Assembly (NCBI RefSeq): GCF_003334255.1
Contig: NZ_QOWU01000001.1
From: Escherichia coli
GTDB lineage: Bacteria; Pseudomonadota; Gammaproteobacteria; Enterobacterales; Enterobacteriaceae
Length of the DNA stretch: 64,000 bases
Reading direction: 5' to 3' (one strand)
Both the position numbers and the translations under genes were made by a program. Below the pieces are notes generated by a model, which saw only the letters and a program-made list of their open reading frames with translations, did not search any database and was not told where the DNA came from. Numbering within the stretch: the first letter of the stretch is position 1; the number at the start of each line of letters is the position of its first letter. Shown one piece after another: positions 1 to 64,000 of this stretch.

Positions 1-18
1 TTTGATTTCAGTACTCAT
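1..18 (-). CDS. lpd: dihydrolipoyl dehydrogenase (E3), first 6 codons only; gene runs off the window start
   Basis: Reverse complement of 1..18 reads ATG AGT ACT GAA ATC AAA = MSTEIK, the Lpd N-terminus as I recall it, sitting ~325 bp downstream of aceF. Confidence 0.6.
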
Positions 19-342
19 CATGACCTCTATATATTTATCTCCGGCGGTCATACCCGTCGTCTTTCAGGCCGCAGCGGCGTTAGCTTCACGCCCTCACCCC
101 AGTCACTTACTTATGTAAGCTCCTGGGGATTCTGGCGCTTGCTACCTTGCTGCACCCAGAAATCCATAGGGTATGTGAAGTAATACCCTAACCACCACCG
201 GGTCGTTCTATCCGTCGGTATTTTACAAAATTGTTAACAATTTTTAAACAACAAACGGCAACCGATTTGTCTATTCGCTAATAACCTCAATACATTCATG
301 AGATTACCAGAAAAAAGCCGGCCGTTGGGCCGGCTCTTTTAC
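19..342 (-). promoter_or_regulatory. aceF-lpd intergenic region holding the independent lpd promoter
   Basis: 324-bp non-coding gap between aceF stop and lpd start; lpd is known to have its own promoter here; individual sites not resolved. Confidence 0.4.
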
Positions 343-2235
343 TTACATCACCAGACGGCGAATGTCAGACAGCGTGTTGTTAATGATGGTAATGAAACGG
401 GCACCATCAGCACCGTCGATCACGCGGTGGTCGAAGGAGAGAGAAATCGGCAGCATCAGACGCGGCACGAACTCTTTACCATTCCACACCGGCTCCATCG
501 CGGACTTGGAAACGCCGAGGATAGCCACTTCCGGCGCGTTCACAATCGGCGCGAAGTGGGTAGTACCCAGGCCGCCGATGCTGGAGATGGTGAAGCAACC
601 GCCCTGCATTTCGCCCGCAGTCAGCTTACCGTCACGCGCTTTCTTAGAAATAGTCATCAGCTCGCGAGACAGCTCGATGATGCCTTTCTTGTTGACGTCT
701 TTGAATACCGGAACAACCAGACCGTTCGGGGTATCCACCGCCACACCGATGTTGATGTATTTCTTCAGGGTCAGACGCTGACCGTCTTCCGACAGCGAAC
801 TATTGAAGCGAGGCATCTGCTCAAGAGCTGCAGCAACGGCTTTCATGATGAAGACAACCGGGGTGATCTTCACATCCAGCTTACGTTTCGCCGCTTCTTC
901 GTTCTGCTGTTTACGGAACGCTTCCAACTCGGTGATATCGGTTTTGTCGAAGTGAGTAACATGCGGGATCATTACCCAGTTACGGCTCAGGTTCGCACCA
1001 GAGATTTTCTGGATGCGGCCCAGTTCCACTTCTTCGATTTCACCAAACTTGCTGAAGTCCACCTTCGGCCACGGCAGCATGCCAGGGATACCACCGCCAG
1101 TCGCTGCCGGAGCTGCTTCTGCACGTTTGATAGCTTCTTTCACGTAAGCCTGAACGTCTTCGCGCAGGATACGACCTTTACGGCCAGTGCCCTTCACTTT
1201 CGCAAGGTTAACACCAAACTCGCGTGCCAGACGGCGGATCAGCGGAGTCGCGTGAACATAAGCGTCGTTTTCAGCAAATTCAGATTTGCCTTCCGCTTTC
1301 GCAGCTGGTGCTGCTGCCGGGGCTTCAGCTTTTGCTGCCGGTGCCGGCGCTGCCGCTTCCTGTTTCGCAGGAGCTGCCGCAGGCGCTGCGCCTTCAACTT
1401 CGAAGATCATAATCAGCGAGCCAGTTTTCACTTTATCGCCAACGTTGACTTTCAGTTCCTTCACGACGCCTGCAAACGGCGCCGGAACTTCCATAGAAGC
1501 TTTGTCGCCTTCTACGGTGATCAGTGACTGTTCAGCGGCAACTTTGTCGCCCACTTTCACCATCACTTCAGTCACTTCAACTTCGTCACCGCCGATATCC
1601 GGAACGTTAACTTCTTTCACGCCAGCCGCTGGTGCAGGGGCCGCTGCCGGAGCTGCTTCCTGTTTAGCGGCCGGAGCTGCCGCGCCTGCTTCACCCGCGA
1701 CTTCGAAGACCATAATCAGCGAGCCGGTAGACACTTTGTCACCCACGTTCACTTTGATCTCTTTCACGGTGCCAGCAAACGGAGCCGGAACTTCCATAGA
1801 AGCCTTGTCGCCTTCTACGGTGATCAGCGACTGTTCAGCTTCAACTTTATCGCCAACTTTCACCAGGATTTCGGTCACTTCAACTTCGTCGCTGCCGATA
1901 TCCGGAACGTTAACGTCTTTTGCCGCCGCAGCCGCTGGTGCTGCTGCCGGAGCTGCTTCTTTCTTCTCTTCTGCCTGAGCAGGTGCAGCGTCTGCTGCAC
2001 CGTCGGCGGAATCGAAAATCATAATCAGTGCGCCGGTCTGGGTTTTATCGCCAACAGAGACTTTGATCTCTTTAACGATACCCGCCTGCGGAGACGGAAC
2101 TTCCATAGAGGCTTTGTCGCCTTCTACGGTGATCAGCGACTGTTCGGCTTCAACTTTGTCGCCCACTTTGACCAGGATCTCGGTGATTTCAACTTCATCA
2201 GCCCCGATGTCCGGTACTTTGATTTCGATAGCCAT
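343..2235 (-). CDS. aceF: pyruvate dehydrogenase E2, dihydrolipoyllysine acetyltransferase (630 aa)
   Basis: ORF track 343..2235; N-terminus [28 protein letters not shown]; three repeated lipoyl-domain motifs ([15 protein letters not shown]) with Ala/Pro linkers; C-terminal catalytic motif DHRVIDGA. Confidence 0.97.
1340..2235. repeat. three tandem ~300-bp intragenic repeats encoding the three lipoyl domains of E2
   Basis: ORF translation shows the lipoyl-domain block three times; the reverse-strand Ala-rich ORF 1286..1978 is a by-product of this repeat. Confidence 0.8.
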
Positions 2236-2249
2236 TATTCTTTTACCTC

Positions 2250-4913
2250 TTACGCCAGACGCGGGTTAACTTTATCTGCATCGATGTTGAATTTGGCGAT
2301 TGCGTCAGCAACCACTTTCTTATCGATTTCGCCACGTTTAGCCAGTTCGCCCAGCGCCGCAACCACGACATAAGAAGCATCAACTTCGAAGTGGTGACGC
2401 AGGTTCTCACGGCTGTCGGAACGACCGAAGCCATCAGTACCCAGTACGCGGTAGTCGTCAGCCGGTACGTAAGTACGGACCTGCTCAGCGAACAGTTTCA
2501 TATAGTCGGTAGATGCCACTGCCGGAGCGTCGTTCATCACCTGAGCGATATACGGAACGCGCGGAGTTTCCAGCGGGTGCAGCATGTTCCAGCGTTCACA
2601 ATCCTGACCATCACGCGCCAGCTCGGTGAAGGAGGTCACGCTATAAACGTCAGAACCTACGCCGTAATCTTTCGCCAGGATCTCAGCTGCTTCACGGACG
2701 TGACGCAGGATAGAACCGGAGCCGAGCAGCTGAACTTTACCTTTGCTACCTTCAATAGTTTCGAGTTTGTAGATACCTTTACGGATACCTTCCTCAGCAC
2801 CTTCCGGCATTGCCGGCATGTGGTAGTTTTCGTTCAGCGTAGTGATGTAGTAGTAAACGTTCTCTTGTTTTTCACCGTACATACGCTCCAGACCGTCATG
2901 CATGATGACAGCAACTTCGTAAGCGTAAGCCGGGTCGTAAGAGATACAGTTCGGGATAGTCAGCGACTGAATGTGGCTGTGACCATCTTCGTGCTGCAGA
3001 CCTTCGCCGTTCAGGGTGGTACGACCGGAAGTACCGCCGATCAGGAAGCCACGCGCTTGCTGGTCGCCAGCCGCCCAGCACAGATCGCCAATACGCTGGA
3101 AGCCGAACATCGAGTAATAGATGTAGAACGGGATCATCGGCAGATTGTTGGTGCTGTAAGAGGTCGCCGCTGCCAGCCAGGAACAACCTGCGCCCAGCTC
3201 GTTGATCCCTTCCTGCAGAATCTGACCTTTCTCGTCTTCTTTATAGTAAGCAACCTGCTCGCGGTCCTGCGGGGTGTACTGCTGACCGTTCGGGCTGTAA
3301 ATACCAATCTGACGGAACAGACCTTCCATACCGAAAGTACGCGCTTCGTCGGCGATGATCGGTACCAGACGATCTTTGATCGACTTGTTCTTCAGCATCA
3401 CGTTCAGAGCACGAACGAAAGCGATAGTGGTAGAGATCTCTTTGCTCTGCTCTTCCAACAGCGCGCCGAAGTCTTGCAGGCTCGGCAGCTCAAGCTTCTC
3501 GGTGAAGTTCGGCTGACGGCTTGGCAGATAACCGTGCAGTTTCTGACGCTGAGCGTGCAGATAGGTATGCTCTTCAGAACCTTCCGGGAAGGTGATGTAC
3601 GGCAGTTTTTCGATATCTGCATCAGACACCGGCACATTGAAACGGTCGCGGATATGACGCACACCGTCCATGTTCATTTTCTTAACCTGGTGCGCGATGT
3701 TTTTACCTTCAGCCGCGTCGCCCATGCCGTAACCTTTAATGGTATGAGCAAGGATTACTGTCGCTTTGCCTTTGGTTTCCTGCGCTTTCTTGAATGCAGC
3801 GTAGATTTTCTTCGGATCGTGACCACCACGGTTCAGTGCCCAGATCTGCTCGTCAGTCCAGTCTGCAACCAGTGCTGCGGTTTCAGGATATTTACCGAAG
3901 AAGTGTTCACGAACGTACGCACCATCTTTCGATTTGAAGGTCTGGTAGTCGCCGTCAACGGTTTCGTTCATCAGCTGGATCAGTTTACCGCTGGTATCCT
4001 TACGCAGCAGTTCATCCCAACGGCTACCCCACATCACTTTGATCACGTTCCAGCCAGCACCTTCGAAGATGCCTTCCAGTTCGTTGATGATCTTGCCGTT
4101 ACCGGTGACCGGGCCGTCAAGACGCTGCAGGTTACAGTTGATAACGAAGACCAGGTTATCCAGTTTTTCACGGGTAGCGATGGTGATCGCACCTTTGGAT
4201 TCCGGTTCGTCCATTTCACCGTCACCGAGGAACGCGTAAACGGTTTGTTTAGAGGTATCTTTCAGGCCACGGTGTTCCAGATATTTCAGGAATTTAGCCT
4301 GGTAAATAGCACCAATCGGACCCAGACCCATAGATACGGTCGGGAACTGCCAGAATTCCGGCATCAGTTTCGGGTGCGGATAGGAAGAGAGGCCATTGCC
4401 GTGAACTTCCTGACGGAAGTTATCCAGCTGCTCCTGAGTCAGACGACCTTCCAGGAAAGCACGAGCGTACACGCCCGGGGAGATGTGGCCCTGGAAGTAA
4501 ACCAGGTCGCCGCCATCCTGCTCGTTGCGTGCACGGAAGAAGTGGTTAAAGCACACATCATAAATGGTTGCGGAAGACTGGAAGGACGCCATATGGCCGC
4601 CCAGTTCGAGGTCTTTTTTCGACGCACGCAGCACCGTCATGATGGCGTTCCAGCGGATAGCTGAACGAATACGGCGTTCCAGTTCCAGATTACCCGGATA
4701 CTCCGGTTGTTCTTCAACGGGGATGGTGTTGATGTAGTTGCTGATACCTGTGCCTGCGGCTACGTTTACACCGCCTTTGCGGGCTTCAGCAAGCAGTTGG
4801 TCGATCAGATACTGAGCACGCTCAACACCTTCTTCACGGATGACCGATTCGATCGCCTGGAGCCAGTCGCGAGTTTCGATCGGATCCACGTCATTTGGGA
4901 AACGTTCTGACAT
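2250..4913 (-). CDS. aceE: pyruvate dehydrogenase E1 component (887 aa)
   Basis: ORF track 2250..4913; N-terminus [29 protein letters not shown]; lies directly upstream of aceF. Confidence 0.97.
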
Positions 4914-5073
4914 GGGTTATTCCTTATCTATCTAATAACGTTGAGTTTTCTGGAACCTGTCCCATTGAACTCTCGCCGGAAAGCTCAATAAGACAGGTTC
5001 TACGTTTAGTTGCCGCGCTTTTATATGCGCTTGATTTACAACATCTTCTGGATAATTTTTACCAGAAAAATCA

Positions 5074-5838
5074 CTAATTCTTTCGTTGCTCCAGACGACG
5101 CAGAGAACGCTCACGGCGGCTCTCTTCACGACTTCTGTCGAGCAAAATTTCTTCGATAAAGGCCAGATGGCGATGCGATGCTTCGCGCGCTTCTTCCGGC
5201 TTACCGGCCATAATCGCTTCAAATATGCGGGTGCGGTGACTACTCACCAGCGGCAGCATCTCGCGACGCGAATAGAGCAATTCGAAGTTCTGGCGGACAT
5301 TCTGGGCCAACATCGGCTCCATACACCTTAGCAGATGAAGCAGAACCACATTGTGGGCCGCTTCGGTGACGGCAATCTGATACTGGAGTACGGCGTTTGA
5401 TTCCGCGTCCAGATCGCCAGACTGCTGCGCCAGCTCTATGGCGTGGTGGAGTTCACGGATGCGTTCCTTGTCTTCATCGGTACTACGCAGCGCGGCGTAA
5501 TAAGCGGCGATACCTTCCAGGGCGTGTCGTGTTTCGAGCAAGTCATACTGTGACTCAGGATGGTCGGAGAGCAGCTCCACCAGCGGATCGCTGAAGCTTT
5601 GCCATAGGCTGCTCTGGACAAAAGTGCCGCCACCCTGGCGACGAAGCAACAAGCCCTTCGCTTCGAGACGTTGAATCGCCTCACGCAAGGAGGGACGGGA
5701 GACGTCAAACTGTTTTGCCAGTTCGCGTTCCGGTGGGAGTTTTTCGCCCGGGCGGAGAGTGCCTTCGAGGATCAAAAACTCCAGTTGCTGCTCAATCACA
5801 TCGGAGAGTTTTGGTTGGCGGATTTTGCTGTAGGCCAT
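5074..5838 (-). CDS. pdhR: pyruvate dehydrogenase complex repressor, GntR family (254 aa)
   Basis: ORF 5074..5871 trimmed to the ATG at 5836..5838 giving [26 protein letters not shown]; the longer ORF-track start is an upstream in-frame alternative. Confidence 0.93.
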
Positions 5839-5869
5839 GAGTTCCTGTCTTAAGCCACTTGCCGAAGTC

Positions 5870-5886
5870 AATTGGTCTTACCAATT
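5870..5886. promoter_or_regulatory. PdhR operator palindrome AATTGGTcttACCAATT in the pdhR promoter
   Basis: Perfect 7-bp inverted repeat with 3-bp spacer, 32 bp upstream of the pdhR start; matches the PdhR box consensus ATTGGTnnnACCAAT. Confidence 0.8.
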
Positions 5887-6267
5887 TCATGTCTGTGACG
5901 CTAAAGTAACAAAGTATTCACCTTATGTCCATACAGGTTTTGATTGAAATCATGAAACTGTGCACATTTTAACAACTTGACATATATAACGTTTCAAAGT
6001 TGTAACTATGCACAAATGTAGACTTTACGTAGGAAAGGAGTTTTTTAACGATTATTAAACTATAAAAATCCGAATTGAACCGATTCACTTACCAATTTTG
6101 TGATTTTTAATTCAATTAAAACGAATTTAAATTCATTCTACATATTGAGAGGGGTTGAGGCTGAGCTTTACAAACGGTTTCTTTTTAAGCAACTCATCTT
6201 CAACCATGCATAAAGCGGGTGCATTCGCTGCCGCATACCATTATTCTTGATCTGACGGAAGTCTTTT

Positions 6268-6308
6268 TGTAACAATTCAAACTTCTTTGATGTAAACAAA
6301 TTAATACA
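6268..6308 (+). promoter_or_regulatory. TyrR box region of the aroP promoter
   Basis: TGTAAACAAATTAATACA at 6291..6308 approximates the TyrR box TGTAAA-N6-TTTACA; a weaker TGTAAC-containing half lies just upstream; 70-110 bp before the aroP ATG. Confidence 0.45.
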
Positions 6309-6378
6309 ACAAACGGAATTGCAAACTTACACACGCATCACTGCGTAGATCAAAAAAACAACCACCGCACGAGGTTTC

Positions 6379-7752
6379 ATGATGGAAGGTCAACAGCACG
6401 GCGAGCAGCTAAAGCGCGGCCTTAAAAACCGCCATATTCAGCTTATCGCGCTGGGTGGCGCGATAGGGACCGGGTTATTCCTGGGTAGCGCCTCCGTAAT
6501 ACAGTCCGCAGGGCCAGGGATTATCCTGGGTTACGCCATTGCTGGTTTTATCGCCTTTCTGATCATGCGTCAGCTGGGTGAAATGGTGGTCGAAGAACCT
6601 GTCGCAGGCTCCTTTAGCCACTTTGCTTATAAATACTGGGGCAGTTTTGCCGGTTTCGCCTCTGGCTGGAACTACTGGGTACTGTACGTTTTAGTTGCCA
6701 TGGCTGAGCTGACTGCCGTGGGTAAATACATTCAGTTCTGGTATCCGGAAATCCCCACCTGGGTTTCTGCCGCCGTATTCTTTGTGGTGATTAACGCCAT
6801 CAACCTGACCAACGTTAAAGTGTTTGGCGAGATGGAGTTCTGGTTTGCCATTATCAAAGTTATCGCGGTGGTAGCGATGATCATCTTCGGCGGCTGGCTG
6901 CTATTCAGTGGCAACGGCGGCCCGCAGGCGACCGTTAGCAACCTGTGGGATCAGGGTGGTTTCCTGCCGCACGGCTTCACCGGGCTGGTGATGATGATGG
7001 CGATTATCATGTTCTCGTTCGGTGGTCTGGAACTGGTGGGGATCACCGCAGCAGAAGCTGATAACCCGGAGCAAAGTATACCGAAAGCAACTAACCAGGT
7101 TATCTACCGCATCCTGATTTTCTATATTGGTTCGTTAGCCGTTCTGCTCTCACTGATGCCGTGGACCCGCGTTACCGCCGATACCAGTCCGTTTGTGCTG
7201 ATCTTCCACGAGTTAGGCGATACCTTTGTGGCGAATGCGCTGAACATCGTGGTACTGACTGCGGCGCTCTCCGTGTACAACAGCTGCGTATATTGCAACA
7301 GCCGTATGCTGTTTGGTCTGGCACAACAGGGTAATGCGCCAAAAGCGCTGGCGTCTGTCGATAAACGTGGTGTACCAGTAAATACCATTCTGGTGTCTGC
7401 ACTGGTAACGGCGTTGTGCGTACTGATTAACTACCTTGCCCCAGAGTCCGCTTTCGGACTGTTAATGGCGCTGGTGGTATCTGCACTGGTAATCAACTGG
7501 GCGATGATTAGCCTGGCGCATATGAAATTCCGTCGCGCCAAGCAGGAACAAGGCGTGGTAACTCGCTTCCCTGCTCTGCTTTATCCGCTGGGTAACTGGA
7601 TCTGCCTGCTGTTTATGGCGGCGGTACTGGTGATTATGCTGATGACCCCAGGAATGGCGATTTCGGTATACCTGATCCCGGTATGGCTGATCGTGTTAGG
7701 TATCGGCTATCTGTTTAAAGAGAAAACCGCCAAAGCCGTAAAAGCGCATTAA
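6379..7752 (+). CDS. aroP: aromatic amino acid:H+ symporter (457 aa)
   Basis: ORF track; MMEGQQHGEQLKRGLKNRHIQLIALGGAIGTGLF; APC-family permease; divergent from pdhR. Confidence 0.96.
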   Translation: MMEGQQHGEQLKRGLKNRHIQLIALGGAIGTGLFLGSASVIQSAGPGIILGYAIAGFIAFLIMRQLGEMVVEEPVAGSFSHFAYKYWGSFAGFASGWNYWVLYVLVAMAELTAVGKYIQFWYPEIPTWVSAAVFFVVINAINLTNVKVFGEMEFWFAIIKVIAVVAMIIFGGWLLFSGNGGPQATVSNLWDQGGFLPHGFTGLVMMMAIIMFSFGGLELVGITAAEADNPEQSIPKATNQVIYRILIFYIGSLAVLLSLMPWTRVTADTSPFVLIFHELGDTFVANALNIVVLTAALSVYNSCVYCNSRMLFGLAQQGNAPKALASVDKRGVPVNTILVSALVTALCVLINYLAPESAFGLLMALVVSALVINWAMISLAHMKFRRAKQEQGVVTRFPALLYPLGNWICLLFMAAVLVIMLMTPGMAISVYLIPVWLIVLGIGYLFKEKTAKAVKAH

Positions 7753-7761
7753 TCTCTCTAC

Positions 7762-7786
7762 GCCCTCACCCGTACAGGGTGAGGGC
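7762..7786. terminator. stem-loop between convergent aroP and ampE
   Basis: GCCCTCACCC gtaca GGGTGAGGGC, a perfect 10-bp stem, lying between the aroP stop (7752) and ampE stop (7795). Confidence 0.7.
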
Positions 7787-7794
7787 AATAATCT

Positions 7795-8649
7795 TTACAC
7801 CAACGCCCCGTAAATCGTCAGTAGTGCAATCACCACCACGACCACGAACGAGGTTTTCTTCGCCATTGAAACCGCTGCCTTCGGCGTCTCCACCTTATCG
7901 ACATGCGGTTCACGCGCCAGAGAGAACTGCGCCAGACGCGTTAACACCTGATACTGCGAAGTATGGAAATCACCCAGCGAAGCAAACCAGGCCGGTAACG
8001 CTTTCTCACCATGACCGATCAAGGCATATACCACACCCGCAAGACGAACCGGCACCCAATCCAGTACATGAAGCACGGCATCAATGCCGGACTGTAAACG
8101 ATGATGCGGCGTCTGATATCGCGCCAGCCAGTATTGCCATGCACGCAAAAACGCATACCCCATCAGCGTAACGGGTCCCCAGGTTCCCCCCACAATCAGC
8201 CAGAACAGCGGTGCAAGATAAAAACGAAAGTTAATCCACAGCAATGCATTTTGCAGCTCACGCAAATACTCACGTTCGTCGCAGCCTGCCGGGACGCCGT
8301 GAATCATGGTGAGTTCGCCAGCCATCGTGGCACGGGCATGGCTATCATTACGTGAAGCAGCTGTCAGATAAGCATGATAATGAAGACGAACTTTACCTGC
8401 GCCAATACACAGCAAACCAATCAGCAGCCACACCAGTAGCGTGGGAACGTTGAACAATACTCCCTGCAATGCGCGTAACAGTAAAAAAGTCACGCCCATC
8501 GCAATAATGGTCATGCCTAACGTGCGCCCGAGAGAAAAATGTTTCACCCGCCGAAAGAACGCTTCAAGACGATGATCAAGCTGCCAGTGCTCGCCCAACT
8601 TAAACAGGCGCTCGAAAATTAACACCAGTAAGGTTGTAAATAGCGTCAT
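7795..8649 (-). CDS. ampE: inner membrane protein AmpE (284 aa)
   Basis: ORF 7795..8688 trimmed to the [23 protein letters not shown] start; overlaps the ampD stop by 4 bp (ATGA). Confidence 0.92.
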
Positions 8650-9197
8650 GTTGTCTCCTTGCTGACCAGCACACGAAACCGTGCCCAATCAAATGCAGGA
8701 CCGGGATCGGTTTTCCGATCCGGCGCAATATCACAATGGCCCGTCATGTTTTTAGCGATATCCGGATAGCAATCAATCAGTGCCCGCGTAACCGCCGCAA
8801 GCTGTTGATACTGCGCATCGGTATACGCCAGCGTATCGGTGCCTTCAAGCTCAATCCCAATAGAAAAATCATTGCAGCGTTCGCGCCCCTGATACTGAGA
8901 GACTCCCGCATGCCATGCACGTTTATCGAAAGGAACATACTGGACTATTTCACCATCACGGCGAATCAAACAGTGAGCGGAGACGCGCAAATGGGCGATC
9001 TCAGCAAAGAAAGGATGTGCCTGCGGATCAATAGTTCCAGTGAATAATGCGTCGATCCACGGACCGCCAAACTCGCCTGGCGGCAGGCTAATATTGTGCA
9101 CCACCAGCAGGGTGGGTGTTTCGTCATCCGGGCGGCAATCGTAATGTGGTGAGGGAACGCGGCGCGCGCCAACCAGCCACCCCTGTTCTAACAACAT
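8646..9197 (-). CDS. ampD: 1,6-anhydro-N-acetylmuramyl-L-alanine amidase (183 aa)
   Basis: ORF track; [26 protein letters not shown]; amidase_2/PGRP fold; ATG at 9195..9197. Confidence 0.96.
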
Positions 9198-9224
9198 GCA
9201 GGATCTCCTTATATGTGGTGCTAA

Positions 9225-10178
<954 letters not shown>

Positions 10179-10380
10179 TAGTTGACAGATTTATCCGCTC
10201 CATCGCGGGCGGATAATCTCCCCTTCCCCAACTTTCTTCGTAACGCCTCGCAAATTTCTTGTCTTTCGCTGCAACGAAATAAAAAACCTCGGAATCTGCT
10301 TTCCCGTTTCGTTTTTTGCCCCTCGCCTGTGCTGATGGCGTTTGCCAAAGTAGCGCCAACCAAATCAAGGAGCGAAACAG

Positions 10381-10821
10381 ATGGACAAGCAACGCGGTTT
10401 TACACTTATCGAACTGATGGTGGTTATTGGCATCATTGCCATTTTAAGCGCCATTGGTATTCCCGCTTATCAAAACTACCTGCGCAAAGCCGCACTCACC
10501 GACATGCTACAAACCTTTGTGCCTTACCGTACCGCCGTAGAGTTGTGCGCGCTGGAACATGGTGGATTAGATACCTGCGACGGTGGCAGCAATGGCATTC
10601 CCTCGCCTACCACCACCCGCTATGTTTCAGCCATGAGTGTGGCAAAGGGCGTGGTGTCGCTGACCGGGCAAGAAAGTCTCAATGGGCTAAGCGTCGTCAT
10701 GACACCGGGTTGGGATAACGCAAACGGCGTCACCGGCTGGACGCGCAACTGCAATATTCAAAGTGACAGCGCATTGCAGCAAGCCTGCGAAGATGTCTTC
10801 CGCTTTGATGACGCCAACTAA
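10381..10821 (+). CDS. ppdD: type IV prepilin-like major pilin (146 aa)
   Basis: ORF track; N-terminal prepilin signature MDKQRGFTLIELMVVIGIIAILSAIGIPAY with the G/F cleavage site and hydrophobic helix. Confidence 0.95.
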   Translation: MDKQRGFTLIELMVVIGIIAILSAIGIPAYQNYLRKAALTDMLQTFVPYRTAVELCALEHGGLDTCDGGSNGIPSPTTTRYVSAMSVAKGVVSLTGQESLNGLSVVMTPGWDNANGVTGWTRNCNIQSDSALQQACEDVFRFDDAN

Positions 10822-10830
10822 GGAGCGGCA

Positions 10831-12216
10831 ATGAATATTCCACAGCTCACTGCCCTGTGTCTGCGTTATCATGGAGTCTTGCTGGATGCCAGCGAAGAGG
10901 TGGTTCATGTTGCGGTAGTCGATGCACCTTCGCATGAGCTACTGGACGCATTGCATTTCGCTACCACCAAACGTATTGAGATCACCTGCTGGACGCGCCA
11001 ACAAATGGAAGGTCACGCCAGTCGCACACAACAGACATTGCCCGTAGCTGTTCAGGAGAAGCATCAGCCCAAAGCAGAGTTGCTAACTCGAACGTTACAA
11101 TCTGCGCTGGAACAACGCGCGTCTGATATTCATATCGAACCAGCGGACAATGCCTACCGCATCCGCTTGCGTATCGACGGCGTATTGCATCCTTTACCGG
11201 ATGTTTCACCGGATGCCGGAGTCGCATTAACCGCCAGATTAAAAGTGCTGGGAAACCTGGATATTGCGGAACATCGCCTGCCGCAGGACGGGCAATTCAC
11301 TGTCGAACTGGCAGGAAACGCCGTCTCATTTCGTATTGCGACCTTACCATGTCGGGGTGGTGAAAAGGTGGTATTAAGGTTGTTACAGCAGGTGGGTCAG
11401 GCACTGGATGTCAACACGCTTGGAATGCAGCCGTTACAACTGGCGGACTTTGCTCATGCCTTGCAACAACCACAGGGACTGGTGCTGGTAACTGGCCCTA
11501 CCGGCAGCGGCAAAACGGTCACGCTTTATAGTGCCCTGCAAAAGCTGAATACCGCTGACATTAATATTTGTAGCGTCGAAGATCCAGTTGAGATCCCCAT
11601 AGCCGGACTAAACCAGACGCAAATCCATCCGCGTGCCGGACTCACCTTTCAGGGCGTTTTGCGTGCGTTATTGCGCCAGGATCCTGACGTCATCATGATC
11701 GGAGAGATCCGCGATGGCGAAACAGCAGAGATCGCTATTAAAGCGGCGCAAACTGGTCACCTGGTGTTGTCTACCCTACACACTAATTCCACCTGCGAAA
11801 CGCTGGTACGTTTACAGCAAATGGGGGTCGCCCGCTGGATGCTATCATCGGCGCTTACGCTGGTAATAGCCCAGCGTCTGGTACGCAAACTTTGCCCACA
11901 TTGTCGCCGGCAGCAAGGGGAGCCCATCCACATTCCAGACAATGTATGGCCATCGCCGCTGCCCCACTGGCAGGCACCCGGTTGTGTACATTGCTACCAC
12001 GGTTTTTATGGTCGTACGGCCTTATTTGAAGTTCTGCCCATAACGCCGGTCATTCGTCAGCTTATTTCCGCTAATACCGACGTTGAATCGCTGGAAACGC
12101 ACGCACGACAGGCGGGTATGCGTACGCTTTTTGAAAACGGCTGCCTGGCCGTAGAGCAAGGCTTAACCACCTTTGAAGAGTTAATCCGCGTACTGGGGAT
12201 GCCGCATGGCGAGTAA
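10831..12216 (+). CDS. hofB: type IV pilus assembly ATPase, GspE/PilB family (461 aa)
   Basis: ORF track; Walker A GPTGSGKT and a C-terminal CPHC-type tetracysteine motif; follows ppdD. Confidence 0.94.
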   Translation: MNIPQLTALCLRYHGVLLDASEEVVHVAVVDAPSHELLDALHFATTKRIEITCWTRQQMEGHASRTQQTLPVAVQEKHQPKAELLTRTLQSALEQRASDIHIEPADNAYRIRLRIDGVLHPLPDVSPDAGVALTARLKVLGNLDIAEHRLPQDGQFTVELAGNAVSFRIATLPCRGGEKVVLRLLQQVGQALDVNTLGMQPLQLADFAHALQQPQGLVLVTGPTGSGKTVTLYSALQKLNTADINICSVEDPVEIPIAGLNQTQIHPRAGLTFQGVLRALLRQDPDVIMIGEIRDGETAEIAIKAAQTGHLVLSTLHTNSTCETLVRLQQMGVARWMLSSALTLVIAQRLVRKLCPHCRRQQGEPIHIPDNVWPSPLPHWQAPGCVHCYHGFYGRTALFEVLPITPVIRQLISANTDVESLETHARQAGMRTLFENGCLAVEQGLTTFEELIRVLGMPHGE

Positions 12217-13408
12217 GCAACTCTGGCGCTGGCATGGCATAACCGGCGACGGCAATGCGCAAGATGGGATGCTATGGGCAGAGAGCCGTACTTTACTGCT
12301 TATGGCACTACAGCAACAGATGGTTACCCCACTAAGCCTGAAGCGAATCGCCATCAATTCTGCGCAGTGGCGAGGAGATAAAAGCGCGGAAGTCATTCAT
12401 CAACTGGCGACGCTACTCAAAGCAGGGTTAACGCTTTCTGAAGGGCTGGCTCTGCTGGCGGAACAGCATCCCAGTAAGCAATGGCAAGCGTTGCTGCAAT
12501 CGCTGGCGCACGATCTCGAACAGGGCATTGCTTTTTCCAATGCCTTATTACCCTGGTCAGAGGTATTTCCGCCGCTCTATCAGGCGATGATCCGCACGGG
12601 TGAACTGACCGGTAAGCTGGATGAATGCTGCTTTGAACTGGCGCGTCAGCAAAAAGCCCAGCGTCAGTTGACCGACAAAGTGAAATCAGCGTTACGTTAT
12701 CCCATCATCATTTTAGCGATGGCAATCATGGTGGTTGTGGCAATGCTGCATTTTGTTCTGCCGGAGTTTGCCGCTATCTATAAGACCTTCAACACCCCAC
12801 TACCGGCACTAACGCAGGGGATCATGACGCTGGCAGACTTTAGTGGCGAATGGAGCTGGCTGCTGGTGTTGTTCGGCTTTCTGCTGGCGATAGCCAATAA
12901 GTTGCTGATGCGCCGACCGACCTGGCTTATAGTGCGGCAGAAATTGCTGTTACGCATCCCGATTATGGGTTCACTGATGCGGGGACAAAAACTCACGCAG
13001 ATCTTTACGATTCTGGCGCTGACACAAAGTGCAGGCATTACTTTTTTACAGGGCGTAGAGAGCGTCAGAGAAACAATGCGCTGCCCGTACTGGGTGCAAC
13101 TTCTGACACAAATCCAGCACGATATCAGTAACGGTCAACCCATCTGGCTGGCGCTAAAAAATACCGGTGAGTTTAGCCCGCTCTGTTTGCAATTAGTGAG
13201 AACAGGAGAGGCATCCGGCTCTCTGGATCTCATGTTAGACAACCTCGCCCATCATCATCGGGAAAACACAATGGCGCTGGCGGATAACCTCGCAGCCTTA
13301 CTGGAACCGGCGTTGCTGATCATAACGGGAGGAATTATTGGTACGCTGGTGGTGGCAATGTATCTGCCAATTTTCCATTTAGGCGATGCGATGAGTGGGA
13401 TGGGATAA
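12206..13408 (+). CDS. hofC: type IV pilus inner-membrane platform protein, GspF/PilC family (400 aa)
   Basis: ORF track; overlaps the hofB 3' end by 11 bp; polytopic membrane protein. Confidence 0.93.
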   Translation: MASKQLWRWHGITGDGNAQDGMLWAESRTLLLMALQQQMVTPLSLKRIAINSAQWRGDKSAEVIHQLATLLKAGLTLSEGLALLAEQHPSKQWQALLQSLAHDLEQGIAFSNALLPWSEVFPPLYQAMIRTGELTGKLDECCFELARQQKAQRQLTDKVKSALRYPIIILAMAIMVVVAMLHFVLPEFAAIYKTFNTPLPALTQGIMTLADFSGEWSWLLVLFGFLLAIANKLLMRRPTWLIVRQKLLLRIPIMGSLMRGQKLTQIFTILALTQSAGITFLQGVESVRETMRCPYWVQLLTQIQHDISNGQPIWLALKNTGEFSPLCLQLVRTGEASGSLDLMLDNLAHHHRENTMALADNLAALLEPALLIITGGIIGTLVVAMYLPIFHLGDAMSGMG

Positions 13409-13436
13409 CGCTGGCGTGTTGCTCCACGCCAGCGTT
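13407..13436. terminator. stem-loop between convergent hofC and guaC
   Basis: AACGCTGGCGTG ttgctc CACGCCAGCGTT, a perfect 12-bp inverted repeat starting at the hofC stop and ending 7 bp before the guaC stop. Confidence 0.7.
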
Positions 13437-13442
13437 GGGAGA

Positions 13443-14486
13443 TTACAGGTTGTTGAAGATGCGGTTTTCTTGTTCCTGCACACGAATAAACGTGGTGCGC
13501 TTGGTCAGCTCTTTCAGGCGTGAAGCCCCAACGTATGTACAAGCTGAACGCAGGCCGCCCAAAATATCTCGCGCGGTATTTTCAACCGGGCCTCGCAGCG
13601 GCAGCTTAACGGTTTTACCTTCTGCTGCGCGATATTCCGCAACGCCGCCAACGTGACGTTTCATCGCAGACTCGGAGCTCATGCCGTAGAACAGCATAAA
13701 TTTCTCGCCGTTCTCCTCAACGATGCGACCGCCGCTCTCTTCGTGGCCCGCCAGCATGCCGCCAAGCATGACGAAATCGGCACCGCCGCCAAAGGCTTTC
13801 GCCACATCGCCCGGCGTGGTGCAGCCACCATCGCTGACGATCATTCCGCCCAGACCGTGCGCAGCATCGGCACATTCGATTACCGCAGAAAGTTGCGGAT
13901 AACCGACGCCTGTTTTGACGCGAGTTGTACAAACAGAACCTGGGCCAATGCCAACTTTAACGATATCGGCACCTGAGAGGATAAGCTCCTCACACATTTC
14001 ACCAGTCACTACGTTACCAGCACAAATGGTTTTGGTCGGCCACGCTTCACGCGCTTTCGCAACGAACTGCACGAAGTGTTCGGAATAACCATTCGCCACG
14101 TCAATACAAACGAAGTTTAATGCCGGGTTCAGGTCGAGAATCTGTTTAGTTTTTTCGAAATCCGCATCAGACGTACCGGTAGAAACCATCACATGTTTCA
14201 GCACATCAGCGGAAGAATTGTTGATAAACGCTTGCCACTCTTCGACAGAATAGTGTTTATGCACAGCAGTCAAAATATCAAAAGAAGCCAGCGCAGAGGC
14301 CATAGAAAATGTGCCTACGGTGTCCATATTTGCGGCGATAATCGGCACGCCGGACCAGCTCTGACCTGAATGTTTGAAGGTGAATTGACGTTCCAGTTCA
14401 ACATCGGAACGGCTTTTAAGAGTGGAGCGTTTAGGGCGGATGAGAACGTCTTTAAAACCTAACTTCAGATCTTCTTCAATACGCAT
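13443..14486 (-). CDS. guaC: GMP reductase (347 aa)
   Basis: ORF track; [35 protein letters not shown]; IMPDH/GMPR fold. Confidence 0.96.
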
Positions 14487-14710
14487 GTGCGGATTCCTGG
14501 GGTTAATGGCTATAAGGGTAAGAGCGCAACTCCAGTGACGCTATCATACGCACTAATCAATGCGGCGCAAGACTGCGAAATTGTCTTTTTTTACGCTACA
14601 ATCCCATAAATTTACCTGGTAAATAGTGAGCGAACGTTTCATCAATTTCGCTTTCGTGCACTCATTTTTAACGTTTTGATAATCATGATGAATTCCCGGG
14701 AATATAAATT

Positions 14711-15331
14711 ATGAGGTATATAGTTGCCTTAACGGGAGGCATTGGCAGTGGCAAGAGTACCGTTGCCAATGCGTTTGCTGATCTCGGAATTAACGTCATT
14801 GATGCCGATATTATTGCGCGTCAGGTGGTTGAACCAGGTGCACCTGCGCTACATGCCATTGCTGATCACTTTGGCGCTAACATGATTGCTGCTGATGGAA
14901 CATTGCAGCGCCGGGCCTTGCGCGAGCGGATCTTCGCCAACCCGGAAGAGAAAAACTGGCTTAACGCCCTGCTGCATCCGCTGATTCAGCAAGAGACGCA
15001 ACACCAGATCCAGCAAGCTACTTCCCCCTATGTACTGTGGGTTGTGCCATTGCTGGTAGAAAACTCACTGTATAAAAAAGCGAATCGAGTGCTTGTGGTG
15101 GATGTCAGCCCAGAAACGCAACTTAAGCGCACCATGCAGCGCGATGATGTAACTCGCGAGCATGTCGAACAAATCCTTGCTGCTCAGGCAACGCGCGAAG
15201 CCCGCCTTGCCGTGGCAGATGACGTCATTGATAATAACGGCGCACCGGATGCTATCGCATCGGATGTTGCCCGCCTGCACGCACACTATTTGCAGCTTGC
15301 GTCGCAGTTTGTCTCACAGGAAAAACCGTAA
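14711..15331 (+). CDS. coaE: dephospho-CoA kinase (206 aa)
   Basis: ORF track; [26 protein letters not shown] with P-loop; stop overlaps the zapD start (TAATG). Confidence 0.95.
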
Positions 15332-16074
15332 TGCAGACCCAGGTCCTTTTTGAACATCCACTAAATGAAAAAATGCGTACATGGCTGCGCATTGAGTTTT
15401 TGATTCAGCAACTCACCGTTAATTTACCCATCGTTGACCACGCTGGCGCGCTGCATTTCTTCCGTAATGTCAGTGAATTACTGGATGTTTTCGAGCGCGG
15501 CGAAGTCCGCACTGAGCTGTTGAAAGAACTTGACCGGCAGCAACGTAAACTCCAGACCTGGATTGGCGTGCCTGGCGTGGACCAGAGCCGTATTGAAGCA
15601 TTAATTCAGCAGTTAAAAGCGGCGGGGAGCGTATTAATTTCCGCGCCGCGTATCGGGCAATTTCTGCGTGAAGATCGTTTGATTGCTCTGGTGCGTCAGC
15701 GACTGAGCATCCCAGGCGGCTGTTGCAGCTTTGATTTACCTACATTGCACATTTGGCTGCATCTACCCCAGGCGCAGCGCGACAGCCAGGTAGAAACCTG
15801 GATTGCCAGCCTGAACCCGCTCACCCAGGCACTTACCATGGTGCTGGATTTAATTCGCCAGTCGGCCCCCTTCCGTAAACAAACCAGCCTGAATGGTTTT
15901 TATCAGGATAACGGTGGCGATGCCGACTTGCTGCGCCTGAATCTGTCGCTCGATTCACAGCTTTATCCGCAAATTTCCGGACATAAGAGCCGTTTTGCCA
16001 TTCGTTTTATGCCGCTGGACACTGAAAACGGACAGGTACCGGAACGTCTGGATTTCGAACTGGCCTGTTGCTAA
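15331..16074 (+). CDS. zapD: cell division factor ZapD (247 aa)
   Basis: ORF track; [24 protein letters not shown]; sits between coaE and yacG. Confidence 0.93.
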
Positions 16075-16083
16075 GGAGTAAAA

Positions 16084-16281
16084 ATGTCAGAAACTATTAC
16101 GGTGAATTGCCCAACCTGCGGGAAAACGGTGGTGTGGGGTGAAATCAGCCCGTTTCGGCCATTTTGCTCCAAACGTTGTCAGCTGATCGACCTCGGAGAA
16201 TGGGCTGCTGAAGAAAAACGAATCCCCAGCAGTGGCGATCTTTCCGAAAGCGATGACTGGAGCGAAGAACCAAAGCAGTGA
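16084..16281 (+). CDS. yacG: DNA gyrase inhibitor YacG, zinc-binding (65 aa)
   Basis: ORF track; [41 protein letters not shown] with a Cys4 motif. Confidence 0.92.
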
Positions 16282-16286
16282 CATTT

Positions 16287-16496
<210 letters not shown>

Positions 16497-16500
<4 letters not shown>

Positions 16501-16886
16501 AGACGTTTAAGCTTCGCAATTACCGGTTCATTGGCTGGCGGAAAATCATCGGCATTAAGACCGACCAGCGACATCCACTCACCGGGTTGCCCTTCTTTAC
16601 CCCACGGCTCCCCTTCCCAGCGTTCGACCAGCCAAAACCACAGTGTTATATGCCTGTCCGGGAATTCATATTCCAGTTTTTCAAATAGCGAAAAATGTTG
16701 GGGGGTAATCCCGACTTCTTCCTGAAGTTCACGCACCACCGCCTGTTCCGGCGTTTCACCCATTTCAATTTTACCGCCGGGAAACTCCAGTTTATTCGCC
16801 ATGTGCGCATCTGCTGCGCGACGCGTTATAAAGATTTCATTGTTCTCGTTGCGAATAATACCTACCGCAATTTGCAGCTTTTTCAT
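16497..16886 (-). CDS. mutT: 8-oxo-dGTP diphosphatase, Nudix (129 aa)
   Basis: ORF track; MKKLQIAVGIIRNENNEIFITRRAADAHMANKLEFPGGKIEMGETPEQAVVRELQEEVG (Nudix box). Confidence 0.96.
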
Positions 16887-16945
16887 TGTCTTAAACCTAT
16901 AAAAAAGGCGCAGAATCCTGCGCCTTTTACTTCAACAGTTAGCTT

Positions 16946-19651
16946 TTATTGCAGGCGGCCATGGCACTGCTTGTATTTTTTACCAGAACCGCACGGGCAA
17001 GGATCGTTACGTCCTACTTTGCGCTCTCCGGTTTGCGCCGCCAGTGCAGCTGCGGCTGCAGAGTCGTCATCCTGATGGCTAAGCTGCTGCATTTGCGCTA
17101 AACGCTCGGCTTCCATACGACGCTGTTGTTCCAGCTCCTCAACCTCTTCAGGCATACGTACCTGAACTTTGCTCAGCGTACTGATAACTTCATATTTCAA
17201 CGACTCCAGCATCGCTGCAAACATGGAGAACGATTCACGTTTGTATTCCTGCTTCGGATCTTTCTGTGCGTAGCCACGCAGGTGGATACCCTGACGCAGA
17301 TAGTCCATCGCTGCCAGGTGCTCTTTCCACAGGGAGTCAAGCGTTTGCAGCATGACGCCTTTCTCGAAGTGACGCATCATCTCAGCACCAACCACTTCTT
17401 CTTTACGCTGATACACTTCGATGGACTGCGCCAGAATGCGCTCACGCAGCGTCTCTTCATGCAGTTCTGGTTCTTTATCCAGCCACTCGGCAATTGGCAA
17501 ATCGAGGTCGAAATCGTTCTTCAGACGTTCCTGCAGCCCCGGAATATCCCACATTTCTTCCAGCGACTGTGGTGGAATGTAGGCATCAATGGTCGCTTTG
17601 AACACATCTTCACGAATGCTGTTAATGGTTTCGCTCACATCGCTGACATCCAACAGTTCGTTACGCTGGGAGTAAATGGCGCGACGCTGATCGTTAGCCA
17701 CGTCATCATATTCCAGCAGTTGCTTACGAATGTCGAAGTTACGGCTTTCAACTTTACGCTGGGCGTTGGCAATCGCTTTAGTCACCCACGGGTGTTCAAT
17801 GGCTTCGCCTGGCTTCATACCCAGTTTACGCATCATGCCGGATACTCGGTCGGAAGCAAAAATACGCATCAGCGCATCTTCCATCGACAGGTAGAAACGG
17901 GAAGAACCAGCATCCCCCTGACGACCAGAACGACCGCGCAACTGGTTATCGATACGACGGGATTCGTGACGCTCGGTACCGATGATATGCAGGCCACCTG
18001 CTTCCAGTACCGCATCGTGACGTACCTGCCAGTCGGCTTTAATTTTTTCAATTTGCTCTGCGGTCGGATTTTCCAGCGCGGCAACTTCTGCCTGCCAGCT
18101 ACCACCGAGCACAATATCTGTACCACGACCCGCCATATTGGTCGCGATAGTCACCGCAGCCGGATAACCTGCCTGAGCAACAATCGCCGCTTCGTTGGCG
18201 TGGAATTTGGCGTTCAGGACGTTGTGCTTAATACCGGCTTTGGTCAGTTCGTTTGACACCAGCTCCGATTTTTCGATGGAGATAGTACCCACCAGCACCG
18301 GCTGGCCTTTCGCAGTACGTTCTTTGATATCTTCAATGATCGCCTGAATTTTTTCCGCTTCAGTCATGTAGACCAGGTCCGGCAGATCTTTACGAATCAT
18401 TGGACGGTTGGTCGGAACAACGACGGTATCCAGCTTGTAGATTGAGCTAAATTCGAAAGCTTCGGTATCAGCAGTACCGGTCATCCCCGCCAGTTTTTCA
18501 TACAGACGGAAGTAGTTCTGGAAGGTGATCGAAGCCAGCGTTTGGTTTTCGTTCTGGATCTGCACACCTTCTTTCGCTTCCACAGCCTGGTGCAGACCAT
18601 CGGACCAGCGACGGCCCTGCATGGTACGACCGGTGTGTTCGTCAACGATGATAACTTCACCATCTTTAACGATGTAGTCGACGTCACGGGTAAACAGCGC
18701 ATGAGCGCGCAGCGCCGCCGTTACGTGGTGCATCAGCATGATGTTGGCCGGAGAGTACAGAGACTCCCCTTCATCCATGATGCCCTCTTTCACCAGCAGT
18801 TCTTCAATCAGCACCAGACCACGTTCGGTCAGGTTCACCTGGCGAGATTTTTCGTCCACCGAGAAGTGGCCTTCGCCCTGGAAGGTTTCGGAGTCTTCTT
18901 TTTCCTGACGGATCAGGTGCGGAATAATTTTATTCACGCGTTTATACATTTCCGAGCTGTCTTCTGCCGGGCCGGAAATGATCAGCGGTGTACGCGCTTC
19001 ATCGATCAGGATGGAGTCCACTTCGTCCACCAGCGCATAGTGCAGTTTACGCTGTACACGTTCTTCAGGGCTGAACGCCATGTTGTCGCGCAGGTAGTCA
19101 AAGCCGTATTCGTTGTTCGTACCGTAAGTGATGTCAGCTGCGTAAGCTTCGCGCTTTGCCGGTGCTGGCATGCCCGGCAGGTTGATACCGACAGTCAGGC
19201 CAAGGAATTCAAACAGCGGACGGTTGTTTTCGGCGTCACGTTGCGCCAGGTAGTCGTTGACGGTAACTACGTGCACGCCTTTACCGGTTAGTGCGTTCAG
19301 GTAAGCAGGCAGCGTTGCGGTCAGGGTTTTTCCTTCACCGGTACGCATTTCGGCGATGCAGCGTTCGTTAAGAACCATACCGCCGAGTAACTGAACGTCG
19401 AAGTGACGCATACCAAAGACGCGCTTACTTGCCTCACGTACCACGGCGAAAGCTTCCGGGATCAGATTTTCCAGCACTTCGCCTTTTTCCAGACGTGCAC
19501 GAAACTCTGCGGTTTTCCCTTTCAGTTCTTCGTCGGAGAGTTTTTCCATCTCCGGTTCCATGGCATTGATGATGTTGACCACTTTGCGCATCCGGCGCAG
19601 GGTGCGATCGTTACGACTACCGAAAACTTTAGTTAACAATTTGATTAGCAT
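16946..19651 (-). CDS. secA: preprotein translocase ATPase SecA (901 aa)
   Basis: ORF track; [29 protein letters not shown]; C-terminal zinc-binding [14 protein letters not shown]. Confidence 0.97.
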
Positions 19652-19712
19652 AATAAAATCTCAAACGCCCCGCGTTGCGGAGTTAATAAAATGAAGTAAA
19701 GGTTTATTGTTG

Positions 19713-20393
<681 letters not shown>

Positions 20394-20455
20394 TCACCTG
20401 GCCGGAGAGAGTGCCAGATTTGCCAGTCGAATTTTATACGACAGTATAAATGTCG

Positions 20456-21394
<939 letters not shown>

Positions 21395-21473
21395 CTATCC
21401 AACCGAAGTGTACTATACATTCGGCGGGCCAGTTTAGCACAAAGAGCCTCGAAACCCAAATTCCAGTCAATTC

Positions 21474-22625
21474 TTAATCAGCTTGCTTACGCAGGAATGC
21501 TGGGATATCCAGATAATCCGGCTCTTTCGCAGTTTGCGGCGCATTGTCATTCACGACTTTAGCAACCGGCTTCTGCTCCTGGGTCAGCGGAGCCATCCCA
21601 TGCTGCTGGTAGCGATCCATCACTGGCTGCTGAACCTGCTTATTGGTCACCAGAGTGATTTCAGGACGTTTGTCCATGCCGATACCTGTCGCAACAACGG
21701 TTACGCGCAGCTCGTCATTCATATCCGGGTCAAGAGAAGTACCGATAACCACAGTCGCGTTGTCGGAAGCAAATGCACGGATGGTGTTACCTACCGTTTC
21801 GAACTCATCCAGACGCAGGTCGAAGCCCGCCGTGATGTTAACCAGCACGCCGCGCGCGCCAGACAGGTCGATATCTTCCAGCAGCGGAGAAGAGATAGCC
21901 ATTTCAGCAGCTTCTTCCGCACGGTCTTCACCGCTCGCCACGCCAGAACCCATCATTGCGTAGCCCATCTCAGACATTACGGTGCGTACGTCTGCAAAGT
22001 CCACGTTCATCAAACCCGGACGAGTAATCAGTTCAGCGATACCTTGCACAGCGCCTTTCAGTACATCGTTCGCTGCGCCAAACGCATCCAGCAGGGAGAT
22101 ACCGCGGCCCAGAACTTTCAGCAGTTTGTCGTTCGGGATAGTGATCAGAGAGTCCACATGCTTGGACAGTTCAGTGATCCCCTGCTCCGCGAATGCCATA
22201 CGCTTCTTGCCTTCAAAGTTGAAAGGCTTAGTGACGACAGCAACGGTCAGGATACCCAAATCTTTTGCCACTTCAGCGACGACTGGTGCTGCACCTGTAC
22301 CGGTACCACCACCCATACCCGCAGCAATAAAGACCATGTCTGCACCTTCCAGCGCCGCACGCAATGCATCGCGATCCTCATCAGCCGCATTGCGGCCAAC
22401 TTCTGGATTAGCGCCAGCGCCCAGTCCTTTGGTGATACCGCTACCGATTTGAATCGTCTGTCCAACCGCTGTTTTACGCAGCGCTTGTGCATCGGTATTT
22501 ACCGCGAAGAATTCAACACCTTCAATGCGCTCGCGCACCATGTGTTCAACAGCATTACCGCCGCCGCCGCCGACGCCGATGACTTTAATCACCGCGTCAT
22601 TGGTAAGTTCCATTGGTTCAAACAT
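21474..22625 (-). CDS. ftsZ: cell division GTPase FtsZ (383 aa)
   Basis: ORF track; [30 protein letters not shown]; tubulin signature GGGTGTG. Confidence 0.98.
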
Positions 22626-22685
22626 AGTTTCTCTCCGATTTGTGCCTGTCGCCTGAGGCCGTAATCATCGTCGGCCTCATAAAAA

Positions 22686-23948
22686 TTAAAACTCTTTTCG
22701 CAGCCAACTATTGAGTCGCTTGATCCACGAGCCAACTGATGCTGTAACACGTTTTTCTACTTCAGCTTCACCGTTAAGATGTGACTCTTTCCCATAGTGA
22801 AGCAATCCCACCGCCGTCGAATAATACGGCTCCTGAGCATAATCCGTTAAACCGGTAATGTTCAGCGGCGCGCCGATACGCACTTGCGTATGAAACACGC
22901 GCTGAGCACAGGCTGCAAGACCTTCGATCTGCGCTGCGCCACCGGTTAATACAATGCCTGCCGCCAGGTGATGTTTAACCCCTTGTTGGCGAAGCTTTTC
23001 CTGCAACTGCAATATCTCTTCGTTGACCAGGTTGAGCAGCTCGGTATAGCGCGGCTCGATCACCTCTGCCAGTGTCTGACGTTGCAGACTCCGTGGCGGA
23101 CGACCACCTACGCTCGGCACTTCCACGCTCTCATCTTTTCCAACGATGGAACCCAGCGCACAACCGTGGCGAACTTTAATCGCTTCGGCGTCGCTTGGCG
23201 GCGTGCCAAAGGCGTAAGCGATATCACTGGTCACGACATTGCCAGCATAAGGAATTACCTTAGTGTGGCGCAATGCCCCACCGGTATAAACGGCGATATC
23301 CATTGTACCACCACCGATATCGACGACGCAGACACCCAGTTCACGTTCATCTTCCGTCAATACCGAATAACTTGATGCCAGTCCGGCAAATATCAGTTGG
23401 TCAACTTTCAGCCCACAACGTTCAACCGCTTTGACGATGTTTTTCGCCATATCGTTGTGACATGTGATCAGGTGCACTTTTGCCTGCATCCGCACGCCCG
23501 AAAGTCCTACCGGATTCTTGATCCCTTCCTGATAGTCAATCGCATACTCTTGCGGGATCACATGCAGCACACGATGCTCATCGCGCACACGCACCGATTT
23601 CGCGGTATGGACGACGTTTTCCACATCTTCTTGCGTCACTTCTTCTTCAGAAATAGGCACCATACCAATTTCATTCTGGCAGCTGATGTGCTTACCAGAA
23701 AGCGCCAGATATACCGAAGAGATCTGACAATCTGCCATCAATTCTGCCTGGTCAATGGCGCGTTGTACGCACTTGACCACGGATTCGAGGTCGTTCACCC
23801 CGCCTTTATCCATACCACGCGACGGGCAGCTGCCCACGCCAATGATATTGACCATACCGTCGGGCAGAACTTCCCCTACTAAAGCGGCAACCTTCGCGGT
23901 ACCAATCTCCAGTCCTACTACCAGTTTTCTGTCCGTCGCCTTGATCAT
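22686..23948 (-). CDS. ftsA: cell division protein FtsA (420 aa)
   Basis: ORF track; [31 protein letters not shown]; actin-like ATPase. Confidence 0.97.
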
Positions 23949-24775
23949 TGTTGTTCTGCCTGTGCCTGATTTTGTTGCTGAGTAGATTCCTCTGGCGGCA
24001 AGGGCGCCCAGCCTACTGCCGCTCCAGAGTCATAACGCAAATCAACGTAGCTAATCCGTTTGCCATCGGTTTGCGCCTGCTGCTGTAAAACCGGATAAAG
24101 TTCTACAAAGCGAGCCAAACGTTTCATCGTATCGCCCCGGCCAAGATTGAGCTTAATATCGTTATTCAGCGTCAACTGCCAGGAACGCCGCGCGGTCATC
24201 GCCGCTTCCTTCAGAGTAAATCTGTCCTTTGCCAGCATCTGCCCCATTTCGCGATAGCCCTGCAACACTTCATTGGCGCTGCCTTCCGGGCCATACAGCA
24301 TTGGAAGCACCTGCTTGCTGGTGCGTTCTGGCGGCACGCTGAAGGTATTTCCTTCCGCGTCTACCATATGTTGATCATTCCACCGCGCAATCGGCACATA
24401 TTCAACCAGATGAATCTTCAATTCATCAGGCCACTGCTTTCTGACGCTCACCTGCTTAATCCACGGCAGGCGTTGTTCTATTTGCGTCTGGATGATGTTG
24501 ACATCCTGGGTCATAAAGGTACCCGGCTCACCCAATGCCAGGATCGACTGCCGGATATCGTCATTACGTGTGTAATGGCGTTCACCGGTCAACACCAGCT
24601 TTGAGAGCGGCAGGCGTTGCGCATCTTCCATCCAGCCCAACACGACCCAGCCGCTCACCAACACTGTCGTTAAAACGGTCAGCAGGAAAAGGATCCCCGC
24701 CAGACGCGTTCCATTATTGCGGCGAGAAGAAACCTCTTCTTCGCTGTTTCGCGTGTTCAGAGCAGCCTGCGACAT
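23945..24775 (-). CDS. ftsQ: cell division protein FtsQ (276 aa)
   Basis: ORF track; 4-bp overlap with the ftsA start; single TM segment then POTRA-like domain. Confidence 0.94.
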
Positions 24776-24776
24776 A

Positions 24777-27165
<2,389 letters not shown>

Positions 27166-27218
27166 TCTTTACGCCATTAACTTCTTAAATTCATACGATG
27201 CAAAAGGCATCGCTACAA

Positions 27219-28286
27219 TTACGCCCGGGCAACCCGGCTCACTTCATTTGCCACTCGCTCGGTGGCATCCGGAATGGATGCAGCGCGGGCGCGTTCTGCC
27301 ATGGTTAATAAGGTTTCTCGCGACCACCCGGCCAGGGTGTTGGCGACAGCATCCACGCTAAGCTGTGGCTGCTCGATAATTTTGGCTGCGCCCGCTTTTT
27401 CCAGCGGTAGCGCATTCCAGTATTGCTGGCGGTCTTTATGTTGAAACGGCACAAACAACGCCGGTAGTCCTGCCGCGGCGATTTCACTCACCGTTAACGC
27501 ACCGGAGCGGCAAACGACGACATCCGCCCACGCATACGCCGCCGCCATATCATCAATAAATTCCGTCACTTTATGCTGCGGTTGCCCCGCTTCGGCATAC
27601 GCCTGTTCAACGGATTGTTGCGAACCTTTGCCGCTCTGATGCCAGATAGTGACTGAATCACCCAGTTTCGCAGCAACCTGCGGCATTGTCTGGTTAAGAA
27701 TGCGTGCGCCCTGAGAACCACCCACTACCAGCACACGAACCGGACCTTCACGTCCAGCCAAACGTTGCTGCGGCAACGGCAGCGCCAACACATCGGTACG
27801 CACCGGGTTACCCACTACTTCCGCATTAGGGAAAGCACCTGGAAACGCCTGCATCACTTTGGTGGCAATCTTCGCCAGCCATTTATTGGTTAAGCCCGCA
27901 ATACCGTTTTGTTCATGAAGTACAACCGGAATGCCTAACGACCACGCGGCCAGACCACCTGGACCTGACACGTAGCCTCCCATACCGAGCACCACGTCAG
28001 GTTTGTACGCTTTCATAATCGCCCGCGCCTGACGCCAGGCGTTGAAGATACGCAGCGGGGCAGCTATCAGTGCTTTTATACCTTTTCCACGCAGACCAGA
28101 GATACGAATGAAATCAATTTCGATGCCATGTTTTGGCACTAAGTCCGCTTCCATACGGTCGGCAGTCCCCAGCCAGCGAACTTGCCAACCCTGAGCCATT
28201 AGATGGTGCGCAACCGCCAGTCCCGGGAATACATGTCCACCGGTTCCGCCTGCCATCACCATTAATCGCTTTCCTTGACCACTCAT
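27219..28286 (-). CDS. murG: undecaprenyl-PP-MurNAc-pentapeptide GlcNAc transferase (355 aa)
   Basis: ORF track; [40 protein letters not shown]. Confidence 0.96.
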
Positions 28287-29527
28287 CGTGAACCTCGTAC
28301 AAACGCCTGCGCTTTCTCCAGACGCGTTTCATAATCAATACGCAACAGCATCATGATGGCTGTCGACATAATCAGTAAGCTCGAACCACCGTAACTGATC
28401 AGCGGCAATGTCAGACCTTTGGTCGGTAACATCCCCGCCGCCGCGCCTACGTTAACCAGCGCCTGGAAGCTAAACCAGATGCCAATAGAACAGGCGAGAA
28501 AACCGGAAAAACGGTGGTCAATTTCTAATGCTTTACGGCCAATCGACATCGCGCGAAAAGCGACGAAGAATACCATTAAAAGTGCCAGCACCACACCGAC
28601 ATACCCCAGTTCTTCGCCGATAATGGCGAAAATAAAGTCAGTGTGCGCTTCCGGCAGATACTCCAGTTTTTGTACCGAGTTACCTAAACCTTGCCCCCAA
28701 AGTTCGCCGCGACCAAACGCCATCAGCGATTGCGTTAACTGATAGCCGCTGCCAAAGGGATCTTCCCACGGGTTCCAGAATGCGGTAACACGGCGGATAC
28801 GGTACGGTTCGGCGAGTATCAGCAACACAACCGCTGAAATGCCCATACCGATAATGGCAATGAACTGCCACAATTTCGCTCCCGCCAGGAACAACATCGC
28901 CAGCGTAGTCACAAACAACACCACCACCGTACCAAGGTCTGGCTGTGCCAGCAGTAACACTGCCAACACCAGAATCACGCCCATCGGTTTCAGGAAGCCG
29001 CGCAGGTTATTACGTACTTCGTCGCCTTTACGCACCAGATAGTTGGCGATATAGCAAAACAGCGACAGTTTTGTCAGCTCCGCAGGCTGGATACGCAGCA
29101 AACCGAGATCGATCCAACGCGATGCCCCTTTAACCGAGCTACCCACTACCAGGACGATCATCAGCAGGATGATAGATCCGAGCAGCATCGTGGCACTGTA
29201 GCGTTGCCAGAACTCCATCGGCAGACGCAGCGTAATGATCGCCAGAATAAACGCCAAAATCAGATAGACACCATCACGCTTCGCGAAGAAGAACGGATCG
29301 TTGGTTAAGCGTTGCCCTATGGGCATTGACGCCGAGGTCACCATGATAAAGCCAATCGCCGCGAGGCCGAAGGTCAGCCACAGTAAAGTGCGATCGTACA
29401 TGATCAGGCTGTCGGTATCTTTTTCCCGCGAGCCCATCACCCAGCCCTTTAGCGCCGTGGAGATCCAGACCAGGATACTGAATCCTGGCAGGCGCGGCAT
29501 TTTCAGGCGAGGGAGAGATAAACGCAT
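28283..29527 (-). CDS. ftsW: lipid II flippase / peptidoglycan glycosyltransferase FtsW, SEDS family (414 aa)
   Basis: ORF 28283..29530 (TTG start) trimmed by one codon to the ATG at 29525..29527 ([19 protein letters not shown]); overlaps murD and murG. Confidence 0.93.
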
Positions 29528-30843
29528 CAACCTAACTCCTTCGCCAGACGGGCAAACTCATTGCCTCGTTGTTCAAAGTTCTTGAACTGATCAAGGCTGG
29601 CACAGGCTGGGGAGAGCAGAACCATATCGCCCGGCTGAACACGCGGAGCCAGCAAGCGCATCGCCTGTTCCATAGTTTCGGTTTGTTCTGCCACTTCCGG
29701 GCGTAGCGCCGCCAGCTGCGCGCCGTCACGACCGAAACAATACAGACGTACGTTATCGCCATTCAGGTAACGCGCCAGTGGGCTAAAGTCCGCCGATTTA
29801 CCATCGCCACCCAGCAACAAATGCAGTGTGCCGTCTACGTGCAGGCCATTCAGCGCCGCTTCCGTACTGCCGACGTTGGTCGCTTTCGAATCGTTAATCC
29901 AACGTACGCCGTTATGCTCCAGCACAACTTCAAAGCGATGCGGCAGACCAGTGAATGTGGTTAACGCTTTCAGGCTGCTGGCACGCGGTAACCCTGCAGC
30001 ATCTGCCAGCGCCAGCGCCGCCAGCGCATTGGTGTAGTTATGCTGCCCGGAAAGTTTCATCTCTTTCACATTCAGCACTTTCTCGCCTTTAACCCGCAGC
30101 CAGGTTTCGCCCTGCTGATGATTCAGGTGATAGTCACCCATGTTGACGCCAAAGCTGACGCAGCGTTCATCCGCACCGCGAATCGGCATTGTTAAGGCAT
30201 CATCAGCATTAACCACGCAAACTTTCGCGTTTTCGTAAATGCGCAGTTTTGCTGCACGATACTGTTGTAAACCAAACGGATAGCGATCCATATGATCTTC
30301 AGTCACGTTCAGAATGGTCGCTGCTACCGCCTGTAAGCTGGAGGTGGTTTCCAGCTGGAAGCTCGACAGTTCCAGCACGTACAGTTCACACTCATCATCC
30401 AGTAGCATCAACGCAGGCAGGCCAATATTGCCACCCACACCAACGTTAACCCCCGCCGCTTTCGCCATTTCACCCACTAGCGTGGTGACCGTGCTTTTGC
30501 CGTTAGAACCGGTAATCGCCACAATCGGTGCTTGTGCTTCGCGACAGAACAGCTCGATATCGCCAACGATTTCGATTCCGGCATCAGCGGCAGCGCTTAA
30601 GGATGGATGCGCCAGTGCAATACCGGGACTGGCGACAATCAGATCTGCCGCCATCAGCCATTCATCATTCAGACTGCCCGTGTGGCGTTCTACGGCTTCG
30701 GGTAATTTATCCAGGCCAGGCGGTGTCATACGCGTATCCATAACGCGCGGCGTCACACCGCGAGCGAGGAAAAAGTCCACGCAGGAAAGCCCGGTGAGGC
30801 CCAGGCCGATAATGACGACATTTTTACCCTGATAATCAGCCAT
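29527..30843 (-). CDS. murD: UDP-N-acetylmuramoylalanine--D-glutamate ligase (438 aa)
   Basis: ORF track; [38 protein letters not shown]. Confidence 0.96.
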
Positions 30844-30845
30844 GA

Positions 30846-31928
30846 TTAACGTACCTTCAGCGTTGCCAGACCAATCAGAACCAGCATCAGCGAAATAATC
30901 CAGAAACGCACAATGACGCGCGGTTCCGGCCAGCCTTTCAGTTCATAGTGGTGATGAATCGGTGCCATGCGGAAAATACGTTGTCCGCGCAGTTTAAAGG
31001 AGCCGACCTGCAGGATGACAGAAAGCGTTTCTACCACGAACACGCCCCCCATAATCACCAGCAGGAATTCCTGACGTAGCAGTACGGCGATAATGCCTAA
31101 CGCACCACCTAACGCCAGCGAACCTACATCGCCCATAAAGACCTGCGCCGGATAGGTGTTAAACCACAGGAAGCCCAGTCCTGCCCCGACTATCGCGGTA
31201 CAGACAATAACCAGTTCCCCGGCGTGTCGCAGATACGGTATATGCAAGTAGCTGGCAAAGTTCATATTGCCGGTCGCCCACGCCACCAGCGCAAAACCAC
31301 CGGCGACAAATACGGTCGGCATAATTGCCAGGCCGTCGAGACCATCGGTCAGGTTTACCGCGTTGCCAGTACCCACAATGACGAAGTAAGCCAGCAGAAT
31401 GTAGAACAGCCCCAGCTGCGGCATCACATCTTTAAAGAATGGGACCACCAGCTGCGTTGCGGGCGTGTCTTTGCCGGCAAGGTACAGGGCGAAGGCGACA
31501 CCCAGCGCAATGACCGACATCCAGAAATACTTCCAACGAGCGATCAACCCTTTGGTGTCTTTACGCACCACTTTGCGATAATCATCAACAAAGCCAATAA
31601 CACCGTAACCTACCAGCACCACCAACACGCACCAGACGTACGGATTGGACGGGTAAGCCCACAGCAGTACGGAGATCACAATCGCCGTCAGGATCATAAT
31701 CCCGCCCATGGTCGGCGTACCGCGCTTGCTGAAGTGTGATTCAGGACCGTCGTTACGCACCACCTGACCAAAGGAAAGTTTTTGCAAATGAGCAATCATA
31801 CGCGGGCCCATCCACAATGAGATGAACAGCGCGGTCAGCAGGCTGACGATGGCGCGAAACGTCAGATAGGAAAAGACGTTAAAGCCGGAATAATATTTGA
31901 CCAAATGTTCGGCCAGCCAAACTAACAT
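30846..31928 (-). CDS. mraY: phospho-N-acetylmuramoyl-pentapeptide transferase (360 aa)
   Basis: ORF track; [35 protein letters not shown]. Confidence 0.96.
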
Positions 31929-33280
31929 GTCCCATTCTCCTGTAAAGCGCGTACTACCTCTTCCATGGCGGCACTACGTGAACCCTTAACTAAAATCGTA
32001 ATTACCTGTTGCTCAGCAATCAGTAATTTAAGACGCGTAATTAACGCAGTTTTATCAGCAAAATGTTCGCCAACGCCGCTGGCGGTGCTGATAGCATGGC
32101 TTTGTTTACCCACGCTTAACACGCGGTCAATACCAGCAGCTTTTGCCGCCTCGCCCACCTGTACATGGCAGGCTTCGCTTTCAGCGCCCAGTTCCGCCAT
32201 ATCGCCCACCACCAGCACGCGGTAGCCCGGCATTTCAGCCAGTACCTGGACTGCTGCAGTCATTGAACCGACATTGGCGTTGTAGGAGTCGTCGAGCAGC
32301 AACTGGTTTTCTGCCAGTTGGATGGGGAACAGACGGCCTGAAACAGCTTTCAGATTTGCCAGCCCCGCTTTGATAGCATCAAGCGTTGCGCCCACGGACA
32401 TGGAGAGCGCAGCGGCTGCCAGCGCATTCGCAATATTGTGACGCCCCGGCAACGGCAGCAGAACATCGACGCTACCGGTTGGGGTTTGTAGGGTAAATTC
32501 CGTACCGTGCGAGGTCACATGGATATTGGTGGCGGTGAAATCGCTGTTGGCGGCATTGGGTGAGAAACGCCACACTTTGCGTGAGCCAATTACGCTCTGC
32601 CAGTTCAGCCAGTCGTTGTTGTCGGCGTTCATAATGGCGATACCGTTTTCCGGCAGGCCGCTAAAGATTTCACCTTTCGCTTTCGCGACACCCGCAAGCG
32701 AGCCAAAACCTTCCAGATGCGCCGCTGCCAGGTTGTTGACCAGCGCAGCTTCCGGGCGAGTCAGACTCACAGTCCAGGCTATTTCGCCCTGATGGTTCGC
32801 GCCAAGTTCAATAACTGCGTAATCGTATTCCGGCGTTAAGCGCAACAGCGTCATCGGTACACCGATGTCGTTGTTGAGATTGCCTGCCGTATAAAGCGTG
32901 TTGCCGCACTGGCTTAAAATCGCCGCCGTCATCTCTTTAACGGAGGTTTTGCCGGAGGACCCCGTCAGAGCAACCACGCGCGCCGGAACTTGCTGGCGAA
33001 CCCATGCAGCCAGTTCACCAAACGCCAGACGCGTATCCTTGACGATTAACTGCGGCAGGTCGATGTCCAGCGGACGGCTAACCAGTAGTGCGCCTGCGCC
33101 GCCAGCTTTCGCCTGGTCGGCAAAATCGTGGGCATCAAAACGTTCGCCTTTCAGGGCAACAAACAGGCAGCCCGGCGTCAGTTTTCGGGTATCAGTGGTT
33201 ACAGCATCAAGGGTGATATCTGCACCTTGCAGTTCACCGTTGAGAATGTCGGTAAGTTGGCTAAGGGTTACGCTAATCAT
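31922..33280 (-). CDS. murF: UDP-MurNAc-tripeptide--D-Ala-D-Ala ligase (452 aa)
   Basis: ORF track; Mur ligase P-loop GSSGKTS; 7-bp overlap with mraY. Confidence 0.95.
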
Positions 33281-34764
33281 GCAATCACCCCCAGCAGACG
33301 CGCCACCGTGACGCGATCGGAGTAGTCCAGACGCTGATTGCCAACAATCTGGTAATCTTCATGGCCTTTGCCCGCGACCAGTACCACATCATTCTCTTTA
33401 GCCTGCATAACGGCGCAAGTCACCGCTTCAGCACGGCCTTCCATCACTTTGGCATGTCCGGCATCTAACATTCCCGCCAGAATATCGTTGATGATGGCAC
33501 GCGGTTCTTCGGTACGCGGGTTATCGTCCGTCACCACCGCCACGTCAGCAAACTCTTCGGCAATTGCGCCCATCAGTGGACGCTTACCTTTATCGCGATC
33601 GCCACCACAGCCAAAGACACACCACAGCTTGCCCGCACAGTGCAGACGCGCCGCCTGTAAGGCTTTTTCCAGTGCATCCGGCGTATGCGCGTAATCCACC
33701 ACCACCGTCGGTTTGCCTGGCGCAGTGAACACTTCCATACGTCCGCAAACCGGTTGCAGACGCGCGGCGGTTTTCAGCAGATCAGCCAGTGGATAGCCGA
33801 GTGCCAACAGTGTCGCCAGCGCGAGCAGCAGGTTGCTGACGTTAAAAGCGCCCATCAGATGGCTTTCAATTTCGCCATCGCCCCAACTTGAGCTAAAGCG
33901 AATCGTCGCACCGCTGTCGTGATAGTTCACTTCGGTCGCTTTCAACCAGCGTCCGTGACAGTTCGGATTAATATGATCTTCCATTGATACCGCAACCGCG
34001 TCCGGCAGTTTTGCCAGCCAGCGGCGGCCCACTTCATCGTCGGCGTTAATAATCGCCTGACCGCAATGATGCTCAGAATAAAGCAGCCATTTCGCGGCTT
34101 CGTAGTGTTCCATATCACCATGATAATCAAGGTGATCGCGGCTTAAGTTGGTAAAGACCGACGCCGCAAATTTCAATGCCGCCACACGGTGCTGTACCAG
34201 CCCGTGGGAGGAAACTTCCATTGCGCAAAACGTCGCGCCCTGATCCACCAGCCCCGCCAGCTCATGCTGAACATCGACTGCCGAACCGGTTGTATTTTCT
34301 GTCGGGATCACTTTCCCCAGCAGGCCGTTACCAACGGTGCCCATTACCGCGCTGGTTTCGCCAAGCAGTTGGCTCCACTGCGCCAACAGCTGGGTAGTCG
34401 TGGTTTTGCCGTTGGTGCCCGTTACGCCCACGAGACGTAAATTGTCAGAGGGTTCATGGTAAAAGCGGCCCGCCAGTGCAGATAAACGCTCGTTGAGCTG
34501 GCTGAGATAGATGACCGGTACGCCGTGCATTTCACGGATTTCACCATCGGTCGCCTCATCTTTCGCCTCTGCAATAATGGCAGCCACACCTTGCGCTATC
34601 GCCTGCGGGATATATCGACGCCCGTCCGCCTGATGACCTACTACAGCTACAAAGAGATCGCCCGCCGCAGCCACACGGCTGTCGAGTGTCATCTCTCGCA
34701 GTGCTCGCGAAGGTGCGTCTGGCACCCACGGAGCAAGAAGGTCGCGCAAATTACGATCTGCCAC
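33277..34764 (-). CDS. murE: UDP-MurNAc-L-Ala-D-Glu--meso-DAP ligase (495 aa), GTG start
   Basis: ORF track; [30 protein letters not shown]; start codon at 34762..34764 is GTG; overlaps the ftsI 3' end. Confidence 0.95.
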
Positions 34765-36517
34765 CTGTCCCCTCGCCTTGATTAATCACAAATTCATTTT
34801 TATCGCCCGTTGTCAGCGCATCCGGCTCGATGTTCATGGTACGCAATACGCCGCCCATGATGGCACCAAAGACCGGCGCGGAAACGGCGCCGCCGTAGTA
34901 TTTACCCGCCTGCGGATCGTTGATAACAACAACCAGCGCGAAGCGCGGCTGACTCGCAGGCGCAACGCCTGCGGTATAAGCAATATATTTATTGATGTAG
35001 CGACCGTCCGGCCCGACCTTTTTCGCGGTACCGGTTTTAATGGCGATACGATAGCCTTTAATCGCCGCCTTCACGCCGCCGCCGCCTGGTAGCGCCACGC
35101 TTTCCATCATATGCACCACAGTGCGGACAATGGATTCCGGGAAGACACGTTCACCGGGAACCGGGGGGTCAACTTTGGTAATCGACAGTGGGCGATAAAT
35201 GCCGTAGCTGCCGATAGTTGCGTAGACTCGCGCTAACTGTAATGGTGTTACCATTAGCCCGTAGCCGAAAGAGAAGGTGGCCCTCTCTATGTCAGACCAC
35301 CGTTGTTTTTGAGGATATAAGCCACTGCGTTCTCCGACCAACCCCAAATTGGTCGCTTTTCCCAGTCCAAAACGTGAGTAAGTATCTACTAACGCTGAGG
35401 ACGGCATCGCTAACGCCAGCTTGGAAACACCGACGTTACTCGACTTCTGTAATACCCCGGTCAGGGTTAATTCGCTGTAGCGTGCCACGTCTTTGATTTC
35501 GTGGCCGTTAATTCGATAAGGAATGGTATTGAGTACCGAGTTTTCCCGCACCACGCCACGTTGCAACGCGGTCATTACCACCATCGGTTTAACCGTTGAG
35601 CCCGGTTCAAACACGTCGGTGATGGTACGGTTACGCATCGCCTCTTTCGGCGTGCCGCTCAGATTGTTAGGGTTGTATGACGGGCTGTTAGCCATCGCCA
35701 GCACTTCACCGGTGTTGACATCCACCAGCACGGCGCTACCAGATTCAGCCTTGTTAAAGGCCACCGCGTTGTTCAGTTCGCGATAAACCAGCGCCTGCAG
35801 GCGTTCATCAATACTCAGCGCCAGGTTGTGCGCTGCCTGGCTGTCAGTAGAAGAAATATCTTCAATTACGCGACCATAGCGGTCTTTACGCACAATGCGC
35901 TCACCCGGCTGCCCGGTAAGCCATTTATCGAAACTCTTCTCAACGCCCTCAATCCCTTGACTATCGACGTTAGTAAAGCCGATGAGGTGAGCAGTCACTT
36001 CGCCGGACGGATAGTAACGGCGAGACTCTTCACGCAGATGAATCCCCGGCAGTTTCAGTTTTTTGATGTAGTCCGCCATGTCAGGGTTCACCTGACGCGC
36101 CAGATAAATAAAGCGCCCTTTCGGGTTGGCGTTAATGCGGGCTGAAAGCTGATCCAGCGGAATATTGAGCGCGTTAGCCAGCGCCTTCCAGCGGTCACCG
36201 ACGCTGATACCGCCAGCGTCATGCACTTCTTTCGGGTCAGCCCAAATCGCTTTTACCGGCACGCTCACCGCTAACGGGCGACCAGAACGGTCAGTAATCA
36301 TGCCGCGGGAGGTGGAAACTTGCTGAACGCGAAGAGAACGCATGTCGCCCTCTTTCACCAGCATATCCGGGGAGATAACTTGTAACCACGCTACGCGTCC
36401 GAGCAGAAAAGCCAGCGCCAGGAGAATACAGCCGCATAACAACGCAAAACGCCAACTGATAAAGTTGGCATGTTCTTCCTGACGTTTTGGTTTCTGCGTT
36501 TTCGCCGCTGCTTTCAT
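34751..36517 (-). CDS. ftsI: peptidoglycan D,D-transpeptidase FtsI (PBP3) (588 aa)
   Basis: ORF track; [47 protein letters not shown]; SXXK/SXN/KTG transpeptidase motifs. Confidence 0.97.
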
Positions 36518-36532
36518 GCGTCGCGTTTATCC

Positions 36533-36898
36533 TTATTTTTGCACTACGATATTTTCTTGTGACGGATCAACATGCTGCATTTGCAGCTTTTCCGTGGCGA
36601 TCCTTTCCACCCGGCTATGGTCGCCGAGCGCATTCTCTTCAAGGATCAGGTTGCGCCATTCAATGTCTAAAGCATCTCGCTCCAGCACCAGTTGTTCGCG
36701 CTGAGCGGTCAGTAAACGGGTATGGTGCGCCGTGGTTACCACAGTCACCGCCGTCAAAATAATGCAAATGAACAGGCAGAGTGGCAGCTTCCCAAATCGC
36801 AAAAGATCGTCACCGATAACACCAGGCAATGCATGGCGCTCGTGGCTTCCCATCGATCCTTTAACTTTGCTTAGAGCTTCTGTCACTCTGCTGATCAT
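36533..36898 (-). CDS. ftsL: cell division protein FtsL (121 aa)
   Basis: ORF track; small bitopic protein between rsmH and ftsI; 4-bp overlap with rsmH. Confidence 0.93.
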
Positions 36899-37836
36899 GC
36901 ATTCGTCCTCTCTGCAATACGCAGAACTGAACTACGGGCACGAGGGTTCTCAGCCACCTCTTCTTCGCCCGGCATTAACTTGCCTAGTGCTCGCAGCTGA
37001 CGGCCACCCAGTTTTTTGAGCTGCTCTTCAGTCATCGGTAACCCTGCCGGAACTTGCGGACCGCGGCTGTTTTCACGCATAAAACGTTTCACAATACGGT
37101 CTTCCAGCGAGTGGAAGCTGATGATCGAAAGCCGCCCACCCGGGGCCAGCACGTTGAGCGAGCTTTTTAGCGCCTGCTCTATCTCCTCCAGTTCACTGTT
37201 TACCCAAATGCGCACCGCCTGGAAGGTACGGGTCGCGGGATGTTTAAACTTATCTTTCACCGGCGTTGCAGCAGCCACGACTTCCGCCAGTTCTTTGGTG
37301 CGGGTCATCGGCTGTTCGCGGTTACGCTCGACAATGGCGCGGGCAATGCGTTTGGCAAAACGCTCTTCACCATAGGTTTTCAATACCCAGGCGATATCGG
37401 CTTCTTCTGCGGTTTGTAGCCATTCAGCGGCTGACTGCCCACGGGTTGGGTCCATACGCATGTCCAGCGGACCATCGCGCATAAAGGAAAAGCCACGTTC
37501 AGCATCATCAAGTTGCGGTGAAGAGACGCCAAGATCGAGGAGAATGCCGTCGATCTTGCCGATAAGATCGCGCTCGGCAACGTATTCGCCCAGCGCGGAG
37601 AAAGGTCCGTGGATGATGGAGAAGCGCGGATCATCAATAGTCTTCGCAACGGCGATAGCCTGCGGGTCGCGATCGATCGCCAGCAAACGCCCCTCTTCGC
37701 CAAGCTGCGAGAGGATCAGACGTGAGTGACCACCGCGACCAAAAGTCCCATCAATGTAGATGCCATCAGGACGGATATTGAGGCCATTAACGGCTTCATC
37801 CAGCAGCACCGTAGTATGTTTATAGTTTTCCATCAT
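36895..37836 (-). CDS. rsmH: 16S rRNA m4C1402 methyltransferase (313 aa)
   Basis: ORF 36895..37965 trimmed to the ATG at 37834..37836 ([38 protein letters not shown]). Confidence 0.93.
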
Positions 37837-37837
37837 T

Positions 37838-38296
37838 TTATAGAGACAAGTCCTGCAGTCGCTCCGATAAGTCTCCGGTAGCCAACTGCTCTGCGTCGAT
37901 ATCTTCCTTGACCTGTTGATGCCAGGTTGTTTCATCCCACAGCTCAAACTTGTTGAACTGTCCAACCAGCATCACTTCTTTTGTCAGCCCGGCATGTTGC
38001 CGCAGTACTGGCGCGATTAACAATCGACCTGCGCCATCCATCTGACATTCGCTGGCATGACCTAACAGTAGGCGCTGCACACGGCGCTCAACCGGGTTCA
38101 TGCTCGACAGACGCGATAATTTTTGCTCGATAATTTCCCATTCAGGCAGGGGGTAAAGCAGCAGGCACGGGTGATAAATGTCAATGGTGCAAACCATTTG
38201 ACCGGCAGCGTTCTCAAGCAGCTGTTCCCGATAACGGGTAGGCACTGATAAGCGCCCTTTGCTGTCGAGATTGACTAACGTTGCTCCCCGGAACAT
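37838..38296 (-). CDS. mraZ: transcriptional regulator MraZ (152 aa)
   Basis: ORF 37838..38332 trimmed to the ATG at 38294..38296 ([27 protein letters not shown]); first gene of the dcw cluster. Confidence 0.93.
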
Positions 38297-38315
38297 GCCA
38301 GCCTCACCCCTTATT

Positions 38316-38340
38316 CCCACTTTGCCCCACAATTTCCCAC
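38316..38340 (-). promoter_or_regulatory. MraZ operator: three direct GTGGG repeats at 10-bp spacing (Pmra region)
   Basis: Plus strand shows CCCAC at 38316-38320, 38326-38330 and 38336-38340, i.e. GTGGG x3 on the mraZ strand, 20-45 bp upstream of the start; matches the reported TGGGN direct-repeat operator. Confidence 0.75.
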
Positions 38341-38853
38341 TGAAAGGAGTTTACGGAGCTGAGGAAAAGCTTGTCAAGCCAGTCACAAGGCATACCGAGG
38401 TAAAAAACCCGATGTTTACGGCTAATATCAGCGTTGTTTATTTTACGTCCAACGTGCGAAGCAAATTAACGTTATGAATAGCTGTAAGAAAAAATCCCTC
38501 ATCGTCATCACCGTTTTAAAATGACTCACTATTTTCCACAGCAAATATAAAGTGTCAGTTTGCGACGCGAGCGGCATTTTAGGACATATCTTCCCCGGTT
38601 AACAGTCCTTGTTACGTCTGTGTGGCGCTTGATGCCAGCGGGTTTGCGCAAAAGCAAAGAAAAGTGTTTGTTAAATCGGCAATTCATCGCCGCATGTAAC
38701 AAAATAATGCAAAAACGCGCTGTCGATATCACTTAATTATTGTGAATTTCAGCTGGTGAGTTAATTAACGGGCGGGTTTAAAAGCATTTATCAATAATAG
38801 TCAGGAATAGTCTTATTTACTTTAAGCATATTGATGTCCAGTCCCGTACTCTA

Positions 38854-38888
38854 CGCGCCAGAGGGAAATTCACCTGGCGCGTATTTTT
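38854..38888 (+). terminator. stem-loop plus T-tract beside the cra stop, oriented for the plus strand
   Basis: CGCGCCAG agggaaattcac CTGGCGCG followed by TATTTTTGTT; the T-tract follows the hairpin only on the plus strand, so it would stop transcription antisense to cra / entering the Pmra region. Confidence 0.35.
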
Positions 38889-38897
38889 GTTCGCGGC

Positions 38898-39902
38898 TTA
38901 GCTACGGCTGAGCACGCCGCGGCGATAGAGATTACGTTTAATGCGCGTTAAACCAGGTTTTGGCTTACGCGGTTCGTCCAGGCTTGCCAGGACAATCTCC
39001 AGCACACGCTCTGCGACATCGCGGTGACGTTGAGCCACTGCCAGCACCGGACACTGTAAGAAGTCGAGCAGTTCGTTATCGCCAAAGGTGGCAATTGCCA
39101 GGTCAGAAGGCAGTTTGCCGTCGCGACGCAGCGTGACATCCATCACTCCTTGCAACAACGCAAACGACGTTGTGAACAGCGCCTGCGGCATCGGATGCGT
39201 TTCCAGCCATTTTTCGAATAACTGGGCAGCCGCCTCCCGCTCATAGCTGTTGGCATACAGGAAATGCACTTCGCGCGGATCATCTTTCCAGGCAGTACGG
39301 AAACCTTGTTCACGCAGGAAGCTGACAGAAAGCTCCGGTAGCGCACCAAGATAAAGCACCGTCTCGGCGGGAAACTTACGTAACTCTTCCGCCAGCATTT
39401 CGGCATCATCCTGATCGGCACCAACCACGCTGGTGAAGTGTTCACGATCGAGGGCGCGGTCCAGCGCGACAATCGGGAACGGGTCGTTAGCCCAGCGTTG
39501 ATAAAAAGGATGCTCAGGAGGCAACGACGTCGAAACAATAATGGCATCAACCTGACGCTGTAAAAGGTGCTCAATGCACCGCATTTCGTTGTCTGGCTGA
39601 TCTTCTGAGCAGGCAATCAGCAGTTGATAACCCCGTTGCCGCGCCTGGCGTTCAAGATAGTTAGCGATGCGGGTATAGCTGGTGTTCTCCAGATCGGGGA
39701 TCACAAGACCAATAGAACGTGTGCGTCCAGCACGAAGCCCAGCTGCCACGGCGTTCGGGTGGTAATTGTGCTCACGCACCACAGCCATGACTTTTTCAAC
39801 GGTTTTGTCGCTCACACGGTATTGCTTCGCTTTGCCGTTAATAACATAGCTTGCAGTGGTCCGCGACACTCCCGCCAGCCGAGCGATTTCATCCAGTTTC
39901 AC
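38898..39902 (-). CDS. cra: catabolite repressor/activator Cra (FruR), LacI family (334 aa), GTG start
   Basis: ORF track; [38 protein letters not shown] helix-turn-helix; start codon 39900..39902 is GTG. Confidence 0.96.
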
Positions 39903-40081
39903 AATTGCCCCTTGCGTAAAATGTAAAAACCATAGCCATTGTACTGGTATGGGTTAAATTCATTAACATCTAAGCGCAGAAAATTAACTGCGGCAACTGC
40001 TTTTATTCCAGGTTCCCACTGATTTCGCAAAAAAAGCCCAACGTGACATGTTGGGCTGTAAATTGCGCATTGAGATCATTC

Positions 40082-40573
40082 TCAACGCATTATTTTATCG
40101 CCGCGCGAAAGTCCGACCACACCAGAGCGAGCAACCTCCACAATTTTCGCCACATCGCGAATCGATGCTAAAAATGCATCAAGCTTACCGCTGGTGCCTG
40201 CTAATTGAACGGTATAAAGCGAGGGTGTGACATCGATAATTTGCCCACGGAATATTTCCGTATTACGTTTCACTTCGTCACGCCCGTAACCGCTGGCCTG
40301 AATTTTCACCAGCATGATTTCCCGCTCAACATGCGCGCCCTGCCCCAACTCACTCACGCGCAAGACATCGACCAGTTTGTGTAATTGCTTTTCGATCTGC
40401 TCAAGTACTTTTTCATCGCCCACGGTCTGGATGGTCATACGCGATAATGTCGGATCGTCGGTTGGCGCAACGGTCAGGCTTTCAATGTTGTAGCCACGCT
40501 GGGAAAAAAGGCCAATCACGCGGGATAACGCGCCTGATTCATTTTCGAGTAAGACTGATAATATCCGGCGCAT
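40082..40573 (-). CDS. ilvH: acetolactate synthase III small (regulatory) subunit (163 aa)
   Basis: ORF 40082..40603 trimmed to the ATG at 40571..40573 ([33 protein letters not shown]). Confidence 0.94.
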
Positions 40574-40575
40574 AA

Positions 40576-42300
40576 TCAGGTTCTCTCCGTTTTGCTTAAC
40601 CACATTTCATCCATTCCGCCCCCGCGAATCTGCATCGGGTAGACGTGCTCGCTGCCATCGACGGTAACATCAACAAACACCAGGCGATTATTGCGCACCT
40701 GTTCCAGCGCCTCGCTAAGTTTGCTTTCCAGCTCATGCGGATGAGAAATCTGGATCCCGACATGCCCATAGGCTTCCGCCAGACGGACGAAATCGGGTAG
40801 CGATTGCATATAAGATTGTGAATGACGGCCGGAATAGATCATGTCCTGCCACTGCTTCACCATCCCCAGATAGCGGTTATTGAGATTCACCACCAGTACG
40901 GGCAACTCGTATTGCAACGCGGTAGACAGTTCCTGGATGTTCATCTGAATACTGCCGTCGCCAGTGACGCAAACCACGGTTTCTTCTGGCAACGCCATTT
41001 TGACGCCCAGTGCCGCAGGTAAACCAAAACCCATCGTGCCGAGGCCACCGGAATTGATCCAGCGACGCGGTTTGTCGAATGGATAATAAAGTGCAGCAAA
41101 CATCTGGTGCTGCCCGACATCGGACGTCACGTAAGCGTCTCCCTTCGTCAACCGCCAAAGAGTCTCGATCACCGCCTGCGGTTTAATCTTTTCACTGTGA
41201 GTGTCATATTTCAGGCACTGACGAGCGCGCCACTGTTCAATTTGCTGCCACCAGTCGCGGATCTCATCCAGTGGTTGATGGGCGGATTCTTGCGACAAGA
41301 GTTCAAGCATTTGTTCGAGGACCTGGCGAGCATCCCCCACAATCGGGATATCCGCAGTCACGGTTTTAGAAATGGAAGTAGGATCAATATCGATATGCAG
41401 AACAGTGGCATTTGGGCAGTACTTTGCCAGATTGTTCGTCGTTCGGTCATCAAATCGTACCCCGACGGCGAAAATCACATCCGCGTTATGCATCGTCATA
41501 TTGGCTTCGTAGGTACCGTGCATTCCCAGCATGCCCAGTGCCTGACGATGCGTTGCCGGAAACGCCCCCAGCCCCATCAATGAGCAAACAACGGGCAGAT
41601 TCAACGCCTCCACCGTTTCTTTCAACTGCTGATGGCAGCCCGCCGTGATTGCCCCACCGCCTACGTAGACAACCGGTTTTTTTGCCGCTACCAGCGTTTG
41701 CAGAGCACGCTTAATTTGCCCTTTATGTCCGGTAGTAGTGGGATTGTAAGAACGCATACTGACCGACTCCGGCCAGACATAGGGTAATTTGTTCGCCGGA
41801 TTAAGAATATCTTTCGGTAAATCAACGACTACTGGTCCTGGGCGACCACTTGCCGCCAGCCAGAAAGCCTTTTTCAGCACCTGCGGAATGTCTTCCGTTT
41901 GCTTAACCAGAAAACTGTGTTTAACCACCGGTCGCGAAATCCCCACCATGTCGCACTCCTGAAAGGCATCGTAACCTATCAACGAGGTCGCTACCTGCCC
42001 GGAAAGGACAACTAATGGAATGGAATCCATATAAGCGGTGGCGATGCCAGTAATCGCATTGGTCGCCCCTGGACCCGACGTTACCAGCACGACGCCGACT
42101 TCCCCGGTCGCGCGCGCCAGGCCATCGGCCATATGCACCGCCGCCTGCTCATGACGAACTAATACATGATCAATACCACCCACGGTATGCAATGCATCAT
42201 AAATATCAAGGACTGCGCCTCCGGGATAACCGAATACTTGTTTAACGCCCTGATCGATAAGCGATCGGACGACCATCTCGGCTCCAGACAACATCTCCAT
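40576..42300 (-). CDS. ilvI: acetolactate synthase III large subunit (574 aa)
   Basis: ORF 40576..42390 trimmed to the ATG at 42298..42300 ([35 protein letters not shown]); ThDP enzyme. Confidence 0.94.
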
Positions 42301-42560
42301 GGCCTGCCTCACTGTTTGACGGAAAAAATGTGTAAAACACATTAACCGTCCGATCTTGCTTAAGCAATTGGCAGCCAGAGACATAAACACGGGGTAATAA
42401 GAATAAACAGGAGGAAAGGTGAAAAGAAACGATAAAATCCTCCATTACAGAGGATTAAATTGATAATAAATCGGCTGAATCCCACAACTTACAGCAATTT
42501 CTCTATTTTTTTAATTAATCCTAAAATAGAGAGCCCACACATTCAGAATAAAATTCTACA
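42301..42560 (-). promoter_or_regulatory. ilvIH promoter / upstream Lrp-binding region
   Basis: AT-rich non-coding stretch upstream of ilvI; ilvIH is known to be activated by Lrp from multiple upstream sites; individual sites not resolved. Confidence 0.45.
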
Positions 42561-42562
42561 TT

Positions 42563-42612
42563 CAATAAAAAATGCAGAATAAACCAGACATTCATGTCTG
42601 ACCTATTCTGCA
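42563..42612 (-). terminator. leuO rho-independent terminator (nested palindrome plus U-tract)
   Basis: TGCAGAATA (42573..42581) pairs with TATTCTGCA (42604..42612); inner CAGACAT tc ATGTCTG (42585..42600); on the minus strand it is followed by TTTTTTAT; begins 5 bp after the leuO stop. Confidence 0.75.
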
Positions 42613-42617
42613 ATCAG

Positions 42618-43562
42618 TTAGCGTTTGCAAATTGAGACTAATTGCTCTTCCATCCACTGATGGCCTTTATCGCGCCCGGCAGCTTCATGCCAGGAGAGAT
42701 AACAGGTTCTGCTGTTTTGTTTTAACGGCAGCGGTAATACCTGTAATTCTAAGGATTCAGCGAACTCTTCAGCCAGCCAACGCGGCGCAATAGCGACCAA
42801 ATGCGTTTGCGACACCACGCTAAGTACGCTCATCATTGCCATGCCCTGATACGCGATACTGGCTTGCTTATCTACCGTGTCATACCAAGGTTGACTAAAT
42901 GACGCGAAACGATCGAGCGAAACCGCCGCATGTTGTTCGTTATAAACATCATGTTTCAGTAACGGGCCCTTAATTGTTGGATGATTTTTGCTGGCTACCA
43001 GCACCATTTCATCTTTAAATAATGGTACGCTGGTAAATTCAGGACGATGGAAGTCTTCATAACTAATCACAAACTCCGTTTCCTGATAACGCAGCTGATG
43101 TTCAGTGTTCTGATTTAATGAAGACTTGAACATAACATGTATATTTGGCGCAATCTGCTCAATGTGATTATAAATCTGCGAGGTCAGAATGCTGTCTAAC
43201 GGGCTGCAAACACAAAGATGAAATACACGTTCACTGCTCGCGGGTTCAAAACCTGAACCAGGCAATTCATTTTGTACTAGTTGCAATGCCTGACGAACTG
43301 AACCAAAAAGTTGAAATGCGCGAGCAGTCGGTTGAATACCACGGCCATAACGAACAAAAAGCTCGTCATTAAACATCACCTTCAGGCGTGCAACAGCGTT
43401 ACTGACCGCAGGTTGCGACATTCCCAGAACATGAGCGGCACGAGTAATGTTTTGCTCCTGCATCACGGCATCGAAAACGGTTAATAAGTTGAGATCGACC
43501 ATGCGTAGCTGTGGTTTGCTTAACTCCGCCGTCTCTGGATGATCTGTTTGTACCTCTGGCAT
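42618..43562 (-). CDS. leuO: LysR-family transcriptional regulator LeuO (314 aa)
   Basis: ORF 42618..43739 trimmed to the ATG at 43560..43562 ([61 protein letters not shown]). Confidence 0.93.
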
Positions 43563-44158
43563 ACTTAACTCCACTGTCACACTTAACTCCCTTTCCCTTA
43601 TTGGAATGCAGAGAAATAATCCTGAAGAATATGATTTATCATGCATATAAAATAAGAAAAAGCAAAATGAGTAAAATTCGGAAAACATAAAGATACGGGT
43701 TCTGATAAAAACAGAATCCATTGCCGTGGAATGAGTCATTTACCACAGCATAATAATCCATAATGTTTTTGTTGCGAAAACAATCTAATCATAACTACCG
43801 CGAATACTCAATCATCTACAAAATGGATTAAATGTGCTTATTTAATAATTAATTTATATATTTAATGCATTAATTCTTAACATTAATTGATCAATAATAT
43901 TCACCAAATCAATATCAAAAAAAATCGCAAAACATATAATTCAATACAAATCATCAGGATAGGTTTTGCAACGCGTGCATTTTGTCCCCTTTTTCCTCGT
44001 TGATTAGATGCAAAAATTTATGCTGAAATATGTCAACCGATGAAAAGCGTCGGTAGTTAAGCAGAAATTAATATCGCTTACTTTAACCACCGCAGCACAA
44101 TTAGCTAATTTTACGGATGCAGAACTCACGCTGGCGGGACGTTTTTATTGCGTCAGGG
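43563..44158. promoter_or_regulatory. AT-rich leuO-leuL intergenic region (leuO promoter, H-NS-silenced)
   Basis: ~600 bp with long A/T runs (e.g. 43800..43930) and no credible ORF; known as an H-NS nucleation/silencing region between leuO and the leu operon. Confidence 0.6.
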
Positions 44159-44190
44159 TTGACATCCGTTTTTGTATCCAGTAACTCTAA
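44159..44190 (+). promoter_or_regulatory. leu operon promoter
   Basis: TTGACA at 44159..44164, 17-bp spacer, TAACTC at 44182..44187, ~35 bp upstream of leuL. Confidence 0.55.
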
Positions 44191-44221
44191 AAGCATATCG
44201 CATTCATCTGGAGCTGATTTA

Positions 44222-44308
44222 ATGACTCACATCGTTCGCTTTATCGGTCTACTACTACTAAACGCATCTTCTTTGCGCGGTAGACGAGTGAGCGGCATCC
44301 AGCATTAA
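44222..44308 (+). CDS. leuL: leu operon leader peptide (28 aa)
   Basis: ATG at 44222; [28 protein letters not shown]; four consecutive CUA Leu codons at 44249..44260. Confidence 0.92.
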
Positions 44309-44332
44309 GCCAGCACGCAGTCAAACAAAAAA

Positions 44333-44357
44333 CCCGCGCCATTGCGCGGGTTTTTTT
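44333..44357 (+). terminator. leu attenuator (rho-independent terminator)
   Basis: CCCGCGCC attg CGCGGG followed by TTTTTTT, 25 bp downstream of the leuL stop and 44 bp upstream of leuA. Confidence 0.9.
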
Positions 44358-44400
44358 ATGCCCGAAGCGAGGCGCTCTAAAAGAGACAAGGACCCAAACC

Positions 44401-47063
<2,663 letters not shown>

Positions 47064-47065
47064 TC

Positions 47066-49082
<2,017 letters not shown>

Positions 49083-49090
49083 TCCCCTTG

Positions 49091-49112
49091 CCCGGTCAAA
49101 TGACCGGGCTTT
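49091..49112. terminator. stem-loop between convergent leuD and setA
   Basis: CCCGGTCA aa TGACCGGG followed by CTTTCC, 9 bp after the leuD stop. Confidence 0.55.
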
Positions 49113-49130
49113 CCGCTATCGTCCACGTCA

Positions 49131-50309
49131 TCAAACGTCTTTAACCTTTGCGGTTAAAAATAATGCGACAACAGAAATAACCGCAATTACCCAGTAGACA
49201 GCAAAGTGCCCCCAACTTTGTGCAATTGCTCCCTGAATAACGCCAGCCAGAATTACCCCGGTAGAAATACTGTTAGTAAATAAGGTGGTAGCTGCCCCCG
49301 CTCTTCCAGGCATTAAATCCTGAAACCATAGCATCCCAATACCCGCAACAATGCCGATAAATACAGCGTTAAAAAGTTGCAGCGTCATCAACGCCATACG
49401 GCTATTAAAGAAAATCAATCCGGTGTAAAACAGTACTCCTGCCGCCACTGCTATGACCATCATTCGCCGCTTACCATAACGTTTGACATAGTAGCCAGCC
49501 AGAATCATTGCTGGTATTTCCAGTCCAGCTGCCGTCCCCATCAGGAAACCCGCCAGTTTGTCTGGCAATCCTAACTCGCTACTGATCCACAACGGCATAT
49601 CAATAATGTACATGGTGTTGCAGGTCCACATTAACGTCGAGGCGACAAATAACATCCGTACGTTACTATCCTGCCAGCCACCTTGCATTGATAAAGCATT
49701 TTCCGACGGCAGTTCTACCCGCGCCACAGACGGAAGCATAAATGCAATCAATACCAGACTGAGTGTGAATATCCCGGCGGCAATCGAAAACATCACCGTA
49801 AAGCCGTAATTCAACGCCAGCATAAAGGCCAACGGTGGACCGATAACCCATGCCAGAGAAAGCTGCGCACGCATCACCGAGCTAAACATCACCACTTCTC
49901 GCGCCGAGTTATCCGCATATTCCCGCGCCAGAGCAAATAACTGTGGCATTGCCGTATTGGCCAGAGATGCCAGAAGCACACCACAGGTGATAAGCGTCAG
50001 ATAATGACGATTAAATGCAAACAATAGCGCATTGCCGATAGCCATCAAACAGCAAAATATAATCAGTTTTCGCCGATCGCCCTGACTGTCAGAACGTTTT
50101 GCCAACCAGAGGCTTACGCCGATCCCAGCAATAGCATTCACCGTATAAAAGAGGCCGATCCAGAAAGGTTGCGCGCCAACCTCACGACTCAGAAATAAGC
50201 TCAATGTAGGAGCCTGTAGCGCCCCGGCCACCCCCATCATAAAAGCGACCAGCATAAATGCCGCGTAAACACCGTTCATACGGCGAGCCATCGTCATTAT
50301 CCAGATCAT
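49131..50309 (-). CDS. setA: sugar efflux transporter A, MFS (392 aa)
   Basis: ORF track; MIWIMTMARRMNGVYAAFMLVAFMMGVAGALQAPTLSLFLSREVGAQPFW; 12-TM MFS. Confidence 0.94.
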   Translation of the reverse strand: MIWIMTMARRMNGVYAAFMLVAFMMGVAGALQAPTLSLFLSREVGAQPFWIGLFYTVNAIAGIGVSLWLAKRSDSQGDRRKLIIFCCLMAIGNALLFAFNRHYLTLITCGVLLASLANTAMPQLFALAREYADNSAREVVMFSSVMRAQLSLAWVIGPPLAFMLALNYGFTVMFSIAAGIFTLSLVLIAFMLPSVARVELPSENALSMQGGWQDSNVRMLFVASTLMWTCNTMYIIDMPLWISSELGLPDKLAGFLMGTAAGLEIPAMILAGYYVKRYGKRRMMVIAVAAGVLFYTGLIFFNSRMALMTLQLFNAVFIGIVAGIGMLWFQDLMPGRAGAATTLFTNSISTGVILAGVIQGAIAQSWGHFAVYWVIAVISVVALFLTAKVKDV

Positions 50310-50336
50310 ACGTTCCCTTTTTAGCGCGGCGAGAAT

Positions 50337-50563
50337 AAAAAAAACCAGCAGGTATAATCTGCTGGCGGGTGATTTTACACCAATACTCAGTCACACATGA
50401 TGCAGGCAAGTCAACTTTCAGAATTGCGGTCATCCCACTGCATCAGTCCTTCAAGCATGGTTAATCGTTGTGGGACGCTTAACCAACGCAACCAGCACAA
50501 CTTCGCTGTCGCGGTAAAATAGTGCTGATAAAACTGACGCATGGGGCACCCCCTTGCTTCATC
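50337..50563 (-). ncRNA. sgrS: SgrS small RNA (~227 nt), dual-function sugar-phosphate stress sRNA
   Basis: Minus strand from 50563 reads GATGAAGCAAGGGGGTGCCCCATGCGTCAG, the SgrS 5' end as I recall it; 3' end is CCAGCAG attatac CTGCTGG (50345..50365) plus U8 (50337..50344), preceded by the ptsG-pairing region ...TGTGTGACTGAGTATTGGTG... Confidence 0.88.
50411..50542 (-). CDS. sgrT: SgrT small protein (43 aa), encoded within SgrS
   Basis: ATG at 50540..50542; MRQFYQHYFTATAKLCWLRWLSVPQRLTMLEGLMQWDDRNSES; the 99-aa ORF-track entry is an upstream in-frame extension. Confidence 0.85.
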   Translation of the reverse strand: MRQFYQHYFTATAKLCWLRWLSVPQRLTMLEGLMQWDDRNSES

Positions 50564-50630
50564 GTTAGGAATTATTGACTTAATATAGGGAAAATAAAAT
50601 TGCTGTCTTTTGCACAGGAGTTCCCCTTTT

Positions 50631-52286
50631 ATGCCATCTGCTCGTCTGCAACAACAGTTCATCCGCCTGTGGCAATGCTGCGAGGGTAAATCGCAGGACA
50701 CAACGCTCAACGAACTGGCAGCGTTATTGAGCTGCTCGCGTCGTCATATGCGCACCCTGCTCAACACCATGCAGGATCGCGGCTGGCTGACGTGGGAAGC
50801 GGAAGTCGGGCGCGGTAAACGCTCGCGTCTGACATTCCTCTATACCGGGCTGGCGCTTCAGCAACAGCGGGCGGAAGACCTGCTGGAGCAGGATCGTATC
50901 GATCAACTGGTGCAGTTGGTTGGCGACAAAGCGACTGTGCGGCAAATGCTGGTTTCTCATCTGGGCCGCAGCTTCCGCCAGGGGCGGCACATCCTGCGCG
51001 TGCTCTACTATCGTCCGTTGCGTAATCTGCTACCTGGCAGCGCATTGCGCCGTTCCGAAACCCATATCGCCCGGCAAATCTTCAGTTCGCTAACGCGCAT
51101 AAATGAGGAAAATGGGGAACTGGAAGCAGACATCGCCCACCACTGGCAGCAAATTTCACCGCTTCACTGGCGTTTCTTTTTGCGTCCAGGAGTCCATTTT
51201 CACCATGGTCGTGAACTGGAAATGGACGATGTGATCGCCTCTTTAAAACGAATCAATACGCTGCCGCTCTATTCGCATATTGCTGACATTGTGTCGCCGA
51301 CGCCCTGGACGCTGGATATCCATCTCACGCAACCGGACCGCTGGTTACCGTTACTGCTGGGGCAAGTTCCGGCGATGATCCTGCCGCGCGAATGGGAAAC
51401 CCTCAGTAACTTTGCCAGCCATCCCATCGGCACCGGTCCGTATGCGGTGATTCGCAACAGCACCAATCAACTGAAAATTCAGGCATTCGATGACTTCTTC
51501 GGTTACCGGGCATTAATCGACGAAGTTAACGTCTGGGTTCTGCCGGAAATTGCCGACGAGCCAGCCGGAGGGCTGATGCTAAAAGGTCCACAGGGCGAGG
51601 AAAAAGAGATTGAAAGCCGCCTGGAGGAAGGTTGCTACTATTTACTGTTCGACAGCCGCACCCATCGCGGGGCGAATCAGCAAGTCAGGGACTGGGTAAG
51701 CTATGTGCTTTCTCCAACTAATCTGGTCTATTTCGCTGAGGAACAGTACCAGCAACTGTGGTTCCCGGCTTATGGACTGCTCCCCCGTTGGCACCATGCC
51801 CGCACCATAAAGAGCGAAAAACCGGCTGGCCTGGAAAGCCTCACCCTAACCTTTTATCAGGATCACAGTGAGCATCGGGTGATTGCCGGGATCATGCAGC
51901 AGATTCTGGCAAGTCACCAGGTCACGCTGAAAATCAAAGAGATCGACTACGATCAGTGGCATACAGGAGAGATCGAAAGTGATATCTGGCTAAACAGCGC
52001 CAACTTTACCCTGCCGCTGGACTTCTCTGTTTTCGCACATTTATGCGAAGTGCCACTGCTACAACATTGCATTCCCATTGACTGGCAAGCCGACGCTGCT
52101 CGCTGGCGCAATGGCGAGATGAATCTGGCGAACTGGTGCCAGCAACTGGTCGCCAGCAAAGCGATGGTGCCATTATTGCACCACTGGCTGATCATTCAGG
52201 GGCAACGCAGTATGCGCGGCCTGCGCATGAATACCCTCGGCTGGTTCGATTTTAAATCAGCGTGGTTTGCGCCACCGGATCCATGA
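50631..52286 (+). CDS. sgrR: transcriptional regulator SgrR (551 aa)
   Basis: ORF 50610..52286 trimmed to the ATG at 50631 ([45 protein letters not shown]); divergent from sgrS. Confidence 0.93.
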
Positions 52287-52321
52287 TTGCTGGTTGATAA
52301 CAAAATCACTACACTAACGCC

Positions 52322-52414
52322 GTTCTCAACGGGGTGCCACGCGTACGCGTGCGCTGAGAAAATACCCGTCGAACCTGATCCGGATAACGCCGGCGAAGGG
52401 ATTTGAGGCTCCTT
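52322..52414 (+). promoter_or_regulatory. TPP (THI-box) riboswitch in the thiBPQ leader (SroA region)
   Basis: GGGGTGCCACGCGTACGCGTGCGCTGAGAAAATACCCGTCGAACCTGATCCGGATAACGCCGGCGAAGGGA carries the conserved THI-element CUGAGA and ACCUGAUCYGGAUAAUGCCAGCGAAGGGA-like core, 40-130 bp upstream of thiB. Confidence 0.85.
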
Positions 52415-52449
52415 CTCAAGTCCTTTGCCACTCTTTTTTGAGGTGCAAA

Positions 52450-53433
52450 GTGTTAAAAAAATGTCTGCCCCTGCTGTTGCTGTGCACAGCGCCCGTTTTC
52501 GCTAAACCCGTTCTGACTGTTTATACCTACGATTCCTTCGCCGCCGACTGGGGGCCTGGTCCGGTGGTTAAAAAAGCCTTTGAAGCCGACTGTAATTGCG
52601 AACTGAAACTGGTGGCGCTGGAAGATGGCGTTTCGCTTCTCAACCGTCTACGGATGGAAGGCAAAAACAGTAAAGCCGATGTGGTGCTGGGGCTGGATAA
52701 CAACCTGTTAGACGCCGCCAGTAAAACCGGACTGTTTGCCAAAAGCGGTGTGGCAGCGGATGCCGTTAACGTTCCCGGCGGCTGGAATAATGACACTTTC
52801 GTACCGTTTGATTATGGCTACTTCGCCTTCGTTTATGACAAGAACAAACTGAAAAACCCGCCACAAAGCCTGAAAGAACTGGTTGAGAGCGATCAAAACT
52901 GGCGGGTGATTTATCAGGATCCGCGCACCAGTACACCGGGGCTGGGTCTGTTGCTATGGATGCAAAAAGTCTATGGCGATGACGCCCCACAAGCCTGGCA
53001 GAAACTGGCGAAGAAAACGGTCACGGTCACCAAAGGCTGGAGCGAAGCCTACGGCCTGTTTTTAAAAGGTGAAAGCGATCTGGTACTGAGTTACACCACC
53101 TCTCCGGCTTATCACATTCTCGAAGAGAAGAAAGATAACTACGCCGCCGCGAACTTCAGCGAAGGTCACTATCTGCAAGTGGAAGTCGCCGCCCGCACCG
53201 CTGCCAGCAAGCAGCCGGAGCTGGCGCAAAAATTCCTCCAGTTTATGGTTTCTCCGGCTTTCCAGAATGCGATCCCAACCGGCAACTGGATGTATCCGGT
53301 GGCAAACGTCACGCTGCCTGCCGGTTTTGAAAAATTGACCAAACCCGCAACCACGTTGGAGTTCACGCCAGCCGAAGTGGCGGCACAACGTCAGGCATGG
53401 ATTAGCGAATGGCAACGCGCCGTCAGCCGTTAA
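52450..53433 (+). CDS. thiB: thiamine ABC transporter periplasmic binding protein (327 aa), GTG start
   Basis: ORF 52438..53433 (TTG) trimmed to the GTG at 52450 (M/V LKKCLPLLLLCTAPVFA signal peptide). Confidence 0.9.
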   Translation: MLKKCLPLLLLCTAPVFAKPVLTVYTYDSFAADWGPGPVVKKAFEADCNCELKLVALEDGVSLLNRLRMEGKNSKADVVLGLDNNLLDAASKTGLFAKSGVAADAVNVPGGWNNDTFVPFDYGYFAFVYDKNKLKNPPQSLKELVESDQNWRVIYQDPRTSTPGLGLLLWMQKVYGDDAPQAWQKLAKKTVTVTKGWSEAYGLFLKGESDLVLSYTTSPAYHILEEKKDNYAAANFSEGHYLQVEVAARTAASKQPELAQKFLQFMVSPAFQNAIPTGNWMYPVANVTLPAGFEKLTKPATTLEFTPAEVAAQRQAWISEWQRAVSR

Positions 53434-55020
53434 TTCCCGGCTGGTTAATTCCAGGTGTAAGCGCCACCACGCTGGTGGTAGCGGTTGCGCTGGCGGCGTT
53501 TCTCGCCCTGTGGTGGAACGCGCCGCAGGATGACTGGGTGGCAGTCTGGCAGGACAGCTATCTGTGGCATGTGGTGCGCTTCTCCTTCTGGCAGGCGTTT
53601 CTCTCGGCACTGCTCTCTGTCATACCCGCGATATTCCTCGCCCGCGCGCTCTATCGCAGGCGCTTTCCGGGTCGGCTGGCGCTGTTGCGTCTGTGTGCAA
53701 TGACCTTGATCCTCCCGGTGTTGGTCGCTGTTTTCGGCATTCTTAGCGTCTATGGTCGCCAGGGCTGGCTGGCAACACTCTGCCAATTCGCTCGGTCTGG
53801 AGTGGACCTTTTCGCCCTACGGCCTGCAAGGTATTTTGCTGGCCCATGTGTTTTTTAATCTGCCGATGGCGAGCCGCTTATTACTCCAGGCACTGGAAAA
53901 CATCCCCGGCGAACAGCGTCAACTTGCCGCCCAGCTTGGGATGCGTAGCTGGCATTTTTTCCGCTTCGTCGAATGGCCGTGGTTACGGCGACAAATCCCG
54001 CCGGTTGCTGCGCTTATCTTTATGCTCTGTTTCGCCAGCTTCGCCACCGTGCTATCGCTGGGGGGCGGTCCGCAGGCGACCACTATCGAGCTGGCAATCT
54101 ATCAGGCGCTGAGTTACGACTACGATCCTGCCCGCGCGGCAATGCTGGCGCTGCTCCAGATGGTGTGCTGCCTCGGGCTGGTGCTGTTGAGTCAGCGATT
54201 GAGTAAGGCCATTGCGCCCGGCACCACGCTGCTGCAAGGCTGGCGCGACCCGGACGATCGTCTGCATAGCCGCATTTGCGACACGGTGTTAATTGTGCTG
54301 GCGCTGCTGCTGTTGCTGCCACCGTTACTGGCGGTGATCGTCGATGGGGTAAATCGCCAGTTGCCGGAAGTGCTGGCACAACCGGTGCTGTGGCAGGCGC
54401 TGTGGACCTCGTTGCGTATTGCGCTGGCGGCAGGTGTATTGTGCGTAGTGCTGACCATGATGCTGCTATGGAGCAGTCGCGAACTGCGGGCGCGGCAGAA
54501 AATGCTGGCGGGTCAGGTGCTGGAGATGAGCGGCATGTTGATCCTCGCCATGCCGGGGATTGTGCTGGCTACCGGCTTCTTTTTACTGCTCAACAACACT
54601 ATCGGCCTGCCACAATCTGCTGACGGCATTGTGATTTTCACCAATGCGTTAATGGCGATCCCTTATGCGCTGAAAGTGCTGGAAAACCCGATGCGCGATA
54701 TCACCGCCCGCTACAGCATGTTATGTCAGTCGCTGGGGATTGAAGGCTGGTCACGCTTAAAAGTGGTGGAGCTGCGCGCCCTGAAACGTCCACTGGCGCA
54801 GGCGCTGGCCTTTGCATGCGTGCTGTCGATTGGTGATTTTGGCGTGGTGGCGTTGTTCGGTAACGATGATTTCCGCACCCTGCCGTTTTATCTCTACCAG
54901 CAAATTGGCTCCTATCGCAGCCAGGACGGTGCGGTCACCGCGTTAATTCTGCTGCTGCTCTGTTTTCTGCTGTTTACCGTGATTGAAAAACTACCGGGGC
55001 GAAATGTTAAAACTGACTGA
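53409..55020 (+). pseudogene. thiP: thiamine ABC transporter permease thiP, disrupted by a +1 frameshift near 53787
   Basis: Two overlapping ORFs, 53409..53858 (frame 0, MATRRQPLIPGWLIPGVSATTLVV...) and 53752..55020 (frame 1), both read as ThiP; the start-to-stop span is 1612 bp, one base more than an intact 536-codon gene; reading switches frame at CAA-T-TCG (53784..53790). Confidence 0.7.
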
Positions 55021-55702
55021 TATCACCTGGCTTTACCACCATTTGCCGATGCGTTTTAGCTTAACGGTGGAACGCGGCGAGCAGGTGGCGATCCTCGGGC
55101 CAAGCGGCGCGGGTAAAAGTACCCTGCTGAATTTGATCGCCGGTTTTCTGACGCCAGCCAGCGGTTCGCTGACTATCGATGGCGTAGATCACACAACTAT
55201 GCCGCCGTCACGCCGTCCGGTGTCGATGCTGTTTCAGGAGAACAACCTGTTCAGCCACCTGACGGTCGCACAGAACATCGGGCTGGGGCTAAATCCGGGA
55301 TTGAAACTGAACGCGGTACAGCAGGGGAAAATGCACGCTATCGCCCGCCAGATGGGGATTGATAATTTAATGGCGCGGTTACCGGGCGAGCTTTCCGGCG
55401 GTCAGCGACAGCGAGTGGCGTTAGCGCGTTGTCTGGTACGCGAACAGCCGATTTTATTGCTCGATGAACCGTTCTCTGCGCTCGATCCGGCGTTACGTCA
55501 GGAGATGTTGACGCTGGTGAGCACGAGCTGCCAGCAGCAAAAAATGACGCTATTGATGGTGTCGCACAGCGTGGAAGATGCGGCGCGGATCGCCACGCGC
55601 TCGGTAGTAGTCGCCGACGGGCGCATCGCCTGGCAGGGTATGACCAATGAGTTGTTGAGCGGTAAGGCGAGTGCTTCGGCACTATTGGGGATTACGGGTT
55701 AG
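55004..55702 (+). CDS. thiQ: thiamine ABC transporter ATP-binding subunit (232 aa)
   Basis: ORF 54983..55702 trimmed to the ATG at 55004 ([43 protein letters not shown]); 17-bp overlap with thiP. Confidence 0.93.
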
Positions 55703-55709
55703 TATGCAC

Positions 55710-55797
<88 letters not shown>

Positions 55798-55815
55798 CCC
55801 GCACAAGACTATCTC

Positions 55816-56580
55816 CTAAACCCCAACCACTTTACGCAAAATATCGATATACACCGGCATCAACGGGTGGCGAATTAACACCACCAGCGCCACCACGCCG
55901 ATGGCAGAAATCAACGGCGTCAGCCACAACAAACGACCGCGGGACAAATAATGACTCAAACGGTCAGTCGCTTTACCGCTGCGCCATAACCGCCAGCACA
56001 GCCAGCCACCAACCCACAAAAACACCGCTGTTGCCAGCAGCAACCATTTAAACTCACCGCTCTGCATTCCGGCAGGAATATCGATCGCCGCGCCCGCCAG
56101 AATCCCTGGCAGGAAGTAAAACGGCGGCCACAGCAGGCAGCCGATAATATTCGGCGTAATAAATTTAGCCACCGGCAGATCCAGCATTCCCGCCACCATT
56201 GGCACCAGCGGACGCGTCGGGCCAACAAAACGACCGACCAGAATGGTGAACATGCTGTGTTGATGCAACGCATGTTCAGTTTTATCAAGTAGTGCTTTGT
56301 TTTTCTTCAGAAATGACCAGCGATGCAACGGCTTTTTAAAACGCCAACCCAGCCAGAAAGAAATCCAGTCGCCCATCAAGCAGCCAATAATCCCTGCCAG
56401 CCAGGCGTGCCAGAAACTTAACTCGCCGCTGCCAATCAGCGCTCCCAGCCCCGCCATCAGCACCGTACCGGGTAGAATCAAACCGACCAGCGCCAGCGAC
56501 TCCAGAAAGGCCACCAACACCACCGCCATCAATGAATACACGGTGGATTGGGTAATAAAGTGTTCCAGCAATGCTTGCAT
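55816..56580 (-). CDS. yabI: DedA-family inner membrane protein (254 aa)
   Basis: ORF track; MQALLEHFITQSTVYSLMAVVLVAFLESLALVGLILPGTVLMAGLGALIG. Confidence 0.92.
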   Translation of the reverse strand: MQALLEHFITQSTVYSLMAVVLVAFLESLALVGLILPGTVLMAGLGALIGSGELSFWHAWLAGIIGCLMGDWISFWLGWRFKKPLHRWSFLKKNKALLDKTEHALHQHSMFTILVGRFVGPTRPLVPMVAGMLDLPVAKFITPNIIGCLLWPPFYFLPGILAGAAIDIPAGMQSGEFKWLLLATAVFLWVGGWLCWRLWRSGKATDRLSHYLSRGRLLWLTPLISAIGVVALVVLIRHPLMPVYIDILRKVVGV

Positions 56581-56665
56581 AATGTGCCTGTCAAATGGAC
56601 GAAGCAGGGATTCTGCAAACCCTATGCTACTCCGTCAAGCCGTCAATTGTCTGATTCGTTACCAA

Positions 56666-57544
56666 TTATGACAACTTGACGGCTACATCATTCACTTTTT
56701 CTTCACAACCGGCACGAAACTCGCTCGGGCTGGCCCCGGTGCATTTTTTAAATACTCGCGAGAAATAGAGTTGATCGTCAAAACCAACATTGCGACCGAC
56801 GGTGGCGATAGGCATCCGGGTAGTGCTCAAAAGCAGCTTCGCCTGACTAATGCGTTGGTCCTCGCGCCAGCTTAAGACGCTAATCCCTAACTGCTGGCGG
56901 AAAAGATGTGACAGACGCGACGGCGACAAGCAAACATGCTGTGCGACGCTGGCGATATCAAAATTGCTGTCTGCCAGGTGATCGCTGATGTACTGACAAG
57001 CCTCGCGTACCCGATTATCCATCGGTGGATGGAGCGACTCGTTAATCGCTTCCATGCGCCGCAGTAACAATTGCTCAAGCAGATTTATCGCCAGCAGCTC
57101 CGAATAGCGCCCTTCCCCTTGCCCGGCGTTAATGATTTGCCCAAACAGGTCGCTGAAATGCGGCTGGTGCGCTTCATCCGGGCGAAAGAAACCCGTATTG
57201 GCAAATATTGACGGCCAGTTAAGCCATTCATGCCAGTAGGCGCGCGGACGAAAGTAAACCCACTGGTGATACCATTCGCGAGCCTCCGGATGACGACCGT
57301 AGTGATGAATCTCTCCTGGCGGGAACAGCAAAATATCACCCGGTCGGCAGACAAATTCTCGTCCCTGATTTTTCACCACCCCCTGACCGCGAATGGTGAG
57401 ATTGAGAATATAACCTTTCATTCCCAGCGGTCGGTCGATAAAAAAATCGAGATAACCGTTGGCCTCAATCGGCGTTAAACCCGCCACCAGATGGGCGTTA
57501 AACGAGTATCCCGGCAGCAGGGGATCATTTTGCGCTTCAGCCAT
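56666..57544 (-). CDS. araC: arabinose operon regulator AraC (292 aa)
   Basis: ORF 56666..57595 trimmed to the ATG at 57542..57544 ([55 protein letters not shown]). Confidence 0.96.
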
Positions 57545-59583
<2,039 letters not shown>

Positions 59584-59593
59584 GGACACGATA

Positions 59594-61096
59594 ATGACGA
59601 TTTTTGATAATTATGAAGTGTGGTTTGTCATTGGCAGCCAGCATCTGTATGGCCCGGAAACCCTGCGTCAGGTCACCCAACATGCCGAGCACGTCGTTAA
59701 TGCGCTGAATACGGAAGCGAAACTGCCCTGCAAACTGGTGTTGAAACCGCTGGGCACCACGCCGGATGAAATCACCGCTATTTGCCGCGACGCGAATTAC
59801 GACGATCGTTGCGCTGGTCTGGTGGTGTGGCTGCACACCTTCTCCCCGGCCAAAATGTGGATCAACGGCCTGACCATGCTCAACAAACCGTTGCTGCAAT
59901 TCCACACCCAGTTCAACGCGGCGCTGCCGTGGGACAGTATCGATATGGACTTTATGAACCTGAACCAGACTGCACATGGCGGTCGCGAGTTCGGCTTCAT
60001 TGGCGCGCGTATGCGTCAGCAACATGCCGTGGTTACCGGTCACTGGCAGGATAAACAAGCCCATGAGCGTATCGGCTCCTGGATGCGTCAGGCGGTCTCT
60101 AAACAGGATACCCGTCATCTGAAAGTCTGCCGATTTGGCGATAACATGCGTGAAGTGGCGGTCACCGATGGCGATAAAGTTGCCGCACAGATCAAGTTCG
60201 GTTTCTCCGTCAATACCTGGGCGGTTGGCGATCTGGTGCAGGTGGTGAACTCCATCAGCGACGGCGATGTTAACGCGCTGGTCGATGAGTACGAAAGCTG
60301 CTACACCATGACGCCTGCCACACAAATCCACGGCAAAAAACGACAGAACGTGCTGGAAGCGGCGCGTATTGAGCTGGGGATGAAGCGTTTCCTGGAACAA
60401 GGTGGCTTCCACGCGTTCACCACCACCTTTGAAGATTTGCACGGTCTGAAACAGCTTCCTGGTCTGGCCGTACAGCGTCTGATGCAGCAGGGTTACGGCT
60501 TTGCGGGCGAAGGCGACTGGAAAACTGCCGCCCTGCTTCGCATCATGAAGGTGATGTCAACCGGTCTGCAGGGCGGCACCTCCTTTATGGAGGACTACAC
60601 CTATCACTTCGAGAAAGGTAATGACCTGGTGCTCGGCTCCCATATGCTGGAAGTCTGCCCGTCGATCGCCGCAGAAGAGAAACCGATCCTCGACGTTCAG
60701 CATCTCGGTATTGGTGGTAAGGACGATCCTGCCCGCCTGATCTTCAATACCCAAACCGGCCCAGCGATTGTCGCCAGCTTGATTGATCTCGGCGATCGTT
60801 ACCGTCTACTGGTTAACTGCATCGACACGGTGAAAACACCGCACTCCCTGCCGAAACTGCCGGTGGCGAATGCGCTGTGGAAAGCGCAACCGGATCTGCC
60901 AACTGCTTCCGAAGCGTGGATCCTCGCTGGTGGCGCGCACCATACCGTCTTCAGCCATGCACTGAACCTCAACGATATGCGCCAATTCGCCGAGATGCAC
61001 GACATTGAAATCACGGTGATTGATAACGACACACGCCTGCCAGCGTTTAAAGACGCGCTGCGCTGGAACGAAGTGTATTACGGGTTTCGTCGCTAA
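59594..61096 (+). CDS. araA: L-arabinose isomerase (500 aa)
   Basis: ORF 59570..61096 trimmed to the ATG at 59594 ([39 protein letters not shown]). Confidence 0.96.
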
Positions 61097-61100
61097 GTAG

Positions 61101-61282
61101 CCGCATCCGGTATGTAACGCCTGATGCGACGCTGACGCGTCTTATCTGGCCTACACGCTGCGATTTTGTAGGCCGGATAAGCAAAGCGCATCCGGCATTC
61201 AACGCCTGATGCGACGCTGGCGCGTCTTATCAGGCCTACACGCTGCGATTTTGTAGGCCGGATAAGCAAAGCGCATCCGGCA
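61101..61282. repeat. tandem REP/BIME array in the araA-araD spacer: two complete 85-bp units plus a 12-bp partial
   Basis: Unit 1 61101..61185 and unit 2 61186..61270 are near-identical (GCGCATCCGG..AACGCCTGATGCGACGCTG.CGCGTCTTATC.GGCCTACACGCTGCGATTTTGTAGGCCGGATAAGCAAA); 61271..61282 restarts the unit. Confidence 0.9.
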
Positions 61283-61295
61283 CGAAGGAGTCAAC

Positions 61296-61991
61296 ATGTT
61301 AGAAGATCTCAAACGCCAGGTATTAGAAGCCAACCTGGCGCTGCCAAAACACAACCTGGTCACGCTCACATGGGGCAACGTCAGCGCCGTTGATCGCGAG
61401 CGCGGCGTCTTTGTGATCAAACCTTCCGGCGTCGATTACAGCGTCATGACCGCTGACGATATGGTCGTGGTTAGCATCGAAACCGGTGAAGTGGTTGAAG
61501 GTACGAAAAAGCCCTCCTCCGACACGCCAACTCACCGGCTGCTCTATCAGGCATTCCCCTCCATTGGCGGCATTGTGCATACGCACTCGCGCCACGCCAC
61601 CATCTGGGCGCAGGCGGGTCAGTCGATTCCAGCAACCGGCACCACCCACGCCGACTATTTCTACGGCACCATTCCCTGCACCCGCAAAATGACCGACGCA
61701 GAAATCAACGGCGAATATGAGTGGGAAACCGGTAACGTCATCGTAGAAACCTTTGAAAAACAGGGTATCGATGCAGCGCAAATGCCCGGCGTTCTGGTCC
61801 ATTCCCACGGCCCGTTTGCATGGGGCAAAAATGCCGAAGATGCGGTGCATAACGCCATCGTGCTGGAAGAGGTCGCTTATATGGGGATATTCTGCCGTCA
61901 GTTAGCGCCGCAGTTACCGGATATGCAGCAAACGCTGCTGGATAAACACTATCTGCGTAAGCATGGCGCGAAGGCATATTACGGGCAGTAA
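61296..61991 (+). CDS. araD: L-ribulose-5-phosphate 4-epimerase (231 aa)
   Basis: ORF track; [49 protein letters not shown]. Confidence 0.96.
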
Positions 61992-61994
61992 TGA

Positions 61995-62010
61995 CTGTAT
62001 AAAACCACAG
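61995..62010 (+). promoter_or_regulatory. LexA (SOS) box CTGTATAAAACCACAG upstream of polB
   Basis: Perfect CTGT-N8-ACAG, 4 bp after the araD stop and ~55 bp before the polB GTG start; polB (dinA) is a known SOS gene. Confidence 0.8.
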
Positions 62011-62024
62011 CCAATCAAACGAAA

Positions 62025-62051
62025 CCAGGCTATACTCAAGCCTGGTTTTTT
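62025..62051 (+). terminator. araBAD rho-independent terminator
   Basis: CCAGGCT atactca AGCCTGG followed by TTTTTT. Confidence 0.85.
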
Positions 62052-62065
62052 GATGGATTTTCAGC

Positions 62066-64000
62066 GTGGCGCAGGCAGGTTTTATCTTAACCCGACACTG
62101 GCGGGACACCCCGCAAGGGACAGAAGTCTCCTTCTGGCTGGCGACGGACAACGGGCCGTTGCAGGTTACGCTTGCACCGCAAGAGTCCGTGGCGTTTATT
62201 CCCGCCGATCAGGTTCCCCGCGCTCAGCATATTTTGCAGGGTGAACAAGGCTTTCGCCTGACACCGCTGGCGTTAAAGGATTTTCACCGCCAGCCGGTGT
62301 ATGGCCTTTACTGTCGCGCCCATCGCCAATTGATGAATTACGAAAAGCGCCTGCGTGAAGGTGGCGTTACCGTCTACGAGGCCGATGTGCGTCCGCCAGA
62401 ACGCTATCTGATGGAGCGGTTTATCACCTCACCGGTGTGGGTCGAGGGTGATATGCACAATGGCACTATCGTTAATGCCCGTCTGAAACCGCATCCCGAC
62501 TATCGTCCGCCGCTCAAGTGGGTTTCTATAGATATTGAAACCACCCGCCACGGTGAGCTGTACTGCATCGGCCTGGAAGGCTGCGGGCAGCGCATCGTTT
62601 ATATGCTGGGGCCGGAGAATGGCGACGCCTCCTCGCTTGATTTCGAACTGGAATACGTCGCCAGCCGCCCGCAGTTGCTGGAAAAACTCAACGCCTGGTT
62701 TGCCAACTACGATCCTGATGTGATCATCGGTTGGAACGTGGTGCAGTTCGATCTGCGAATGCTGCAAAAACATGCCGAGCGTTACCGTCTTCCGCTGCGT
62801 CTTGGGCGCGATAATAGCGAGCTGGAGTGGCGCGAGCACGGCTTTAAAAACGGCGTCTTTTTTGCCCAGGCTAAAGGTCGGCTAATTATCGACGGTATCG
62901 AGGCGCTGAAATCCGCGTTCTGGAATTTCTCTTCATTCTCGCTGGAAACTGTCGCTCAGGAGCTATTAGGCGAAGGAAAATCTATCGATAACCCGTGGGA
63001 TCGAATGGACGAAATTGACCGCCGTTTCGCCGAAGATAAACCTGCGCTGGCAACTTATAACCTGAAAGATTGCGAGCTGGTGACGCAGATCTTCCACAAA
63101 ACTGAAATCATGCCATTTTTACTCGAACGGGCAACGGTGAACGGCCTGCCGGTGGACCGACACGGCGGTTCGGTGGCGGCATTTGGTCATCTCTATTTTC
63201 CGCGAATGCATCGCGCTGGTTATGTCGCGCCTAATCTCGGCGAAGTGCCGCCGCACGCCAGCCCTGGCGGCTACGTGATGGATTCACGGCCAGGGCTTTA
63301 TGATTCAGTGCTGGTGCTGGACTATAAAAGCCTGTACCCGTCGATCATCCGCACCTTTCTGATTGATCCCGTCGGGCTGGTTGAAGGCATGGCGCAGCCT
63401 GATCCAGAGCACAGTACCGAAGGTTTTCTCGATGCCTGGTTCTCACGGGAGAAACATTGCCTGCCGGAGATTGTGACTAACATCTGGCACGGGCGCGATG
63501 AAGCCAAACGTCAGGGTAATAAACCACTTTCGCAGGCGCTGAAGATCATTATGAATGCCTTTTATGGCGTGCTTGGCACCACCGCCTGCCGCTTTTTCGA
63601 TCCGCGCCTGGCATCGTCGATCACCATGCGTGGTCATCAGATCATGCGGCAAACCAAAGCATTGATTGAAGCGCAGGGCTACGACGTTATCTACGGAGAT
63701 ACCGACTCGACTTTTGTCTGGCTAAAAGGTGCACATTCGGAAGAAGAGGCGGCGAAAATCGGTCGTGCACTGGTGCAGCACGTTAACGCCTGGTGGGCGG
63801 AAACGCTGCAAAAACAACGGCTGACCAGCGCATTAGAACTGGAGTATGAAACTCATTTCTGCCGTTTTCTTATGCCAACCATTCGCGGAGCTGATACCGG
63901 CAGTAAAAAGCGCTACGCCGGGCTGATTCAGGAGGGCGACAAGCAGCGGATGGTGTTTAAAGGGCTGGAAACCGTGCGCACCGACTGGACGCCGCTGGCC
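62066..64000 (+). CDS. polB: DNA polymerase II, 5' ~645 codons; gene runs off the window end; GTG start
   Basis: Frame opens after the TGA at 62051..62053; the GTG at 62066 gives [41 protein letters not shown] and stays open to 64000; B-family polymerase motifs (YGDTDS) follow; not in the ORF track because no stop lies inside the window. Confidence 0.9.

What the first reader, a model, noticed from the sequence alone, without database searches (positions are those of the whole stretch)
10381..13408. Cryptic type IV pilus / DNA-uptake operon ppdD-hofB-hofC is fully intact
A complete major pilin (prepilin signature GFTLIELMVV), GspE-type ATPase (Walker A, tetracysteine motif) and GspF-type platform protein are present with overlapping junctions, although this operon is silent under laboratory conditions in K-12. 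It is the least housekeeping-like block in the window and is linked to DNA uptake as nutrient and to a competence-like pilus. It ends in a strong stem-loop (13407..13436) shared with guaC.
Basis: partly seen in the sequence, partly recalled or inferred. Interest (0 to 1): 0.3.

Follow-up and report, generated by a model that had tools for sequence, protein, structure and literature searches.

The report
Known E. coli ppdD-hofBC pilus operon
This is the intact, well-studied ppdD-hofB-hofC operon of Escherichia coli K-12 (type IV pilin, assembly ATPase, membrane platform): an ordinary core-genome locus, switched on by the CRP/Sxy competence regulators rather than in normal laboratory growth.

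Summary
Window 10381-13408 (+) carries three uninterrupted genes: ppdD (146 aa), hofB (461 aa) and hofC (400 aa). The DNA is 100% identical to K-12-type genomes, and the locus is present in 5424 of 5426 complete E. coli genomes. Two details need correcting. Only hofB/hofC overlap (11 nt); ppdD/hofB are 9 nt apart. The terminal hairpin (13406-13437) is real and conserved but has no U-tract.

The genes are not decaying: dN/dS against E. albertii is 0.04-0.08, and the order ampD-nadC-ppdD-hofB-hofC-guaC-coaE is kept across Enterobacterales.

The suggested check gives a CRP-S site, TTCGTAACGCCTCGCA, at 10237-10252. It lies inside the published CRP band-shift fragment and is conserved in position in 17 of 22 relatives. 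Sxy induction of ppdD (90-fold), the pilus structure (PDB 6GV9) and functional reconstitution are all published, so the finding is already known.

One thing may be new. The ppdD leader has further invariant blocks at fixed spacing. These include a TGCAA box 27.5 bp from the CRP-S centre, the same offset as in the CytR-controlled deoP2 and udp promoters, and a weak palindrome 53 bp from it. This hints at a CRP-CytR-CRP-like module. It is untested.

The parts
10234..10255 (+). CRP-S site. The 22-mer is TTCTTCGTAACGCCTCGCAAAT and the 16-bp core TTCGT-AACGCC-TCGCA spans 10237-10252. It has one consensus half-site (TCGCA) and one degenerate half-site.
   Evidence: Two mismatches to TGCGA-N6-TCGCA. 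It lies inside the CRP band-shift fragment of Cameron & Redfield 2006, whose primers match window 10167-10188 and 10277-10298. A site with at most 2 mismatches occurs at the same position (-138 to -157 from the ATG) in 17 of 22 Enterobacterales relatives, with a variable spacer.
10269..10275 (+). Conserved CTGCAAC box. The TGCAA core is centred 27.5 bp downstream of the CRP-S centre. It could be a -35-like element or a CytR-box-like half-site. A possible partner, CTTGTCTT, lies at 10263-10270.
   Evidence: T, G and A are invariant in 14 Enterobacteriaceae. TGYAA falls at offset 26.5-28.5 in 16 of 22 orthologues, and at exactly 27.5 in E. coli ppdA and ybaV and in deoP2 and udp measured from their distal CRP sites. 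Function is inferred only.
10290..10305 (+). Conserved weak palindrome CGGAA-TCTGCT-TTCCC (GAA-N6-TTC). Its centre, 10297.5, is exactly 53 bp from the CRP-S centre, 10244.5. It may be a second, very weak CRP-type site.
   Evidence: GAA and TC are invariant or nearly so. Spacing from the CRP-S site is indel-free in 15 species. CGGAA, CTGAA and TGGAA are the degenerate half-sites of the sxy, ybaV and ycaI CRP-S sites. Function is inferred only.
10313..10327 (+). Conserved block TTTTTGCCCCTCGCC of unknown role. It contains CCUC, which could pair with the ppdD Shine-Dalgarno sequence if this stretch is transcribed.
   Evidence: TTT and TCG are invariant. RNAalifold pairs it with the SD region, but only at -0.93 kcal/mol with one compensatory pair. 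This is weak.
10343..10351 (+). Conserved TGcCAaAgT, which has the geometry of an extended -10 element (TG, one base, then a hexamer with A at position 2 and T at position 6). It is one candidate core promoter and would put the transcription start near 10358.
   Evidence: T163, G164, C166, A167, A169 and T171 are invariant in 14 species. The distance from the CRP-S centre is 105.5-107.5 bp in all Enterobacteriaceae examined. No start-site data were found. The consensus promoter scan found no sigma-70 promoter in 10000-13700.
10367..10372 (+). Shine-Dalgarno AAGGAG of ppdD, 8 nt before the ATG.
   Evidence: Read directly from the sequence. Conserved in all aligned relatives.
10381..10821 (+). 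ppdD: type IVa major prepilin, 146 aa. It has a 6-residue leader (MDKQRG), the cleavage/methylation motif G|FTLIE, and four Cys residues (56, 66, 124, 136).
   Evidence: NCBIfam NF007862 equivalog at 269 bits against a cut-off of 138. Pfam N_methyl plus Pilin. Residues 7-146 match PDB 6GV9 and 6GMS, 'Prepilin peptidase-dependent protein D', at E = 3e-91. dN/dS 0.042 against E. albertii.
10831..12216 (+). hofB: PilB/GspE-family hexameric assembly ATPase, 461 aa. Walker A is at nt 11494-11517 and the two CxxC motifs at nt 11893-11904 and 11983-11994. The N-terminal domain is short and MshEN-like.
   Evidence: NF007755 at 823 bits against 617. Pfam T2SSE over residues 75-453, E = 1e-146, and a weak MshEN match over 8-69. 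The best solved relatives are PilB (5ZFR, 5TSG), then GspE/EpsE. dN/dS 0.076.
12206..13408 (+). hofC: PilC/GspF-family inner-membrane platform protein, 400 aa. Its start overlaps the end of hofB by 11 nt.
   Evidence: NF007861 at 661 bits against 401. Two T2SSF domains. Three hydrophobic segments. The best solved relative is M. xanthus PilC, 3JC8. dN/dS 0.060.
13406..13437 (.). GC-rich hairpin between the convergent genes hofC and guaC: a 12-13 bp stem and a 6-nt loop, with no U-tract on either strand. It is probably a shared 3'-end or terminator structure.
   Evidence: Folds at -25.2 and -23.9 kcal/mol with z = -4.1 and -5.9. A hairpin occupies the same place in most Enterobacteriaceae. 76% of cells are paired against at most 39% when the partners are slid, and 6 pairs change on both sides. 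Not listed by the terminator scan because there is no T-run.

Best explanation
Window 10381-13408 is the chromosomal ppdD-hofB-hofC operon of E. coli K-12. It encodes three core parts of a type IVa pilus machine.

- PpdD is the major pilin. A prepilin peptidase removes its 6-residue leader after Gly6 and methylates Phe7.
- HofB is the cytoplasmic hexameric ATPase that powers extension of the filament.
- HofC is the polytopic inner-membrane platform that couples the ATPase to pilin polymerisation.

The operon supplies only these parts. The secretin and alignment complex (hofMNOPQ), the minor pilins (ppdAB-ygdB-ppdC) and a prepilin peptidase are encoded elsewhere.

Transcription is off in ordinary culture because the promoter has no good sigma-70 elements. 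It depends on cAMP-CRP bound to a low-affinity CRP-S site (10237-10252), and that binding works only when the co-activator Sxy (TfoX) is present. hofB is probably translated from its own Shine-Dalgarno sequence, which overlaps the ppdD stop codon. hofC is probably translationally coupled to hofB through the 11-nt overlap. Transcripts most likely end at, or are stabilised by, the conserved hairpin shared with the convergent gene guaC.

Shown here: gene integrity, family membership, the conserved CRP-S site, purifying selection, synteny and the hairpin.
Taken from the literature: Sxy/CRP dependence, pilin processing, pilus assembly and pilus structure.
Inferred: translational coupling, the function of the hairpin and the position of the transcription start.
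For: - Intact ORFs at the stated coordinates.
- Full-length equivalog matches above the curated cut-offs for all three proteins, and the expected Pfam architectures.
- All catalytic and processing motifs are present.
- PpdD residues 7-146 match the solved EHEC pilus subunit, 6GV9 and 6GMS. HofB is closest to PilB and HofC to PilC among solved structures.
- The DNA is 100% identical to K-12-type genomes, the locus is present in 5424 of 5426 complete E. coli genomes, and it is annotated ppdD / gspE(hofB) / hofC.
- dN/dS against E. albertii is 0.042, 0.076 and 0.060, in the same range as ampD (0.054) and nadC (0.033).
- The gene order ampD-nadC-ppdD-hofB-hofC-guaC-coaE is kept from Escherichia to Yersinia, Serratia and Edwardsiella. 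GC content is 0.51-0.55, like the flanking genes.
- The CRP-S site lies inside the published band-shift fragment and is conserved in position in 17 of 22 relatives.
- No consensus sigma-70 promoter is found.
- Literature: 90-fold induction by Sxy that depends on CRP and cAMP (PMC1635313); processed PpdD made on sxy induction (PMC3330819); HofB and HofC, together with hofMNOPQ, ppdAB-ygdB-ppdC and gspO, assemble PpdD pili (bioRxiv 10.1101/856302); EHEC makes these pili (HCP) in Minca medium (PMC2920817).
Against: - No natural inducing condition is known for K-12 (PMC3330819, PMC3739930).
- The physiological role is unsettled. The 'DNA as nutrient' result was not reproduced by three laboratories, and inactivating ppdD does not affect plasmid transformation (PMC6135910, PMC3306417).
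- RefSeq names HofB 'type II secretion system protein GspE'. HofC scores higher against the GspF model (264 bits) than against the PilC models (about 200-210 bits). Sequence profiles alone therefore do not separate type IV pilus from type II secretion for HofB and HofC.
- The match to the CRP-S pattern is not by itself above chance: 33 matches in the window against 48.7 expected. Its credibility rests on location and conservation.
- The hairpin lacks the U-tract of a canonical intrinsic terminator.
Confidence: 0.95

Rival explanations
1. The three genes are a degenerating remnant. They have open reading frames but are no longer under selection for function, which would explain their silence.
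For: They are silent in laboratory culture (PMC1635313, PMC3330819). HofB and HofC diverge faster than their neighbours: 76% and 69% identity to Citrobacter, against 90-94% for NadC and GuaC. One E. coli genome has an IS903B element inserted at the 5' end of ppdD.
Against: dN/dS is 0.04-0.08, as low as for the flanking housekeeping genes. The locus is intact in almost every complete E. coli genome. Its position is conserved across the whole order. The regulatory site is conserved. The proteins work when expressed (bioRxiv 10.1101/856302).
Confidence: 0.02
2. hofB and hofC belong to a type II secretion system (a Gsp paralogue) rather than to a type IV pilus.
For: RefSeq names HofB GspE. HofC scores 264 bits against TIGR02120 GspF and about 200-210 bits against the PilC models. 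PpdD can also be assembled by a type II secretion machinery; this rests on the title of Sauvonnet et al. 2000, EMBO J, seen in the reference list of PMC3330819.
Against: Both proteins fall below the curated cut-offs for GspE and GspF (458 bits against 630; 264 against 424). HofB scores higher against PilB than against GspE (486 against 458 bits; PilB is at the top). The adjacent gene is a true type IVa major pilin whose pilus structure is solved. No gspC, D, G-M genes lie nearby; the flanks are nadC and guaC. Reconstitution uses them as pilus assembly factors (bioRxiv 10.1101/856302).
Confidence: 0.03
3. Regulatory rival, concerning the promoter only. The ppdD control region is not a simple class I CRP-S promoter. 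It is a tandem CRP - CytR-box - CRP module like deoP2 and udp, so that CytR, and hence nucleoside availability, modulates the pilus genes in addition to Sxy.
For: A TGCAA box is centred 27.5 bp from the CRP-S centre in ppdD, ppdA and ybaV (26.5 bp in dprA). The same offset is seen from the distal CRP site in deoP2 and udp. The background frequency of TGYAA is 0.0017 per position. A conserved palindrome GAA-N6-TTC is centred 53 bp from the CRP-S centre, and the CRP pairs of deoP2 and udp are 53 and 52 bp apart. The CytR box is given as TGCAA/TTGCA in bioRxiv 10.1101/2023.12.05.570089. In V. cholerae, pilABCD, pilMNOPQ, the minor pilins and comEA need both CytR and TfoX (PMC4581735).
Against: The second 'CRP' site matches TGTGA-N6-TCACA in only about 4 of 10 positions and lacks the critical G at position 7. 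The CTGCAA box could simply be a weak -35 hexamer for a class I promoter with CRP-S near -61. Sxy overexpression alone gives 90-fold induction (PMC1635313). The motifs were noticed after looking at the data. No CytR binding data exist for this promoter. I could not read Sinha et al. 2009, which may already cover this.
Confidence: 0.2

Closest known systems
E. coli K-12 / EHEC ppdD(hcpA)-hofB-hofC operon (type IVa pilus, 'hemorrhagic coli pilus')
   Same: It is this locus. The DNA is 100% identical to K-12-type genomes, the annotation is the same, and PpdD residues 7-146 match the subunit in PDB 6GV9 and 6GMS.
   Different: Nothing differs. The EHEC literature reports expression in Minca medium (PMC2920817), whereas K-12 needs artificial sxy expression (PMC1635313).
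pilABCD operons of Haemophilus influenzae, Pseudomonas aeruginosa and Vibrio cholerae
   Same: The order pilin - PilB ATPase - PilC platform is the same. CRP plus Sxy/TfoX control through CRP-S sites is shared with H. influenzae and other gamma-proteobacteria (PMC1635313).
   Different: No prepilin peptidase gene (pilD) follows hofC; the convergent gene guaC lies 34 nt downstream. HofB, at 461 aa, lacks about 100 N-terminal residues of PilB: the alignments start at HofB residue ~60-79 and PilB residue ~160-200. Natural transformation has not been shown for E. coli (PMC3330819).
Type II secretion GspE / GspF / GspG
   Same: The same protein superfamilies: the T2SSE ATPase with its zinc-binding tetracysteine motif, the T2SSF platform, and the class III signal peptide on the (pseudo)pilin.
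   Different: Scores fall below the GspE, GspF and GspG equivalog cut-offs. The pilin has a full type IV pilin globular domain with a C-terminal Cys pair. No other gsp genes are nearby.
CytR-regulated tandem-CRP promoters (deoP2, udp)
   Same: The geometry matches. A low-affinity distal CRP site with a TCGCA half-site is present (deoP2 has TTTGAACCAGATCGCA), a TGYAA box lies 27.5 bp from its centre, and a second dyad lies 52-53 bp away.
   Different: The proximal dyad in ppdD is far from the CRP consensus. Dependence on Sxy is established for ppdD but not for deoP2 or udp. CytR binding at ppdD is untested.

Membership tests
Type IVa major pilin | Class III signal peptide: a short basic leader ending in Gly, then Phe+1 and Glu+5 in a hydrophobic N-terminal helix | tested here: met
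   The sequence is MDKQRG|FTLIELMVVIGIIAILSAIGIPAY, with a 6-residue leader, F7 and E11. TIGR02532 and Pfam N_methyl both match.
Type IVa major pilin | Globular pilin domain with a C-terminal disulfide-bonded region | tested here: met
   Pfam Pilin over residues 36-126. Cys124 and Cys136, plus Cys56 and Cys66, are present. The match to the solved PpdD structures 6GV9 and 6GMS is E = 3e-91. Disulfide formation itself was not tested.
PilB/GspE-family secretion ATPase | Full-length T2SSE domain with Walker A, Asp box/Walker B and His box | tested here: met
   PF00437 over residues 75-453, covering model positions 2-370 of 370, E = 1e-146. GPTGSGKT at 222, DPVE at 251, VIMIGEIRD at 287 and TGH at 308.
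PilB/GspE-family secretion ATPase | Tetracysteine (zinc-binding) motif that separates extension ATPases from PilT-type retraction ATPases | tested here: met
   CPHC at 355-358 and CVHC at 385-388. PilT-family scores are much lower: 182 bits against a cut-off of 319.
PilC/GspF platform protein | Two T2SSF repeats and three transmembrane segments | tested here: met
   PF00482 over residues 64-186 and 269-388. Hydrophobic segments at about 167-185, 214-235 and 369-387.
Complete type IVa pilus system encoded at one locus | Prepilin peptidase, secretin, PilMNOP alignment complex and minor pilins encoded with the pilin, ATPase and platform genes | tested here: not met
   The flanking genes are nadC and guaC. 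hofMNOPQ and ppdAB-ygdB-ppdC lie at distant positions in the K-12-like genome. The operon is a sub-module, not a whole system.
CRP-S (Sxy) regulon | A CRP site with C at position 6 / G at position 17 (TGCGA-N6-TCGCA type, often asymmetric in E. coli) upstream of the gene | tested here: met
   TTCGTAACGCCTCGCA at 10237-10252, inside the published CRP band-shift fragment and conserved in position in 17 of 22 relatives.
CRP-S (Sxy) regulon | Induction that requires Sxy and cAMP-CRP | not testable with these tools
   Literature only: 90-fold induction by sxy, abolished in crp and cyaA mutants (PMC1635313).
Intrinsic (Rho-independent) terminator | GC-rich hairpin | tested here: met
   13406-13437 folds at about -24 to -25 kcal/mol on both strands and is conserved with compensatory changes.
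Intrinsic (Rho-independent) terminator | A run of U immediately 3' of the hairpin | tested here: not met
   The + strand continues UUGGGAGAUUAC and the - strand UUAUCCCAUCCC. The terminator scan does not list it.
CytR-type CRP-CytR-CRP promoter module | Two CRP sites about 52-53 bp apart | tested here: inconclusive
   The conserved dyad CGGAA-N6-TTCCC is centred exactly 53 bp from the CRP-S centre, but it matches the CRP consensus poorly.
CytR-type CRP-CytR-CRP promoter module | A CytR half-site (TGCAA/TTGCA) between the two CRP sites | tested here: met
   TGCAA at 10270-10274, at an offset of 27.5 bp. deoP2 and udp, fetched here, show the same offset. The box is conserved in 16 of 22 orthologues.
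CytR-type CRP-CytR-CRP promoter module | Cooperative binding of CytR with CRP, and an effect of cytR or cytidine on expression | not testable with these tools
   No data were found in the papers held.

The most novel reading that the evidence does not exclude
The ppdD control region, and those of several other Sxy-regulon promoters (ppdA, ybaV, perhaps dprA), may be built like a CytR-controlled tandem-CRP module. The parts would be a distal CRP-S site, a TGCAA CytR-type box 27.5 bp from its centre, and a second weak dyad 53 bp away. If so, CytR and nucleoside availability would gate the E. coli competence pilus genes together with Sxy. This would parallel the unexplained joint CytR-plus-TfoX requirement for pilABCD in Vibrio cholerae. 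It would also contradict the published statement that CRP-S promoters share no sites other than the CRP site.
Probability: 0.2. Interest if true: 0.5.

Novelty: already known. Interest (0 to 1): 0.12.

Why it matters
As stated, the finding adds nothing new. The operon, its silence in laboratory culture, its Sxy/CRP-S control, the pilus structure and the functional reconstitution are all published.

The checks here do sharpen the picture. The 'cryptic' genes are under purifying selection as strong as that on their housekeeping neighbours, and they have kept the same chromosomal position across Enterobacterales. A natural function must therefore exist, even though no inducing condition is known for K-12.

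The one lead worth a bench test is the set of invariant, fixed-spacing blocks between the CRP-S site and the start codon. If they form a CytR-type module, they would give a concrete handle on the long-standing question of what signal, besides artificial sxy overexpression, turns on E. coli's DNA-uptake pilus.

Tried and rejected
- Rfam, whole window, gathering thresholds: no RNA family in 10000-13600.
- Consensus sigma-70 promoter scan of 10000-13700: no sites.
- PADLOC defence models: no hits for any of the three proteins.
- Horizontal acquisition: rejected. GC content matches the flanks and the gene order is conserved across the order.
- Structured 5'-UTR in the ppdD leader: RNAalifold gave only a 7-bp anti-SD/SD pairing at -0.93 kcal/mol with one compensatory pair. 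This is too weak to claim.
- Locating the ppdD transcription start by consensus. Three incompatible candidates remain:
  - about 10292, from TTGTCT-N15-TAAAAA;
  - about 10306, a class I arrangement with CRP-S near -61, CTGCAA as the -35 and GAATCT as a poor -10 that is not conserved in other genera;
  - about 10358, from the conserved extended -10-like TGcCAaAgT.
  I could not settle this and found no start-site data.
- For the GAA-N6-TTC dyad and the CTGCAAC box I considered other binding consensuses from memory: sigma-54, sigma-E, sigma-32, FNR, Cra, PurR, ArgR and TyrR. I rejected each because of wrong spacing or missing key bases. None of these was tested formally.
- The CRP-S pattern match alone is not above chance in the window: 33 observed against 48.7 expected.
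- Papers I could not obtain: Sinha et al. 2009 (PMC2725579), Palchevskiy & Finkel 2006 (PMC1482900) and Bardiaux et al. 2019 (PMC7003672). I therefore could not check whether ppdD, hofB or hofC mutants were tested for growth on DNA, or whether the extra promoter motifs are already described.

Full report
**What is there.** Window 10381-13408 on the + strand holds three uninterrupted ORFs: 10381-10821 (146 aa), 10831-12216 (461 aa) and 12206-13408 (400 aa). They lie between nadC (ending at 10178) and the convergent gene guaC (13443-14486, - strand). A megablast of 10100-13500 against all complete E. coli genomes finds the stretch in 5425 of 5426 genomes. It covers at least 80% of the query in 5424 of them and is 100% identical in K-12-type strains. 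RefSeq annotates the genes as ppdD, gspE (the automatic name for hofB) and hofC. The window is therefore the E. coli K-12 2.5-min region read in reverse orientation.

- GFTLIELMVV is at PpdD residues 6-15.
- Walker A GPTGSGKT is at HofB 222-229.
- The tetracysteine motif is CPHC (355-358) plus CVHC (385-388). An Asp box (DPVE), a Walker B-like VIMIGEIRD and a His box (TGH) are also present.
- Each protein matches its NCBIfam equivalog model over the full length and above the curated cut-off.
- Pfam gives N_methyl plus Pilin for PpdD, a full T2SSE domain plus a weak MshEN N-domain for HofB, and two T2SSF repeats for HofC. HofC has three hydrophobic segments.
- PpdD residues 7-146 match the chains of PDB 6GV9 and 6GMS, 'Prepilin peptidase-dependent protein D' (E = 3e-91). 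This fixes the leader at six residues.
- Among solved structures, HofB is closest to PilB and then to GspE/EpsE. HofC is closest to Myxococcus PilC.

**Two corrections.**
1. The junctions are not both overlapping. ppdD and hofB are 9 nt apart, and the hofB Shine-Dalgarno AAGGAG lies over the ppdD stop codon. Only hofB and hofC overlap, by 11 nt (ATGGCGAGTAA).
2. The terminal stem-loop is real. Positions 13406-13418 pair with 13425-13437, at about -24 to -25 kcal/mol on either strand with z = -4.1 and -5.9. It starts inside the hofC stop codon and ends 5 nt from the guaC stop. No T-run follows on either strand, so it is not a canonical intrinsic terminator, and the scan did not list it. A hairpin sits in the same place in most Enterobacteriaceae. 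On a 14-species alignment, 76% of cells pair against at most 39% for slid partners, and 6 of 12 pairs show changes on both sides. A shared 3'-end structure for the two convergent genes is the likely reading. This is inferred, not shown.

**Is the operon decaying?** No. Against Escherichia albertii, dN/dS is 0.042 for ppdD, 0.076 for hofB and 0.060 for hofC. The neighbours give 0.054 (ampD), 0.033 (nadC) and 0.011 (guaC). dS is somewhat higher in the pilus genes (0.58-0.76 against 0.38-0.54), as expected for weakly expressed genes. The order ampD-nadC-ppdD-hofB-hofC-guaC-coaE is kept in Citrobacter, Enterobacter, Kluyvera, Leclercia, Brenneria, Dickeya, Serratia, Yersinia, Tatumella and, with small changes, Erwinia, Edwardsiella and Pantoea. 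GC content is 0.51-0.55, like the flanks. This is an ancestral core locus under purifying selection, not an island and not a remnant. One genome (strain 74-2) has an IS903B element inserted at the 5' end of ppdD.

Searching for TGCGA-N6-TCGCA with up to two mismatches gives one hit in the nadC-ppdD spacer: TTCGTAACGCCTCGCA at 10237-10252. The pattern alone is not above chance in the window (33 hits against 48.7 expected). Two things make this hit credible.
- It lies inside the 132-bp fragment that Cameron and Redfield used to show CRP binding. Their primers match 10167-10188 and 10277-10298 (PMC1635313).
- A site with at most two mismatches occurs at the same distance from the ATG (-138 to -157) in 17 of 22 Enterobacterales relatives. 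The 6-bp spacer varies freely among them.

The site has one consensus half (TCGCA) and one degenerate half. This is the asymmetric form described for E. coli CRP-S sites (PMC6728893).

Processed PpdD appears on sxy induction, and none of 72 ECOR strains makes it in ordinary culture (PMC3330819).

**Function and its limits.** The operon encodes the pilin, the extension ATPase and the platform only. The genes hofMNOPQ and ppdAB-ygdB-ppdC are elsewhere in the chromosome. Together with the prepilin peptidase gene gspO, they were needed to rebuild PpdD pilus assembly in E. coli (bioRxiv 10.1101/856302). EHEC makes these pili (HCP) in Minca medium (PMC2920817). Uptake of DNA after sxy induction was shown to need hofQ (PMC3330819). 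I found no readable test of ppdD, hofB or hofC in that assay. The 'DNA as a nutrient' claim is disputed: a review reports that three laboratories failed to reproduce it (PMC6135910). ppdD is also not needed for plasmid transformation on plates (PMC3306417).

**Something noticed beyond the finding.** An alignment of the ppdD upstream region from 14 Enterobacteriaceae shows invariant blocks besides the CRP-S site and the Shine-Dalgarno sequence:
- CTGCAA(C) at 10269-10275;
- a dyad GAA-N6-TTC at 10292-10303 (GGAA-TCTGCT-TTCC in E. coli);
- TTTTTGCCCCTCGCC at 10313-10327;
- TGnCAnAnT at 10343-10351, whose invariant bases fall exactly on the key positions of an extended -10 element.

An ungapped stack anchored on the CRP-S site shows that the first four features keep their spacing without a single indel in 15 species. 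The distance from the CRP-S centre to the last T of TGnCAnAnT is 105.5-107.5 bp throughout. The dyad centre (10297.5) is exactly 53 bp from the CRP-S centre (10244.5), and TGCAA lies midway at 27.5 bp.

I then fetched other E. coli Sxy-regulon promoters and two classical CytR-controlled promoters from a K-12-like genome.
- TGYAA is centred exactly 27.5 bp from the CRP-S centre in ppdA and ybaV as well, and at 26.5 bp in dprA.
- It is centred exactly 27.5 bp from the distal CRP site in both deoP2 and udp, whose two CRP sites are 53 and 52 bp apart.
- The background frequency of TGYAA is 0.0017 per position. By my own binomial estimate, two further promoters out of seven carrying it at that exact offset has a chance probability of about 1e-4.
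- A [G/T]GAA element also recurs at the +53 position in ppdA, yifB and ycaI.

Published work states that CRP-S promoters have no shared sites other than the CRP site (PMC1635313; similarly PMC6728893). In Vibrio cholerae, pilABCD, pilMNOPQ, the minor pilins and comEA need both CytR and TfoX (PMC4581735). A CRP - CytR - CRP-like module is therefore a reasonable lead.

It remains a lead for five reasons.
1. The second dyad is a poor CRP site.
2. CTGCAA may simply be a weak -35 hexamer for a class I promoter with CRP-S near -61.
3. The motifs were found after looking at the data.
4. I could not read Sinha et al. 2009.
5. There are no binding data and no mapped transcription start.

**Verdict.** Novelty: already known. 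Interest is low. The promoter architecture is the only part that might repay an experiment.

Noticed in passing
window 10253-10380: The ppdD leader has invariant blocks at fixed spacing in 14-15 Enterobacteriaceae, in addition to the CRP-S site: CTGCAAC (10269-10275), GAA-N6-TTC (10292-10303), TTTTTGCCCCTCGCC (10313-10327) and the extended -10-like TGcCAaAgT (10343-10351). The transcription start is unresolved; the candidates are about 10292, 10306 and 10358.
   Followed up: partly
window 10270-10274; loci L084 (ppdA), L086 (ybaV), L088 (dprA), L091 (deoC), L092 (udp): A TGYAA box (CytR-box-like) is centred 27.5 bp from the CRP-S centre in ppdD, ppdA and ybaV, and at 26.5 bp in dprA. The same offset from the distal CRP site is seen in the CytR-regulated deoP2 and udp promoters. 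[G/T]GAA recurs about 53 bp from the start of the CRP-S site in ppdD, ppdA, yifB and ycaI.
   Followed up: partly
loci L091 (deoC upstream), L093 (cdd upstream), L094 (cytR upstream): The distal, low-affinity CRP sites of CytR-regulated promoters carry CRP-S-type half-sites: deoP2 has TTTGAACCAGATCGCA, cytR has TGCGAGGCGGATCGAA and cdd has TGCGATGCGTCGCGCA. The Sxy-dependent and CytR-dependent classes of weak CRP sites therefore look alike.
   Followed up: no
window 10191-10214: An inverted repeat, TATCCGC-N10-GCGGATA, lies just after the nadC stop codon and 20 nt before the CRP-S site. It is probably the nadC 3' hairpin. In other genera a canonical GC hairpin followed by a T-run occupies this place and abuts the CRP-S site.
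   Followed up: no
window 22617-22706 (- strand): There is an Rfam hit to RF02797 PssrA, 'plasmid-encoded Shigella sRNA A' (105.5 bits against a gathering score of 69). It covers the junction between two large - strand ORFs (21474-22625 and 22686-23948, which I take to be ftsZ and ftsA). This is an odd place for a family described as plasmid-borne.
   Followed up: no
window 16304-16497 and 61171-61236: Three Rfam naRNA4 (RF02564) hits, two of them in tandem. They look like REP/BIME-type repeats downstream of the ORF at 15331-16074. Other expected Rfam hits in the window are SgrS (50337-50563), the leucine operon leader (44208-44357), a TPP riboswitch (52320-52419), tp2 (4916-5029) and STnc40 (16901-16970).
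   Followed up: no
locus L082 (E. coli strain 74-2), 647-1615: An IS903B-family transposase is inserted between nadC and a 5'-truncated ppdD, annotated as 405 nt instead of 441. This is a natural knockout of the pilin start and/or its promoter in one of 5426 genomes.
   Followed up: partly
window 10831-13408 compared with loci L002-L013: HofB and HofC diverge much faster than PpdD between genera. Against Citrobacter, PpdD is 92% identical, HofB 76% and HofC 69%, while GuaC is 94% and NadC 90%. In many other type IV pilus systems it is the pilin that varies most.
   Followed up: partly
locus L081 6043-6087 (window about 14640-14690, between guaC and coaE): RefSeq annotates a 14-codon small protein, YacM, in the guaC-coaE spacer. 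GC content there drops to 0.44 (window 14100-14699).
   Followed up: no

Follow-up and report, generated by a model that had tools for sequence, protein, structure and literature searches.

The spacer between cra and mraZ in Escherichia coli carries Pmra, the promoter that drives the first genes of the cell-division (dcw) cluster, including ftsL, ftsI, the mur genes and ftsW, and contributes to ftsZ expression further downstream. The inputs of Pmra on record are autorepression by MraZ and a weak PdhR site. The question raised by this locus is what the remainder of the spacer does. We analyzed it within a stretch of 64,000 nucleotides of E. coli DNA, referred to below as the window. The original prediction, made from the letters of the window, described a 600-bp non-coding spacer with a triple GTGGG operator, an orphan hairpin and about 500 bp with no assigned function. 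The spacer measures 601 bp (38297..38897). It was also said to be the longest gene-free stretch; this holds inside the dcw cluster but not for the window as a whole, where the leuL-leuO gap is longer (659 bp, K-12 83709-84367).

Comparison with K-12 positions 89033..89633 revealed 0 differences in 601 positions. The current K-12 RefSeq record has no feature annotated within the spacer; the same record already carries the recently described sRNAs FtsO and StfZ and the 14-aa YabR. At least 99% identity over the whole spacer was found in 1362 of 5424 E. coli genomes, and over the core from the upstream promoter P2 to the element called block 6 in 4251 of the 5424. This core is single-copy in E. 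coli genomes, and the idea that it is a repeated element was rejected. Our overall reading is that the spacer is probably the control region of the dcw cluster, made up of the main promoter, the MraZ sites, the hairpin at the 3′-end of cra and conserved upstream elements. The features are listed in the Table.

Table. Features of the cra-mraZ spacer and its neighbours, in window coordinates.
Feature	Position	Strand	Description and evidence
cra	38898..39902	-	upstream neighbour of the spacer
T-run TTTTTGTT	38884..38891	+	3′ of the stem, on the strand opposite cra; sequence
Hairpin at the 3′-end of cra transcripts	38852..38883	-	leaky, non-canonical terminator; cra 3′-end at 38848
Palindrome-like conserved box TAAGACTATTCCTGA (38808 box)	38801..38815	.	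in the promoter spacer for start 38787; variants across 79 taxa
Weak upstream promoter	38787..38799	-	-10 TATTAT 38799-38794; start 38787 (K-12 89143), score 6.2
Conserved block TTTGCATTATTTTGTTACA (block 2)	38693..38716	-	TTTTGTTACA nearly invariant; conservation
Weak start site	38693 (K-12 89237)	-	directly downstream of block 38693..38716; score 2.1
Moderately conserved block GCCGATTTAACAAACACTTTT	38660..38680	.	repeat search, alignment
Conserved promoter P2	38543..38605	-	-35-like CTGTTA 38605-38600; -10 TAAAAT 38581-38576; start 38570 (K-12 89360)
Block 6, TTTTCTTACA-N2-TATTCATAACGTTAATTTGC	38461..38492	.	nearly invariant; without mapped start site; non-coding
PdhR gel-shift probe segment	38355..38398	.	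overlaps the Pmra -35 box
CRP-like site TGTGACTGGCTTGACA	38387-38372	.	inside the PdhR probe segment; resembles the CRP consensus
Pmra (mraZ1p), main promoter	38340..38377	-	-35 TTGACA 38377-38372; 18-bp spacer; -10 TAAACT 38353-38348; start 38340-38342
MraZ operator	38316..38340	-	three GTGGG direct repeats, 10-bp phasing, +1 to +25 of Pmra
mraZ ribosome-binding site (GGGGTGAGG) and ATG	38294..38309	-	sequence, alignment, conservation
mraZ	37838..38296	-	downstream neighbour of the spacer

The mraZ-proximal part of the spacer is the well-known one. A promoter scan gave 10 of 12 consensus matches for Pmra, and its elements are invariant in the alignment of 79 taxa. Transcription was mapped to start at K-12 89590 by Cappable-seq (score 27), at 89588/89589 by SMRT-Cappable-seq and at 89589 in a shallower start-site set, with the same 45-nt leader in Klebsiella. 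Locus, elements and sequence are those of the Pmra described in E. coli (Hara 1997; Eraso 2014), and there is no difference from that known system. Papers citing the original Pmra work quote a 38-nt mraZ leader, against 44-46 nt in the genome-wide data sets considered here.

On the + strand, CCCAC occurs at 38316-20, 38326-30 and 38336-40, which places three GTGGG repeats at exact 10-bp phasing on the mraZ strand, just as had been predicted. The pattern GTGGG-N5-GTGGG-N5-GTGGG has a single match in the 64-kb window (0.01 expected from shuffled sequences), and its shorter form, GTGG-N6-GTGG-N6-GTGG, is found exactly once and in the same place in 81/81 related loci, where it lies 21-54 nt ahead of mraZ. 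Repeat 1 begins at the mapped Pmra start, just past the -10 box. According to papers that cite Eraso 2014, the repeats through which MraZ of E. coli represses lie beyond the -10 box. As originally proposed, the triple repeat is the MraZ autoregulatory operator: its position at the mapped start, its retention in all loci and the literature agree, with MraZ binding and repression themselves taken from the literature. The accepted picture of this operator is unchanged by the present results.

Two further sites fall on the Pmra -35 region. PdhR binding to the probe segment listed in the Table was weak in vitro, with 1.7-fold ChIP enrichment. The CRP-like site was found in the alignment only in Escherichia and Citrobacter, and with this restricted distribution it was rejected as a conserved regulator site; mraZ has been named among CRP SELEX targets.

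To judge conservation in the remainder of the spacer, four-fold sites of cra served as the neutral gauge. Their mean identity to E. coli is 0.45, and only 4% of them reach 0.9. The spacer contains runs of 6-18 consecutive positions at ≥0.85 identity, and about a quarter of its supposedly empty part is conserved like coding sequence. Cappable-seq, from which K-12 + strand rows were used, i.e. the mraZ sense strand, located three sense start sites at K-12 89143, 89237 and 89360, and these coincide with three of the conserved blocks. The view that some 500 bp have no assigned function was too pessimistic, given three additional sense start sites and blocks far above neutral conservation. A spacer with neither conservation nor transcript ends had been named in advance as the unfavourable outcome; the blocks proved to be conserved, and a cra transcript end is mapped at 89082. 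Start-site and Term-seq data had also been proposed as a check. Cappable-seq added the three start sites; Term-seq has no curated end in the spacer under three conditions.

The upstream start sites are weak, with scores of 2-9 compared to 27 for Pmra in one deep data set, and neither the shallower start-site set nor the SMRT-Cappable-seq operon list contains 89143, 89237 or 89360. Starts 89143 and 89237 lie 7-8 nt past A/T-rich hexamers in or beside conserved blocks. The best defined of the three is 89360 (score 9.4, log2 enrichment 4.9), which lies 274 nt upstream of mraZ and belongs to P2, a promoter of the form CTGTTA-N18-TAAAAT. Its -10 box matches 5/6 consensus positions and ends 6 nt before the start. 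The -35 element matches only 3/6 but is kept across genera at 18-bp spacing; the promoter scan did not list P2. In the alignment a conserved -35 element, a variable spacer and a conserved -10 box are followed by a GC-rich stretch up to the start site, and the first ~30 transcribed bases (38567-38543) are nearly invariant. Of 78 relatives, 77 have a single copy of TAAAATG[CT][CT]G. Judged from these alignments, conservation of the predicted promoter P2 extends from Escherichia to Cedecea and Buttiauxella. Some natural isolates carry IS5 between the -35 and -10 elements of P2, and some carry IS1 in the hairpin downstream of cra; therefore neither element is essential.

The conserved blocks were also compared with known regulator sites. 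TAACAA of the block at 38660..38680 and TTGTTA of the block at 38693..38716 make up an inverted repeat, and a TTTT(G/C)TTACA motif is common to two sites 212 bp apart. Block 6 is probably a protein-binding site. No full site for a known regulator was identified when the upstream blocks were set against regulator consensus sequences; those of ArcA, OmpR/RstA, EvgA, LexA, Cra, PurR, LacI-type proteins, DnaA and CRP were compared by eye. For ArcA (TGTTA direct repeats at 11 bp) there are single half-sites only, and the likeness to OmpR/RstA (GTTACA) and EvgA (TTCYTACA) is likewise limited to half-sites. The central AACGTT of block 6 recalls LexA, Cra, PurR and other LacI-type sites, but the flanks do not fit. 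A DnaA box, TGTGGAAAA, at 38540-38532 is present in E. coli only and is not conserved.

The 38808 box resembles a published site, that of RcsB/RcsAB (TaAGaatatTCcta; TN(G/A)GAN4TC(T/C)NA). It has the core AGA-N4-TC(C/T) pseudo-palindrome, TAAGACTATTCC, and keeps it across genera, and TAAGACTATTCCTG fits the consensus except for its last A, which is replaced in every taxon, with one extra base before an A. Relative to the start of the weak promoter, the box spans -28 to -14, instead of standing just upstream of a -35 box. RcsB identity was rejected on this comparison, and the true partner may be a different regulator. RcsB acts elsewhere in the dcw cluster, at ftsA/ftsZ; in the literature searched, no data were found on RcsB binding at 38801..38815, and searches on fruR/yabB and on RcsB or ChIP data for mraZ returned nothing specific.

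At the cra end of the spacer, a strong hairpin with a T-tract is present, as predicted. Its arms (38852-38861 and 38874-38883) are 10 nt long, 100% complementary and separated by 12 nt, and the stem begins 14 nt past the cra stop codon. On the + strand the hairpin folds at -20.3 kcal/mol (z -4.2), and on the - strand at -19.3 kcal/mol; across estimates the energy ranges from -18.5 to about -20 kcal/mol, with z of about -3.5 to -4.2. TTTTT follows the stem on the + strand at 38884-38888. On the cra strand AAAAA precedes the stem and no T-run follows it: the nine bases past the stem are GAGTACGGG, with T in 1/9, which is not the U-run of a Rho-independent terminator. SMRT-Cappable-seq places the end of cra transcripts (start 87968) at K-12 89082, window position 38848, 4 nt beyond the stem. 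Among the cra reads, 20 stop at 89082, 24 stop within 50 bp downstream and 6 pass through, and a cra-mraZ-rsmH-ftsL read-through transcript is listed in the same data. No curated cra 3′-end was found in Term-seq under three conditions. The ends at 89082 may reflect trimming back to the stable stem.

In nearly all of the 79 aligned Enterobacteriaceae spacers the cra stop codon is soon followed, usually within ~20 nt, by a strong hairpin, with unrelated sequences. In many genera other than Escherichia a T-rich stretch follows this hairpin on the cra strand, and the layout with an A-run upstream and no T-run downstream is specific to the Escherichia clade (four loci). With intrinsic and bidirectional terminators the E. 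coli hairpin shares a GC-rich 10-bp stem after a stop codon, 3′-ends that SMRT-Cappable-seq places at its base, and flanking A- and T-runs; it differs from intrinsic terminators in that the T-run is opposite the gene whose transcripts end. It is not a canonical intrinsic terminator because there is no T-run on the cra strand. Since the T-run lies opposite cra and the cra strand has T in 1/9 positions, the hairpin is therefore a non-canonical terminator or a 3′-end-protecting stem for cra.

Could the hairpin instead end an unannotated + strand transcript, antisense to mraZ and begun in the spacer? Such an antisense or orphan non-coding RNA would account for a + strand stem followed by TTTTTGTT, a canonical terminator geometry at -20.3 kcal/mol, and for a T-run orientation common to four Escherichia-clade loci. 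The promoter scan, however, showed no + strand promoter-like site in 38100-39100, and the + strand sequence upstream of the hairpin (38720-38850) is among the least conserved of the spacer. Term-seq has no curated 3′-end at K-12 8903x-8909x on either strand under three conditions. The M9 list has no reverse-strand transcript end in the spacer interval, and the supplement files contain no coordinate that begins with 8904; absence of a reverse-strand end from SMRT-Cappable-seq is a weak test, as the method selects long transcripts. Rfam returned no match, and outside Escherichia the T-run of the hairpin is often on the cra side. An antisense RNA is thus quite improbable. The original description of an orphan hairpin oriented antisense to cra is not supported: in SMRT-Cappable-seq cra transcripts end 4 nt past the stem, a strong hairpin stands here in nearly all 79 spacers, and no end was found on the other strand. 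The nearly invariant first 30 bases transcribed from start 89360 raise a related explanation, namely that P2 yields a functional RNA, either a structured cis leader or a leader-derived sRNA similar to UpsM, with the blocks acting as RNA elements and not as DNA sites. The distances from P2 to Pmra and to mraZ are nearly fixed across genera, and there is a precedent in Rhodobacter sphaeroides (PMC5089854), where a 268-nt dcw leader carries the sRNA UpsM. Both leaders come from a far-upstream mraZ promoter and are of similar length, 268 nt there and 274 nt from P2. In Rhodobacter, however, this promoter is the sole one for mraZ and a Rho-independent terminator frees an abundant, Hfq-dependent sRNA (PMC5089854), whereas here P2 is weak, the strong Pmra lies downstream, and the searches yielded neither a terminator nor a covarying structure or stable RNA. 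RNAalifold on 77 leaders gave no consensus structure upstream of Pmra; compensatory pairs number 0 and the covariation term is -0.61. A search of Rfam 15 at E up to 10 over 37500-39500 had as its sole hit an osmY match in mraZ that stayed below threshold. When single sequences were folded, the T-run at 38403-38411 was not preceded by a consistent terminator hairpin; Term-seq has no 3′-end in the spacer, and the K-12 record that includes FtsO and StfZ annotates nothing here. We consider a functional RNA from P2 unlikely.

The conservation could in principle also be that of a small protein, encoded by 38259..38477 (+), by 38529..38732 (-) or by a hydrophobic frame through block 6 (MTMRDFFLQLFITLICFARWT). 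Open frames do exist, and translation of the frame through block 6 yields, in many genera, a comparable hydrophobic core, FFLQ(I/L)F(I/M)TLIC. Many genera nevertheless lack an in-frame start (Enterobacter, Buttiauxella, Escherichia sp. L024/L025). The frame is also shifted by indels of 1-2 nt in or beside block 6, and the frame ends vary by genus. Third codon positions are as invariant as first and second, which suggests selection on the nucleotides themselves. With neither conserved frame or start nor third-position bias, the small ORF through block 6 was rejected. The other two frames both cross gap-filled, poorly aligned regions; the alignment gaps are not multiples of three and no frame is conserved, in agreement with the original opinion that these ORFs lack support. 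The K-12 annotation, which extends to the 14-aa YabR, has no gene here. A protein product of the spacer is hardly credible.

The preferred reading, a control region acting as DNA, leaves the arrangement of its elements to be considered. Block 6 is 99-102 bp away from the P2 -10 box on one side and 101-104 bp away from the Pmra -35 box on the other; P2 lies 201-206 bp from the Pmra -35 box. The box at 38808 is separated from block 2 (TTTTGTTACA) by 99-112 bp in nearly all taxa; in contrast, the distance between the cra stop codon and block 2 spans 136-314 bp. Two spacing classes between block 2 and P2 could suggest helical phasing, but this is weak: the classes track clades and amount to about two independent 10-bp changes.

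One possible reading of this arrangement, which we put forward tentatively and consider rather doubtful, is that the ~520 bp at 38820-38297 form a single conserved nucleoprotein control module for the dcw cluster with five invariant elements. These are the 38808 box, TTTTGTTACA at 38700, P2 at 38605-38543, TTTTCTTACA...GTTAATTTGC at 38492-38461, and Pmra with the operator; they lie ~100-125 bp apart at a spacing that would vary by only a few bp across all Enterobacteriaceae. One or more proteins would bind the elements, bend or wrap the DNA and couple the upstream promoter P2, which might be growth- or stress-responsive, to Pmra. A candidate for such a protein is the MraZ ring: its circumference, computed from a diameter of 110-120 Å, corresponds to ~100 bp of DNA.

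The mechanism that we propose runs from cra to mraZ. In SMRT-Cappable-seq most cra transcripts end at the GC-rich hairpin and some read into mraZ-rsmH-ftsL. Beyond the hairpin, the ~520-bp array of conserved modules at nearly fixed spacing includes three weak promoters directed toward mraZ, as start sites and conservation indicate. P2 would give a 274-nt leader, and transcripts from the upstream promoters may reach into mraZ. The most probable role of 38461-38492, 38660-38680 and 38801-38815 would be that of regulator-binding sites tuning the upstream promoters or Pmra. At Pmra itself the -35 box overlaps the weak PdhR site and the CRP-like site, as partly taken from the literature. MraZ bound to +1 to +25 would, according to the literature, block initiation at or escape from Pmra, and the same bound MraZ may act as a roadblock to cra read-through and to transcription from P2 and the other upstream promoters.

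Overall, the spacer is an ordinary but under-characterised regulatory region. Assigning the hairpin to cra, and not to a hidden antisense gene, averts a likely mis-annotation. The conserved blocks, their fixed spacing and the conserved promoter P2 are concrete targets for experiments, and the nucleoprotein module, if true, would be a new layer of control of the cell-division genes.

The dcw region of E. coli lies on the minus strand of the window, and the spacer between cra and mraZ in it (38297..38897) measures 601 bp. It is identical at 601/601 positions to K-12 MG1655 89033..89633 (K-12 coordinate = 127930 - window coordinate, the window plus strand being the K-12 minus strand) and was found in 5424 of 5426 complete E. 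coli genomes. Its G+C content, 0.40-0.44, is below that of the genes on either side (0.52-0.58). Nothing is annotated inside the spacer in the current K-12 RefSeq record, which does list the recent small genes yabR, ftsO and stfZ nearby. The original prediction described it as the longest gene-free stretch, which holds inside the dcw cluster but not window-wide: the leuL-leuO gap (about 43563-44221, K-12 83709-84367) exceeds it with 659 bp. In the region between ilvH and cra (about 39903-40081), just 5′ of cra, a 28-aa 'fruR/shl operon leader peptide' is annotated in some RefSeq E. coli records, strain 4/4 for example; it is absent from the K-12 record.

Features of the cra-mraZ region in window coordinates, listed from cra to mraZ
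Feature	Coordinates	Strand	Remark
cra	38898..39902	(-)	
Hairpin arms	38852-38861 and 38874-38883		
Moderately conserved box	38815-38801		
Conserved run TTTTGTTACA	38704-38695		
Moderately conserved block	38680-38660		
P2, conserved upstream promoter	38605-38543		
Conserved run CTGTTA	38605-38600		
Conserved run TAAAATGCCG	38581-38572		
Conserved run CGTCGCAAACTGACACTT	38567-38550		
Conserved run ATATTT	38548-38543		
Conserved run TTTTCTT	38492-38486		
Conserved run TATTCAT	38480-38474		
Conserved run CGTTAATTTGC	38471-38461		
Pmra and operator segment			after the CGTTAATTTGC run
Pmra, TTGACA-18-TAAACT	38377..38348	mraZ strand	
GTGGG repeat 1	38340-38336	mraZ strand	
GTGGG repeat 2	38330-38326	mraZ strand	
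GTGGG repeat 3	38320-38316	mraZ strand	
mraZ	37838..38296	(-)	then rsmH, ftsL, ftsI

Conservation was analyzed in 80 loci from different Enterobacteriaceae species, retrieved with MraZ as the query. In every locus reaching far enough cra was upstream of mraZ, and the spacer was always 556-733 bp long. Identity to E. coli at four-fold degenerate sites was taken as the neutral baseline; at those of cra it averaged 0.45 and 4% reached 0.9, while 27% of spacer positions were at 0.9 or above and were grouped in runs. Within E. coli, the core from P2 to block 6 (38461-38492) was present at no less than 99% identity in 4251/5424 genomes versus 1362/5424 for the whole spacer. The four-fold sites of mraZ were also more conserved than those of cra (mean 0.60, with 26% reaching 0.9), which suggests extra nucleotide-level constraint inside the gene.

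Among the Cappable-seq rows listed, four plus-strand starts fall in the spacer: K-12 89143 (score 6.2), 89237 (2.1), 89360 (9.4) and 89590 (27.2), the last belonging to Pmra, the main mraZ promoter. Start 89143 is 7 nt past TATTAT (38799-38794) and adjoins the moderately conserved box, 89237 comes directly after the TTTTGTTACA block, 8 nt past TATTTT, and 89360 (window 38570) is 6 nt past TAAAAT. Weak sense-strand promoters fall on three of the conserved modules. The conservation of P2 is promoter-shaped, with a short element, a variable spacer of ~12 nt and a -10 region conserved into the transcript; a start near 38568 was predicted from TAAAAT, and Cappable-seq then gave 38570. P2 is the strongest of the three upstream start sites, and its leader would be 274 nt long. 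The DNA from its -10 box to its start site contains GC-rich GCCGC, and a GC-rich stretch in this place is typical of ppGpp/DksA-sensitive promoters. All three upstream starts rest on one deep data set; a shallower 5′-end survey and the SMRT-Cappable-seq operon list contain Pmra only. No 3′ end was mapped in the spacer by Term-seq in three growth conditions, and cra read-through crosses it, from which we infer that P2 transcripts reach mraZ. The original prediction had left the ~500 bp outside operator and hairpin without visible function; the runs conserved above the neutral baseline and the three starts located there argue otherwise.

Inside mraZ, K-12 89783 (+) (window 38147) is both a Term-seq 3′ end and a Cappable-seq start site, and further starts were found at 89806 (window 38124) and 89701 (window 38229). 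This could point to RNA processing, attenuation or a promoter inside the gene.

In the promoter scan Pmra was a 10/12 match. Besides the Cappable-seq position, its start was mapped to 89588 and 89589 by SMRT-Cappable-seq and to 89589 by the 5′-end survey, in which the 45-nt Klebsiella leader is identical. In window coordinates these three independent data sets put the start at 38342-38340, where repeat 1 has its first base, and the operator therefore spans +1 to +25. The predicted triple GTGGG pattern was indeed present, with one match in 64 kb versus 0.01 expected. The looser form GTGG-N6-GTGG-N6-GTGG occurred exactly once per locus, at the same place, in 81/81 loci, and the alignment was nearly invariant from the -35 box to the third repeat. 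As far as can be judged from papers citing the original work, E. coli MraZ represses Pmra via a repeated sequence 3′ of the -10 box. Position, conservation and this repression bear out the proposed assignment; the repeats are the already known MraZ operator, and nothing is new in that part.

A CRP-like sequence (TGTGACTGGCTTGACA, 38387-38372) is conserved in the alignment only within Escherichia and Citrobacter. A CRP SELEX target list includes mraZ. The published PdhR gel-shift probe (38398-38355) overlaps the Pmra -35 box; PdhR bound it weakly in vitro, with 1.7-fold ChIP enrichment. In loci L053-L081 of our comparison set (Buttiauxella, Cedecea, Kosakonia and others) an insertion of ~7-13 bp, some 10-25 nt ahead of mraZ, sets the third MraZ repeat further apart from the ribosome-binding site; it makes the Pmra leader longer and leaves the spacing of the upstream array unchanged.

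That spacing is narrowly kept: 99-102 bp from the P2 -10 box to the TATTCAT block, 101-104 bp from there to the Pmra -35 box, and 201-206 bp between the two promoter boxes. The box at 38808 is 99-112 bp from TTTTGTTACA in nearly all taxa, whereas the distance from the cra stop codon to TTTTGTTACA varies from 136 to 314 bp. The distance from TTTTGTTACA to the P2 -10 box is 121-127 bp in one set of taxa and 132-137 bp in the other. Escherichia has the shorter spacing, as do, independently of it, Buttiauxella and Cedecea, which implies some two separate shifts by close to a helical turn; this is suggestive but weak.

The strong hairpin with a T-tract opposite cra was confirmed. Its arms are complementary at 10/10 positions, its energy is -20.3 and -19.3 kcal/mol on the two strands, no shuffle was equally stable, and TTTTT follows the stem on the plus strand. 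On the cra strand the stem starts 14 nt past the stop codon, with AAAAA before it and GAGTACGGG after, so the T-run belongs to the opposite strand. This orientation would fit a hairpin ending an antisense transcript, which we consider unlikely: the promoter scan found no plus-strand promoter-like site within 38100-39100, curated Term-seq in three growth conditions lists no 3′ end for 8903x-8909x, whichever strand is taken, the SMRT-Cappable-seq M9 list (the method selects long RNAs) has no reverse-strand end in the interval, no supplement file of that study holds a coordinate beginning 8904, and Rfam gave no match in the spacer.

Transcript data instead place the hairpin with cra, as its probable 3′-end structure, and not as the orphan originally proposed. 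In SMRT-Cappable-seq, forward-strand transcripts beginning at the cra promoter (87968) have a defined end 4 nt beyond the stem, at 89082 (window 38848); among 94 reads with this start, 20 stop exactly at 89082, 24 up to 50 bp past it and 6 still further on, and a cra-mraZ-rsmH-ftsL read-through transcript is also listed. Curated Term-seq shows no cra 3′ end in the three growth conditions. Other genera agree with the assignment to cra: nearly all of 79 Enterobacteriaceae spacers have a strong hairpin (-11 to -27 kcal/mol) soon after the cra stop codon, usually starting at most about 20 nt past it (30-60 nt in Klebsiella and Raoultella). The hairpin sequences are unrelated from genus to genus, and in many genera a T-rich stretch follows on the cra strand; the inverted T-run is confined to the Escherichia clade (E. 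coli, E. albertii and compared loci L024 and L025). The E. coli hairpin is classed here as working like a terminator for cra, and not as a canonical intrinsic one, there being no U-run on the cra strand; for this reason the stem may be a weak terminator or a barrier to 3′ trimming.

Several other identities were considered for the conserved blocks. The spacer matched no Rfam family, and RNAalifold on 77 leaders gave no helix between leader start and Pmra, with 0 compensatory pairs; no consistent terminator precedes the semi-conserved T-run 38403-38411. A frame through block 6 has a similar hydrophobic core in many genera; a small protein was rejected, as many genera have no start codon, the frame is broken by indels of 1-2 nt and third codon positions vary as little as first and second. 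A repeated element was ruled out as well. With these excluded, the blocks are best taken as sites that act at the DNA level, for promoters and regulators. At the 3′ end of mraZ (37894-37961 (-)) Rfam gave a weak osmY RNA match (19.9 bits versus a gathering threshold of 46.9, E 0.13), most likely due to chance.

The box TAAGACTATTCCTGA (38815-38801), which spans -28 to -14 relative to start 89143, fits the published RcsB/RcsAB consensus save for the last base, with the same deviation in every taxon. RcsB acts on ftsA/ftsZ promoters further down the cluster and is a possible lead for this box, with no membership claimed. The nearly invariant 10-mer TTTT(G/C)TTACA occurs twice on the mraZ strand, 212 bp apart (38704-38695 and 38492-38483), and a related TGTTAA element lies at 38599-38604, where P2 has its -35 element, with an inverted one at about 38666-38675; all of these may be sites for one common protein. 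Comparison by eye with the consensus sequences of ArcA, OmpR/RstA, EvgA, LexA, Cra, PurR and DnaA showed half-site likeness only. A fit to the relaxed DnaA-box consensus TGTGNAWAA (TGTGGAAAA, 38532-38540, mraZ strand) is probably chance, since even E. albertii does not share it.

Natural isolates carry insertions in two of these elements. In E. coli strain 4/4 IS5 splits P2 between its -35 and -10 elements, at CTAA 38582-38579 (locus L083, 1671-2864), with mraZ and cra intact; in strain 23CRST031 (locus L084) an IS1 with a frameshifted transposase lies inside the hairpin, at about 38851-38861. Neither P2 nor the hairpin is therefore essential, and such insertions are rare. Outside operator and hairpin the spacer forms a conserved control region with several promoters, whose upstream modules appear uncharacterised in the literature searched.

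Follow-up and report, generated by a model that had tools for sequence, protein, structure and literature searches.

Does the minus-strand DNA between sgrR and setA in this stretch of the Escherichia coli genome (the window, 64,000 nucleotides of contig NZ_QOWU01000001.1) encode a protein of 99 residues, as a mechanical list of open reading frames has it, or the dual-function small RNA SgrS with the small gene sgrT embedded in it, as a sequence-only reading had proposed, and is setA transcribed together with it? Comparison with reference genomes makes it very probable (about 0.98) that this is the sgrR–sgrS/sgrT–setA sugar-phosphate-stress locus of E. coli K-12. Among enteric bacteria, no dual-function sRNA was described before SgrS, and sgrS serves as a model for how the efficiency of termination decides between the fates of sRNA and mRNA. 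In what follows, the identity and anatomy of the locus, the family matches and the complementarity to ptsG come from our own analysis, while activation by SgrR, dependence on Hfq and RNase E, the activity of SgrT and the read-through into setA are taken from the literature.

Identity and extent of the SgrS locus

Positions 48230..52430 of the window are the exact reverse complement of MG1655 NC_000913.3 75500..79700 (4201 nt, 0 mismatches), and a second K-12 stretch (104900..105600) likewise finds an exact match just where it should lie if the whole window corresponds, in reverse complement, to K-12 63930..127929. Annotated in the K-12 record are sgrS (b4577, 77367..77593, 227 nt), sgrT (b4662, 77388..77519), the divergent sgrR (b0069) and setA (b0070, from 77621), and the geometry of these four genes is the same in the window, where SgrS lies divergent from sgrR and between it and leuD (48477..49082, plus strand). 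Sequence, 227-nt length, 43-aa ORF, pairing region and terminator are all identical to those of MG1655 sgrS and sgrT, as are the divergent sgrR and the placement of setA 27 nt downstream, leaving no difference besides orientation. Of 5426 complete E. coli genomes, 5400 matched a 451-nt query across the locus, many of them at 100% identity, with sgrT, sgrR and setA annotated beneath the matches, and nothing that contradicts the K-12 identity turned up. Judged by its sequence, the SgrS of the window is the reference SgrS allele itself and not a mere relative. The sgrS/sgrT locus of the window is thus already known and fully described, with no novelty for the window itself; what we report is the correct identification of a classic model system, which serves as a positive control and brings no new biology. 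The locus is composed as follows:

50631..52286, plus strand: sgrR, divergent gene of the transcription factor activating sgrS (NCBIfam NF010149; K-12 b0069)
50564..50630, not assigned to a strand: sgrR–sgrS intergenic region of 67 nt, holding the sgrS promoter (coordinates; PMC4021124, PMC2760817)
50337..50563, minus strand: SgrS small RNA, 227 nt (full-length match to Rfam RF00534; K-12 sgrS b4577)
50535..50561, minus strand: 5' stem-loop, SgrS nt 3-29, with the core GGGG-GUG-CCCC at nt 11-21 (local fold of nt 1-45)
50411..50542, minus strand: sgrT coding sequence, 43 codons plus stop, product MRQFYQHYFTATAKLCWLRWLSVPQRLTMLEGLMQWDDRNSES (Pfam PF15894; b4662 in K-12)
50376..50397, minus strand: target base-pairing region, SgrS nt 167-188, sequence TGTGTGACTGAGTATTGGTGTA (best local duplex with ptsG)
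50368..50381, minus strand: small GGTG/CACC hairpin upstream of the terminator (local folds and centroid structure)
50337..50366, minus strand: Rho-independent terminator with an 8-bp stem and 7-nt loop (50366..50344) and U8 (50344..50337) (terminator scan, Rfam consensus structure, T-run count)
50310..50336, minus strand: spacer of 27 nt from the SgrS 3' end to the setA ATG, with a Shine-Dalgarno-like AAGGGA (coordinates)
49131..50309, minus strand: setA, sugar efflux transporter (TIGR00899; identical to K-12 b0070)

The extent of the RNA follows from a scan with all 4227 Rfam families, repeated over the whole window, in which RF00534 (SgrS) matched 50563..50337 on the minus strand with 228.8 bits against a gathering score of 37, over model positions 1-232 of 232 (E 4.6e-65). 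The sequence-only reading had itself named a failure of the SgrS covariance model in this region as the result that would speak against it, and the region passed this test strongly; the elements that it had found legible on the minus strand, from the SgrS 5' end over the sgrT frame and the ptsG-pairing region to the terminator, are each present where it had placed them. Its interval of 50337..50631 does cover the locus but is wider than the RNA, which occupies only 50337..50563, the rest being the 67-nt intergenic region and the first base of the sgrR ATG (50631). The minus-strand sequence of SgrS opens with GATGAAGCAAGGGGGTGCCCC at 50563, and PMC2760817 cites the transcription start sites of K-12 sgrS as experimentally determined. 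Folded as a whole, SgrS reaches a minimum free energy of -79.2 kcal/mol (z = -3.43 compared with dinucleotide shuffles). Its 3' part has the architecture of an Hfq module, with the terminator stem (50366..50344) and U8 preceded by the small hairpin at 50381..50368; Hfq is described as binding this hairpin together with the terminator stem-loop and its poly(U) tail (PMC4021124, citing Ishikawa 2012). Both Hfq binding and SgrR-dependent induction under stress, the latter with alpha-methylglucoside and Northern blots, have been shown for exactly this sequence (PMC4021124, PMC4509938), as have the activity of SgrT and the read-through into setA.

On the other side of the RNA, SgrR matched NCBIfam NF010149 ("HTH-type transcriptional regulator SgrR") with 1126.8 bits (cutoff 476) over residues 1-550. 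Annotation and model both support the ATG at 50631 as its start (551 aa); the ORF list begins the gene at a TTG at 50610 (558 aa) instead, and the 7 extra codons (50610..50630) fall in the promoter region of sgrS. This conserved intergenic region is known to contain the SgrR-dependent sgrS promoter (PMC4021124, PMC2760817), and a consensus promoter scan placed no canonical sigma-70 promoter suitably spaced from the sgrS 5' end. Among -10-like hexamers, AATAAT (50576..50571, minus strand) has the best position, ending at -8; a further 17 nt upstream stands TTTTAT, which agrees with TTGACA in only 2 of 6 bases. The hit that the scan did return, AAGACA-16-TATATT (50609..50582), was rejected as the sgrS promoter since its -10 element ends at -19 from the annotated 5' end. 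A good -10 element without a -35 element would fit an activator-dependent promoter, and in published work accumulating sugar phosphates lead SgrR to switch on sgrS from this divergent position (PMC4021124).

The scan of the whole window also returned several RNA features at a distance from sgrS:

4916..5029, plus strand: tp2, 103.4 bits (Rfam; K-12 122901..123014 by offset)
16304..16381 and 16421..16497, minus strand: two copies of naRNA4 (Rfam; K-12 111433..111626 by offset)
16901..16970, minus strand: STnc40, 84 bits (Rfam; K-12 110960..111029 by offset)
22617..22706, minus strand: match to "PssrA, plasmid-encoded Shigella sRNA A", 105.5 bits (Rfam scan)
44208..44357, plus strand: leucine operon leader/attenuator (Rfam RF00512), 145.8 bits, upstream of leuC and leuD at 47066..49082
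52320..52419, plus strand: TPP riboswitch (Rfam RF00059), 65.9 bits against a threshold of 54.3, upstream of thiB and just past the sgrR stop
61171..61236, plus strand: third copy of naRNA4, barely above threshold (Rfam; K-12 66694..66759 by offset)

The three naRNA4 copies score 60-78 bits, and the TPP riboswitch coincides with a K-12 annotation as "small RNA SroA" (75516..75608). The match to PssrA, a misleading family name at this site, is chromosomal: on the sense strand, facing the annotated antisense RNA StfZ, it extends from the 3' end of ftsA across the ftsA-ftsZ spacer into the first bases of ftsZ.

The sgrT reading frame and pairing with ptsG

The AUG of sgrT is located at SgrS nt 22 (window 50542), and the frame extends over SgrS nt 22-153 to a TGA at 50413..50411. 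The embedded 43-codon frame noted from the letters alone is confirmed by a match of its product to Pfam PF15894 (SgrT; E 3.5e-13, 49.5 bits, residues 3-37); unlike Pfam, NCBIfam offered no matching model, and RefSeq genomes annotate sgrT. The mechanical list reports a 99-aa ORF (50411..50710, minus strand) instead, which opens with a TTG in frame with sgrT. Its presence in that list and the shared frame could be taken to mean that the longer ORF is a real coding gene with sgrT merely as its C-terminal part, to which we give practically no credence. The TTG is 147 nt away from the annotated 5' end of SgrS, on its upstream side; the frame passes in antisense over the first 80 nt of the sgrR coding sequence and then over the promoter region, and there is no transcript from which its N-terminal extension could be translated. 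Moreover, none of the RefSeq records examined annotates it, and the Pfam SgrT family aligns to the 43-aa part only. The 99-aa ORF, rightly called misleading at the outset, arises only because the sgrT frame was prolonged to the nearest start codon upstream, an artefact that illustrates how a longest-ORF track can misreport a small gene embedded in an sRNA.

It might also be argued that SgrS of the K-12 allele is in effect a base-pairing RNA only, with sgrT as a nearly silent relic. The local fold of SgrS nt 1-45 (-12.4 kcal/mol) predicts a 5' stem-loop that covers and would mask the Shine-Dalgarno sequence and start codon of sgrT, in agreement with reports that 5' structure in K-12 SgrS limits sgrT translation (PMC4021124, PMC2760817), and SgrT is accordingly poorly translated in K-12 because this hairpin covers its ribosome-binding site. 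The native K-12 allele indeed produces very little SgrT, sgrT alone gives no growth rescue in K-12 (PMC4021124), and the sgrT start codon has been lost in O157:H7 (sequence comparison; PMC4021124). However, the sgrT ORF of the window is intact, is conserved with its ATG start and belongs to a Pfam family. Matches to the 71-nt stretch around this start were found in 5395 of 5426 complete genomes, and the exact O157 haplotype with ATT was found in only 312 of them; ectopic expression of SgrT, furthermore, inhibits glucose uptake (PMC4021124). We therefore regard a mere relic as unlikely and keep to a dual function of SgrS, the 5' half of which is the mRNA for 43-aa SgrT, an inhibitor of PtsG transporter activity (PMC4021124).

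The second function resides in SgrS nt 167-188 (50397..50376). When 24-nt windows of SgrS were slid along K-12 ptsG from -40 to +10, this segment formed the single best local duplex with ptsG mRNA -29..-8, including the AGGAG Shine-Dalgarno sequence, at -27.8 kcal/mol, which none of 200 dinucleotide shuffles of SgrS reached (-18.1 ± 2.5 kcal/mol), so that the ptsG-pairing region made out in the sequence-only reading stands. From the 5' side of SgrS the helices measure 4-8-5 bp, and read from the opposite end this is the interaction published as "5-8-4" (PMC2760817). With a mean unpaired probability of 0.67 for nt 168-187 vs 0.38 for the whole RNA, this is also the most accessible internal part of SgrS. 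A duplex fold of full-length SgrS with 133 nt of the ptsG leader was set aside as uninformative: at -59.6 kcal/mol vs a shuffle average of -65.8 it yields an end-to-end zipper, and such a fold is unsuited to the question, since it disregards intramolecular structure and permits huge loops. According to published work, nt 167-188 pair together with Hfq across the ptsG ribosome-binding site, which blocks translation and entails decay by RNase E, and SgrS in addition represses manXYZ and activates yigL; the dual function, SgrR activation, roles of Hfq and RNase E, low native SgrT translation in K-12 and the manXYZ and yigL targets are all described in PMC4021124.

The SgrS terminator and read-through into setA

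The terminator consists of the inverted repeat GCCAGCAG…CTGCTGGT at 50366..50344, with 5 G-C pairs in its stem, and a run of exactly 8 T. The hairpin with U8 had been read at 50337..50365, which is correct to within one base given that the stem begins at 50366. Two further terminator-like hits, at 50550..50536 in the sgrT start region and at 50263..50250 inside setA, are weak 5-bp stems and were dismissed as terminators. A short gap of 28 nt between terminator and setA had also been noted; the spacer is indeed short, but the intervening nucleotides number 27 (last U at 50337, ATG at 50309), 28 being the coordinate difference, and 27 bp is the published length (PMC9765468). The product of setA matched the TIGR00899 sugar efflux transporter model with 602.6 bits (cutoff 522.3).

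Since setA follows directly on the same strand, the terminator raises the question whether the two genes are transcriptionally connected. One could hold that setA is an independent transcription unit, fully insulated by the SgrS terminator and close to it by coincidence, and the strong appearance of the terminator (an 8-bp stem with 5 G-C pairs, then U8) speaks in favor of this. Yet the 27-nt spacer is too short to accommodate a promoter for setA, and read-through within an sgrS-setA operon has been demonstrated by Northern blots with a setA probe and with sgrS-setA-lacZ fusions, in which deletion of the terminator raised setA-lacZ expression just 1.6- to 1.8-fold (PMC4509938, PMC9765468). Induction of setA is, moreover, described as SgrR-dependent (PMC4021124, citing Sun & Vanderpool 2011). 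We thus find full insulation highly improbable, and the co-transcription of sgrS and setA by read-through, with which the sequence-only reading had found their proximity consistent, is borne out by the literature.

Co-transcription leaves each sgrS transcript with two possible ends. Transcripts ending at the hairpin and U8 carry the 3' poly(U) tail required by Hfq, and transcripts that continue are inactive as sRNA and act as mRNA for setA, which begins 27 nt downstream. Published work reports that sgrS transcripts often read through and that the longer RNAs, having lost Hfq binding, function as mRNA for setA (PMC4509938, PMC9765468). Stress makes the sgrS terminator more efficient (PMC4509938), which implies that the induction of setA reflects more initiation at the sgrS promoter and not more read-through per transcript.

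Variation downstream of sgrS and comparison with other systems

Of the 5426 complete E. coli genomes, 2158 (around 40%) have no setA downstream of sgrS, and in them the convergent leuD directly follows the SgrS terminator. The match of these 2158 genomes to the K-12 locus has an identity of only ca. 92% and breaks off precisely where SgrS ends at its 3' side; a query across the sgrS-leuD junction of O157 retrieved the same 2158 genomes, 2144 of them at a coverage of at least 80%. By these matches, E. coli genomes fall into two types in the region following sgrS, and we did not find the setA-less fraction stated in the sgrS literature examined. It is conceivable, if very doubtful, that read-through from sgrS in setA-less strains runs antisense into leuD, in which case the stress-induced sgrS promoter of such strains might link leucine biosynthesis to sugar-phosphate stress, or selection might have favored another terminator there. 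This idea is speculative and has no bearing on the K-12-type allele of the window.

The O157:H7-type allele of sgrS (e.g., NZ_CP038360.1) shares with the window its promoter, 5' end, ORF frame, core pairing sequence AUGUGUGACUGAGUAUUGGUGU and terminator stem. It differs in having ATT in place of the sgrT ATG, a loss of the start codon that was already known (PMC4021124), in the C-terminus of SgrT (…EELMQWEGSHSDY), in the loop of the terminator and in a U tract interrupted as U6-C-U5 vs the U8 of the window. It also lacks setA and has the convergent leuD directly after sgrS (2860..2900 of the O157 record L002). RefSeq annotates the O157:H7 sgrT as a coding sequence despite its ATT (2659..2790 of the same record, aligned to window 50542..50411). 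Beyond sgrR, where the K-12-type locus has the TPP riboswitch and thiB, the O157:H7 record carries the type III secretion system effector gene espY2 (114..683), which hints at the insertion of an island on this flank.

Outside of the enteric bacteria, RNAIII/hld of Staphylococcus aureus and SR1/SR1P of Bacillus subtilis are unrelated to SgrS in sequence, targets and host. In SgrS, both the RNA and the peptide act on one pathway, that of PtsG. What RNAIII/hld and SR1/SR1P share with SgrS is the principle of one transcript that is likewise a base-pairing regulator and the mRNA of a small protein (PMC12310071).

Follow-up and report, generated by a model that had tools for sequence, protein, structure and literature searches.

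A gene that appears as two overlapping reading frames may be a pseudogene or a product of faulty base calling, and thiP in the 64,000-nt stretch of Escherichia coli DNA analyzed here (referred to as the window) raises exactly this question. On the plus strand, a 5′ fragment at 53409..53858 encodes 149 amino acids (aa), comprising 126 native codons that cover transmembrane helices TM1 to TM3, 23 out-of-frame codons, and a TAA stop, and the remainder of the gene lies in the +1 frame at 53789..55020, with native codons 127 to 536 plus the stop. Called mechanically, the second open reading frame (ORF) is the 422-aa frame +1 ORF at 53752..55020, with an out-of-frame ATG at 53752 as its start. An earlier note on this DNA had described the two overlapping ORFs at 53409..53858 and 53752..55020 and had given thiP a start-to-stop span of 1612 bp, one more than an intact 536-codon gene. 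The ORF listing reproduces these coordinates, and the span is indeed 1612 nt, which equals 1 modulo 3; the 125 native codons ascribed to the first ORF, by contrast, have to be corrected to 126, followed by the 23 out-of-frame ones.

ThiP is the fused 12-helix permease of ThiBPQ, the ABC importer of thiamine and thiamine pyrophosphate (TPP). The operon context typical of this protein, thiB-thiP-thiQ behind a TPP riboswitch, is present in the window. An intact riboswitch heads thiBPQ at 52320..52419 on the plus strand (Rfam RF00059, 65.9 bits versus a gathering score of 54.3) and the annotations of MG1655 and of the human fecal strain G1/2, the closest relative of the window, have it at the same place. 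The gene for the periplasmic thiamine-binding protein, thiB (52450..53433, plus strand), and the gene for the ATPase subunit, thiQ (55004..55702, plus strand), are both intact and are nucleotide-identical to their G1/2 counterparts (WP_001301364.1 and WP_000916281.1, respectively). The 3′ end of thiB overlaps the thiP start, and the start of thiQ overlaps the thiP stop. Further out, sgrR and SgrS lie upstream of the thiBPQ region, and yabI and araC lie downstream. The view of the earlier note that all flanking genes are intact held for sgrR, thiB, thiQ, yabI, and araC, each of which is nucleotide-identical to an intact annotated gene of G1/2.

When the window was aligned to MG1655 and to G1/2, the sole gap fell at position 53787, where the window reads CTGCCAATTCGCTCG and both references read CTGCCAATCGCTCG, that is, CAATTCG versus CAATCG. 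The lesion is thus a TT at 53787..53788 on the plus strand versus a single T in every reference, with the additional nucleotide following codon 126 (CAA, Gln). Deletion of either T53787 or T53788 restores a single 536-codon ORF reading ...LATLCQSLGLEWTF..., and thiP with one T removed is 1611 nt long, is nucleotide-identical to MG1655 thiP, and encodes WP_000235721.1. Compared with ThiP of E. coli K-12 (WP_000235721.1), the window therefore has the same gene sequence once one T is removed and the same riboswitch-thiB-thiP-thiQ order, and it differs in the 1-nt insertion after codon 126, which leaves no single ORF that reaches the cutoff of the protein family (see below).

Restoration of the frame is a weak guide to position. 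Any single-base deletion in the ORF overlap also reopens the 536 codons, with the exception of 53753, where deletion creates a stop codon, and the frame-restoring positions include nearly all of those from 53740 to 53858. Because nearly every deletion in the overlap restores the frame, the frame test alone cannot place the lesion, and the TT is identified by the reference alignment only. The alignment gap and the identity to MG1655 after repair nonetheless agree with what had been proposed, namely, that one extra T at 53787-53788 splits an otherwise intact 536-codon thiP. Two of the checks suggested with this proposal gave the same answer: deletion of one T yields a single 536-codon ORF, and the reference alleles have a single T in a 1611-nt gene. 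The K-12 gene, which the earlier note had given as a single 536-codon ORF, is one 1611-nt gene in MG1655.

The reasoning by which the extra T had first been located was unsound, although its conclusion was right. It relied on an internal repeat between the two permease halves, and LCQSLGLEW (53775-53801, residues 123-131) and LCQSLGIEGW (54718-54747) do look repeat-like, but they occupy nonhomologous positions. In BLASTP of the two ThiP halves, the first-half partner of MLCQSLGIEGW from the second half is QLAAQLGMRSW rather than LCQSLGLEW, and LCQSLGIEGW belongs to the EAA-loop region of the second half. On the basis of this comparison of the halves, we regard the likeness as coincidental and rejected it as evidence for the lesion.

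Protein family profiles place the locus clearly. Membership in the ThiP equivalog family NCBIfam NF006953 (/ TIGR01253) is defined by a full-length match above 970 bits, and the 536-aa protein obtained by removing one T scores 1189 bits. As they stand, both ORFs fall under 970: the 149-aa fragment scores 257 bits and matches over residues 1-127 only, and the second fragment scores 921 bits over profile positions 116-536. Since no encoded product reaches the NF006953 cutoff, the locus is thiP by descent but a pseudogene. The restored protein contains BPD_transp_1 (Pfam PF00528) twice, at residues 74-267 and 369-523, as befits a fused two-domain permease; in the window, the first of these domains is broken at residue 127, where the frame shifts. 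Hydropathy analysis of restored ThiP gives approximately 12 hydrophobic helices and puts the frameshift in the loop between TM3 (96-114) and TM4 (141-159). The 149-aa product accordingly retains 3 of the 12 transmembrane helices and lacks both EAA-loop regions, one at residues about 171-180 of the first half and the other its counterpart in the second half, through which permeases of this family contact the ATPase.

Whether the extra T is real depends on where else it occurs. Megablast with 53409-55020 matched 5,400 of the 5,426 complete RefSeq E. coli genomes, and in each of the best 30 places listed, a single annotated thiP gene spans 1611 nt with 99.9% identity. Of the complete RefSeq E. 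coli genomes, 5,381 were matched by an 81-nt query that spans the insertion site, and none of these carries the extra T (no match at ≥99%). Reference alleles with TT in a continuous frame, which had been named as the finding that would speak against a lesion, were thus absent among these 5,381 genomes. The truncated product of the frameshifted thiP was nevertheless already in public records before this analysis. Its exact 149-aa sequence is found in the public protein data as CUJ85844.1 and CAM2963093.1, the second of which may be a redeposit of the same assembly as the first, and it sits on nine public contigs. The carriers include GCA_001299315.1 and the Logan assemblies of SRR3825894 and SRR8529115, and these three of the nine carrier contigs (L006, L007, and L008, respectively) were compared with the window. 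In GCA_001299315.1, positions 56245-68694 of CYUC01000003.1 (211,902 nt) correspond to window positions 47409-59858 with 100% identity over 12,450 nt; a 39-kb contig of SRR3825894 is 100% identical to the window over 8,330 nt, and a 2-kb contig of SRR8529115 is 100% identical over 2,052 nt. All three have the TT, and L006 and L007, the two that reach leuC, also share a leuC Gly252Ser change with the window. The thiP allele of GCA_001299315.1 (CUJ85844.1) therefore shows no difference from that of the window over 12,450 nt, TT and leuC Gly252Ser included.

These data bear directly on the choice between mutation and base-call error, which the earlier note had left open. That the strain has a truly intact thiP and that the T was introduced by base calling or assembly would fit the absence of the allele from all 5,381 complete RefSeq genomes matching the site, and single-base indels are a frequent assembly artifact. 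However, an NCBI assembly and the Logan assemblies of two SRA runs carry this TT as well, in surroundings that are 100% identical to the window, and a random error would not be expected to recur in separate read sets and pipelines; the independence of the carrier data sets rests on their different accession series and assembly pipelines. The site is also poorly suited to such an error, being a single T in the references and outside any homopolymer run, and the window sequence contains no Dam or Dcm motif at the insertion site. Moreover, the comparison with G1/2 revealed only three differences, including one indel, in 64 kb, which indicates that the assembly is not indel prone, and a second indel relative to this nearest relative was not found. 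A sequencing artifact would be irreproducible and accompanied by other indels, and the extra T is neither. We thus regard an error as very unlikely and consider it highly probable, from the agreement among these sequences, that the 1-nt insertion is real and fixed in one clonal E. coli lineage, in which thiP is now a pseudogene.

The clone that carries this insertion appears to be a culture collection strain that has been sequenced several times. GCA_001299315.1 was deposited as "Achromobacter sp. ATCC35328" but is really E. coli and has been excluded as mislabeled (PMC5405338, PMC5597208), and the window may represent the ATCC35328 strain or a clone of it. Searches of the literature for thiP frameshifts returned no description of this allele, and there was nothing on the carrier runs SRR3825894 and SRR8529115. 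A metagenome scan with a mutant 28-mer gave 0 matches, a result with almost no power, as the wild-type control 27-mer had only 7. In E. coli infections, thiP and tbpA deletions are among the variants found within patients (PMC7845604), and damage to the thiBPQ operon is for this reason not unusual. Among public proteins, GHK09998.1 (190 aa, from a 4.9-Mb E. coli contig) is a different truncated N-terminal ThiP that falls in the same 90% cluster, which suggests that thiP has been disrupted independently elsewhere in E. coli.

Given a real insertion, a further question is whether the break is a clean null. We see only a very slight chance that it is not, with residual ThiBPQ activity left either by ribosomal slippage at UUU UAA (53853-58) or by coassembly of N- and C-terminal fragments; if true, this would make the allele a natural frameshift rescued by ribosomal slippage or a split permease.

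In the first of these scenarios, ribosomes would slip +1 at the frame-0 stop and produce a 536-aa ThiP that differs from the native one in residues 127-148 and retains some transport. At GTT TTT TAA T (53850-53859), which contains the stop, a tRNA-Phe in the P site could move one base forward and pair with TTT again, after which the frame would continue natively (AAT CTG...), and "shifty stops" of the UUU-stop kind do occur in E. coli. Unstimulated slips are inefficient, however, and the 15 nt before UUU UAA (53853-53858) hold no Shine-Dalgarno-like element (ggcccatgtgttttt) that could act as the upstream stimulator does in prfB. The arrangement is also accidental to a private mutation rather than conserved, and the 22 substituted residues would take in the first part of TM4. 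We judge such slippage to be exceedingly unlikely as a source of working permease.

The second scenario, in which the 149-aa TM1-3 fragment combines with a C-terminal fragment initiated from TTG 53836 or ATG 53866 into a working transporter, seems just as improbable to us. Some membrane transporters tolerate splitting, a gene caller did call a 394-aa product from TTG 53836, with a weak AAGG 4 nt upstream, and reinitiation is conceivable at the in-frame ATG at 53866 (native Met153), 8 nt downstream of the stop. Hence, some C-terminal ThiP fragment could be made from either start. Neither has a good ribosome-binding site, though, and initiation at 53836 or 53866 would truncate TM4 (141-159). The longer, 422-aa ORF fares no better, as inspection of the sequence before ATG 53752 revealed no Shine-Dalgarno sequence and no called product in the public protein collection has exactly this 422-aa sequence. 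Such a split arrangement was found in no other E. coli among the 5,381 complete genomes.

Programmed +1 frameshifting of the prfB type can be dismissed on conservation, as the extra base occurs in 0 of the 5,381 complete E. coli genomes and the annotated thiP genes among the matches listed are all single 1611-nt ORFs. Both prfB (RF2) and the window thiP need a one-base forward shift, and thiP has a U-rich codon before its frame-0 stop (UUU UAA), but it lacks conservation among orthologues, a stop or slippery codon at the insertion, and an upstream Shine-Dalgarno stimulator; the thiP frameshift is not a member of this class.

Taking the insertion as an inactivating mutation, we propose the following consequences. 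Translation from the native thiP start would shift frame in the TM3-TM4 loop, and the ribosome would read 23 wrong codons before stopping at the TAA at 53856-53858, so that approximately 1.1 kb of untranslated mRNA would precede thiQ. Polarity on thiQ is expected because the start of thiQ normally lies within the stop region of thiP, and translational coupling and Rho-dependent polarity are both well-established phenomena; lost coupling together with Rho-dependent polarity would be predicted to lower ThiQ as well, and thiQ thus probably suffers polarity. High-affinity uptake of external thiamine would be abolished under this model, and, as far as the sequence can tell, ThiBPQ-mediated uptake of thiamine and TPP is most likely lost. 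As E. coli can make thiamine de novo, the loss would be tolerated where the strain does so.

The frameshifted allele is a strain-specific pseudogene of an ordinary kind, in a gene that is well known, and has little import beyond strain bookkeeping. It does follow that thiP is better marked here as a pseudogene than as two genes and that, if the window represents the ATCC 35328 clone or a relative that serves as a control strain, this strain is probably unable to scavenge thiamine at low concentrations. More generally, a search for the exact truncated product across independent public assemblies can distinguish true frameshifts from errors of base calling even without reads.

The remainder of the window defines the lineage in which the insertion occurs. 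By its overall similarity, the window is K-12-like but not K-12. Over the first 61 kb, it differs from MG1655 by five substitutions plus the one gap, and over all 64,000 nt, it differs from G1/2 at three positions, namely, 47819 (leuC Gly252Ser), the extra T, and 54087, the last of which is synonymous and private to G1/2. The last 8.9 kb of the window is 100% identical to the German human fecal isolates G1/2, G6/7, and G8. Within polB, 27 substitutions relative to MG1655 fall in positions 63382-64000 at intervals that are multiples of three (third codon positions), and the DNA around this block is otherwise near-identical to MG1655. The block extends past the end of the window, is 100% common to G1/2, G6/7, and G8, and is an imported recombinant segment. 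In the araA-araD intergenic region (61100-61300), a REP-type repeat has one approximately 85-nt unit fewer than in MG1655, with a spacer of 284 nt in MG1655 and of 199 nt in both G1/2 and the window. A K-12 laboratory origin (e.g., an MC4100-type ara region) was rejected, as both the mosaic block in polB and the arrangement of the REP units match the wild human isolates G1/2, G6/7, and G8 at 100%.

Several smaller differences accompany these. In the ftsW/murF/murE region, the substitutions relative to MG1655 at 29387, 32341, and 34355 are common to G1/2, and because the MurF and MurE accessions of G1/2 differ from those of MG1655, at least two of these changes would be nonsynonymous lineage markers. 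The G-to-A change at 47819, where MG1655 and G1/2 both have G, is private to the lineage of the window and gives LeuC Gly252Ser; together with the extra T, it makes both window-private changes in the 64 kb protein altering, with neither being silent. Residue 252 of LeuC lies in a poorly conserved, gap-prone stretch in comparison with solved homologues, and the substitution is probably benign for this reason; the same position in the protein leaves the idea of a deliberate auxotrophy marker unsupported.

Follow-up and report, generated by a model that had tools for sequence, protein, structure and literature searches.

The stretch of DNA analyzed here, referred to as the window, comprises 64,000 nucleotides of the Escherichia coli assembly GCF_003334255.1 (contig NZ_QOWU01000001.1), and our analysis concerns the spacer between the araA and araD cistrons of the araBAD operon. 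With araA ending at 61096 and araD beginning at 61296, the spacer measures 199 bp, in agreement with an earlier sequence-only reading of the same DNA. The features of the locus, in order along the plus strand, are as follows.

59594..61096, plus strand: araA, L-arabinose isomerase, the upstream cistron; the ORF ends at 61096 with a TAA codon at 61094-61096, araA is annotated in every E. coli match, and the start at 59594 was set on the basis of the MG1655 araA, which is 1503 nt long.
61102..61110, plus strand: a half palindromic unit, the right arm of an inverted Y (CGCATCCGG), 6 nt past the araA stop.
61111-61118, plus strand: an 8-nt linker, TATGTAAC, after the half Y unit.
61119..61154, plus strand: Z2 palindromic unit no. 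1, GCCTGATGCGACGCTGACGCGTCTTATCTGGCCTAC, with 1 mismatch to the 36-nt Z2 consensus.
61155..61167, plus strand: the 13-nt linker ACGCTGCGATTTT, joining the Z2 to the inverted Y of unit 1, as read from the sequence.
61168..61197, plus strand: inverted Y unit no. 1, GTAGGCCGGATAAGCAAAGCGCATCCGGCA, an exact match to the 14-mer GTAGGCCGGATAAG.
61198-61203, plus strand: the 6-nt linker TTCAAC, after inverted Y no. 1.
61204..61239, plus strand: Z2 unit no. 2, with 0 mismatches to the Z2 consensus and an internal inverted repeat of 14 nt at 86%.
61240..61252, plus strand: the 13-nt linker of unit 2, again ACGCTGCGATTTT, which matches that of MG1655 unit 3 exactly and differs from the G-marked linker in MG1655 unit 2.
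61253..61282, plus strand: inverted Y unit no. 2, whose right arm occupies 61272-61282.
61285..61290, plus strand: the araD Shine-Dalgarno sequence AAGGAG, which lies 3 nt beyond the last Y unit and is separated from the ATG by 5 nt.
61296..61991, plus strand: araD, L-ribulose-5-phosphate 4-epimerase, the downstream cistron, a 231-aa ORF annotated as araD in all matches.

Tandem Repeats Finder reported one array, at 61102-61282, with 2.1 copies of period 85, 94% matches and no indels (score 327), and a repeat search placed the first copy at 61102-61186 and the second at 61187-61271, with 5 mismatches between them. Both programs thus bear out the earlier description of two head-to-tail 85-bp units made of inverted REPs, and the statement that the spacer is almost all repeat also holds, as the array accounts for 181 of its 199 bp; the remainder consists of GTAGC after the araA stop and of CGAAGGAGTCAAC, where the Shine-Dalgarno sequence of araD is located. 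The end of the array had been correctly placed at 61282, while its start was off by one base, an immaterial difference. The sequence that had been described as a 12-bp restart is indeed present; however, it is not the beginning of a third unit but the right arm of the last Y (61272-61282). The 9-mer of the half Y unit occurs twice more, at 61187-61195 and at 61272-61280, where it forms the right arm of a complete Y unit, and no left arm for the half unit was detectable at the 3′ end of araA; in the predicted RNA fold, the partner of the half unit is instead the left arm of Z2 no. 1. In addition, inverted Y no. 1 and the foot of a Z2 form an inverted repeat of 15 nt at 93%. On the minus strand, a 73-aa ORF (61199-61420) overlaps both araD and the repeat, and was judged spurious for this reason.

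The array is a BIME-2, in which Z2 and inverted Y palindromic units alternate with an 85-bp period. The 14-mer found in inverted Y no. 1, searched with up to 2 mismatches, matched 11 times in the 64-kb window compared to the 0.36 matches expected, a number that none of 100 shuffled sequences reached, and these matches were spread over four separate loci. Similarly, the 36-nt Z2 consensus, which we take to be that of the Gilson/Bachellier literature, matched 3 times in the window where 0 matches were expected. The four complete units of the array are imperfect palindromes of 30-40 nt with a GTAG/CTAC foot, as is typical of REPs or palindromic units (PUs), and the copies are dispersed and extragenic: the array lies between two CDSs, and in each of 5,426 E. 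coli genomes the repeat part of an 801-bp query cut from the window matched at 4-36 places. The units are of the Y and Z2 (not Z1) types, with GCCGGAT/ATCCGGC as the arms of the Y units, their orientation alternates over short linkers of 13 nt and 6 nt, and their tandem copy number varies across strains at this one locus. We therefore call the array a BIME-2, since it fits the published definition of z2 and y units in multiple tandem copies separated by short linkers, whereas linkers of 13 nt and 6 nt are too short for the L motif, with its IHF site, of BIME-1 (PMC3333891). GTAG/CTAC feet and inverted REP pairs are present in the array; a REPIN/RAYT (TnpA-REP) substrate is defined by an inverted REP pair with a GTAG guide tetranucleotide together with a cognate tnpA-REP gene in the genome, which would lie outside the window.

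In comparison with the BIME-2 family described by Gilson, Bachellier and Hofnung, the ara array shares the alternating and opposed Y and Z2 units, the short linkers, the tandem amplification, the extragenic position and the strain-variable number of copies. Nothing essential differs, although the ara Y units have a short apex, GCAAAGC, and the array opens with a half Y unit that abuts the araA stop codon. Independent support for the Y+Z2 architecture was provided by the Rfam model naRNA4 (RF02564), which matched 61171..61236 on the plus strand over its entire length (model positions 1-77 of 77; 60.2 bits compared to a gathering threshold of 59.5; E = 9e-10), while a second match, at 61078-61151, reached 31.3 bits and was below the gathering threshold. 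The match is to a paralogous BIME-2 unit, and we rejected the naRNA4 gene itself as the identity of the element because the locus is araA-araD and not yjdM-yjdN. REP325, the naRNA4 locus between yjdM and yjdN, has the same unit design, with one Y and one Z2 hairpin in about 77-85 nt, but it contains six units, whereas the ara array of the window has two and is located elsewhere in the genome and inside an operon. HU binding and nucleoid condensation have been demonstrated for REP325 RNA only (PMC4550694). The window holds three other REP/BIME clusters, at 9749-9762, 16301-16500 and 55731-55772, and the second of these consists of four units, including a Z2 at 16418-16453.

Alignment with the spacers of sequenced E. 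coli strains, the check that the sequence-only reading had proposed, showed that K-12 MG1655 carries three units. In MG1655 (NC_000913.3), araD occupies 65855-66550 and araA occupies 66835-68337, and the 284-bp spacer between them contains 3.1 copies of the 85-nt unit, exactly one unit more than the window, in agreement with the sequence-only reading, which gave the K-12 spacer as about 85 bp longer. One clean 85-bp gap was the sole difference between the two spacers over 271 shared bases in a pairwise alignment. Unit 1 of the window is identical to MG1655 unit 1 and unit 2 of the window is identical to MG1655 unit 3, while the unit absent from the window is the MG1655 middle unit, which is marked by a private G (TACGCGCTG) and is one base apart from MG1655 unit 3.

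The best 60 matches with 100% identical flanks all contained three units, and these included approximately 28 assemblies that we judged to be K-12 derivatives from the strain name or from K-12 coordinates, indicating that the array is stable on laboratory time scales. Two further K-12 records have fewer units and are otherwise identical to MG1655: GM4792 (NZ_CP011343.2, 66551-66749) has 2 units, and MG1655 'Boston' (NZ_CP025268.1, 66552-66665) has 1 unit, together with a different AraD protein accession. The counts in GM4792 and CP025268.1 could possibly reflect rare true contraction in laboratory stocks or, alternatively, assembly collapse.

The same concern applies to the window, whose source strain might have three units, one of which was lost in a short-read assembly. 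Short-read assemblies can collapse an array of this kind, 255 bp long with 85-bp units that are nearly identical, and both GM4792 and CP025268.1 depart from the K-12 reference at the array alone. We nevertheless consider such an artefact very unlikely for the window, with only a slight chance of being the explanation, because the 801 bp of the window that include the array were identical in at least 26 independent complete genomes, which come from various laboratories and from pigs, humans, cattle, food, frogs and wastewater, and because the closest relatives over 25 kb (G1/2, G6/7 and G8; 100.0%) also carry the window allele. A further 11 genomes matched the 801 bp at 99.9%, with about one differing position, in a single ungapped piece. 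Furthermore, two-unit alleles with lineage-specific sequence recurred in the sampled O157:H7 and O55:H7 genomes and in records with matching alignment statistics, and the unit lost from the window is exactly the one marked by the private G, as would be expected of a clean in-register event. The two-unit array is thus best taken as the true allele of the source strain.

We estimated the frequencies of the different alleles from 119 of the 5,426 complete E. coli genomes, which were sampled at even steps down the ranking with two queries. Query 1 was a synthetic six-unit allele, and query 2 consisted of the two flanks joined without the array, so that the span of the match gives the spacer length; these replaced the 801-bp query from the window, with which the joining of BLAST pieces was ambiguous for alleles with more units. 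The frequencies describe the 119 sampled records rather than a full census, drawn from complete RefSeq genomes that are a biased sample of E. coli, and were as follows: three units in 20 genomes with query 1 and 19 with query 2 (33% of 119), two units in 15 and 16 (26%), a 168-bp allele with one unit and a boxC-like repeat in 16 and 17 (28%), one unit in 7 and 7 (12%), and a disrupted array in 1 and 1 (2%). None of the 119 sampled genomes had an allele of more than three units. The spacers of the four common alleles measure 114, 168, 199 and 284 bp. As a cross-check, 3,501 genomes (64.5%) aligned at one place to the two-unit query, compared to the 66% that the sample predicts for alleles with up to two units. 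Two units were also found in O157:H7, in O55:H7 and in many other strains, while ATCC 8739 has one unit and both ATCC 25922 and MC4100 have three. The copy-number difference that the earlier reading had described as apparent is therefore real with respect to MG1655, but it is not special to the source strain, since several alleles are common; it is a common strain-to-strain polymorphism.

In the 168-bp allele, one Z2-Y unit is followed by a GC-rich palindrome, CCCCCTCGCCCC...GGGGAGAGGGCCGGGGTGAGGGG, which resembles what we take to be boxC. A 68-nt query over the locus-specific junctions of this allele was near-complete in 1,566 of the 5,426 genomes (28.9%), and the core of the boxC-like element matched at a median of 12 places per genome, which confirmed the 28% found in the sample and indicated that the boxC-like element is itself a dispersed repeat. 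As seen in W12-1 and OkiPb01680, the second BIME-2 unit is replaced in this allele (the site corresponds to 61198-61295 of the window), and the bases immediately before the Shine-Dalgarno sequence of araD are altered. In BH100 substr. MG2017, an IS element, whose gene is annotated as an IS3-like, IS1397-family transposase, is located at the apex of the third Z2 of the araA-araD array, and the right arm of that Z2 is absent beside the IS. IS1397 is described as targeting palindromic units (Clement 1999, as cited in PMC3333891), and the BH100 insertion fits this published specificity; the window itself is without an IS. We also noted that 27 of the 5,426 genomes matched neither flank of the spacer and that about 70 more matched on one side only, among them the engineered strain SYNB1934, in which the araA side is missing. 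Genomes without one or both flanks presumably carry ara deletions or insertions, many of these in laboratory strains.

The direction of the change was read from the 13-nt linker, which varies among alleles and species and was used as the marker of unit orthology; this polarity is based on about 15 strains and two other Escherichia species read unit by unit, and on this one marker region. The linker of the middle unit was GCGTTCCG(G)ATTT in the three-unit alleles of ST540, PK6, 2009C-3133 and the O6 strain C 691-04A, and linkers of the same type were found in E. albertii, whose 114-bp spacer has one unit, and in Escherichia sp. MOD1-EC7003, whose 284-bp spacer has three. The linker of the last unit in E. 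coli is ACGCTGCGATTTT. The presence of a distinct middle linker in divergent backgrounds suggests that each of the three units has its ortholog throughout E. coli and that three is the older state. In K-12 the middle unit reads GCGCTGCGATTTT, in which the first base (G) of the old middle linker is kept, and the rest of the linker looks converted. On this reading of the linkers, three units are probably the older E. coli state and the window allele is probably a one-unit deletion, although gene conversion between units, which is visible in the O157/O55:H7 allele, could blur the orthology of the units.

The reverse polarity has also to be weighed, according to which two units would be ancestral in this lineage and K-12 would have gained its additional unit by duplication, followed by an A-to-G change. 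This would account for units 2 and 3 of MG1655 being only one base apart, as they would be soon after a duplication. However, the base that differs is the first base of the GCGTTCCG(G)ATTT linker, which was seen in four divergent E. coli backgrounds with three-unit alleles, and the outgroups have linkers of the RCGTTYCGG... type, such that a new duplication could arrive at this linker only by coincidence. We thus regard a gain in K-12 as improbable and favor the loss of one unit from a three-unit ancestor in the lineage of the window.

Loss of units has happened more than once. We found at least four structurally distinct two-unit alleles, namely the window type, the O157/O55:H7 type, in which the order of the Z2 variants is swapped, and those of 537-20 and AVS0533, together with two one-unit alleles: Ec-U1, which is identical to K-12 unit 1, and g1-11, which combines the 5′ part of unit 1 with the 3′ part of unit 3 of the O6-type array (C 691-04A). 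The existence of structurally distinct two- and one-unit alleles indicates that contraction is recurrent. For the window allele, one unit would have been lost through misalignment of neighbouring units that share 40-84 nt of identity, and a crossover anywhere within these 40-84 nt of perfect identity would give the exact product seen in the window. The unequal recombination that had been put forward for this locus fits such a clean in-register 85-bp indel; replication slippage and activity of the REP transposase (TnpA-REP) fit it as well, and the event may have been replication slippage, unequal sister-strand exchange or recombination assisted by TnpA-REP, a route proposed in PMC3333891, among which the sequence alone cannot separate.

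A site scan found no sigma-70-like promoter in the araA-araD spacer, and no intrinsic terminator, that is, a GC-rich hairpin followed by a T-run, was present in the spacer, the only one being located downstream of araD. The array should thus be transcribed inside the araBAD mRNA. About 30 nt past the araD stop, at 62022-62048, lies a hairpin with a 10-bp stem that is terminator-like on the minus strand and likely represents the terminator region on the araBAD/polB side.

The transcribed array is predicted to fold strongly. The 226-nt RNA with two units had a minimum free energy (MFE) of -97.7 kcal/mol (z = -5.3), with none of 200 dinucleotide shuffles as stable, and the three-unit RNA reached -140.8 kcal/mol (z = -7.4), corresponding to approximately 43 kcal/mol per added unit. 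The predicted ensemble is diffuse, with a frequency of 0.006 for the MFE structure and a mixture of local hairpins and long Z2:Y pairings, so that the actual RNA structure is uncertain. The junction between the last unit and araD, CGCATCCGGCACGAAGGAGTCAACATG, was identical in all of the one-, two- and three-unit alleles that we read, except that in 537-20 it begins with T and not C, and the junction between the araA stop and the first unit was unchanged in these alleles. Since both junctions are left untouched by copy number, any difference between the effects of two and three units is expected to be small and quantitative.

REPs affect mRNA stability, and transcription attenuation associated with BIMEs is also known. 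From this we infer an effect of the array on the stability of the araBAD mRNA: its hairpins would block 3′-to-5′ exonucleases, so that the araBA segment would persist longer than araD or be more abundant, and transcription might also be attenuated at the array before araD is reached. Newbury and Higgins reportedly found in 1987 that the malE-malF REP stabilises its mRNA. That system likewise has REP hairpins between two cistrons of a sugar-utilisation operon, and protection of the upstream segment would be expected here as well; however, the demonstration concerned mal rather than ara, and the ara array is a multi-unit BIME-2. A rule by which REPs within 15 nt of a stop codon down-regulate translation has been described (PMC12306157), but we did not adopt this mechanism because the first complete unit lies 22 nt past the araA stop, and the only structure nearer to the stop is a non-canonical hairpin in which, in the predicted fold, the half Y unit pairs with a left arm of Z2. 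A literature search for REP or BIME sequences at araBAD found nothing relevant, with earlier polymorphism-typing studies being outside its reach.

The array may also act as DNA. BIME-2 elements are bound and cleaved by DNA gyrase (Espeli and Boccard 1997, as cited in PMC3333891), and the works cited there describe BIME-2 as in vivo targets of gyrase cleavage and REPs as topological insulators. By recruiting gyrase, the array could conceivably insulate the araBAD operon topologically, or provide a site of relaxation within it, when the operon is strongly induced. Such a role would be compatible with one at the RNA level, and we put it forward tentatively, as less likely than not. The explanation that best covers the observations, and that we consider very likely, is that the locus is a BIME-2 that behaves as a variable-number tandem repeat, that the window allele most probably arose by the loss of one unit from three, and that the array should be transcribed and could form hairpins whose effects, if any, would be small and quantitative.

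We extended the analysis to other species by scanning one genome from each bacterial species for the araD-start pattern, which showed araA before araD in 49 species of the Enterobacteriaceae. In these species the araA-araD spacer measured 47-284 bp, with a median of 88, and a strongly folding palindromic element (z < -2 relative to mononucleotide shuffles; median -3.9) was present in 40 of the 49. The families of elements differ: besides REPs of the E. coli type, the spacers of Salmonella and Citrobacter contain other REP types, those of Klebsiella, Kluyvera, Phytobacter and Buttiauxella contain boxC-like repeats, and those of C. freundii and Atlantibacter contain a hairpin with a T-run. The recurrence of a structured spacer across species may reflect selection for an intercistronic element, or the spacer may be a mere permissive landing site. 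Two matches outside the family were also noted. An assembly of Chryseobacterium sp. 18061 contained an araA-araD junction of the enterobacterial type with an E. coli-like REP, suggesting that the contig is a contaminant, and a Thaumarchaeota MAG matched the araD-start pattern without araA upstream, probably by chance.

This distribution also bears on whether copy number and choice of element have drifted neutrally, or whether they could be under selection as a rheostat that sets the AraD:AraBA ratio. In the latter case, the four common E. coli alleles would be distinct expression variants and not neutral length variants. The spacer was never shorter than 47 bp in the 49 species, a folding element was present in 40 of them despite the different families to which the elements belong, and four allele classes are found at intermediate frequency in E. 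coli. Moreover, the ratio of the enzymes matters, as loss of araD leads to a build-up of toxic L-ribulose-5-phosphate and thereby makes cells sensitive to arabinose. On the other hand, REP and boxC elements usually settle in permissive intergenic positions, between genes that are convergent or co-transcribed, and copy number leaves both junctions, including the araD ribosome-binding site, unchanged. On balance, we consider selection on the array improbable, and we prefer to regard the alleles as length variants of a BIME-2 with at most small quantitative effects.

Length polymorphism of BIME-2 elements is already known as a class: their variation from strain to strain dates from the 1990s and has been restated in PMC3333891 and PMC1187871, and araA-araD is one more variable locus. 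The finding is thus of little importance beyond good annotation. In practical terms, the spacer provides a handy, PCR-sized strain marker, and the array is a spot where short-read assemblies may miscount units. The common alleles also constitute a natural allelic series in which the number of REP units can be related to mRNA decay or attenuation within an operon.

Follow-up and report, generated by a model that had tools for sequence, protein, structure and literature searches.

The 74-nt spacer that separates araD from polB in Escherichia coli is very probably a compact control region with two purposes, in which the terminator of the araBAD operon contains the nested, LexA-repressed promoter of polB. 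The locus is the classical, already described polB (dinA) SOS operator, and the current understanding of it is unchanged by the results given here. What is added is the placement of the -10 hexamer in the terminator loop, the 18-nt spacing between operator and hexamer over 80 species, the way in which the hairpin tracks adjacency to araD, and the standing of the E. coli box as the weakest among its orthologues. The spacer is a clear example of two unrelated transcription units sharing 74 bp.

Organization of the araD-polB locus

The window (the whole stretch of 64,000 nt that was analysed) contains araD and the first part of polB. A 1701-nt query across the araD-polB region matches strain MG1655 at 100% and is found in 5401 of 5426 complete E. 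coli genomes. In this 100% identical MG1655 record, RefSeq gives the order araB-araA-araD-polB-rapA with all genes on one strand, and the positions of araD and polB are exactly those in the window (Table 1). The araD reading frame ends in tandem in-frame stops, TAA (61989-61991) followed by TGA (61992-61994). The gap between the TAA and the core of the LexA box is 3 nt, and 14 nt lie between the T6 run of the terminator and the GTG codon of polB. An earlier note on this DNA had put these distances at 4 and 15 bp; its placement of the box and its choice of the GTG start both stand, with the distances corrected. Three places that match the araD-polB junction are on plasmid-classed records.

Table 1. 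Features of the araD-polB junction and their coordinates in the window
Feature	Position	Strand	Description	Basis
araD	61296..61991	+	L-ribulose-5-phosphate 4-epimerase	ORF list, RefSeq annotation
LexA operator (SOS box) of polB	61993..62012		20-mer GACTGTATAAAACCACAGCC	sequence, published listing, conservation
Putative weak -35 of polB	62008..62013	+	CAGCCA, 3/6 match to TTGACA, 17-nt spacer	sequence reading
Intrinsic terminator of araBAD	62021..62051	+	11-pair stem, 62021-62031 with 62039-62049, core CCAGGC/GCCTGG	folding, adjacency
-10 hexamer of polB	62031..62036	+	TATACT, 5/6 match to TATAAT, preceded by -13C and -14G; in terminator loop	fixed spacing, conservation
Probable polB transcription start	62040..62045	+	in 3' arm of hairpin	+7/+8 from -10 (~62043-62044), tiling array
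Shine-Dalgarno-like sequence (weak)	62055..62057	+	GGA, 8 nt 5' of GTG	sequence reading
polB	62066..64000	+	DNA polymerase II; GTG start 62066-62068, extends past window end	RefSeq annotation

The LexA box

The perfect CTGT-N8-ACAG that the earlier note had described after araD and 5' of the terminator hairpin was read directly at 61995-62010 as CTGTATAAAACCACAG, with ATAAAACC as its N8 spacer. The site has the palindromic CTG-N10-CAG core of the consensus TACTG(TA)5CAGTA and matches the consensus at 13 of 20 positions by our own count. It adjoins a promoter: 18 nt separate the end of the 20-mer from the conserved -10 hexamer, and the putative -35 hexamer CAGCCA overlaps the right half-site of the box.

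The motif match alone is without significance. CTGT-N8-ACAG is present twice in the window where 0.62 copies are expected, and 13 of 100 shuffled sequences contained at least two. A symmetric position weight matrix (PWM) was trained on 17 other published SOS boxes, with that of polB excluded; it scored the polB box at about 6.5 bits, compared with 17 to 29 bits for the 17 training sites, and the site ranked 11th in the window and is not set apart by the scan. This low score agrees with the published heterology index of about 13, which places the polB box among the weakest accepted LexA boxes (PMC11228462). The box is taken to be genuine because of its placement, its conservation over 80 species and its published dependence on LexA.

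The other CTGT-N8-ACAG of the window (CTGTTGCTGTGCACAG, 52474-52489) is found just 3' of a TPP riboswitch (52320-52419). As a LexA box this copy was rejected: it has a GC-rich spacer, is inside thiB by coordinate conversion to MG1655, falls outside the 15 best PWM scores and probably arose by chance. The highest-scoring 20-mer in the window (ATCCGTTTTTGTATCCAGTA, 44164-44183, 12.8 bits) is located just 5' of the leu leader (44208-44357). Its left half-site reads CCG instead of CTG, and it is probably not a LexA site.

The probable araBAD terminator

The hairpin begins 30 nt 3' of the araD stop codon. It follows the core of the box after 11 variable bases and consists of the arms AAACCAGGC (62022-62030) and GCCTGGTTT (62040-62048) with a T6 run at 62046-62051. 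Folded alone, it has a predicted free energy of -17.8 kcal/mol (z = -5.4), and none of 200 shuffled sequences was as stable. The hairpin is clearly non-random, unlike the bare LexA motif. A terminator scan of the window did not list it on the plus strand and gave the minus-strand reading only; by our reading, the scan extends the stem into A/T pairs, so that the tail no longer has as many T residues as the scan requires. In the Term-seq supplement of PMC7815308 araD is not listed, and the araBAD operon is presumed to have been uninduced under those conditions.

The polB promoter and its probable transcription start

The hexamer TATACT is the only good -10 sequence in the spacer. With the GTG codon just 14 nt past the T-run, the polB promoter must overlap the terminator. 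The claim of the earlier note that an SOS-regulated polB promoter overlaps the 3' end of araBAD is thus upheld by this 14-nt gap, by the position of the -10 hexamer in the hairpin loop and by an 18-nt spacing from the box in 78 of 80 species; that the -10 is inside the terminator loop and that the box overlaps the -35 region had escaped it. Promoter prediction, which had been proposed as a check, did not support the claim, as a consensus scan that demands at least 4/6 matches per hexamer called no sigma-70 promoter at the polB spacer. The promoter was missed because its -35 matches at only 3/6 positions, and weakness of the -35 is compatible with a promoter. The sequence GCTATACT, with its -13C, resembles a sigma-S type -10 region. 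A second candidate -10, TATAAA (61998-62003, inside the box), was rejected, as it is without the final T, has no -35 and is not conserved in loci of the insertion type.

The published start that had been named as a second check lies downstream of the LexA box: on tiling arrays, the polB transcript made after UV treatment begins at about 62040, 46 nt past A61994 (Table 7 of PMC3009722). RNA beginning at 62040 or at 62043 has no significant structure by folding (z = 0.1 and 1.4, respectively). For recA, the tiling-array 5' end in Table 7 differs by no more than about 3 nt from the start expected from the recA promoter sequence. No start or 3' end in the spacer is given in the supplements of ROSE (in vitro run-off transcription RNA-seq), SMRT-Cappable-seq, Conway 2014 and the eLife 3'-end study, or in the first part of the Cappable-seq file.

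Conservation among the Enterobacteriaceae

The locus was compared in 80 Enterobacteriaceae, one polB locus per species, with PolB N-terminal identities of 81-97%. Most loci have araD no more than 1.5 kb upstream of polB; the two are adjacent in 55 (spacers of 74-352 nt) and separated by another gene in 18 of the 80. A CTG-N10-CAG box precedes the -10 hexamer in 80/80, with CTG and CAG invariant, and the gap from the 20-mer to the hexamer is 18 nt in 78 and 19 nt in the remaining 2. The hexamer is TATAAT in 65 loci and TATACT in 15, and it is accompanied by -13C in 71 and by -14G in 79. CTGTA, CAG and the -10 are conserved over the 80 loci, while no constraint is seen in the 12 nt that follow the box. 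Box and hexamer persist without adjacent araD or hairpin in Salmonella (L010 and L013), Citrobacter sedlakii (L017) and Cedecea (L079), as well as in L073, and because they do so they are regarded as the promoter-operator unit of polB.

The box of E. coli K-12 scores lowest among the 80 orthologous boxes (about 6.6 bits, against a median of 13.8 and a maximum of 24.1). Box strength does not differ between loci with and without adjacent araD (Mann-Whitney p = 0.5). In 26 of the 55 araD-adjacent loci the CTG of the box starts 0-3 nt after the araD stop, and the 20-bp operator overlaps the stop codon.

A hairpin was counted as present when it encloses the -10, has at least 6 pairs and folds at -9 kcal/mol or better. 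By this measure 53 of 55 loci with araD adjacent possess it, compared with 5 of 18 in which a gene intervenes (Fisher p = 9e-9, without phylogenetic correction). This association fits the role of an araBAD terminator. The link to adjacency is not clean, as several loci with a co-directional inserted gene, for a 210-aa ElyC/DUF218-like protein, are without it (L036, L039 and L055), and a weakened form is retained in some where the inserted ORF is divergent. In the hairpin alignment 94% of cells are paired with 1 compensatory change; because the arms are nearly invariant, covariation lends the stem no support.

The 5' arm, AACCAGG(C/T), is kept (-14G and -15G in 79/80) where the 3' arm and the T-run are lost. 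Loci that retain the 5' arm alone, about 10 nt before the -10, are L010, L013, L017, L030, L036, L039, L040 and L046. A conserved 5' arm is unusual for a promoter spacer and may reflect either a function in the promoter or slow decay.

The inserted genes differ by genus (L005-L019, L016/L021/L036, L030). Salmonella and the Citrobacter youngae group carry a minus-strand ORF of 130-160 aa with no NCBIfam match, other loci carry a plus-strand gene for a 210-aa protein that is distantly ElyC/DUF218-like, and Pseudocitrobacter has a plus-strand ORF of 170 aa that is hydrophobic in its N-terminal half and has no NCBIfam match.

Variation within E. coli

Of 5347 E. coli genomes that match a 36-mer spanning the stop codon and the box, 5010 have it unchanged; for a 38-mer spanning the hairpin and the -10, the figure is only 2853 of 5401. 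Part of the variation in the 38-mer is due to a TATACT/TATAAT polymorphism in the -10. TATACT is found in K-12 and in E. whittamii, and TATAAT in strains O145, AR_0055, AR_0013 and DETEC-P666 and in E. albertii (L082-L085, L002-L004).

In E. coli SCU-301 (L086, 300-479), araD is not beside polB, and a minus-strand hypothetical gene is found upstream. The LexA box of this strain, TACTGTACAAAATATCAGTA, is of the CTGTAC...CAGTA type, as in the insertion-bearing loci of Salmonella and Citrobacter. These features suggest that the upstream region has been replaced in SCU-301.

Relation to the described polB operator

The polB (dinA) SOS operator is said to have been described by Bonner et al. in 1990 and by Iwasaki et al. 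in 1990, and Lewis et al. in 1994 and Fernandez de Henestrosa et al. in 2000 reportedly scored its SOS box. The present site is the same, with identical sequence (ACTGTATAAAACCACAGC) and the same position upstream of polB; the published operator has a heterology index of about 12-13 and a few-fold LexA-dependent induction. The assignment of the box to polB in the earlier note is supported by the literature, in which the site appears as the SOS box of a UV-induced polB (PMC3009722, Tables 4 and 7) and in which, by RNA-seq, azidothymidine (AZT) induces polB 4.7-fold with a 3.1-fold dependence on LexA cleavage (PMC11228462). Additionally, polB is listed among the genes with a known SOS box, and 30-50 molecules of Pol II are present per uninduced cell (PMC6590174). 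The site sets the basal and the induced level of Pol II, an SOS polymerase involved in replication restart and translesion synthesis.

In uvrA, the LexA box covers the -35 region of the promoter. The polB operator is like such -35-overlapping SOS operators in being centred about 40 nt 5' of the transcription start, where LexA would compete with RNA polymerase. What sets polB apart is that the araBAD terminator also holds its -10 and probable start, and that the operator lies directly against the araD stop codon. The arrangement also resembles other overlapping terminator/promoter regions, in which one stretch of DNA ends one unit and begins the next, and the downstream mRNA, by starting inside the hairpin, avoids termination.

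Proposed mechanism

According to the proposed mechanism, the hairpin and T-run (62021-62051) would end araBAD transcripts, and the TATACT hexamer, which forms the hairpin loop, would serve a polB promoter nested in the DNA of the terminator. Transcription of polB would start at about 62040-62045 in the 3' arm; such an mRNA would be without the 5' arm and therefore could not form the terminator, which would let it escape termination. A LexA dimer bound at 61993-62012 (approximately -50 to -31) would block RNA polymerase at the -35 and upstream region, and repression by occlusion is favored because the box overlaps the weak -35. Upon DNA damage, RecA* would trigger self-cleavage of LexA, the promoter would be freed and Pol II would increase a few-fold. 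Repression is expected to be leaky and induction early and modest because the box poorly matches the consensus. From the layout described above we infer the identity of the -35, the exact start, the mode of occlusion and the efficiency of termination.

That araBAD read-through and SOS control meet within the spacer, as the earlier note proposed, may reasonably be inferred. A search of the literature for read-through from araBAD into polB returned only mentions in strain construction. Stringer et al. in 2014 (J Bacteriol 196:660) reportedly include polB among arabinose/AraC-regulated genes; if so, read-through of the araBAD terminator has already been observed. A stronger proposal is that the arrangement is a coupling device and not mere compaction. 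Heavy transcription from PBAD would then run into LexA, which either acts as a roadblock to araBAD or is evicted while the -10 is melted, and with read-through this would raise Pol II on arabinose without DNA damage. We consider such coupling rather unlikely; if it were true, the weak box of E. coli might be tuned to keep the roadblock on araD small. In the laboratory, common araBAD deletions or PBAD fusions end right beside the operator and terminator, and expression of polB could change as a result.

Alternative explanations

The nesting of the promoter in the terminator could be questioned if polB were mainly transcribed from upstream, by read-through from PBAD or from TATAAA (61998-62003), with the hairpin acting as a leader attenuator and LexA as a roadblock. 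PBAD is strong, intrinsic terminators are never fully efficient, TATAAA matches the -10 consensus at 5/6 positions, and the arabinose/AraC regulation of polB that Stringer et al. reportedly describe would imply some read-through. However, TATAAA lacks the key final T, the best -35 at 17 nt upstream, within araD, matches at 1/6 positions, and loci of the insertion type have TACAAA at the corresponding position. The tiling-array 5' end at about 62040 lies past the 5' arm, no arabinose is needed for polB to be induced in the SOS response, and an upstream origin leaves unexplained why TATAAT is kept at a fixed distance even in genomes that have no adjacent araD or no hairpin. An upstream origin is thus quite unlikely as the main source of polB mRNA. 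It is barely conceivable that the CTGT-N8-ACAG is a chance match in an A+T-rich spacer at which LexA is inactive. The motif frequency in shuffled sequence and the PWM score and rank given above agree with chance, but all 80 species have CTG and CAG at this place, with free variation in the next 12 nt, orthologous boxes score up to 24 bits with a median of 13.8, 5010 E. coli genomes share the 36-mer unchanged, and the site is a published polB SOS box with lexA-dependent induction (PMC3009722, PMC11228462).

The inverted repeat AACCAGGC-N-GCCTGGTT has also to be considered as a DNA site for a dimeric regulator, or as a sigma-S/spacer element, in place of a terminator. In keeping with this, lineages without the 3' arm still have AACCAGG of the 5' arm (-14G and -15G in 79/80), and GCTATACT resembles the sigma-S type of -10. 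Positive regulation of polB by RpoS has also been reported (Dapa 2017, cited in PMC6590174). A GC-rich stem with a T-run 30 nt past a stop codon is, however, a canonical intrinsic terminator, and a protein site in the promoter should persist everywhere, whereas the 3' arm and T-run are found in 53 of 55 araD-adjacent loci and in 5 of 18 otherwise. We therefore hold the DNA-site explanation to be very improbable and retain that of an araBAD terminator enclosing the -10 of a LexA-repressed polB promoter.

Other elements in the window

Matches to the Rfam family naRNA4, a REP-type repeat, are found at 61171-61236 in the araA-araD spacer, with two more at 16304-16497. A full-length match of 105 bits to the Rfam family PssrA ("plasmid-encoded Shigella sRNA A") is present at 22617-22706 on the minus strand, in chromosomal DNA. 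By coordinate conversion this match is at the ftsA/ftsZ junction, and the name of the family is unsuited to a chromosomal location.
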